A DNA stretch of 61,118 nt, filler included, from Dugesia japonica (Eukaryota): the NCBI GenBank assembly GCA_001938525.1. It is 6 parts of 6 records of this genome, joined end to end, with 100 filler letters (N's around TTAATTAATTAA, not from the genome) between each part and the next. Parts side by side here need not be neighbours in the genome. Positions count along the whole stretch, not along the records: positions 29,536 to 41,920 come from MQRL01345803.1; 5 more parts are not named here. One strand, 5' to 3'. The position numbers and the translations under genes are program-made. Under the pieces are notes generated by a model. It made no database searches and was not told where the DNA came from. It was given only the letters and a program-made list of their open reading frames with translations. The first letter of the stretch is position 1; the number at the start of each line of letters is the position of its first letter. Of this stretch, positions 1-61,118 are shown in pieces.

Positions 1-391
1 CAGTCTCTTGCAGTTCCTTGTTTTCTTTCCTCAATATTTTAATCTCAGCTCTAACCATTTGTGGTCACTCAACGAGTCTTCTTGAGATGTTTTCGTAGTT
101 CGCGTTGACATCCTTTGAATTAAACAAATCCTAACAATTTATATAACAACTTATAAATTAAATTTATTTAACAATTTATATAATTTAGAATTTATAATAA
201 TAGCAGTTTAGTATATGTCATTTACAAATTTAGGTGACATTTCAAAGCAAATTTGTCATTATAGCAAATTCAAAAACATTTAATTTACTCTTTCGTTTTG
301 TGCAACTTATTTAATTAGCACACAAAAACAACTTTTAAATTATATTCACATTTGTTCATATACAAGATCAGACTGCAGTTTCGATAACACT

Positions 392-826
392 TTATTCTTC
401 ATCCAGAGGCTCAAGATGCCATACCAGCTCAAGCATCACCCTCTCTAAATGATTTTCCAACTGCTGGGTCACTTTCTGATGTTCCAAAATTTCACGCTCT
501 ATCAAGGTGCCTCGATGAGTTGGCTGTGGCAGACTTCTCAGATGCTGGGACACCCGTGATAAGAGATCGGTGAGTACCTGGTTCTGATGCCTAACCTCCT
601 GATCTTGTCTCGCTACCTCTTCTTTCTTGTACACTAGTTGCATCTTTAGTAACGTTATTTCCTTTTTAAGGTCTCGATTCTCCACCTCTTTGAGACGTAA
701 CTTATCGGTGGACATCCACCACGGATCCTTGTCAGCACCATAATCCGTCCAGGAATCATAAAGAATCGGCATTTGATTCGGCACCGGAACAGAGAAACTC
801 TAATCCTCCAATAATCGCATTGCTTC
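392..826 (-). pseudogene. Short coiled-coil ORF/exon of unknown function, probably a mobile-element accessory gene
   Basis: 130-aa ORF with heptad-like L/E/Q/K composition. It follows a 3' splice acceptor (TTTCTGCACAG, AG at 827-828) and an upstream ATG (818-820), with one in-frame TAG between them. Confidence 0.45.
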
Positions 827-3800
827 CTGTGCAGAAATATTAATGACTTTATTATCAATACTCATAATTATTCAATTTTAATAATAGACGAAATAAATTT
901 ATATATCACAAATTCATTGTAACTTTTTAATCAATTCTCAGTATCAACCATATACGTTGTTATTATAAGAGTAAAACAGGAGTTGGAAGTCCGCGGAGAG
1001 AGCTTAGTCTCTTATTGCTCTCGGGAACTTCCACTTCCTTCTTTACTATACGCCCGGAATTATTAGGCTTGATTTTAAGTAACGAAATTCATTTTAGATC
1101 ATTAATTAATTCGGTTGTAACATCAAAAGCATTGTGTTATAGCTATTATTTCGTATGATAACAATGTTACATTGTAATCAACAACTATATTAAAACATTA
1201 TTTCTTAATCGTCATTTTAAATGTTTACCGTTATCACGAACATCATATTTTTGAGTATTTCTACTCAACAAAGTGATTTTATGGTTCGTAATTTAAAACT
1301 AATTAAATGACAGTAGGTTTGATTATTTTACTGGTGTCGATTTTTCCCTTTGTTATGTGTTAATACAGTATTATTTAACCAATATTTTACTGAAATGTAT
1401 AAATTGTGTAATATAGTGTCTTTATTATCTTATATAAATAATCTAAAAAAACACCTTTTTTAAATCTTTTATTTTTGATGTATAAACAAATATAACGTAA
1501 TAACTCAAAATCTTATAAGCAAATTTTAATTTACCAGAGTACTGCAGCCCTTAGAGGTTAGAGTCTCTGTAAACACAAGTCTGAAAACTAACTGAAACCT
1601 TTCCGTATTTATACTGATTTGGTGATGCAAACTCCTATGCTTACTTGCAAAAATAAATAAAAATTCCTATTTACATAAAAAAAATCATTTGAAATTTACC
1701 AAAATATAGCCATACAAAAATATTTTTTCTTTCAAAATAAATCAGTCAAAAATTATTTCCCTCAAAATATACCAGTACAAATTATTTCAAAATTATTTCT
1801 TCCCACAAAATATAGCAGTTCAAGTTAGATCATTCGAAATTACACAAAATTGATTATTAAGGACAGCGTAATCAGCAAAATAAATAAATGGACTTTTATA
1901 TACATTATTGGAATATTCATCACTTTAAAAAAAAGTAAATAAAATAACAAATATAATAAATAAACTTTTTACACATAAAATAAATAAAATGAGTACAGTT
2001 CAGTAAAATAAATAAAGTTTTAAATAAATAACGTTTAATGATCAGTAAATTAACAAAGTTTAGTTATCAATTGATTGGATTCTCTGAATGACATCGTATT
2101 GATTTGATTCTGCTTCGTTGTTATTTCATCGTATGTTGAGGGTTTATTGATTTGCTGTTGATTTGGGTATCAATTATTTATTTATGGCTGGTGATTGTAT
2201 ATAATTATATACTTGTTTGTATATGTTTACATGTTATATGTATTTTAATTGGTATTATTGGTATCAATGATCTCAACAATATTACAATTTCATTATACCA
2301 AAACATTGTAGTCAAATATTAGATTATATCCGTAGGATTATGTCAGCATGGTTACCTATTATATTTGGAAAGCATATTCCTAGAATCTTTGTTAGAAATC
2401 GAGTTCAATTTATTCGAATCATTATATCGTAGTCATCATCGAAATCTTACATTGACTTATCGAGAATAGTAACTCAGGCTTATCTCAAAACTAGCATTAT
2501 CTCAAAAGCATTATAATAAAAATATTATAACGGAATCATTATATGAAATGTCATTAAAATATCAAAATATCATTAAAATATTATATCCGAAATCTTCTAA
2601 ATTTTATATGGAGATTATTATACTAAAACCTTATTTAAATCGAATAATAATTAATCAAAACAATAAATGTAAGTCAAATTAAATAATAGTTATGTGAAAA
2701 ATAATATTACCAAGATTACAATTAAAATAATGAAATAATTATTCAAAAGATAAACATTAAATTCATATCAATAATCTACACTATCATTAAAAGATAATAA
2801 TTAGATGAAGCATTATGTAGGACCTTATCTTATAGTGGATATATTAAGTTAAAAACATTACATTAAATACACGATGTTACTCGAATCCTAAGTAAAATAC
2901 AGCACGCGAATCATTATACTATAATATCACATTAATTCAAAGTATTTATCAAACACCGTGTCAATTTCATCTCAATTAAAACCTTACGGCAAGCTTGTTA
3001 AGCTCCCACTATCAAGTCACTCTATATTCTATTAAAATGTGTTTGAAAAATTCCTTTTCGATAGGAAGTGTACTATTTAATTATGAAGTCTAGCACATTT
3101 ATTTGCACTATTGTATTTGAACCTGGTTTATTCGAGCAGTATACACCTTTCTAATACATCGACTACTTTAATCAATAGAATCAATTCATAATTAATAAAA
3201 TGAGACCAATTAATAAAGGTTAAATTTCTTTAAATCAATAAAATTGATGAAATTAGTTAGTCAATTGAAACTTCTAAGTCAAAGATGAATAAATAAAATA
3301 AATTAATTGTTTGAAACCTTTTAATCAATTTTAAAGATAATAAAATAAATAAATGAAATCGATTAATTTAATCCATTTAAAATAAACTACTATTAAACTA
3401 CAGCATGAAATAATAGGCTTACGCACAATCAGCATAGACAACCAAAATCAAAAGGTTTGACTCACGATCACCACCAGAAACATAATTTCTCTACATTTTT
3501 TGTCGTCTATTTTCCCATCTTAAACAGTTCACCTTGCCACCACATATCAATCATATTTTCATTTCATAATTTCATTGTCGTACCCCATTTTCTCCAGGTA
3601 CATTTATCATCAATCATTTTATGTTTCCTTCATCAGTCGTCGCTTTTCATCTCAACTTGAAATTTCTCTCAATAGTATTTCTCAGTCGTAACCTCGGTAT
3701 CAATCATCAGGCCGGCGGGTGATCCTGGAGCCAAACATATTAACAGTAATATTCAACAATTACTTTTTGATTTTGCGATTTGATCCGATGTAGTAATTTT

Positions 3801-5920
3801 ATTGGAATTGATTATCTAACTTTCACAAAATATAATTAGTCGATAGCACTTTTTAAGATATAGTTGTGTAGTTAAGATATAATATCAGTATTTGGTGTTG
3901 TAGTGTGGCTGTAGTTTTTTCTGGTTTTATTATATACTATTTTGATTCCAGATGGGCATCGTTGCTCACAGCGAGCACCCACCTAAAAATCATTCAATCG
4001 TGCATTATCATTAGCAGTTGTTTTTGTTCGTAGTGGGTGTCATTTCACATTGTTCATTGCTTTTTATCAATGGTTTATTGATAATATTATTGTTGGTCTT
4101 CTGATTCATCATTTTGAATTTCAAATTTTGAAGTTCAACTAAGATCATGAAAACTCATTTTCAAAGGTTTTAAATAATAAATATTATTATAAAGAGCGAT
4201 ATAAACTACTAATTACAATTCACGATAATACTATTTCTTATCTCATTTTATCTCATAAGGATTTGTTTTAATCTCTTTTAGATTTTCTTAACTTGTTCTA
4301 GCCCAACAAATTACTGGGGCCTTCACAAAAATTCCGTCCCGGAATTTCCTCAGTAAAATTCCGTACTTCTCGTTTCATTTGTCGATTTCCTTTATTACTC
4401 ATTTCGCTTCCATATCAATTAAAATGTTCGATTTTACTGTTGATGATCGGTCATGACAGTACCCTCAATCAAGATAACTCCAAAATGTCTAACAAAGAAA
4501 AGAAAAGGAATAAGAAAAATAAGCATACTAATAAAAATTTGTTAATATACATATACACATCATACTATGTTAGCAATAAGATGACTGGATAAAGTCACTT
4601 TCAGTTTTTTAAAGTCATAATATTAGTCAAATGATCACATAAAATTAAAAGTTACTGTATGAGAGCTTCAACAATAGGTCAAGAAGAGGTTGTTGTCGAA
4701 GCATTGCTCTGCCGGGATTGTCGTATATTGACTTGATCTTTTTTCTTTAATCTGCAATATATATATGCGAGTAAGTAGGTAAGAGTCCTTGACTAGAGCT
4801 TCATCCCTTATTGCCCTCAGGAACTGACACCGCTTGACTAGCTACCTTATAATAGTTTAAAGATTTTAAGTTGGTACATATCTATTAAATTATTATCATT
4901 AATTTACGATTCAAGAAATATAACTATATCAACAAAATAGTTAACAATTTTAGATCACGTCCACATTTTAGAAAATATATAACTTGTTTTATGAAATAAA
5001 TATTCTAATTCAAAAATTCCTTTTCGATAGGAAATTATTGTTTAAATGTTATATCGTTCATTACTTTTACTCGTGCACCAAATTCATTAAGCAATCAGGT
5101 TTAATTAAATAGATGCTTGATCATAGCAGCTAAGAGATTAAGAGGCACATCTTTTCAAATAAAATATTTATGTTTACTTATGAACTAATATATCTCACCA
5201 TATTATCAATACTTTATGATTATTTAACCAAAATAAATGAAATTATATAAATGAATTCTAGATAAATAAAAAATTATTAACGAAATTATACATGGTTATT
5301 TAATAAGCAATTATAGAAAATCTTATTATAATTATCAAAAGGAATTATAATTATCTAAAAATAAAATAATGGAGTAAAATATCTTTTAATTCATTCTGAC
5401 ATGAAATTTACAAAATAAAATACATTTTCTTACAGATCATGCAAAACATAAAATAAGAAGCAGCACCTCGATTATCACCCGAAAGTATAGACTTTGTTGT
5501 TATTTGCCTTTCACTCAATACTCATCAGTTTCAGTCGACTTCCCTCTACCATTTCATTTCAACTGAATTTTCTTTCTACGGCATCTTTGTTTGATTTCAC
5601 TCTCGTAACCTTGTTCAAATATACTCTCTATTTTTCTTTCATCCCGAGACAACTCTTCTTGGATCTCATGTAACCTGGGGAGTTTTCAACATTGCCTTAA
5701 TTTAACTTTATTTCATCATCTATTCTAGTTAACCTCATAACAATATCATCGTTTATCTCATTTGACTTAATAAAATTTTATCATAGATTACGTTTATCTT
5801 TATAATACTTTCACCATCGATTATATTTGAACTTTTTAATATTAAATATTAAATTAGCCAGATTATAATTTATTGGATAACAACCACAATGAACAGAAAC
5901 AGGGATTAAAAAGTAAGGTC

Positions 5921-6157
5921 AGCTTTCATCATCTATATCGACCTAGAAATTCAATGGGAACATCTTGACGAAACACTAAATCTGTTTCGTCGGGGTGTTC
6001 TACCAAATCAGGGAATAACAGGTGGTCGATGAGCTGCTGAAGACGTACACGTTTACGTTGATTCGAGATTACTCGCAGGGCCCTCCGTAACTCTCCCAGC
6101 ATGTCCTAAATAAGATAGAGTTAAATTTCGATTTTATCTTGACATCGCCATGAAGCT
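5921..6157 (+). ncRNA. Candidate multibranch RNA structure (cis-element)
   Basis: 18-bp stem 5958-5975/5983-6000 with three G-U pairs, plus stems 5937-43/6024-30, 6035-39/6097-101, 6112-22/6130-40 and a closing AGCT(T)TCAT/ATGAAGCT helix. Confidence 0.45.
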
Positions 6158-9100
6158 CTTTATCTAAACCATTGTTGTCCTAGAATTCTTTATGGTTAGT
6201 AATTACTCCTTTAAATAACCTAGTGGAATTGATATATGATTAATCAGCTACATCCAAAATTATGATAACGGGAGTTAATATTTAGTGTAAAAACAGAAAT
6301 AACGACAGTGGAAAAAAAATTTTAACCGTCGCCAACCTGGGTAATGCCTATAGTGTCAACATTGTTACCAGTCATTAATCATGGTATTTTTGGAACAATA
6401 AATAATCATAACAGGGATATTAGTATTAATGATTAACTTGATAATGGTAATAATAGTAGTGATCATCAAATTAAGGGTAATAAAAAACGGAGTATTATAC
6501 CATTAATAATAACATTAACACTAGTGGGAATGTTAAAATAATCACCAATCAATAGGGAAATGGTAATGTTAACCTTCGTAAACAAGCTAACATTTACTCG
6601 TACCAGTATCAACGTTAAAATGTTAATAATTCACCTAATAATCTTCATAGTAATAACGCTAGTAATAGCCACAACTATAATCATTTTATCGGCGAGAATA
6701 GGAATGAGGATGATGGAATAAGTAATGTAAGTTAGTAATTATTTTAATAAAAATGTTAATACTGATGTTATCAATATTTATGATGATAAAAGATTAATAA
6801 ACATAATAATAATGATAATAATAATGACCTTAAGAGTAATATCAACAATAATAATACTAGTCATAATAATTATAGCCACCATAATAAAGATAACAATACT
6901 CCTATTAATAATATTGATAAGTCTTAACGATAATCATAATGCTCGATAAATTGGGTTCTCAGCAACTTTGTTTATTAAAAACGGCTCTGGATGAAATTTG
7001 CACAATGCCAATGATACCATGAATAGATCGTTGAAATATAACGGATAATAATGTCGTCATCACTCAACTTACGGAAATTGACTTAGTCACAATTTCTACA
7101 CACATGATAATCTGAACTGGGTTACACAACCAACAACATTATGTAGAAATTCAGACCTAGTTTGCTCGTCAATTCACTGGCATGATGAAACAAATAGTCA
7201 TTAGTTTACTGAGTTGCTGGATTTATCTATAACACACCTATGCAGGTAAAGAAAAGTGACACAATATTCATTGTGTATGTATCGGATTCGTCTACCAGGA
7301 CATAGTCTGGAATTTACGTTACTTTATGGTTGCCTTATTTATTCATCAATTACGTCCTCAATGATTTTCTGTAATATTGGAATTTACTCCTTTACAAATA
7401 TCAATCGATAATCTCTAGCTATGATAATGCACTATTCATGAGTATTTCTCGAAGCAAACGAATTTAATCAAGTAAAAATTGGAATGGCTGAACTCGGACG
7501 TTGTAAGTTGGTGCTTTAATAAAAATTTAATCAATTTCTCTTTTATAGTTAATAATGTGATTAAATAAAATGATTTAATAATATCAAGTTTAATTTATTA
7601 TATATTTATCATACGAAACATTCATAATAACATAGTTCAAATAAAAATTTAATTTTAGAATAATGAGAAATTTCTGCAACGAGTTTTTCATAGTCCTATC
7701 GTTTCTTGTTTTATTCCAAATTGATAGTCCAAATTCGTTTTAAGATTCTACGTAGAATAATTTCTTTTCTATTTCGATTAGTAAATTCAAATTGGTTTAG
7801 AATGTTATTACTTTGACAGTGATTTACCAACTAGTAATGAAACTTTTTCCGAGTTTATAAGATTGATTAAGTCGTGTAGCTTTTCAGCCGTTAAAATATC
7901 AAGAAAATTGATTGTTTTTCGACTAAAATCAGGGGGGGTTTTTATACCATTTCCTTTACAACTTGGAACAATTGTTATTGGCCTTCTGTTTTCTTTTTTT
8001 GATTATTTTTTCTCATTGGTGCTGGTGCCAATTTTCGTGGTTTTCTGAGAATTTCGATTCTCTATTGGTGCTATTTTTAGAGCACCATGTGGTTTTTTAT
8101 TCTTTGTTTTATTTTTCTTTTCTGGCCCCTTATTGGCTCGTTTTTCATACCGTTTTAGAGGTCTTCCTGGTGATGATAGAATTTTCTTCTTTAGAAATTC
8201 CATTGACCAGTTACCTTCTCCTTTCAGTTTTTCTTATTAGTATTCTCTAGGATTTCCTAGAGCGAAATTATCCCCCAAAAACCGATTTTCGCCCAATTTA
8301 ACTTCTTTTTTGTGGTAAATTAATTAATTTTTCCTTCGTTGATTAGTTATTATTTTACCGATCGTTTCTTTAAATTTTTATTAATAATTATAATTTTCTT
8401 TAATTATTAACTTGATTTCGGTCAGTATTTTATCCATTTGATGCTTTCTTTTTGCATTTTATCTTTTCGCCTGTTTTCGTATTGATGTAATTATTGCAAT
8501 TTTTCCACCATATCTAATTAATCTTAATCAATTTTCTTTTCCAACTCCCTTCATTATTTTTCGATTTGGGCCCCTGGCTTTGTTTTTCTTCTAAAACCGG
8601 GTGTTTCACCCCAACACTTGTCTAATTTTTATAATATCTTATCTGGTTTTCTGATTTTTTTATTCGATAATACTAGTTTTTGGATTACTCGAATATAATA
8701 ATTATAAAAGTTCATTTTTAGCATTATATTTACTTAATACAATAAATTTTTGTTTTAATCATGGTTTAACTTTAACTTAAATTGTTATATAATTATTCTA
8801 CACAAGCGATATACTTTTACCAACATAATTATTATAATATTTCCTGACTTTGATTTTTAAATAACGTTCATACTATTCTATAATCCTTTGATATATATTA
8901 TTTTATAATTGTATAACTCTCTAACATACTTTATGACATTGATAATATATAAATAAGTGTTATTATTTTCTTATTTTTATCTCCGTTTCTTTATTTTTAA
9001 ATCATTATTTAAGGTACTCCTGAATTTTCGTTTTGATTTTTTTTCTTGACTTTATTAAATTCGTTCCCTTTGTTTTAATCACTGTATTATTTCTGATTTC

Positions 9101-10063
9101 TTCGCACTTTCCTTCTCGTTTCTTTTATTATTGCACCTCTCATTCCTTAATTCCACCGTTGTATTTATTTTCTAAATTATTGGTCATTTATTTAGTTCTT
9201 TTTTTATTTATCATTTCGGGCTTTATCATTTATTTTACTCAATTATTCTTTATTATTACGTTGTTTAATTCTTTGTTTTATATTACTCCTTTAATCGTTT
9301 CATTCAATTCAATCTATTTTTCGTTTTAACTCACTAATCTTTATTTTCTTCCTTGATCTGTTTCAGTCCAACAATAAAAATATTAATAATCATGATTTAT
9401 GGCAAAAATATTAATAATATAATCACACTAAAGGAATAGATAATAATAACAATAATACTAAATTTCTTCTGGTGAATATTAATTTAAGATCAATTGAGGC
9501 TTTCATTGATATAGTAGAGAATCAAGCAAATATGTAAACAATTAACGGGATAAAGAAAAAATGCAATGACATTAATAATAAATCCTAGTGACTACAATGA
9601 TATTACCTTGATCAACTGAATGGAGTTAAGAATTGGGCGAATATAATTTGGGAAAAATTATAATTAAAACAACGAAAGAAAATTTTATTTGCTTAGAATA
9701 AAAGGTAACAACATGTTTTAAATTGTCGATATTTACTACCGATTTTTATTTAAGCTAATGCCCATGAATCATTGATACGAGAGGCAATTAACTAGTGTTA
9801 CTAAGGTTGCATGCATGGGGATATTATCGCTAATATTTCTATTACTTATCATAATTGTCTTTAGAAGATTTATACAGGGGAATTTTTCTATGATTGTTGT
9901 CATGAGAGAAAATTGTGAATGGGAAATTTCGTGAATAGAGCGATGAAAATACGTTTTTTTTGTGTTTTCTCGTAGGTTTAATTTCTACTAGATAATTTTT
10001 TCGCACTCCAGCATCCTTCTTAAAATTTTCACATGGATCTTTCTTGTATCTTCTTTGGTTAAA

Positions 10064-10163
10064 NNNNNNNNNNNNNNNNNNNNNNNNNNNNNNNNNNNNN
10101 NNNNNNNTTAATTAATTAANNNNNNNNNNNNNNNNNNNNNNNNNNNNNNNNNNNNNNNNNNNN
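10064..10163. other. Assembly contig spacer (N44-TTAATTAATTAA-N44)
   Basis: Identical 100-bp spacer occurs five times; the 12-mer has stops in all six frames. Confidence 0.97.
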
Positions 10164-10465
10164 TCTAGAAAAATGATGAGTCATCCTGATCCGCCCAGTG
10201 CCATGCAAGTGATCCAGCGCGCCACTATCACACTACTTGAATGTCCAAGAGCAGTAAGTTTAGATTGTGGGAAAGCGTTTGAATCCAGAGTTATGAGAGA
10301 ATTTGCATAGAAGCTAGATATTAAACTTTGCTTTTCGAGTACCTATCATCATAATGCAAACGGACAAATTGAAAGACAGTTAGGGCAATTTGAGATTTAA
10401 TTAATGCAACACTTCAGCAAAGAAAGACAACAGATTGGGTTGATCTTTTACCAAAATCTATCCAA
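10164..10465 (+). pseudogene. Gypsy LTR-retrotransposon integrase core fragment
   Basis: Translates as ECPRAVSLDCGKAFESRVMREFA*KLDIKLCFSSTYHHNANGQIERQ...TTDWVDLLP, matching the rve D...NGxxER signature, with stops. Confidence 0.85.
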
Positions 10466-10695
10466 GATCAAGACAGTTTAAGCAGATTTTAAAATGAGTG
10501 AAAATCTAAAATTTGTACTATTTATACCAGACGTGATTACATAATGATTTATAAAAAAAAAATTATTTACATAAAAATTTTCCATAAAATTGCAAGGATA
10601 TTTTCCATAAAATAAATAAAAATTCTAGAATTTTCCATTAATTTACACGAAAAATTTCTATTATTCATTTATTTATATTAAAATATTGAATAGTT

Positions 10696-11060
10696 CAGAG
10701 ATCGGGAACCTTCGACTTTTGTGAGTATTTTGCGTGGCCTCCGTAAAAGTTAGTTCTTGTATTAATTGTATATTTGATTATAATGTACAAATATCTCACT
10801 GAATTAAGTTTTATTAGTTTTCTATTATTTTTCTTTATAATAAATTTATTTAAAAATACTAATTCTACTTTATTATTATTCTTATTTGAAGTGGTATTTA
10901 AATATGAAAATAGTTGCTTATTCTCAAAAATAACTACAAAAAAATTGAAATAATTTCATAAAAGTGGCATGTTAAAGTCGAAATATCAACTAATGCGGCC
11001 TTCTTCATTACAACCTTATTTTAATGTAGCATCTAAGAGTAAAAAGGTTCTCCATCTATG
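10696..11060. mobile_element. Non-autonomous hAT element (MITE), 365 bp
   Basis: Imperfect TIRs CAGAGATCGGGAACCTT / AAGGTTCTCCATCTATG with a perfect 8-bp TSD GAATAGTT (10688-10695 and 11061-11068). Confidence 0.85.
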
Positions 11061-11516
11061 GAATAGTTCATAATAAAACTCACAAAAATAAAATAAAATT
11101 AATCTGAATAAAATTTGCAATGATTTACGTAATGAAATTGTTTCATAATAATAAATAATCCTTAAATCCTACCAGTTAAAAAAAAATAGCCAGAATGATC
11201 AAATTGATGAGCTATCTGGATCTGGTTTTGTTTTTGAATTATTTTGTTGATATCTGGTTGGTCCATTTGTTGTGATGTGCTTATGTTTGTTATTTATAAT
11301 TGTTATATGTTGATTGTATGTGTCTGTCTACATGAATGTTTAGATGTTTTCGGCAATATTTTAGCATTGGCCAAGGTTGCTTGACCGCTCCGGTGCGCGC
11401 CTATTGCACTGCTTATGGTACTTTTGTAACTTACCCATTTAGTAAAATGAAACAAAGATTATCTTTTAAAACATTTAATAATATTAAATCAATTTATTTA
11501 TTCAATAATAAAAGAA

Positions 11517-12224
11517 ATGTCTTTAAATTCAGTTATAAATATCATTTTGATTGTTTCCGGATGTACATTGTATATTTTAGCAGCATCAATGCCCACATGG
11601 GATTGCGGAAATATTTTCCGAGATTGTGAAAGTTTGGTTTATATAACTGCATTACGAATTTTTGTTGTTTTAACAATATTTAGCGGAATGATTAGTGTAA
11701 TATTTGAAATTCTTGCATTTAATGAGCCAGAATTGATGGAAAGTTTTGGAATGAAAATTATTCGTTTACTACTTTACAGTGTTTCAGCGATTTGTTCTCT
11801 AACGAGTGTTATGATATGGACAACACAATCAGGTATTTGGTCTTTTTTATTTGGATCCATAGCTACCACATTGGTTACAGTAATAACTTTTCGTATTGTA
11901 AAAAATGCTATCTTCAAAGCATCATTGTTAAAGTCTAGTACCAAAATTTCACCTTATCGTTCATTCAAAGAAGGTTCGAGTAAGTTAAAAATTTCAGAAG
12001 GAAAATCTACAAAAAATTTGTCGATTGAAAAACCGACTAGTGCTCTGTCTGATTATTCAAATCCAAATTTAAGTGAAAATTCAGCTAGTTGGAAAAATCA
12101 AAGTCCAGAATCAAGTTATTCATCATCCTCTGCCAAAACTAAAACTGCTGAAAGTCATTTAGAAGTTAACACCAGTACAGTTTATTCCAACGTTGATTTA
12201 ACTAAGTTTAATATGGAAAAATGA
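11517..12224 (+). CDS. Four-transmembrane claudin/PMP22-like protein with Ser-rich cytoplasmic tail
   Basis: Intact 235-aa ORF with four hydrophobic segments and a short first loop WDCGNIFRDC; AATAAA just after the stop. Confidence 0.7.
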   Translation: MSLNSVINIILIVSGCTLYILAASMPTWDCGNIFRDCESLVYITALRIFVVLTIFSGMISVIFEILAFNEPELMESFGMKIIRLLLYSVSAICSLTSVMIWTTQSGIWSFLFGSIATTLVTVITFRIVKNAIFKASLLKSSTKISPYRSFKEGSSKLKISEGKSTKNLSIEKPTSALSDYSNPNLSENSASWKNQSPESSYSSSSAKTKTAESHLEVNTSTVYSNVDLTKFNMEK

Positions 12225-12744
12225 GTTGTTAGTTTTTAAATAAAATTAACTCAAATATTAATTTAATATCAGCTAAATGATATTATTTTACGCGTTAATT
12301 ATAAATTAAAATAATCAATTCTTTTAAAGAAATTGAATTCTTCTTCAATAACCGTGGTTAGTATTAAATTTCACATATTAAATAATAATTAAACTGAACA
12401 TATTATTGAAAAGAAACTGCTTTTTTAGTATACTTGTTATAATCCTATGAAAATACAATACAAACGAAATAACACTTTAAGTTCCATCAAATTAAAATAA
12501 CTTTTTCAAAATTATACCTAATTTATTTCTATTCGACTCGCGAAAAGTAAACTTCATATAAAGTTTCTTAAATAGCTATGTACTCAATGCTTAATTTTCT
12601 AATCTGAATAATAAAACACTACTAAAAAGATAAAATCATAAGTATTTACATAATACATAAAAAGCAACGCAATTGTATAAGAACAGAATTAAAACATGAG
12701 ATTTCTTAAAACAAAATAGTCTTAACTTTATTTTGGAATAAATT

Positions 12745-13068
12745 TTAGAAAGTATTTACATCGTTGACCATATCAATTGATTCAACTTCATTTTTACATA
12801 ATAAGACCTTAGTAATGTGTTTACCAGGAATCATTAATAATCCAATATTACGTGTTAGATTTTCATATTGAGATTCTTCTGGACTAGGATATTCAATACA
12901 ATTTTTCATTACAATATTTGCATTACAGTCTGTACAAATTAAATTACCTTTTACGATTCTACCATCAGAAATTTCGATTTTTAAAGGGAAATTAAAAAAT
13001 TCATCAAAAATATTAGTGATATGACTTTTATCAGTTTCATTCATTACATGACAACTAGAAGCACTCAT
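12745..13068 (-). CDS. NAA38: LSM-domain NatC auxiliary subunit (NAA38/LSMD1-like)
   Basis: LKIEISDGRIVKGNLICTDCNANIVM (Sm1) and RNIGLLMIPGKHITKV (Sm2); the CTD and MxPGxHI motifs are typical of LSMD1. Confidence 0.8.
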   Translation of the reverse strand: MSASSCHVMNETDKSHITNIFDEFFNFPLKIEISDGRIVKGNLICTDCNANIVMKNCIEYPSPEESQYENLTRNIGLLMIPGKHITKVLLCKNEVESIDMVNDVNTF

Positions 13069-14249
13069 TAAAAAAAAATTAATTTTTAAAATTTAAAAAA
13101 CAGGCTAAGTATTTAAACAACTACATTTCCTCAAATAATAAATTTATTAAATAATTTTAGATTTAACAAATGATTAAAAATAAAGCCGAAGTTTGAAATT
13201 TTCATTTTTACTTTTATATTAATGAATGCGAAGATTGTGTTGTTTCCAATTTCTAGATTGTTCAATATTTTTGTATAATTGTTATTGTAACTGATGCATT
13301 TCGTTACCTGCTTTCTCCAATTGATTTCGTATTATTTCCTTTTTTGTGTGTGTTTGGGTTACTTAGGTGTTTTTAAAAAGTAGTTCAAGTCGAGTGTCTG
13401 TGTGAAAGAGTGAGTTTGGACACGAGTTGGAGCTGGAGATCGTAGAAATAATTTTTTTTAGTTTTTAAGATTTGGTTGTTGTTGGACAAAAATTCTGCCT
13501 ATACATTGTCTAAAGGACTTTTGAGGTTGGATGAATGGTTTACCCTAGGACTATGGTAGCGCATGGGCACAGTGATGAGTTATCATGGGGTGTTTTTTGG
13601 GAGGGTGTATATTTGTATGGAGTTGTTGGATCTTGTTGGTTGATGGGTTATTGGAGAGGTAATATGATGGTGAATATTTGTGATGTCGATTGTGTTTTAA
13701 TTTCTGATTGGTTGATATTTGTAAGTAGTATAAAAGTGTTAAAAAAAATTTCGGAGGGGGATGCTAGTTTGTGTGGATAGAGAATCAATTATTGGATTTT
13801 AAGATTTATTTAAAATTTTTCGGGAGGGAGTGTGCGACATATTAATGTTTTGAAATCTTTATTTTAGTTTAAAATGCTGTATTTTGCTTAAAATGATGAA
13901 TTTATTGAACGTAACGGTATTTTTGTAAAAATGATGTATTTTTGAGTATTTTTTGAGTGAAAAGGGTTGTTTTTAATATTTTCTGAACAGGGAATATTAG
14001 AGTCTTGTAATTTTTTGAATTTTTTTTTGGCGAGAAATTAAAAAATTTTTTTTTGGTGGGAGATTTACAAATTTTTCTATTCTGATGAGAAATTAAATTT
14101 GTTTTTTTGGGCAGACTTTATATTTTGCATGGTATGGGGGAGTCTCTTTATTTTACATTATATGGATAGTCCTGATCTTTGATAAGATATTATTACAAGA
14201 TATCGGGAAGTCTTGATATTTTGATATTATTGCATGATATGAGCAGTCT

Positions 14250-14730
14250 TGATATTCAATTAATCATTAAATTATCAATATTTTATTATTAATCAATTTA
14301 ATTATTAATCATTAAATCATTATAGGATACATTTTCAATAAATAATTACAAATTTGTTTTCAAAATTATTAATAGTTAATAAACAATTCCTATTGTAAAT
14401 TAAATTTTATTTAAAATTTTTTAGGATAAAAATAGAAAACGAATTAAAATACACATTATCTAATTTAATTTTCAAAATTACAAATAGAAAATATAGAACA
14501 GGATAAATAATTAAATACTCATTAAACAGTAAATTTATCATTAGTGATGAGTAAGTGTAAAAAAATCATTGATAACTAAAAATCAGAGAACAGTAAACAA
14601 TAAACAGAGAACTGATAATTGAAATCTTGTGTATAGAGTGCAGAAATTTGATAACAGAAATCTACTCGGCAGAGCACTAGTGCACAGAGCTTTGATAACT
14701 AAGATCAGGTTAAGAGTAAAATTTCATCTA
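14250..14730 (-). repeat. Dispersed repeat, inverted copy of ~43570-44000
   Basis: AAAATTACAAATAGAAAATATAGAACAG and TGCACAGAGCTTTGATAACT...AAGAGTAAAATTTCATC match the reverse complement of 43570-43870; boundaries approximate. Confidence 0.7.
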
Positions 14731-14845
14731 AAAAACTCGCCTCTTTGAATATGTTATCATGCTAATTTTAGACTGCCCAATATGTAGCAATAATGAATGC
14801 AATACAGCAACACGTGCATGGTAATTTTTATTGACTTTTTAAAAA

Positions 14846-15275
14846 AATAAATGCAATAGGTATGCAAAACGATTGAAACACACATACTCTGAAAATCACA
14901 TGGCTATAAATTTTAGACTGTTTCATTTTGATATTATTGCATGATATAAGCAGTCTTGATATTTTGTAGTAAATGGGCTAGTCTTGATATTTTTGTAAGA
15001 GATTGGACAGTCTTGATTGAAGCATTATTGATTATTTCTTTAAAGTTTACTTTAGATGGGCCAGTCTTAATATTATTGTAGGATATTGAGTAGTCTTGAT
15101 ATTTTAAAAGAGGTTTAGGCATTATTAATAGTTTAAAAAATAATTTTACATTAGATGGGACAGTCTTGATATTTTGCAAGGGATGAAACAGTCTTAAATT
15201 TATAGCCATGTGATTTTCAGAGTATGTGTGTTTCATACTCATGACATCTGAGTTGCTTACCTATTGCATTTATTT
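14846..15275. repeat. Foldback (MITE-like) element enclosing a ~28-bp minisatellite
   Basis: 53-bp inverted arms 14874-14926 / 15183-15235 (one mismatch), outer arms ATAAATGCAATAGGTA, and internal CAGTCTTGATATT repeats. Confidence 0.7.
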
Positions 15276-17011
15276 CATTAAAATATATAGACCGGTGATT
15301 AAAATATAGACTAATTTTATAAAGGTTTGTTAAATTTCCATTAATTGCCTTAATTTTCTTAAGTTTCATAATATTCGTTAATCTATCTAAAGCTAATGAA
15401 AATTAATTAATTTCACAAAATTTATTTAAATTTCAAAGTTTTTCCTAAGTCGCTTTAATTCCACTAAAATTTATTTATTATAATAGGTTTAAAAAATTTA
15501 TAGTTTTCATTAGATGTATTTTGTTGGAATGGTTTCATAGATTTCAATGGTTGCATTTAATGGTTATAATAAAATAGTGGAAAACAATGAGTTAATATNN
15601 NNNNNNNNNNNNNNNATTTGTTAAATTTGTACAATTTGTACATAAATTTCCATTATTTTTCTTAATTTCCTCAAGTTTTATAAATTTCAGGGCTTAGCAA
15701 TTGTATTTACACAATAGGTTAATGAATACAGAAAGCCAGTAAATACAATAAATAGGTGGATACAGCAAAATAATAGGTACAGAAAACTAAGGTGACACAG
15801 TAAACCCATGTGTTTCAATAAAACTCTTGTGTGTATAAGTAGATAAAGTAAAGCCAATGAACAACACACATTATATAACATGAAGTATTTTATCGCAATA
15901 CCTGATCGAATCAGTCAATTAAAGTAAATTATTGAATTATTTTTAGACTGCTAATAGAATCCAAACCAACATGATTTCAAATAAATCTTTTCATTTAAAA
16001 TATATGTATGTTTTTAGTATTATTTAAATATAAATTGAATTATTTTAATGTTTCAAAATTTTATGAAGCTGATTATATTTGTAAAATAGATTCACCAAAT
16101 GCATTAATTTAAAATAATTGTCAATATAATAAAGCAAAAGATACTTAAAAAGAAAATTTATTTTAAAATAAATTTTTAATTCAAATAATGTTTTTATTGT
16201 GTATTTCGATATTTTTTATTACTATTTTTTAAAAATTTGAATTTTGCGTGTAATTGCTACTAATAGTAATATTTAAATATTTTATCATGTTTTCAATATA
16301 ATTTTATTATTTTTAGTTTTTTCTGTGTAAATANNNNNNNNNNNNNNNNNNNNNNNNNNNNNNNNNNNNNNNNNNNNNNNNNNNNNNNNNNNNNNNNNNN
16401 NNNNNNNTTACTCGAAAAATCATGAATTTACAATAAAATGAACAAATTTTGATAAATAAATTAAAATGAAATAAAACTAACACATGAAATAAAATGAATA
16501 AAAGGAAGCATTTTTTACTATAAGTCCTTCAAGCAATGTATATGTAGTATTTCATTCTGATTTTAATGATGTAAAAATAATATTATGTCGTAATTATAAT
16601 TATAAATATAACCAATAATTAAATATTATTTCTAGAACCATCAATTTTTTCATTAGTAATTTATTAAGCAATGTATAAATAGTTTTTGTTTTTAATTCTT
16701 AATCTAATGGCACTAATTTCAAATACATACGATTACTATAAACTGATAAATTTATAACATAGTGCTTGACTTTGCTGTGTATTATTTAAACTATATACTG
16801 TGTATGTACGTCTTTACTGTCTATATACAAGTACTATTATGCTATAATGATCATAATAAAAAATAATAATGCATGAAAACAATAAACAATGTGTTAATTA
16901 ATAAATTTTGTTATTTTGAATTGTGTTTTTATTCATACCATTGATAAAAATTAACAAACTAGTGTATAAATAAATGAAAACAAATAAACAAAATAAGGTT
17001 TAAAACATTTA

Positions 17012-17683
17012 TTAATCACAATCTTGAATAGTTTTTATCTTCCAAACATGGCTAATTGTACTGTCATATCTTTTAAATCCTTTGAATATTACATTTATCA
17101 AATACTTTTTATCACTCGTAAAGCTATTTTCATCTGATTCATTATCATTTATAAATGGTACATCATCTATTTTTAACATATTAACAATTCTTGATAAAAG
17201 ATTGTTGATTATTGTCTTGTCCTCTGGACTGATTTCCAATACTTGCATACTGAATGAACATCTTTTCAGTTTAACTGGTTCCTAAATTATAATAATAACA
17301 GTAATAATAGTTACAAATTTTACTCGGAATGCAAAAATAATCGGCTTTAGGAAGAAATTCATCTTGAACTGAAAATAATCTCTAGGCAATCAAGAATCAA
17401 TTACAATTGTCATAATATTGTCCTTGGTAAGGATAACTTGTTGCATGCATATTTCTGCCTTTTTCAACTCCAAATAGGTTTTGTAACATTACCAATTTTC
17501 TTGTATCCTAGTATGTCCACTATGATTATACATTTGTTGATGATTATTTTCTTTGAATCAATGAAAACACTATCTTTTATTATTGTCAAATTTTGATAGA
17601 ATATCATTGATAGCCGTTTGATCAGCTTTGATAATGTTTGTTAACTGCAAGGTATATTTAGATTTGAGTAGATTTACTTGTTC
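17012..17683 (-). pseudogene. Two tandem paralogous exons/ORFs of unknown function
   Basis: EQVNLLKSKYTLQLTNIIKADQTAINDILSK (from 17683) aligns with EPVKLKRCSFSMQVLEISPEDKTIINNLLSR (from 17281); both follow TTTAG. Confidence 0.5.
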
Positions 17684-18649
17684 CTAAATAGAAATTAATT
17701 ATTGCAATGATAAAATTGAATGTTGCTTGAAAGGAATAGGTGATTGGCTTGTCGAAGTATGTCTTCTTTGATTTGAAACCAATGGCTGTTGCATTATCTT
17801 TCGATTCTTGCATTTTCACTAATGAAATAATATATATCGACTTGGTTTATATAGTAGCTATTTATGTGTACATGATTTGTAATGCTTTTGATTAATGTAA
17901 TATGTATGATTAATTACCTTTTGTATAACCTTTGATCCTATGATGTCATGAAAATGTTTTTATTTCTATGTATGTGTATATGATTAATTGATTTTAAATA
18001 ATATAAACGAAAAGTAACTTATTAACTTTTATTAAGTTTAACTTATTTTCAATGAATATTGATAAAATTATAGAAAACATGGTGGAGTATATCAATCTTA
18101 ATTATTCCTTTTCCAAGTAATCAGTCAAAGTAGAGAAAGAAGTTAACTTGGCTGATAATTTACGTGAAAAATTAACGAATAGTTATAAAACCATTGATCA
18201 AAGTTAAAACACGAAGAATTTTATTAATTATTATTTCAATAATTATATACATTTCTTTCTGTGTGTCAATAAAAACTGGTACAATATAAACCAACTCAAA
18301 TTTGTTCAATAAAGATTAACTATTTATTGAAATAAATCTTGCTATATCAATAATTTCTTTTTTTTCATTATAACCAAAAGTGTTTTAAGAAAAGTAAAAT
18401 TAAAATCTTATATAGTTTTTTATTCTTTTGAATTGTTTAAAAATACGTAAAAAATTATTATTATTTTGATTATAATTATAATTTATAATTAATTATATAA
18501 TATTTCTTGAACGAAGAATTGTTTTTTACTGTAAAACCTATAAGAAATATGTTCAGATTTTTATTCTGAGTTCAACGATATCAAATTTGTTTGCTTATCA
18601 TAATTACTCCCAGAGCAAATAATTTATTTTAATTAATAATTAAGTTACT

Positions 18650-18840
18650 TTTGTATTTTTTCGAAAAAGTTATGAAATCCGGGAGGACAGCTATATATCT
18701 TCGTTAGGAAACATTTTTTTCCGAGACGATATTTTAACTTTGTACAGTCACTTTTTCCTCCTGAGTAAAATAATACCAAATTTGTGTCGATAGCTGTTAT
18801 CTGCGCATAGAGGTCTGAGCACTAAACTCTAAATTTTGAA
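18650..18840 (-). repeat. Dispersed repeat, inverted copy of ~43200-43400
   Basis: CAGTCACTTTTTCCTCCTGAGTAAAATAATACCAAATTTG...TAGCTGTTATCTGCG...AGAGGTCTGAG matches the reverse complement of 43225-43300. Confidence 0.8.
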
Positions 18841-19156
18841 ATTTTATCAANACCAAATCTCATTTATTTAAATTTTTAAAAGTTTAATATTTTGAATCCT
18901 TTAAACAAATTCGTCTATTTCCCCATGAATTTCCGTAAAGAATTCTACCCAAACAGACCAACCCGAGGGTTTGCTCAAAAAACATAGAAAATTGATCATT
19001 GTGAGTAAATAATCAACCAAGTTAACCCATACAAAGTAAATAATAGACCAAATCGTCCAAAACTGACCCAAATTGAATATTCCTGAGGAAATTATTACCA
19101 CAAATCATAGAGAATTGACCCTTGTGAGTAAATAATTCATCAAGATTACCCTTAAC

Positions 19157-19250
19157 CTTCGGGTATTTACATTGGAAAAGTTACGTAAATTTTTTACACA
19201 CGTAGGGTTACTGGATGTGTGCTGAGGTTTACCGCCACTATCCATCTACT
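19157..19250 (-). mobile_element. Polinton-type terminus (5'-AGTAGATGGATAGTGGCGG), abutting a truncated penton gene
   Basis: Reverse complement matches 41799-41901; similarity stops exactly at AGTAGAT in both copies. Confidence 0.6.
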
Positions 19251-19252
19251 CT

Positions 19253-19543
19253 AGAATATTAAAGTGTTATAATGAATTATTCATCTATTGTAGTATTGTT
19301 GAACCTATATATATTGGAGATGTTAATATTCCTTTATTGAAAGCAGTATGAATAGGAAAACATGAGAATGATGGTATAGTTCAAATAATTGTTGATCATC
19401 CAATGTATTTACCTATTTCTTCGTCATATATAAACAATATAGAAATCAATATACGTGATGATAGTGGAAAATTAGTCAACTTTTCTGAAGACTCAAAAGC
19501 ACATTTAACGTTACATTTTAGAAAAATTAATGATGAATCCTGA
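19253..19543 (+). pseudogene. Polinton/adintovirus minor capsid protein (penton), C-terminal part
   Basis: LFIYCSIVEPIYIGDVNIPLLKAV*...HPMYLPISSSYINNIEINIRDDSGKLVNF...LTLHFRK; one internal stop. Confidence 0.85.
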
Positions 19544-19958
19544 TATTGTATCATTGTATAGTACTAGTCAAGTAGGTAGAGAATTAGCTTACTTTATTGG
19601 AAAACAGTATAGATCTGGGTGTAGATAGGGAGATTTGCTTTGCCTATTCTTAAACGTATTGGTACTTTTGGTATGAAAACAGCTCAGGATGTACTAGCTA
19701 ATGATGGAAAAATTGTTATCAAATGCATTAACTGAATTTGTAAATGTAGTTTATTCCTTACCTAGTGGTGTTACCAGTATGATTTCAAAGGTAGCAGGTA
19801 TATTACTAAAATGTATAACTAATAAAATACCATTTGCAATAACTAATATGCTATCAAATCAATCTAAAACAGAACCACCTAATAAAAAACCTAAAAACTC
19901 ACATGCATCACGTATAAACAAACAAATGAGAGGACATGGTACAATATTTGAAAAATGA
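19530..19958 (+). pseudogene. Polinton virion core-type protein (GxG cleavage motifs, amphipathic helix)
   Basis: QVGRELAYFIGKQYRSG...GRFALPILKRIGTFGMKTAQDVL...RGHG, located between penton and MCP; frameshifted. Confidence 0.6.
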
Positions 19959-20803
19959 TCATCTCCTCAAGCTGTAATTGAAAATGGTAGTTCCACAGAT
20001 GTCTTCCCTATGAATTCAATTTCTAAATCACATAGTGATGTAGAGTTTTTTATAAGTTGATCTCAAACAGAATTTTTTGATTTGAATGATACTTTATTGT
20101 ATATTAAATTAAAAATAGTTGATAAGGATGATAAAGATTTGACTAATACGGATAATTCGGTGCCTAGTAATTATATGTTGCATACACTTTTAAAGGATGT
20201 AATTCTTTAGTTTAATAATTTCAAAACTAAAGGTGAAAATGGATCTTATCTTCACAAAGCATTGATTGAAACTATAATTAATTATAATGGTGATAGTAAA
20301 AATATCTGCCTTACAGCAATGGGATATGGATCAAAAGAAGATAGAAAAAAGTCTATTGCAAAATTAAAACAATTATCTNNNNNNNGTTATTTGGAACTCA
20401 ATTTCATGGATCAACTAAAATACCTTATTCCTGGTGTCAATGTTCATATTCGATTGAAACGAGCAGATGCTAATATTTGTTTAGAATCTGCAGCCAATCA
20501 ACATAAATATGTATTACTAAATGCAAAATTAATGGTTAGACGTATACGCGTTGAACTATCAGTACCAGTTGCTCATCAATTGGGCCTAAAAAAGAAAAAT
20601 GCTGCTTATCCAATATGAAACAAGGAAATCGTTGCATTTGCAATTAGTAAAGATAGTTCATCGTTTTATAAGGAACACATCTTTGATGATTGACGATTAC
20701 CTAGCTTTATTCTGGTTACATTTTAAAACGGTGAACAATATAATGATAGTTATAAAAGCTCGAGTTCAACATTTAAAAATCTACATGCTGTTTCCGTTTC
20801 CTT
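19959..20803 (+). pseudogene. Polinton/adintovirus major capsid protein (hexon, double jelly-roll)
   Basis: VEFFIS*SQTEFFDLNDTLLYIKLKI...VPSNYMLHTL...ALIETIINY...QLKYLIPGVNVHIRLKR...AKLMVRRI; stops and frameshifts, truncated at the spacer. Confidence 0.88.
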
Positions 20804-20903
20804 NNNNNNNNNNNNNNNNNNNNNNNNNNNNNNNNNNNNNNNNNNNNTTAATTAATTAANNNNNNNNNNNNNNNNNNNNNNNNNNNNNNNNNNNNNNNNN
20901 NNN
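20804..20903. other. Assembly contig spacer
   Basis: N44-TTAATTAATTAA-N44. Confidence 0.97.
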
Positions 20904-23086
20904 TGCATTATAAATTTCATTTCAGCATTGGAGTCAATAGCAAAAACCAAGGTCACAACATGGTATGAAAATGCAAATGTGCCAATGTCTCCTCTAACAA
21001 CTCAACAAATGGCAGATTTTGAGAATGCAAATGAATGTTATTTATGTAAGAAGAAAAAGACGACAACTTTCAATAAATTTGTAAGAGATCATTGCCATAT
21101 TTGCGGTCAATATCTTTTAGCCTCTTGCAATGAATGCAAGACATGAGCAGACAAATCAGATGCATGTTGCCAGTATTTTTTTTACAACCTTAAAGGATAT
21201 GATCTACACCATATCCTCAAGCATGCAATCAGCAAGTTTGCCTGTTATAATTTAAGTGTGATCCCGCAAACGAAAGAAACGTTTTCAGCACTAACTGCAT
21301 ACATCAAAATAGACAAATGAAAAACCATATCCATCAAATTTTTGGATTCATTTCAATTTTTATCAGCATCGTTGAAGACACTAGCATCAAACTTGCAAGA
21401 TTATCCGCGGACAAAAACAGCATTCACCACAAATATCATAAAAGGAAAAGGTGTGTTTCCATACACATTAGCTAAATCATTTCAAGAACGGAAATCAATC
21501 ACCAGATTACCATCAAAATGGGATAATATCACCGATGAAGAATATGACGATGCCAATCAAGTTTGGGAGCAATATAAATGTGCCAATTTGTTGCAGTATA
21601 TGTTAATATATATGAAATTGGACATATATTTATTGGCTGATATTTTTGAACGATTTCGATCTCAAGTCAAGGAACAAGATGGACTCAAATCAGCCAATTT
21701 TATTTCAATTCCGGCTTTATGTTGGGCTACGGCGATCAAAACATGCCCACTTAAAATTGAATTGTTACAAGACCCGGAGTTGTACTTTTTTTCCAGTCAG
21801 GTATTAGAGGAGGGATGACCTTCGTTAATAAACATAAGGTCATCGCAGATGACAATACAAGTCTCCTATATATTGACATCAACAACCTTTATGGCTGGGC
21901 GTTGAGTCAGCCATTACTATATGGTAATTTCGAATGGATTGTCGACGAAGAACATTTGAAGACTCTGATTGAAATCCTGCCTTATTTGGATACTGAAAAT
22001 GATGAACGTGGACTGGTTTTCGAGGTAGATTTAGAAATTTCACCTGAGGAACACTGCAAGTTGGACCAATTGCCACTTGCTCCTATAAATAAATGTCCAC
22101 CAGGAAGTAGAGGTAAAAAGTTACTTTTGACCCATGAAACGAAGAAATATTATGTCATTCATTATCGTCTCTTACAGTTATTTATGAAATTGGGTGCAAA
22201 AGTTGAGAAGATACATAAAGCAGTATCAATCAGTCAAGGGTGTATTTTCAAATCGTACATTGAATTTAATTCCGAAAAAAGAGCGAAAAGTGTCAACGCA
22301 TTCGAGAAAGACTTTTATAAATTGAAAAACAACAGTTTTTATGGAAAAACTGTCGAAAATNNNNNNNNNNNNNNNNNNNNNNNNNNNNNNNNNNNNNNNN
22401 NNNNNNNNNNNNNNNNNNNNNNNNNNNNNNNNNNNNNNNNNNNNNNNNNNNNNNNNNNNNNNNNNNNNNNNNNNNNNNNNNNNNNNNNNNNNNNNNNNNN
22501 NNNNNNNNNNNNNNNNNNNNNNNNNNNNNNNNNNNNNNNNNNNNNNNNNNNNNNNNNNNNNNNNNNNNNNNNNNNNNNNNNNNNNNNNNNNNNNNAAATC
22601 AACATCATCGCAGGGGATACAGATAGCTTCTTTCTCGAATGTAAAAATGTCAATCAGCGAAATCAGTTACTCCTAGCAATTATAGAAGTCCGGCTTTTGG
22701 ACACCTCCAATTTCAAAAAAGATGATCTGCTTTATTCATCATCATTAACTGCGGTCATCGGTAAATTTAAGGATGAAAATGAAGGCCGATCAAATTTCAA
22801 AGAATGGATTTTTCTTCGTCCGAAATCGTATTCGCTGCAAACGGATACCGAAACCAAGATGAAAAGTAAAGGTTTATCCTTAAAACAAACATCGATAAAG
22901 CATCAAGATTATGTGGATGCCTATGAAAATGGAAAAGAAAAAAGAGTGGANCAAACAAGAATTGGATCGGTGAATCACCAGCTCTTCACCATTAAATCAT
23001 CAAAGAAAGCGCTGGATCCATTTGATGACAAGAGGAAATGGACTGGGAAAACAGCAGTGTGGCATATAGTCACTATTCTATATTGA
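20904..23086 (+). pseudogene. Polinton protein-primed family B DNA polymerase (element 1)
   Basis: CYLC...VRDHCHICG zinc insert, YNLKGYD, FLDSFQFLSASL, KGVFPY, YIDINNLYG, KLKNNSFYGKT, GDTDS, LRPKSY, FDDKR; split by frameshifts. Confidence 0.93.
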
Positions 23087-23629
23087 TCGAATGAGCAAAT
23101 GTATGTATCTATGAATATATTATGTGAATATGATTAAAAAGATCAAATATATGTATTAATTTTGTTTTTGTATTTTTTATTAATTTTGTTTTCATGTCTT
23201 TTTTTTATTAATAGTAATTAAAATTAAATGTAAATAATAATAATAAAAACATTAAGACAAACATGTGTCATCTATTAAATACATTAAAAAAATACATTAT
23301 TTTGTAAGTGTGTGTGTGTGTGTATAGAACTGTAAAAAACTTGTAAAATATTATATTTTTAACTAGAAAATGGATATTATAATTAACCTAGAAAAAAGAA
23401 AATTAAAATAATGAAACTTAAATTCAAAAATATAGATTTTTATTTTTTAAATTTAGTATATAATTTGTCCTAAATTTTGGACATTGAAATAATATCATTT
23501 GTTCTAGATATTGGACATTTAAAATTTATCAAAAAATAAAATTTTTCAAAAATAAAATTTAACTTTTCAAGTTTTTTTTTTATTTCTTCTCACAAAAAAT
23601 TCTTGTTTTCAATACAAAAATAATTTTTC

Positions 23630-24461
23630 AAAAAACTATTTCGCAAGTCGCTCAAAAACATGGGAGGACACAAGGACGGAATCTTTAGAACAGTATATCG
23701 TCACCAACATTGAACATAAAAAGATTTTAAAAATACCATAAATCTCCCCATATTTTTCTTAATTTTTTCAAATTTTCAAATTTTTAAATTTCCAAAAATA
23801 TATTTTAGATTTTTCAGAAAAAAAATTTTCAAAAATATTAAAAAAAAATTTTCTTCCAATTAAAAATAATCAACTGTCTCCGACCACACACCGTTCATCC
23901 ACTTCAACAATTACCTAAACTCCAATCCTCTTTGTTCCTAAAAACCCCATAAAACCATAACTTTCCACGTTACCATAGCAACCGTCCCATTCTTCGTCAC
24001 CAAGCTCAGAAAAAAATCTATTTCATTTTACAATAAATGTATTAATTTCTCAAAAAACTATATCGCAAGTCACTCAAAAACATAGGAGGACAAGAGGACA
24101 GATTTTTCGGAACCCTATATCGTCACCACCTTTCAAAATAAAAATTTTCAAAAATCGAAAACATATTTTTTATTTTTTCAGAAAAAATTCAAAAATAATT
24201 CGAAAAAAAATTTGGTTGTCATGACAACATGTCCCATAGATACACACACCTTAGTTACACGTTACGAAACCAGTTTTCGTGCATCACCACCCTTAGTTAC
24301 CGCACAAAATCAATTTTCTGTCACCGCGACGGTTGCCATGGAAACGGTCGCGATTTCCGTCGCGATCACGGTCGCAATTTCCGTCGCGATCACGGTCGCT
24401 AAACCGTTTCCAATGGTTACGGTGACCCACCCCGTCTGTCCTCGTGTCCTCCTTTCCTACT
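23630..24461 (+). mobile_element. Right terminal region of Polinton 1 (subterminal repeats, ends ...TTCCTACT)
   Basis: ~80-bp direct repeats at 23631 and 24053, GC-rich CCGTCGCGATCACGGTCGC tandem copies, and an end reading AGTAGG on the - strand where a mariner ORF resumes. Confidence 0.6.
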
Positions 24462-24829
24462 TCTACAGCCGTTAAGAGATCTGCTCGGTGAATCTGTTTA
24501 GATATAAAACCAATCAATTTCTTGATTTTATTGTGACTTGCGACGAAAAATTGATTGTATACGACAATAGAAAACGGGCATCGCAATGTTTGGACGAAGG
24601 CAAAGTAACATACCATTTTCCAAAGCCGAAATTGCATCAAAGGAAGACAATGATGACAGTTTGGTGATGCACAGCCGGTCTGGTTTATTACGACTTTTTA
24701 AATCAAGTTGAAACTATGACGGCAAAAAAATATTGTCAAGAAATTGAAGAAATGCACCGCAAATTGAAATCTATGTGCGCTACATTAGTTAACAGAAAAC
24801 ATCCCATTATTCTTCACAACAATGCCCGG
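24462..24829 (+). pseudogene. Mariner transposase fragment (Hsmar1-like)
   Basis: FLDFIVTCDEKLIVYDNRKRASQ...FPKPKLHQRKTMMTVW*CTAG...KYCQEIEEMHRKL...LVNRKHPIILHNNAR. Confidence 0.92.
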
Positions 24830-25064
24830 AAAATATGTCAAATATATTAGGATTATAAATTTTAAAGTTGCCTAATTACTAAATGTTTCTAAAAGTCATC
24901 CATCCGGATTATTTTTGCTAAATAACTAAATATTAAAATATAAATATGAGAAAATTATTATCTTCATATAAATGTTTTGTGATAATAAGTCAAACAAACA
25001 CAGAAATTCAATTGAAATCCTAAAAAATACATCTAAATCATCGTTTGCTATTTGCCTTCCAATT

Positions 25065-25975
25065 ATGGAAAATGGCACATGAAGTAATGGAAATTATTAT
25101 TTTTACTCGGTATATTGGTTAAAAAACATCTAAATATGATACAGACAATTAAGAGGAGGAAATTTGGACCTTCAAATTCTCAACGCTCTGGGCGATATAC
25201 GTATTTTGCAAATAATGAGCTGGAAAATGTTTTGGATGAAAATTCATNCTAGATTTCAGAAACACTTGCTAAANAACATAGCGTTGCTCAAATGATCGTA
25301 TTAATCCAACTGAAACATCTTGNAATGATTTNAAAAGTTTGCAGATGAGTGCCACATAATCTTACTCCAGAAAACAAGAATAGACGATACTAAATTACAT
25401 TGTCTCTCCTAATTAGAATTAATTAATTCTGAACAAGATCCTAACGAGAGATGAATATTGTCTATATTATAAAAATATCAAATGAAGAAAATCCCTGTGA
25501 ACCTTCCTCGACAGTTGTCAAACCCAATAGCTATGGAAGTAAAGCTTTGCTCAAAGCAACTTTTCATTTAATGGTATTACGTAAGAGCGATAAACGAAGA
25601 GTTTCTGAAATAACGCAAAACCATCACATCGAAAAGATACAAAAGCCAATTGAAAGCGTCGCTCAATAAAATAGGCCATTTAATGATGATGGAATCAGGT
25701 CTGTCATTCTTCTGCATGATAATACCCGATCTCATATGTCAAACACTACTGTTGACTAAATATTATCATTCGGCTTAATCGCCTGAAATGTTGACATCGG
25801 ATTATTATTTATTTTGATCTCTCCAACATCACTTGGCTGATTCGTGGTTTGAAACGATTGATGAAGACCAAAAGTCTATCTCAAATCAAATGGATTCAAA
25901 ACTCACCATCTTTCGGAAACTTTTTTTAAAATGGTTTACCATTAATAGCCAATGAAGGAGATTATTTCTCAGATT
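25065..25975 (+). pseudogene. Second, highly decayed mariner transposase
   Basis: R*VPHNLT (WVPHEL motif), VILLHDNTRSH, SPEMLTSDYYLF*SLQHHL (YSPDLAPSD motif), ANEGDYF. Confidence 0.85.
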
Positions 25976-40218: not shown

Positions 40219-40810
40219 GGCCGGTAGAGTTTGCATGAACTTTAAATGGTACTATCACATAGCTCATGGATACCCGGTCGGCTAGAAGAGTTCGTCTGCT
40301 ACTTAAATAGTACTCTCAACGTGACTAGAAGCAAGAAATGTGACAAAAGTAAATTAACACAACCCACAGGAAGACTTAGTACAATAAGGGGCCTCAACTA
40401 TCATACTAGCCGAGATTAGCAGTTGTGAAATTGGTCTGATCAACCATACATCTGAGATACGATCGGCTCAGTTGTTCGCAGCAAATGCTGCTTGAGTAAG
40501 TATTACTGTTATAAAATGAGGAAAGCGACGGAACCGGAAGGGAAAGCCAGTCTTGGTGGAAAGCGATAAACCGTCCACGTCTTATACAAGGTAACGAATC
40601 TCAGATGTAAGTAACGGTAATACACTTACTTCCGGGACGTACTAAATACACTTCAGAGGGCACGATCAATTCTGGTCTAGGCTTATAAAAGTCTCATAGT
40701 AGCCATAGCTACTGGATATAACCAGCTAACTCGTCACCAGAATTATTTAATGCGCCTGTACAAGCAAAATGCAAATGACTAAGGCAATGAACGGTATTGC
40801 CTCCCTCTGA
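40219..40810 (+). ncRNA. Large multi-domain structured RNA candidate in a long leader upstream of gag
   Basis: Many nested stems, GAAA loops and a 12-bp crossing interaction 40447-58/40598-609; see findings. Confidence 0.55.
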
Positions 40811-40864
40811 TCAAACCGACAATATTATACTAGTTATTCGAAACATAAGCAATTTGCAAATAAG

Positions 40865-41155
40865 TTATAAGAGTAAATCACAAAAGGATATTACGTTTTA
40901 GACAGCAAAGGTATATAAAGATAATTACAATTCAGAAGCAAATTGCGTAAAGTATTGTATTTCATGAGTAAATTACAAAAGGATATTACGTTTTGGTCGG
41001 CAAAGTTATATAAAAATTATTACAATTTAAAAGACAATTGCGAATAAGTATTGTATTTCCAGAGTAAATCACAAAGGGTTATTACGTTTCAGACAGCAAA
41101 ATGATACAAAAATCATTACAGTTCATGAGAAAAATTACAAAAGATTATTACATTA
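40865..41155 (+). repeat. ~96-bp tandem repeat, about three copies
   Basis: GAGTAAAT(C/T)ACAAA(A/G)GG(A/T)T(T)ATTACGTTT recurs near 40871, 40966 and 41062. Confidence 0.85.
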
Positions 41156-41640
41156 TCTCATAAGCAAATTATTAATAAGTAATAAAGCAATTATTGAATC
41201 AAATATAAAATTCAACATTAAATCAAGTTATAAAAATTAGTTATTGAATCAAGGTACAAAATTGTTAATGAAATCAAAATACAAAATCAGTCAGTAACTG
41301 CAAAATGACTACGAAGGACATCATAAAGTTAAAATGCGACTTTAAAATGAATCCCCAGTGATAGTAAGTTATGAATCGGGTATCAGCAGAAAACAAGTAG
41401 ATGTTAATCAGTAGCCCTAATAAAGAGTTTGACGAGGACGTCGAATTTAAACAAACCAAAAGTGGATGAAGAGATAAAACTGACTTTAAAAAATAAAGGC
41501 TAAATGATTAGCGGGGGTAATAATGTATTTCAGGTACCAAACATTCGAAGAAGCAAGCACAATCGAGTCCAAAAGATTTGTACCAATTGGTATTATCCAA
41601 GTAAATTAGTGTGTAATTATGTCTAATTTAGAAATCAAGT

Positions 41641-41798
41641 ATGAATAAAGAACGGAATATGCAAAGAACATTATTAGAACGTTATCGCGATAAATTCTTC
41701 AAAGGTAATCCCGAAGAAATAAATAAGTTTCTTCTAAGCTATGAAGAGCATGCCAAAGCTTTTGAGTGGGAAGAAAAGGACAAAATCAATATGATACC
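41641..41798 (+). pseudogene. Gypsy gag capsid N-terminal fragment, truncated by an insertion
   Basis: KFFKGNPEEINKFLLSYEEHAKAFEWEEKDKINMIP fits the FxG...FL..YE..A...W....K capsid pattern. Confidence 0.7.
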
Positions 41799-41920
41799 AG
41801 TAGATAGATAGTGGCGGGAAACCTCTGCACACATGCAGTACCCCCATCCCCCCCGTGTGTAAAAATTTATTACATAACTTTTCCAATGTAAATACCCGAA
41901 GACACACATTAGTGTGTATT
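41799..41920 (+). mobile_element. Polinton-type terminus (5'-AGTAGATAGATAGTGGCGGG) inserted in gag
   Basis: Homologous to 19157-19250 (-); begins exactly where the gag frame stops. Confidence 0.6.
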
Positions 41921-42020
41921 NNNNNNNNNNNNNNNNNNNNNNNNNNNNNNNNNNNNNNNNNNNNTTAATTAATTAANNNNNNNNNNNNNNNNNNNNNNNN
42001 NNNNNNNNNNNNNNNNNNNN
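41921..42020. other. Assembly contig spacer
   Basis: N44-TTAATTAATTAA-N44. Confidence 0.97.
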
Positions 42021-42979
42021 GTATTATTCTCAAGATAAGATCGATTTTAGAATTTCAAGTGCGCGGTCAAATCCGTCATCAAAATCTTAAAAAGTACACA
42101 CACACTAATATTATTTGCGTTAAATTTCGAATTTTTAAAATATCTTTACACATAAACAACACACATATAAAAACTGAATGATAACATACACACATATACG
42201 CAATACCATCCGTCATGAATACTGTAATACATTAATAAATATTTATTAATGAAAACAAAAAAGATTCTGAATAAATTAAAACAAAATTTAATTTTCATAA
42301 AAAATTCCATCATTAATGAGAACCAAAAATAAAAATTTTGAAATAATATTTTGATCAGATCAAAAATATTAAAATTCAAAATCCACGATAACTAGTATGA
42401 TCGCATACCGCAGTTATGTGTTTTATATATGTATTTATATGTGTTTATATGTATTTAACGACTAATGACCTTATTATAGATAATTATTTTAAATTTTAAA
42501 TAAAGACCAGGTAATATTATACAAGAATAATACTCTATGATGAATTTGTTGCTGTTTTATTAATCATTTGTATTACAACAACATTTATTTCATCGATGGT
42601 TAACTTTGGAGATTTTAGGTTAATTTATCTGGAATCAGCCAAACATGTGTGTTGCAACTGATAGTTTATTTCATCGGTGAAATTTTATGTAATAGGATTA
42701 ATTGGGATGATTTTTTCTAATAATTTTAGTTGGCAAAAAATTTTTACACACAAATTATGTAAGTTTTAGTCGTGTTTTGAAAAGTTTGGCGAATTATTTT
42801 AAAATTTAGGCTTTTTAGTTGGGGAATTTGTTAGTATTTTTTAGGTGGGAAAAATTCTTTATAGGAATTTTTCATAGGAATCAGGGCAATTTGTTCATGT
42901 TGTTTAAATAATATGAAAATTTAAATTTTTAAATGAAATTTTAATGGAAATCTGTGTGAACAGTTTAAATTTTTGAAAA

Positions 42980-44000
42980 GAAATGTTCTATATCTCAGAT
43001 TTCAAAGATTTTTATACCAAACTGCTGAGAATTTTACAGTTATCATTTTTCACAAATAGAATTTTTTGGAAATAATTTTCTTCTCAAATATGTTACCAAA
43101 GTGTCTATTCAATAGAGAATGTTTTGCTGATTCCAAATATGTTAACCTAAAGCCACCGAAGTTAATACTCGATGAAATAAATGGGGTTTTGTGGTGAAAA
43201 AATCTCAAAAATCAGATTTTAGCACTCAGACCTCTGTACGCAGATAACAGCTATGGACTCAAATTTGGTGTTATTTTACTCAGGAGGAAAAAGTGACTGT
43301 GTAAAACTAAAATATTGTCTCGGAAAATATGCTTCCAAACGAATATATACAGGTGTCATACCGTATTTTGGTAACTTTTTACGAAAATTTCAAAAGTTGA
43401 TACTACTCGATAGGAAGTTTTACGATCAGTACGAATAACACGGTTAAAAATCACCAAACCTTATAGATAAAAAGTTATTGAAAAAACAAGTACTTAATTT
43501 GGGAGTCCCCGAGGAACATAAAAATATTATTTGGTAAGGCCAATTTTAGGGAGCTTTTTTAGATGAATTGGGATGAAATTTTACTCTTTGCCAGTCTTCA
43601 GTTATCAAAACTCTGTGCACTTTACGCTAATGCTGAGACACCAAAACTCTGCTAGCAGTGAACTTATCATTAGTTATCAATGGATTTCTCACTATTTACA
43701 GGTCTTTTTTTTATCATTTATTGGTTTTCTTTAGCTATTTGATGGTATTCACGATTCACTAATGGTAATTGTACTGCTTAATTAATTTTTAATTATTTAA
43801 TCTGTTCTATATTTTTACTTGTAATTTTGAAATTAAATTAGATTTAGTGTATTTTTAATAAATTGTTCTAATTTGTATCGTTTATATAATATGAATTTTT
43901 TATTAAGTATTGATAATTTTGAAAACTTTGTAATTATTTATTGATAATATCTCCTATAATTGATTGAATAAATTAAGTATAATGAATTGATTCATTTTTC
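42980..44000 (+). repeat. Composite dispersed repeat with partial copies at 14250-14730 (-), 18650-18840 (-) and 57160-57370 (+)
   Basis: Shared blocks such as CTCAGATTTCA...TTTTATACCAA, TCAATAGAGA...CACCGAA...GAAATAAATGG and CTCAGGAGGAAAAAGTGACTGT. Confidence 0.7.
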
Positions 44001-44835
44001 AATGTGTAATTTGATTAAAACTATGCTTTTGTAGGTAAATTGAATTATTATTGAAAAATTTTTTAATCGTGTTTTGAAAAGAAATTAGATTTCTTGTATA
44101 TTATAATGATTAAATTAAACGATTAAATTAAAATTATAATAGAAAATGTTTATTAATTATTGATGAATTTTTGAAATATTTTNAAATCAAATTACATTTA
44201 GCATGTATTTTTAATTAATCTTTTATTTATAATAGAAATTTTTTATTAAGCATTGATTCATTGAAATAATTTCTAAACTATTATTGAAAATAATTCATAT
44301 AATTGATTGAATCGATTAAGTATGATGGATTTAATAGTTTTCAACTAATTATCAGTAGAAGTACATACAACTTGAATATATGTAAAAACATTAATTTTAG
44401 AAAATCTTTCAAATAAATAGTAAAAATTATGCTTCTTTAAATGAGAGTCGAGGATAAATGAAAATAAAAACTTAACTCAAATTTAAGCATCAAAGTAACT
44501 ATTAGATAGAGAATTTTATGCTAAATAAAAATAACATGGTTAAAAATCGTCAGTCTTTAACCTTAATGAAAATAGTTCATTTCAAACTTTGATTTATATT
44601 AATTGAAATTGTTATTAAGCATTAGATAATTTGAAATAATTTTAAAATATTTATTGAAAATGACTAAAATAATTGATTAAATAAATAAGTTTCAAACAAT
44701 TATGAGAAAAATATCTAAAATATTAATTTTAAGTGTAAAATACAGTCACTTTAGACTTTTTAAAGTAATAAGTGAAATTTAAGCTTTTACAATTAAGCGT
44801 TTACAGTCACTTTAGACTTTTCAAAGTGATAGGTG

Positions 44836-44952
44836 GTTCAATTTTTGTGGTTCAAATTTTTTGTTTTTCAATTTTTTGTTCTTCAATTTTTGTTCTTCAA
44901 TTATTTGTTCTTCAAATTTTGTTCTTCAATTTTTTGTTCTTCAATTTTTTGG
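44836..44952 (+). repeat. ~15-bp minisatellite (TTCAATTTTTTGTTC)n
   Basis: Direct reading. Confidence 0.85.
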
Positions 44953-45362
44953 TCTTAAACCTTTTTTAATTGTTTTAAAAACACTGAAACAATAAACACA
45001 TTAAACACAAAGAATCCAATGAAATCCATATATTAAATCTATCCAATACATTCTTTTAAACTAGTAATGTGATACATACGCTTTGCCGACAACACCGACA
45101 CGACAGACACTCCAATTTGGCATTGCGTTTCAGTATAAAAATTATTCTTGTTTTAGTGTATCATTTATGTTAATGCAGGTGGATATTCTGTATATATAAA
45201 TTTATGTCGGCAAAGCGTATTTATCCCATTACTCGTTATATGTTTTTACGTTTTTATGTTTTAAATTTTTGTTTTGTTTTTTATGTTTTGTTTTTGAGAT
45301 TTTTAAAATATCCTACTCTAAACCACGAAAAAAACTGTTCAACTAAATTGTCTTTACTTAAA

Positions 45363-48300
45363 ATGGCTAGTAATCAGTTGATTTGTCCTTATGATCTTTG
45401 TAACAAGGTTTTTAAAAATAAATCAGGATTATCAGGTCATATTAGATCAAGATGTTGTTTTTTAGACAAAACAAGATTTAATTGTTTAAAATGTCTAAAA
45501 ACTTTGAGATCTATGAGGAGTTTAACTGAACATTTTAATTCTACTAATTGTGGAAATTCAGAAAAGGTTCCGTTGTTTTGTGAAGTATGTAATAAAAAGT
45601 TTTCAAGCCAAAGTCGTGCAAAAACACATTTTAATTCAAATAAACATAAAGAAAAAGTTAATAAAATATTTTTTGATGAATTACCTGGAGAAGAAGTAAT
45701 TGATTTCGATCCAGAAATTAGAGATATCTTTAGAATATATAAAGATTATGAAATTGAATATTTTAGAGAAAGTAAAGTAGAATTAACTAGAAATCTAGAA
45801 TCTTTGGAAAGACCAGTAAAAATGATTAATAAATTTCAATCTGAAATCCAAGAAATAATTACAAAGTATTTTAATTATGGTAAAAATATTATTGTTCGAA
45901 TGAGTGTAAACTGTAATTATAATAAAGATGTTAACGGAGAAAATGTTGAAAGAAATTTTAATTCATATTCAAGTAATAAACAAATTACAATTGCAAGTGG
46001 AATTGATGAAAAGGTTAATGATATTTTAAATCAACTTCAAAGATATATTGAAGATGAAGATAAAAATGAATCTGGTTGGAATTTAAATTACATAGTTGAT
46101 TTTAAAATAGAACTTTCTAAATATCAATCTCTAGCTGGTTCCTCATACCAAAAATTATCGTTTTCAAAGCAAGGTGTAATTAATATACAAAATAAAGATG
46201 ATAAATGTTTTTTATATTCAATTTTAGCTCATAAACATATATTTAAAGATCAACCAACCAGAGTTAGTAATTATATTCAATATTTAGATGAATTAAAAAT
46301 TTTTGGAATTAAATTCCCTGTTCATATTGAAGATGTAAAAAAATTTGAAAAATTAAATGATTTCAAAATAAATGTATTTACTGTAACTAATGAAAAAATA
46401 ATCGAACCTTTATAAATTAATCATTATGAAACTAAACCCAAACCAGAAGAAAATAAATGTAATTTATTAGTTTATAAAAACCATTTTATTTTATGTAGAG
46501 ATTTACAAGTATTTTTTACAGTAAATAGAAACCAGAATCATTTGTGTATAAGATGTATGAATTGTTATTATAGTAAANACTTATTAATTAATCACCAAAA
46601 AGAATGTATTAATCCAGAAATCAGTAATGTAGTTTTTTCAAAACATTATAGTTATTATTATCAGAATTTTTTTTATAAAAACAAATTACCTTTTGTAGTT
46701 TATGGAGATTTTGAAAGTTGGACTAATATTAGTACAAAGAAACAAAAACCTTTATCACTTGGAATTTACTTAGTAAGTAAATATCAACATTTAATTAAAA
46801 ATGAATACAAAGAATTTACAGGAGAAAATATGCATCAAGACTTCTTTGAATTTTTAAATGAATTAAATGATAAATTAAAAGATATAAAAGAAAATAAATT
46901 AATAGAAAGTTATACTAGAACTAATCATCCTAAATTTGAGGAAACAACTAAATTCAGTTAATGTGATAAAGAAATTAAAATAGGGGAACAAGTACTCGAT
47001 CATGATCATTTTAACGGGGAATTTAGGGGTTATTCACATAGTAAATGTAATTTACAAGACAAATCAATTAAAGGTTTATTTATTCCTTTTTATTTTCACA
47101 ATGCTTCGGGTTATGATAATCATTTATTTTTTAAAGAATTAATTAGTAAATATCCAGGTTAGGTTAGAAAAATAATTCCACATTCAGATGAAGTTTACAT
47201 TTCTTTTGAATTTGGAAATCCTAAAGAACCAACAATAAGATTTTTAGACTCAGCAAGAATGTGTACTCAAACTTCAATTGAGAAAATTGGTTCAACGTTA
47301 AATGAATCAGGAAAATATAATCATTTAAAATTATTTAATTTAACTCCTAAAAAGATATCATTTCCATATGAATATGTAAAAGGAGAAAATATTAATGAAG
47401 TAATTGAATTATTAAAAAGAAACCATAAACCAACAAAAGAAGATTTTTTCAATATACTAAGACAAAAGAAAGTAACTGATCAAGAATATAATGAATTTGA
47501 ACAAGATTTTAATAACTTTAATAATTTATGGGATTACATGTTACATTACATGAAAAGTTTAGAGAAACTTGTCTAAATAATTATCAAATAGATCCAAGTT
47601 ATTGTTATTCAGCTCCAGGTTTAACTTGGAACGCTGGTATGAAATTTACCCAAGTTAAATTAAAATATGCTCAGAAAGAAACATGATAAATTTATTAAAA
47701 TAGAAAGAGGAGTTAGAGGTGGTTATTCTGGTGTTTGTGGAGAAAGACAAGTATTTAATCATAATAATAAAAAAAATCCAAAAAAAAAGAATAAATCAAG
47801 CTGAAATGAATGATTTATTAAAATTATTATTACAAGGAAAACCAATATTTTCACAAGATTATTTAGAAGAAACATTTTTAAAATATCTAAACGAGAATTC
47901 TTTGTATGCTAGTTGCATGACAAAGCCTTTACCAACAGGAGAAATCTATGATTGTAAAGACTTGGATTATATCAAATCAACTGATAAAGTTAATTATGTT
48001 TATGAAGTTGATTTAGAATATCCTCAAGAAATTCATGAGAAAACTAAATACTTTCCTTTAGCTCCGGAACCTTTAAATATTACAAAAGAAATGTTAGCTC
48101 CTTATCAATTAGGTNNNNNNNNNNNNNNNNNNNNNNNNNNNNNNNNNNNNNNNNNNNNNNNNNNNNNNNNNNNNNNNNNNNNNNNNNNNNNNNNNNNNNN
48201 NNNNNNNNNNNNNNNNNNNNNNNNNNNNNNNNNNNNNNNNNNNNNNNNNNNNNNNNNNNNNNNNNNNNNNNNNNNNNNNNNNNNNNNNNNNNNNNNNGAT

Positions 48301-49086
48301 AAAAGAAACGAAGCTAAAAGAAATAAAGATGTTTTTGGAGATGTTTTCTTTAAATTATTAAATAATGCTTTCTATGGGATAACTTTAGAAAATATAAGAA
48401 ATAGGTGTAATGTTGAAATTGTAGATAATGATAAAGATTATCAAAAGTTTACAAGTAAAATTAATTATAAATCTAGTAAAATATTTACAGGAGAATTTAA
48501 TCCTTCCGAAGCTAAAACAGCAGCAGTTTATCTTTACAAAACTAAATTAAAATATGATAAATTCCCATATATTGGTTTTACTATTTTGGAATATGCTAAA
48601 GAAGTTATTTACGATTTTATTTATAATCAGATGGATAAAGAAATTCCTAATAAATATAAAATTCATTACGCCGACACTGATAGTGTCTTTGTTGAAATAA
48701 AATGTCAAGAAAATCTAAACAAAGTAGAAAGTCTATTAGGAAATAATTTATTTCAAATGAAAGATGAAAAACCAAATAATGAAATAGTTAAATGTAATTT
48801 TATAAAAGCTTAAAGTTATATTATCCAAGACGATAAAGCTATAAAAGCAAAACATAAAGGAGTTTCTAAAGTAAATAAAATAGGGATGGAAGATTATGAT
48901 AAAGTTTTAGAAAACCCCAAAGAAATCATTTATGGAACTAATTATTCGCTTAAATCAAGGAAACATGAAATAGAATTAACTGAACAAAATAAAATAGCTT
49001 TAACTGGTTACGATGATAAAAGATTAATTGAAGACAATGGAATAAGAACTTGGCCTCATGGAAATAAATATAAATGTAATAATTGA
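45363..49086 (+). pseudogene. Polinton protein-primed PolB (element 2) with N-terminal zinc fingers and vOTU-like region
   Basis: Three C2H2/C2HC fingers, ESGW...GSSY...INIQNKDDKCFLYSILA, YGDFES, DHDHFNGEFRG..H..CN, HNASGYD, FLDS, FPYEY, NSLY, KLLNNAFYG, YADTDS, YDDKR; several in-frame stops and frameshifts. Confidence 0.93.
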
Positions 49087-49271
49087 CATTTAAGATTAGA
49101 TAAATTATCTGGTTAATTAAATTGTTAAATGGTAATTGGTAATTCATTCTTTGTAAATAAAGTAGTTAACCTAAAAAGTGTATTATAGTGGGGCTCTTTA
49201 GACTTAGTAAAATTTATTTTATCAGAGTAAGGAAAATAATTATCAGTTATTTCTCTAATCTTATTTAACAA

Positions 49272-49598
49272 TTATTGTCTTTGAAGCTTTATGTTCTGGT
49301 ACTTTGTAATCTGTATTTGTTTTATTTTAATAATGTAACCATTAATTTTATTAACACGATCAATATGAAGATCTTGTTTTATTTTAATAAATTCTTCTTC
49401 TAAAGGATAGAAAGAATTATTTAACAATTCGATTTCTTTTAAAAGCTTTGCGATTTCTTTCAATAGCTTAACGATTTCTAAATTAATTTTATTAAATTTT
49501 TCTGGTGAACAAGTACTTGATAAATCATTAATTTTTTCTGAGAGCTTTTCGATTTCTTTTGTTAACTTAGTTTTTAAATTACTCTTCGTTTCCAGCAA
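49272..49598 (-). CDS. Polinton accessory coiled-coil ORF
   Basis: 108-aa ORF with LLKEI repeats, in the convergent gene block; probably truncated. Confidence 0.4.
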   Translation of the reverse strand: MLETKSNLKTKLTKEIEKLSEKINDLSSTCSPEKFNKINLEIVKLLKEIAKLLKEIELLNNSFYPLEEEFIKIKQDLHIDRVNKINGYIIKIKQIQITKYQNIKLQRQ

Positions 49599-49691
49599 CC
49601 TAGTTTTTAAATTATTTATTTTAATAATTAAATCAGCTTAATCTTTAATCCATGATTTATTACTTTTTAAAATATGAAGGATATAAATACT

Positions 49692-49955
49692 TTAAGCATC
49701 TAATTGTTGTGTTAAGCTAGAAACTTGTTTTTCTAAATTATTAATAATGGAATTAAAATATTTTAAATTAATAGCATCAAGTTCATTTTTAGGTTCATTA
49801 ATAATTTTTAAAGAAGAAATTGAATCTCCACTTTCATTAACAAATCTTTTTTCATTAGTTAATGATTCTAATTTTAATTTAGCAGAAACACGTTTTAATA
49901 TTTCTGTATTATTTTGACTATTTAAAGTTTCTCCACAAAACTTCATGGGACCCAT
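49692..49955 (-). CDS. Polinton small ORF with a fibre-like PxxxxDAxNxxY motif
   Basis: IINEPKNELDAINLKYF followed by a coiled coil. Confidence 0.45.
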   Translation of the reverse strand: MGPMKFCGETLNSQNNTEILKRVSAKLKLESLTNEKRFVNESGDSISSLKIINEPKNELDAINLKYFNSIINNLEKQVSSLTQQLDA

Positions 49956-49959
49956 TGGG

Positions 49960-50445
49960 ATATTTTATTAAGGTAATATATAATTCATTAATAATTTCAT
50001 CAAAACTCTTAAAAGAAAGTGAATATAAAAAATATAAANNNNNNNNNNNNNNNNNNNNNNNNNNAAAAGGTTGAACTTGAATTTTATTATAAATACTTAC
50101 ATGTTTTTCTATTTCTTTAAATGGTTTTAAACCATAAGAATCAAAATAATAACCTTCAGAAAAGCCAACTCAATGAGTTCCTTTTTGATTTGTATTTTGA
50201 TAATTAATTATTAGTGGGACCCCCGGGTCTCGAATTTTAATATCGGAGAAGCTTGCTTCTCCTAAATATTTTAAGGTTACATCTTTGGGGAAGCGGTCAT
50301 GCATGACCGCTTTAACTTTATCCTTCATTAAAACCTCTGATTCTAAATTTAAAAAATCAGCTATAGAATACAAATCAAAATTAGTTTTAGTATTTATTCC
50401 AAAAGCTTTTAAAAAGTCTAAAACTCCATATTTTAATCCATACAT
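49960..50445 (-). pseudogene. Adenain-like (adenovirus-type) cysteine protease
   Basis: LIINYQNTNQKGTH*VGF...YYFDSYGLKP...YNKIQVQ; the catalytic Cys would fall in the N gap 50039-50064; 3' end approximate. Confidence 0.85.
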
Positions 50446-51116
50446 TTTCTTATATGAACTAATAAAGATATAGTTTGACCATTAAAATCTATTGGATTAT
50501 TATTTTCATCTATAATATTAAATTTCAAAGAATCAATGCGTTTGGAATTTAATCTTGAATAAATTGGTGGATAAAGTCTTTCTATTATTTTAAAACCAAA
50601 ACCAACAAAATTTACTGGAAATGAATATAATAAGTTCATTGGTAAATTATTAATATAATTACCTTTAACTAAATTACTAGTAATATTTATCATATTAATA
50701 TTTAAAATATCAATTTTATTTTCAGAATAGTATTTTCCTTTTGAATAAGTTTTAGGTAAAAAACCTAAAATAGTATGAAAAAAAGATTTGTTATTAAATT
50801 TTAANNNNNNNNNNNNNNNNNNNNNNNNNNNNNNNNNNNNNNNNNNNNNNNNNNNNNNNNNNNNNNNNNNNNNNNNNNNNNNNNNNNNNNNNNNNNNNNN
50901 NNNNNNNNNNNNNNNNNNNNNNNNNNNNNNNNNNNNNNNNNNNNNNNNNNNNNNNNNNNNNNNNNNNNNNNNNNNNNNNNNNNNNNNNNNNNNNNNNNNN
51001 NNNNNNNNNNNNNNNNNNNNNNNNNNNNNNNNNNNNNNNNNNNNNNNNNNNNNNNNNNNNNNNNNNNNNNNNNNNNNNNNNNNNNNNNNNNNNNNNNNNN
51101 AAAATTGATGAGACAT
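50433..51116 (-). CDS. Polinton minor capsid protein (penton), different subtype from element 1
   Basis: ILGF...YYSENKIDILNINMINITSNLVKGNYIN...LYSF...GFKIIE...IY...IIDENNNPIDFNGQTISLLVHIRK; N-terminal part lies in a gap. Confidence 0.85.
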   Translation of the reverse strand: MSHQFXXXXXXXXXXXXXXXXXXXXXXXXXXXXXXXXXXXXXXXXXXXXXXXXXXXXXXXXXXXXXXXXXXXXXXXXXXXXXXXXXXXXXXXXXXXXXXXXXXXLKFNNKSFFHTILGFLPKTYSKGKYYSENKIDILNINMINITSNLVKGNYINNLPMNLLYSFPVNFVGFGFKIIERLYPPIYSRLNSKRIDSLKFNIIDENNNPIDFNGQTISLLVHIRKCMD

Positions 51117-51121
51117 TTTAT

Positions 51122-51853
51122 CTATAAAAAATACTTATTTTTATATACATTATATTTTTCTTTGGTAATTAATTATTGTTTTAATAATTCTTTACAAACT
51201 GATTTAATTTCTTGTTCTAAATTATTATGTCCTGCTTTTACTGCTGAAATAAATAATGTTAATCTTTCAAATAAAGAAACTGGGTCTGAGTTTAATCCTT
51301 CGCCTATAATAGGACTTTTTGGGATATCTTCTTTTATAGGAGTTTCTTTTATAGGAATTTCTTTTTCTTTTTCTTCTTCAACATCTTTTTTAAGTTTAGG
51401 TATTTTTGTTGCTTTTTCATTTGTGTAACTTGTTTCTGCTCTCGACTAGAAGGATCCTTTTTCCCAGTTAAAAAATCACGATATCTACAATTAAGAGGAA
51501 ATATAATATTTAATTTATTTAAATAAATATCAATTGCTTTTGGATCTTTACTTATATTTCCTAAAATAAAATTCATTACTTCTTCTGAAAAAGGAATCAC
51601 TTCTTCTTTAGATGAAAAGTATTTCTTTCCATCTTCTTCAAATAAATATAATTTTTTGGTCACCTCTAGGATTAGGATAACTTATCTTTAGAAAGTTTTT
51701 GTTATTAATATTTTCTATTTCAAATATTAGTGTAATTGTTTTAGATTAATTATCAGTATTCAAATTTATTTTAGGAAAAAATGGAATTCTTTTTTCAAAA
51801 GGGTTTGTAGATATTTTTCCTAAATTTTCAATTGCTTTAATAATAGGTTGTTG
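51122..51853 (-). pseudogene. Polinton virion core-type protein
   Basis: IIGEGLNSDPVSLFERLTLFISAVKAGHNNLEQEIKSVCKEL: a GxG cleavage site followed by the DPxxLxxRL...AG(N/H)...EI motif of Maverick core proteins. Confidence 0.65.
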
Positions 51854-51953
51854 NNNNNNNNNNNNNNNNNNNNNNNNNNNNNNNNNNNNNNNNNNNNTTA
51901 ATTAATTAANNNNNNNNNNNNNNNNNNNNNNNNNNNNNNNNNNNNNNNNNNNN
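51854..51953. other. Assembly contig spacer
   Basis: N44-TTAATTAATTAA-N44. Confidence 0.97.
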
Positions 51954-52643
51954 AGTTAGAATGCAAGTTTAACAAAGACTTTAATAAGTCACGTAAACTT
52001 AAATAGAAAAACAAATTTAAAAAAAAAATAAAAAATGTAAAAAAAAAAATACAAAAAAAAATTTATTTAAAAACAAAAGTTAATTTAAAAAAAATAAAAA
52101 TTATTTAATCAAAAAAAATTTATTAAAACAAAAAAAATTTATTTAAAGAAAAAAATTTTATTTAAATTAAAAAAAATTTATTTAAACAAACAAAAAAAAT
52201 TTATTTAAACAAAAAAAATTTATTAACAAAATAAAATTATTAAAAAAAAAATTTATTTAAAAAAAATTTATTTTAACAAAAAAAATAAAATTTATTTAAA
52301 CAAACATAGAAAAATTTTATTTAAACAAAAAAAAATTTGTTTAAAGAAAAATTTTTTTTTTAAGTTATGTGTTTCCGTGAGGGGGGTATGGTTTTTGTTC
52401 TGACATAGAAAATTTTTCGAAAAAAAGTATGAAAGTGGGCGGAGAAAAAATTGGGCGTGGCCAAAAAAGTGGACGGGGCAAAAAGATAAAAAGTGGGCGT
52501 GGCCAAAAAGTGGACGGGGCAAAAAGATAAAAAGTGGGCGTGGCCAAAGAAGTGGGCGAAGTCCAAAAGTTGGCGGGGCTATGACTCATCGGGGGGGATA
52601 CTCCCTCTCGACGGGCCCCGGTTTGGTGCGCTCATATCTACCT
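51954..52643 (+). mobile_element. Element end (probable TIR of Polinton 2) with A-rich and GC-box minisatellites
   Basis: AAAAAAATTTATTTAAA repeats, AAAAGTGGGCGTGGCC repeats, and the same terminal 31 bp as 29694-29724. Confidence 0.55.
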
Positions 52644-53066
52644 ATTTGAATATATCATTATAATTTAAGAAAACGACAAAAGAAACCCTCAAAAGTCTTG
52701 AACAAAGGACTCTTTCTATCTATAACTCAGAATTGTGCAAGTATGGGTAAGTCTCAATGCACACTTAATTTGGATTTAACTAGCAATATTGAAATACACA
52801 CACATGCATCATTCCATTAATTACATTACAAAACACAAATACATCATAACAACACATCAATTAAAATACGCTGGTTTACAAAACTAATAAATACATCTAA
52901 ATAAAATGAAAAAAATTAATATTTTTAATGGTTCTCTGTATATCTAAAATAAATAAATAAACTTTTTAAATGTAAATATAAAATATATTAATTATTAATT
53001 TAATATATACCTCAGAAAATTTGAATTCAAAATTTATTAATAATCTATATCGGTTAATTTAATTTT

Positions 53067-54515
53067 ATGGCTTGTTTGGGTGGAGAAGCTCAAAAGCGAC
53101 ATGAATATTTTCTTAAAAAAATAACAAAAAAGAATAATGAAGTAAAAAATATCCACCGCATAATTCTGATTGGTACTGGTGAATCAGGGAAGTCAACATT
53201 TGTTAAACAAATGAAATTGTTGTCTTCAATAAATCAAACATTTCCAGATGTCTACAGAGCTAAATTTATTCCTGAAATTCAAAGAAATCTTGTTCAAGGT
53301 TTAACGGCTATTTTACAATTTATGGATCAAGTGAAATTAGATTTTAAACATGCAACTACACAGCTTTATTCGGCTAAGAAAGAACTATACGAAATTCGAG
53401 ATCAAATCGATAAAAATCCTGATATGATTGAAAAATATGCTGGAAGTTCGGATTTGGAAGTAAGAAATAATTTCTATGATAATTGCAAGGCACTGTGGAG
53501 AGATCCGAATATACTTGATACATATCAAAGATCCAATGAATATCAATTAATTGATAGCGCACAATATTTTTTGGATAAAATAGACTTAATACGCAGTCCT
53601 GAGTATAAACCTTCTGATGATGATGTTCTCCAATGCCGAACAAAGACTCTTGGAATTCACACTGAAATTATAAATTACAATAACGTAAATTTTGAATTGG
53701 TAGACGTTGGTGGTCAAAGAGATCAAAGAGCTAAGTGGATTGAAGCATTAAGTGATGGTGTAACTGCAGTAATATTTCTTACTGATGTTTCCGCTTATGA
53801 TATGGTTCTTGCCGAAGATCAAACAACAAATCGCTTACGAGAGTCTGTCAGTCTTCTTGGTCAAGTCTGGACAAAGAATCCGCTAAGAGATAAGTCTATT
53901 ATACTGTTTCTTAATAAACAAGATAAATTAGAAATGAAAGTAAGAAAGGGTAGAACTCATATTGAAACTTATTTCCCGGAATTTAAACAGGAAAAATGCA
54001 AGCATATATTCGAATTGATTAAAGATTTAAAAGCTGCAAGAGGAAAGCGTAGTAAAAAAGAAAGTGATATTTGGGAAAAATATTTTTCTTATTTTTTACC
54101 ACAAATGAGAGATCAGAAAAAAAGTGACAATCCAGAAGATGCCATACGTCAACAACGCGAAACTCAGATCATCAATGAGTACTCACAAATCCAATCTCAA
54201 GTAGCCAAAGTATTTAATGATGGATCAGTTGATAAATGGCTAACAGATGGAGACGATGATGATATATTTTCGCATTTAATGAAAAATGATGAATTCATAA
54301 GTTTTCATAAGCGAATAATGAATATTACATTTTACCAAGTGGTGAGTATTACTTTTTTCATAGAAAATCAATTCTTACATCAATGTGAGCAAACCAGTAA
54401 TCGCCACATTTATCCATACCCAACTACAGCTATTGATAAAAGAAATGTGGATCGCGTTTTCGAGTCTTGTAAAGATATACTGCAGGGAAAACTTCTTACT
54501 GAAATAATGGCATAA
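53067..54515 (+). CDS. Heterotrimeric G-protein alpha subunit, divergent Gs-like, intronless
   Basis: GTGESGKST, RSNEYQLIDSAQYFLDK, RTKTLGI, DVGGQRDQRAKW, TNRLRES, ILFLNKQD, YFPEF, TTAID; Cys3; AATAAA downstream. Confidence 0.93.
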   Translation: MACLGGEAQKRHEYFLKKITKKNNEVKNIHRIILIGTGESGKSTFVKQMKLLSSINQTFPDVYRAKFIPEIQRNLVQGLTAILQFMDQVKLDFKHATTQLYSAKKELYEIRDQIDKNPDMIEKYAGSSDLEVRNNFYDNCKALWRDPNILDTYQRSNEYQLIDSAQYFLDKIDLIRSPEYKPSDDDVLQCRTKTLGIHTEIINYNNVNFELVDVGGQRDQRAKWIEALSDGVTAVIFLTDVSAYDMVLAEDQTTNRLRESVSLLGQVWTKNPLRDKSIILFLNKQDKLEMKVRKGRTHIETYFPEFKQEKCKHIFELIKDLKAARGKRSKKESDIWEKYFSYFLPQMRDQKKSDNPEDAIRQQRETQIINEYSQIQSQVAKVFNDGSVDKWLTDGDDDDIFSHLMKNDEFISFHKRIMNITFYQVVSITFFIENQFLHQCEQTSNRHIYPYPTTAIDKRNVDRVFESCKDILQGKLLTEIMA

Positions 54516-56536
54516 AGTGGGAAATATTCGGTGCAACATTTTGTTTATGGTTAAGTGAATTGAAAATATACTTCAATAAATAAATTCTCTTAGTTAGTTA
54601 AAGTTTTCAATTAACAGTTAACAATTTATCAATCCAATATGGTCATTTAACCATTGAAATAGGCCAGTTGACTGTTTTACTATTATATATCTGGAAAATA
54701 AACTAACAAATTTGTTAAATACCATAATATTAATTGTTTTTAAATAATTAACTTATTTTGACTAAACAAATTGCTTAAAAAAATTTAGCTGCTTAATTTT
54801 CTATGGTTCAGTTACAAAAACCCATACAAAAAACGCATATACATAAATGCCCACACGGATTTAACCCCATTTTGACAAAAGCCCACATTTTTGAATTTAT
54901 CAAACATTATATTTTCTCCGTGATATTTTTCATATGAAATTGATTCATTTTAAAATTATTATAAGTCCAAACGAAATAAAAATTAAATTGATATTGAGAT
55001 CTGGTAATTCATGTGAACAAAATAAAAATGAGGTTGATATTACAGTGAAATGAAGTGGAAATCCGAATGCAAATAAATCGAGAGAAAAATTGATCTTAAA
55101 CTCGAGTAAATTGTATTAACAAAAAAATCGATGTTATCACAAAACGGATCAATGTACAAACGAAAAGTAGGCGAAAATAGGAAAACGCAATCGAAATATC
55201 TCGTACAAATGAAATAACAAAGAAATTAATATGGTGGAGAGGTGAAATTCAAGTAAATCGTATAAATGACATCAAATGAGGTTAAACTTTTAAAAAACGG
55301 ACTTGAGATCAGTGTATAGACGAGTAATAACGAAAGTTTAAACGAATTAGTAACGCAGAAAAGTGTAAAAAAATTCAAACTGAATGCAAGTTATAGTTCG
55401 ATTGTAACGTCGTTTCGTAACTCTATGAAATCCAGCGATTGTGAAGCTCAAGTAGATCACGAAAAGTTGAAGACTTAAGTTAGAGAATCGAATTATATTA
55501 ACATTGCAAGTTGAATTCTCAAGAGCTCTGTCAAAATAACGAACGAAGTAATAACAATTAATATTTATTAAAATCTCTTTTTTATTCTCGCTTATTTATT
55601 ATTATTATTGATAAAGTTTTATTTACAATGTTCAATGCATAAACTTTTGTTATGATTTTTAATTAAAGTACATCAGTTATCAATCAAAGGTTTTTTGCTT
55701 ATTGGTCGTTATACTTTAATATGAATTATATCAACTTTACACGTAGCAACTAAATGACCTTATAATTTACTTATAAGGAAGTGATATGAATAAATTTTTA
55801 AATGGAATTAAATGAATGACCACTACTTTACTGAACAAGATATATGCTCTCTATTAAAGTACTGCCACTCGAAATTAAGAGCTTGTCGTCATCTGAGTAC
55901 GAGGCTAATTCAGTCTTTGAATATCAGTAAGTTCTGGTTGAAGAACAAAAGATTCTTTCAATTTTTCGCTTCTTACACCAAATTACAAATATTAATTAAT
56001 TATTAATTACCATTAATTACAAATATTGTTGCAATTTCACCTAGAGTATTTTACTAGCAAAAACTTCATTTACTAATTTTATTACTCTTAAAATTTAACG
56101 GGTTGACAAAAATAAATTGATTTCGGTTTCCTTGCCCACTTTAATACGGTTAGAGAAATACAAAAATACTCAAAACAACTCGGGGTTTTGCACAGATTTT
56201 CCAAAATAACCCAAAATATTTTAGCTTTAAGAATTAAGGTGGTAGAATATAAAATAATTTTGCTTCACAGAAATAAATATTTGATTTTCTTATAATAAGT
56301 AATAATTACATTTAAAATAGTCTAATAAAATATTTTAGTTTAATTAGTATTCAATTTAATCATAAAAATCTTTTAATTCGTTGTTTAAAAGTTTTTAAAA
56401 TTTAGCATTTNATTTGAATTTCAAATTTTTTAGTTATTTTTATTTATTTCTTAAAGTAAGTTAAATTTAACTTAATTCAATTTATTGATAAAATTAGGTG
56501 ATTATTTTAAAAAGGATTATATACATCTTTTATATA

Positions 56537-56862
56537 ATGACAACTGCCGGTAAATTCACGATGTTTTTTAAAAATTCAGTTTTCAGTCAATTTTATACTT
56601 GCACTTTCACTATAGATAATCATAAATTTAATTCCTGTGAACAATATATGATGTACAGAAAAGCACGTATATTAGAACTAAATGTTTTTCATTTAATTCA
56701 TTTCAATTAGTATTATTTAATGATGAAGAAGCTGCAAATCAAATATTAAAAGAAAGAAAACCGTGGATCATTAGAAATATAGGTAGAGAAATTAGGAATT
56801 TCAACGACGATGTTTGGATTGGCAATCGCGAGTTGATTGTTAAACAAGGCAATAAAGCCAAA
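56537..56862 (+). CDS. NADAR (YbiA/DUF1768) family protein, exons 1-2
   Basis: FSQFY...FNSCEQYMMYRKA, 44-nt intron 56667-56710, then LLFNDEEAANQIL...IGREIRNFNDDVW...GNKAK ending at a GT donor; the C-terminal exon(s) were not found. Confidence 0.85.
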
Positions 56863-57750
56863 GTTAGTTTTTAAGCAAGATTTATTTATTATTTATAATA
56901 TTTTTTCAAATCTGAAATTAATCTAAATTTGTTATCATCAAACATATTTCATGTCAGCAAGTCCATGACTACGTCATTTATTATGTATTCGACTACCGGG
57001 AATTAAATTATTAGTTAATTATTAATTAAATTATTAAAAAAGTGAATAATTACCAAAAAAAATAAACTTTCACAATAAACAAAAAAAATTTACAAATAAT
57101 AATTCAAAATTTCACGGAATAATCATCCAATTATAACAATCAAAATTATTCCAAAAATAATTTCTATGCTCAGATTTCACATATTTTTTATACCAATCGG
57201 TTAAGAATTTGGTTTTTTCAATATTTTACTGAGATTTTTCGAACAAAATAAAAACTATTTCAAATTTTCTCATCAATCCGTCTCATCCAATCAATAGAGA
57301 GAAAATTTTGTGCTGAGTAAGAATAACACTGGTAAAAATCACCGAAACGTATTCCCGAGGAAATAAATGGAAATAACAAAAAAAAAACAAACAGGATATC
57401 TATAGATCACGGATTCTCAAAGAGCGGCCTGCAATATCGATACGATATATATTATATTCTTATTAAAAATAAATAAGTAAATAGTAAAATATTTTAATAT
57501 AAGAGTGAATTTACTTTCGTGCTAATAAATAATGTGATTTTATAATAACTGTTGTTACAGTTAAAGATTTATATTATTATATAACAAAATAAGATCGATT
57601 TCAGTTAGTTTTTTGTTTTAATAAATATGTAATTATATATTTATATTTTTGTATTAAATTTAGTATACTAATAACAAAAATAATTGTTTTAATATTGTTT
57701 TGATTTTATTCCGTTTTTTTGGCCCCCAAAAATATTATAATTTTAAATTT

Positions 57751-58290
57751 TTCCGCCAAAAAATCGGTAATATTAAATTTTCCCGCCAAAAAATCGGAAA
57801 TATTAAATTTTCCCGCCAAAAAATCGGAAATATTAAATTTTCTCGCCAACAAATCGGTAATATTAAATTTTTCCGCCAACAAATCGGTAATATTAAATTT
57901 TTCCGCCAAAAAATCGGTAATATTAAATTGGCCTTTCAAAAAATCGGTAATATTAAATTGGCCTTTCAAAAAATCGGTAATATTAAATTTTTCCACCAAA
58001 AAATCGGTAATATTAAATTTTCCCGCCAAAAAATCGGTAATATTAAATTTTCCCGCCAAAAATTCGGTAATATTAAATTTTCCCGCCAACAAATCGGTAA
58101 TATTAAATTTTCCTGCCAAAAAATCGGTAATATTAAATTTTTCCGCCAAAAAATCGGTAATAACAAATTTTCCCGCCAAAAAATCGGTAATAACAAATTT
58201 TCCCGCCAAAAAATCGGTAATAACAAATTTTCCCGCCAAAAAATCGGTAATAACAAATTTTCCTGCCAAAAAATCGGTAATATTAAATTT
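57751..58290 (+). repeat. 30-bp tandem satellite, 18 copies
   Basis: (TCCCGCCAAAAAATCGGTAATATTAAATTT)n with minor variants. Confidence 0.97.
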
Positions 58291-58369
58291 GTTGGGCTTT
58301 TAGGATTTTTTATTTCTTTTACAAAAAACAATATTCATCGCTCTCATTCACTTCCGATAAATTGTCACC

Positions 58370-58525
58370 TGATCTAGAGGCAACCTAAAAACCTCAAGCG
58401 TTTGCATCACCTCTGTGATGTGCCCCTCTCTTTCCTCGGGTCCAGCGCGACTTTGTGNTATCGCGTCTTATTCATCGATCCATGAACCCTACAGTAATAA
58501 ACCTCTTTCGTTCAACACTAGATCA
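58370..58525 (+). ncRNA. Candidate multibranch RNA structure
   Basis: Closing stem TGATCTAG/CTAGATCA with internal hairpins GAGG/CCTC, GCATCAC/GTGATGT, GCGCGA/TCGCGT and TTCAT/ATGAA. Confidence 0.45.
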
Positions 58526-58645
58526 CCTCATTATATAATTTCATCTCTATTCAATCTCCGTTAGTAAATAACACAACATAAAAATCAACAAAATTGAACA
58601 CACTACATTTCCCATTAACCACATTTATTTAATTCAAAACAGGAG

Positions 58646-59925
58646 CTACTCGCCATCGGTGCCCAAATCCACCGTCATGTTCCTGGCTTCTGTGGGTGAC
58701 GGCGGTTCTCGATAATTCATCCACATGGGGTTCGTAGCGACAGGAACATCGCACTCTCCCGGTCAGCGTGCGTTTTCATTACGTCCGCCATGAGACGATT
58801 AGCGTGCTGAAGGGACAATTCTTTCTCTTTTAATTGAACTTCCCCATGGCCTTCATTACTTGTCCCTTCAGACGGAGGATCTCATCCCTCATTCCCCGTC
58901 TCTCCTCTTTCCATTTGTTTCNNNNNNNNNNNNNNNNNNNNCTCCTTCCTTGATCATCAGTTGATTTTGACACTGCAATAATTATAAACATTAATAAAAA
59001 GAATTTTTTAGTATCATGACCATTAGTAAGATTATTGCATAAATATATATAATGTTCTCACCTTGAACATTCAACACTCGTGAAATCTTTATTACTAATT
59101 AACCAATCTTCGCCGCCTCTGCGGATCCTCTCTCTAACCCCAAATCAATCCTTACAACTAGTGACATACATATCACATAAAACATACTCAATAATAACAA
59201 TTTCTCTGAGTTAAAGATTTACATTTTATTAATTCAACGACAACCGTCCGACTCTTTCCCGTTCTAATAATTGACCCACTATCTGTGCCTCCTCCTTCTC
59301 CAATTCAGCCTCTTCTGCTTCTGTCAACGTTCTGACATTGGAGATTTGCAAGNNNNNNNNNNNNNNNNNNNNNNNNNNNNNNNNNNNNNNNNNNNNNNNN
59401 NNNNNNNNNNNNNNNNNNNNNNNNNNNNNNNTCATCATCAAATGGACCTCTTGGATCACTAGTTGTAACTGGGCGATTTCCAAATCCGCCTGCAGGTCTG
59501 CAACCGCCGTCCGCCATTCTTCTTCTTTCTGCTTGAGCATCGCTTGGATCTCCGACCATTCCACATACAAATATCCGTCTTTATCAATATACGCGCTCCG
59601 ATCTTCCTTGGATTCCTCATGGCCCGCATTCTGAGTTGGTTCCTGCATCTATAACCAATCAATTACAGATATTCTACTCAATATTAATAAATAAAACCAA
59701 AAGATCATCAACGATTCTTCGGCCTTGGGCCTATCAAATCTTCTCCCCCGCTCCATGGCGTGAACCAGAGAAGATGGTCACTAATTGCGAGCATCTTTTC
59801 TCGTTCCCGCCATCTTCAAGCCCTGTTAAGATTTCCCTCCATTTTCAACATGATCCTTCTCACCACACATACTACACCAACTATCGGTCGATTCACCGGA
59901 CAGCGATAATACTTAGTTGCACATA
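58646..59925 (-). pseudogene. Cluster of short spliced ORFs, mostly coiled-coil, of unknown function
   Basis: ORF 59229-59648 after a TTATAG acceptor; exon 58646-58972 after GT-AG intron 58973-59061; coding-like frame ~59710-59910 with one stop. Confidence 0.45.
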
Positions 59926-61118
59926 AAAGAAAATAATAATTCTTGGTTAAACCAAATTTAAACTAGTAATCAATACAACTCATGTAAGGTACCTAACTCT
60001 TAATAATTATTCCATGATACGGACATAAAAAAAATAGCATTCGTACAAACTGTCACTAACATCTAAAGGATGCAGTTTGACTGTCCGACTCGCCCAAAAA
60101 GAGCAAATTGTATAATAAAAAAAATATTAAGATTAATGTTCACATAGTATTCTCGAGATCTTTACTATAACGAAAAGTTACAGTAAAACCTTCCAGAAGG
60201 CTAAAAAAATATGATCATGTAGGATTCGAAATATTTACTTCCGGACGTGGAAATTAAAATTTAATACTAACAGGAAAAACCCCAACTATAACCAAAAGTC
60301 ACAGCTGAAGATTCTCCCAATTTATGAACCTTAGTAATTTGAATGCCAAGAGGACCAACCCAGGACCAATATACTAAAAGCCACAGCTGGGAGTTCTTCC
60401 AATTGCATCACAAAACATAAACTATATAATTTTAATTTTCTAAGATAATAAAATAAAAATAGCACATTCAAGACAAAACTAATGATAACGAAAATGTAAT
60501 TACGAAAAAATTTTTTTATCAATATATTTCATTTTTAAAAAACTTAAAAAATTTCACAAAAAAAAAAATTTAAAACAAAAGTACCCTAACCACACGAGCA
60601 TAGCATATTTTAACAGCTTGATTGACTATATAATTACTCCACTCCACACAACGNNNNNNNNNNNNNNNNNNNNNNATCTTTTGCGTATACTCCTAATTAC
60701 TACTAAATTGTCGTCAACTCTACTTTTCTTTTCATTTCGAGATTTTCGTTGCCAGCATATCTATTCTCCGATCATCATTTTTCTCATATTCTCCTCGAAC
60801 ATTTCGTTTGTTTATCCCGATGTTCCAGAGCTCGGTCAATCGTGTGAAGAGAATTTCTTGGAATGGCACTCGATTATACGCCCTATTGACCACCAACACA
60901 AAAAGAAGTTAAACAATATTTACTTTGTTTGTAGGTTTCTGTTTCTTGATTGTTCACTCTGATTGCTCCTTCTGATCCAGTAATTCACTTGGTTTTCTTT
61001 GACAATTTAATTCAATAAACCTTGATAATTCAATTCAATAAATTAACTTTTTTCTGTCAATTTTCAAATTGTGTTTACTTTTATTCTTCGTTTTGTTGGA
61101 TTCCTATTAGCCGGCCAA

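Follow-up and report, generated by a model that had tools for sequence, protein, structure and literature searches.

A pairing-conserved RNA fold in a truncated Ty3/Gypsy leader from Dugesia japonica: a candidate dimerisation and packaging signal

A real structured RNA, with a core of about 270 nt that is conserved by pairing, lies on the gag-sense strand of a retroelement in the flatworm Dugesia japonica. Judged from its sequence, the host is a truncated Ty3/Gypsy element with the folded island in the middle of its leader, and the RNA is best classed as an uncatalogued, cis-acting retroelement RNA with a predicted function. The preliminary description of this region (40219-40810) had proposed a structured RNA of about 600 nt; this is supported for the core, called domain 1 below, and not for the full length. 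The window, i.e., the whole stretch of DNA analysed (61,118 nucleotides, filler included), is AT-rich animal DNA and holds no second copy of the island.

The host element and its leader

Two distinct retroelements stand head to head near 39100-39290. Outside the island itself, the one on the + strand has the following features:

39270-39276, + strand: LTR-like end ..CCTAACA, by sequence reading; candidate 5' limit of the leader
39287-39293, + strand: primer-binding-site-like TGGCGCC, by sequence reading only
39300-40120, + strand: A-rich spacer, GC 0.17-0.28
40148-40167, + strand: small hairpin with a 6-bp stem and loop TCCTCCTA, at a depth peak upstream of the range first described
40855-41133, + strand: three tandem copies of a 95-96 bp repeat (repeat family D3), between the island and gag
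41528-41534, + strand: splice-acceptor-like TTTCAG/G from a regular-expression scan, about 85 nt before the likely Gag start
41619-41811, + strand: Ty3/Gypsy gag start, the frame broken near its start in the present copy and the element cut off at about 41810

The two motifs at 39270-39293 are of the types of a putative LTR end and a putative primer-binding site; neither a second LTR nor a tRNA matching TGGCGCC was found for the + element. From the motif at 39287 to the second gag start the leader is non-coding and 2.3 kb long. The preliminary description had placed the island upstream of a Gypsy gag, and the downstream ORF start is indeed that of a real Gag: a 55-aa piece (41641-41805) is 63% identical (E 3e-14) to a relative, P0121, whose N-terminus aligns by eye with the ATG at 41619 and which matches both Pfam Retrotrans_gag (E 1e-8) and Ty3-capsid-like clusters. 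By way of this relative, the Gag is of the Retrotrans_gag/Ty3-capsid type. Word-based homologue searches with the + strand Gag piece and with the − strand Gag returned no match, and viral contigs scanned with P0121 held no relative. A further candidate relative, P0122, was rejected as a chance match driven by repeats.

The Gags of the two strands do not align with each other. The stretch 35860-39054 (− strand) looks like a second, decayed Gypsy element. Its gag begins at 39054 and is followed by a zinc knuckle (Pfam E 1.6e-5), by protease/RT-like pieces and by what resembles an integrase tail; a purine tract then precedes a likely 3' LTR near 35860. The 5' leader of this second element seems to have been replaced by the end of the + element. 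The + strand gag is itself cut off by a common repeat end of about 100 bp, seen at 41798-41900 and, inverted and 83% identical, at 19158-19250. The copy at 41798-41900 is probably the terminus of another transposon.

Within the leader, the island is GC-enriched, as first described (0.41-0.44 across 40260-40780 vs 0.17-0.28 across 39300-40120). It was also rightly called non-coding: in 40100-40900 no frame stays open for more than 64 codons, and on that length the idea of a coding remnant was rejected. Of 14 spacer windows starting at 39300-40080, 13 have a folding z above −1, up to +3.1; the stretch 39480-39760 (+ strand) in particular reaches +2.5 to +3.1 against its own shuffles, as if avoiding structure. 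The hairpin at 40148-40167 has a single mismatch in the present copy, 40153/40162, where almost every other contig has a pair. GAGGA at 40518-22 is the complement of the hairpin loop, TCCTCCTA, so that the two may make a second long-range contact. The tandem repeats at 40855-41133 recall leader repeats of insect Gypsy-type elements.

The leader contains 34 ATGs, of which 13, the likely Gag start included, lie beyond the island; about 810 nt and 12 ATGs separate the end of the island (40810) from the likely Gag ATG (41619). The acceptor-like site at 41528-41534 is one of 15 such regular-expression matches in the leader, and the suggestion of a spliced Gag message near 41534 is a guess from this motif.

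Other features of the window belong to different genes and elements. A single-exon G-protein alpha (Gs-like) gene of 482 aa, in a flatworm-specific long form, occupies 53067-54515 (+ strand); its nearest named relatives are from trematodes and cestodes (at most 62%), and two further relatives stand at 88-91%. Translated motifs point to two broken DNA polymerase B-like genes at 21321-23086 and 45174-48813 (both + strand), presumably Polinton/Maverick-like; the Pfam check of these genes covered only the zinc fingers at 45174. There is an LSm-domain gene at 12745-13092 (− strand; Pfam E 5e-9), a set of decayed ORF pieces with a GIY-YIG-like motif at 34212-34875 (+ strand), which we take to be the remnant of a Penelope-like element, and a tandem array at 57664-58377 with a period of about 30-33 bp and frames open on both strands.

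Fold and conservation of the island

Every stem motif named in the preliminary description is present and in place, and related copies led to some being redrawn, as set out below. The resulting features are:

40376-40645, + strand: domain 1, closed by P1 (40376-82/40639-45) and P1b (40390-94/40634-38), with a junction carrying two long arms
40414-40493, + strand: arm 1 as revised (40414-20/40487-93, 40422-27/40477-82, 40429-34/40468-73, 40436-41/40461-66), with a 19-nt loop
40437-42 and 40460-65, + strand: palindromes TGATCA and CGATCG, paired with one another in the monomer; candidate sites of dimer initiation
40448-40458, + strand: 5' strand of the long-range knot, in the loop of arm 1
40495-40630, + strand: arm 2 (40495-511/40612-30), with inner stems 40517-21/40580-84, 40527-31/40571-75 and 40533-36/40554-57
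40598-40608, + strand: 3' strand of the knot, in an internal loop of arm 2
40653-40810, + strand: domain 2, a predicted multibranch fold closed by 40653-60/40803-10

Taken whole, the 592 nt first drawn do not behave as a special fold: comparison with shuffles failed for the full length, with a minimum free energy (MFE) z of −0.39 on the + strand (38 of 100 shuffles as good) and −0.96 on the − strand. At z +1.3, the 5' part (40219-40375) is less stable than its shuffles, and related contigs cover 40181-40315 thinly. Stems of at least 7 bp number 12, against 7.7 ± 2.6, a borderline excess reached by 20 of 300 shuffles; a perfect complement of at least 12 bp arose in 2 of 300 dinucleotide shuffles.

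Because standard folding cannot count a crossing helix, the energy of domain 1 was obtained with the two knot strands held open and the energy of the knot duplex added afterwards, shuffles being treated identically. The open-strand fold of domain 1 (40376-40645) has −62.0 kcal/mol and the knot duplex a further −16.2; together they give z −3.5, with 0 of 40 shuffles as good, for bounds set post hoc and without a loop-strain penalty. Domain 2, in which most pair probabilities exceed 0.85, has z −4.4 with its own chosen bounds, yet 9 of 30 shuffled islands hold an equally stable 158-nt window. Among 14 listed differences in domain 2, eight are unpaired, one keeps its pair, and five need a partner change that is absent among the 40 of 142 variants listed, a listing too short for such absences to count against the pairs.

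Related copies were sought in 24 listed runs, 16 of which contain part of the stretch (all small shares); five were mapped, namely X1, X5 and X4 (DNA) and X17 and X18 (RNA). Contigs fitting 40100-40900 at 80-100% number 458 in X1, 519 in X5, and 55 in X4, which is from a second organism. Summed depth in X1 and X5 is 15,000-122,000 over 40343-40639 vs about 100-940 over 40181-40315, and the X4 profile has the same shape. Domain 1 is thus about 100-fold deeper than its 5' flank, showing that the core is common to far more sequence than the flank, with the proviso that depth is not equal to copy number. Variants considered are 40 of the 142 in 40100-40900, among which the near-fixed 40602 and 40620 do not figure, and, in 40405-40665, 40 of the 42 at 13% or more, plus 24 of 49 loose ends.

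Transcripts of core relatives are present: 8 RNA reads in X17 and 65 in X18 fall on the core, mostly less than 90% alike and in both directions in similar numbers, for which reasons the transcribed strand and the expression of the present copy are not callable from RNA. The exact stretch is not among the matches listed from the RNA runs.

Between 40405 and 40645, nearly all other DNA contigs depart from the present copy at thirteen positions. On the pairs as first drawn, seven of these are unpaired, three are kept as wobbles (40499, 40602, 40620) and three are broken (40447, 40500, 40504), where random placement of all 13 would give 4.3 breaks (P 0.30). None of the nine transitions among them breaks a first-drawn pair (2.3 expected, P 0.04), and two of those counted as unpaired convert a wobble to a Watson-Crick pair in stems not listed at first (40554/40536 and 40634/40394), as was recognised post hoc. 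The three transitions that fall on first-drawn pairs all give G-U on the + strand and A-C mismatches on the − strand, in agreement with the gag-sense preference claimed at the outset.

In the closing stem, P1 has pair probabilities of 0.95-1.0, the end pair excepted. P1b was recognised only after variants had been seen: the change at 40634 turns U-G into U-A, and loose ends of divergent families read GTCC at 40390-93, a full match to GGAC should their 3' strand carry it.

Related copies support the revised, long arm 1 over the short stems first drawn. Five listed variants disrupt the CAACT/AGTTG and GCAGC/GCTGC stems, which together with AGCC/GGCT give way to one longer helix; the partition function of the present copy alone, with the knot strands open, likewise favours a long arm, 40417-441 with 40461-490. 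Changes at 40478 and 40481 turn U-G into U-A within 40422-27/40477-82, but would break GCAGC/GCTGC; the change at 40469 gives G-U with 40433, and that at 40493 gives G-C with 40414. Six changes that break the arm 1 model drawn from the window only are at 40421 and 40428-31, beside internal loops, so the pairs there are not conserved.

The double changes come from short pieces. Record 10 of X4 (533 nt, aligned over 40422-485) has GTTGG before and CCAGC after the aligned part, making five pairs: A-U becomes G-C at both 40415 and 40418 (two double changes), and helix 40415-19 is kept, with one extra base in the adjoining loop; the 5' loose end was linked by length, the 3' loose end by place. Record 11 of X4 has a double change at 40420, with T facing A where the present copy has C-G. 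From the RNA run X18, a loose end supplies a fully Watson-Crick partner for GTTGTG, and CCGACC on the same loose end pairs with GGTTGG of another, a linkage that we infer. The chance of such fits of 5-6 nt is 0.13, 0.06 and 0.03 each and the families are related, so the support for arm 1 is good but is not formal covariation.

Among the variants listed, divergent RNA reads included, none falls at 40432-46, 40455-58 or 40460-68. Both palindromes are inside sequence of this kind, at or near the highest depth, and their weight comes from this invariance, since six-base palindromes are frequent here (16 in 40100-40900). TGATCA fits the loop of a 4-bp hairpin, yet is paired in the knot-compatible fold; the 40431-47 hairpin has −2.1 kcal/mol as a monomer vs −16.0 as a homodimer.

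The arm 2 helix first drawn, 40495-511/40612-30, stands in part: the changes at 40499 and 40620, like that at 40554, are wobble-compatible, whereas 40500/40623 and 40504/40619 are mismatched in most copies. The crossing helix was introduced as a perfect 12-bp complement, which it is in the present copy only; in almost all other contigs 40447 differs, with loss of the end pair, and 40602 differs, with G-C becoming G-U, leaving 11 bp with one wobble in most copies. The pair 40454/40602, G-C here and G-U in the majority of copies, is the single knot pair seen to vary compatibly: A at 40454 makes up about 4% of DNA depth in X1 and X5 and 13% in X4, and would give A-U because 40602 is T in nearly all DNA contigs, the two sites being read from separate contigs. 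Double compensatory changes across copies are found in arm 1; covariation in the knot is thin.

Positions 40450-54 vary among divergent families. Three RNA reads with two starts carry adjacent changes at 40601-02, with no matching partner among the variants listed, and in the MFE structure the same helix also forms as a nested stem at the expense of arm 2, a rival conformation. On chance statistics, energy and one varying pair, the predicted long-range knot is probable but unproven. An 11-bp helix between two closed loops would amount to a full turn, an unusual and topologically demanding arrangement for RNA; co-transcriptional threading is possible, because transcription reaches the 3' strand of the knot ahead of those of arm 2 and P1.

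The preliminary description could match the island to no group I or II intron, RNase P/MRP or hammerhead core, and Rfam likewise has no match. Across the window, none of the 4227 Rfam families reaches its gathering score, and none matches 39000-42000 at E up to 10; this covers the Rfam covariance models of group I and II introns, RNase P/MRP, small self-cleaving ribozymes and rRNA, as well as catalogued IRES models (E up to 10). The group II catalytic domain V is not recognised. Scans with the first island patterns gave 0 matches in viral contigs and 0 in metagenomes. Three candidate loci were discarded as chance: those from prokaryote genomes (L001) and metagenomes (L002) have no similarity to the island beyond the pattern, and that from viral contigs (L003) has no BLAST row at E up to 1. 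Titles and abstract openings of the papers retrieved hold no description of a structured RNA in a flatworm Gypsy leader; three island motifs are absent from one supplementary file of PMC8532177.

Possible roles of the folded leader

Retroviral Psi lies between the primer site and gag. The reading that we prefer, tentatively and with confidence a little short of even, is that the folded leader RNA serves as the dimerisation/packaging signal (Psi) of the full-length element RNA, because this would account for position, structural conservation and palindromes together. The island is on the sense strand between the primer-site-like motif (by motif reading only) and gag, and its structure is conserved in the double and wobble changes of arm 1, from short pieces. 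Among the roles first offered (IRES, large ribozyme, packaging or dimerisation scaffold), this one fits best, while an IRES fits poorly and a ribozyme is without positive evidence.

In such a role, the loop-loop helix would lock the two arms into a compact fold, and the palindromes, paired within one molecule, would pair between two molecules and so start a dimer, to whose purine-rich loops Gag would then bind. Gag would probably be translated from a spliced or otherwise shortened RNA without the element, given the 34 ATGs of the leader; only full-length RNA would be packaged, since Gag-coding RNA would lack the element.

Several points count against Psi. Retroviral Psi sits closer to the primer site than the roughly 1.1 kb that separates this element from its primer-site-like motif; any palindrome yields a stable homodimer, and there are 16 of six bases in 800 nt; the 13 near-fixed differences are unremarkable overall (3 breaks vs 4.3 expected, P 0.30); the RNA changes at 40601-02 are without partners among the variants listed; the RNA reads as a whole run in both directions; and the splice is a guess from a motif. 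In Ty1, a Gag-binding site is within the 5' pseudoknot, and kissing loops mediate HIV dimerisation; PMC4974528, which gives both, also states that importance of the Ty1 pseudoknot for packaging could not be demonstrated, which by analogy would weigh against Psi. Packaging signals of LTR-retrotransposons are reported to be difficult to identify, structure being all that is conserved in them (PMC4558846).

A more far-reaching proposal, which we regard as unlikely, is that the island represents an undescribed class of large tertiary-folded RNA shared by several divergent flatworm Gypsy families. Its 11-bp loop-loop helix, a full turn that could be threaded co-transcriptionally, would be mechanically locked, with a monomer/dimer switch that would sort RNA between translation and packaging, or with a catalytic role.

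By analogy with the MTE of murine MusD, or with CTEs, the element might instead promote nuclear export of unspliced RNA by recruiting host export factors, with the loop-loop contact needed; we hold this to be rather unlikely. The MTE, of about 400 nt, is described as rich in stem-loops and as containing a pseudoknot and a kissing contact of a loop with an internal loop; export needs both contacts (PMC4588558). The island is of the same size class and architecture: a multi-stem fold with a loop-internal-loop contact is predicted, and one knot pair shows compatible variation. The many ATGs of the leader, together with the acceptor-like motif close to gag, suggest that the RNA may exist both spliced and unspliced, and export is compatible with packaging, as one element could do both jobs. 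However, the MTE adjoins the 3' LTR (PMC4588558) whereas the present element is in the leader, and it has no Rfam match.

Translation control of Gag, whether by an IRES, by shunting or otherwise, is improbable. The 34 ATGs make simple scanning unlikely, the A-rich spacer upstream is mostly unstructured, and some Drosophila errantiviruses carry IRES sequences (PMC3383448); but about 810 nt, 12 ATGs and the three 95-bp repeats stand between the island and the likely start codon, and Rfam has no IRES match at E up to 10.

A scaffold for the start of reverse transcription or for strand transfer, on the analogy of the Ty1 5' pseudoknot, is very improbable. The Ty1 knot pairs nt 1-7 (R region) with 264-270, just behind the primer site, in 7 bp (PMC4974528), whereas the knot strands here (40448-58 and 40598-608) lie over 1.1 kb beyond the primer-site-like motif.

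Still less probable is a regulatory island acting as DNA (internal promoter, enhancer or insulator), in which the stems would be incidental. Insulators and enhancers are present in the 5' UTRs of Gypsy and ZAM (PMC3383448), the folding energy of the whole region is ordinary, and the invariant core could consist of protein-binding sites; double compensatory changes and one-strand wobble changes, on the other hand, are expected of a single-stranded fold and not of sites in duplex DNA.

The least probable reading of all is an undescribed large ribozyme or intron-derived catalytic core: the multi-helix fold, long-range contact, GAAA-type loops and conserved unpaired purines would suit it, and the loop-internal-loop helix recalls the alpha-alpha' contact that group II intron domain I has along with a junction with long arms, but Rfam gives nothing for 39000-42000 at E up to 10, the few RNA reads (8 and 65) do not cluster at their starts or ends, and cleavage 1.1 kb inside the genomic RNA would destroy that RNA.

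Comparison with known systems

A 2016 review calls the RNA structure of Ty3 uncharacterised (PMC4974528). The island offers a compact, well-bounded candidate in an animal Ty3/Gypsy family; its natural variants, abundant and found in at least two organisms, are enough for a rigorous covariation model. If it is true that dominant families share the element, it could help to explain how very long, ATG-rich leaders are handled.

With the Psi/DIS class, as represented by the cis-elements of Ty1 and Ty3 (PMC4974528), the element has in common its position between a primer-site-like motif and gag, structure in the genome sense, maintenance by pairing and not by sequence alone, and conserved palindromes. 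It differs in its distances, about 1.1 kb to the primer site and 0.8-1 kb to gag with A-rich spacers as insulation, and in having two arms of 80-135 nt plus an 11-bp intramolecular loop-loop helix in place of a few short stem-loops; it is without an Rfam match, and its dimerisation and Gag binding are predictions only. Group II intron domain I is similar in its junction with long arms and its loop-to-internal-loop helix, and unlike it in that the island has no Rfam group II match.

The Ty1 5'-terminal pseudoknot (PMC4974528) also spans a long range and also belongs to the 5' region of an LTR-retrotransposon RNA, whereas the pairing here is of 11 bp, leaves the LTR uninvolved and falls within a self-contained domain. 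Compared by description, the MusD MTE (PMC4588558) is alike in size, in its many stems, in joining a terminal loop to an internal one over a long range, and in belonging to an LTR retroelement; it lies beside the 3' LTR of a betaretrovirus-like element, and the present RNA in the 5' leader of a Ty3/Gypsy element.
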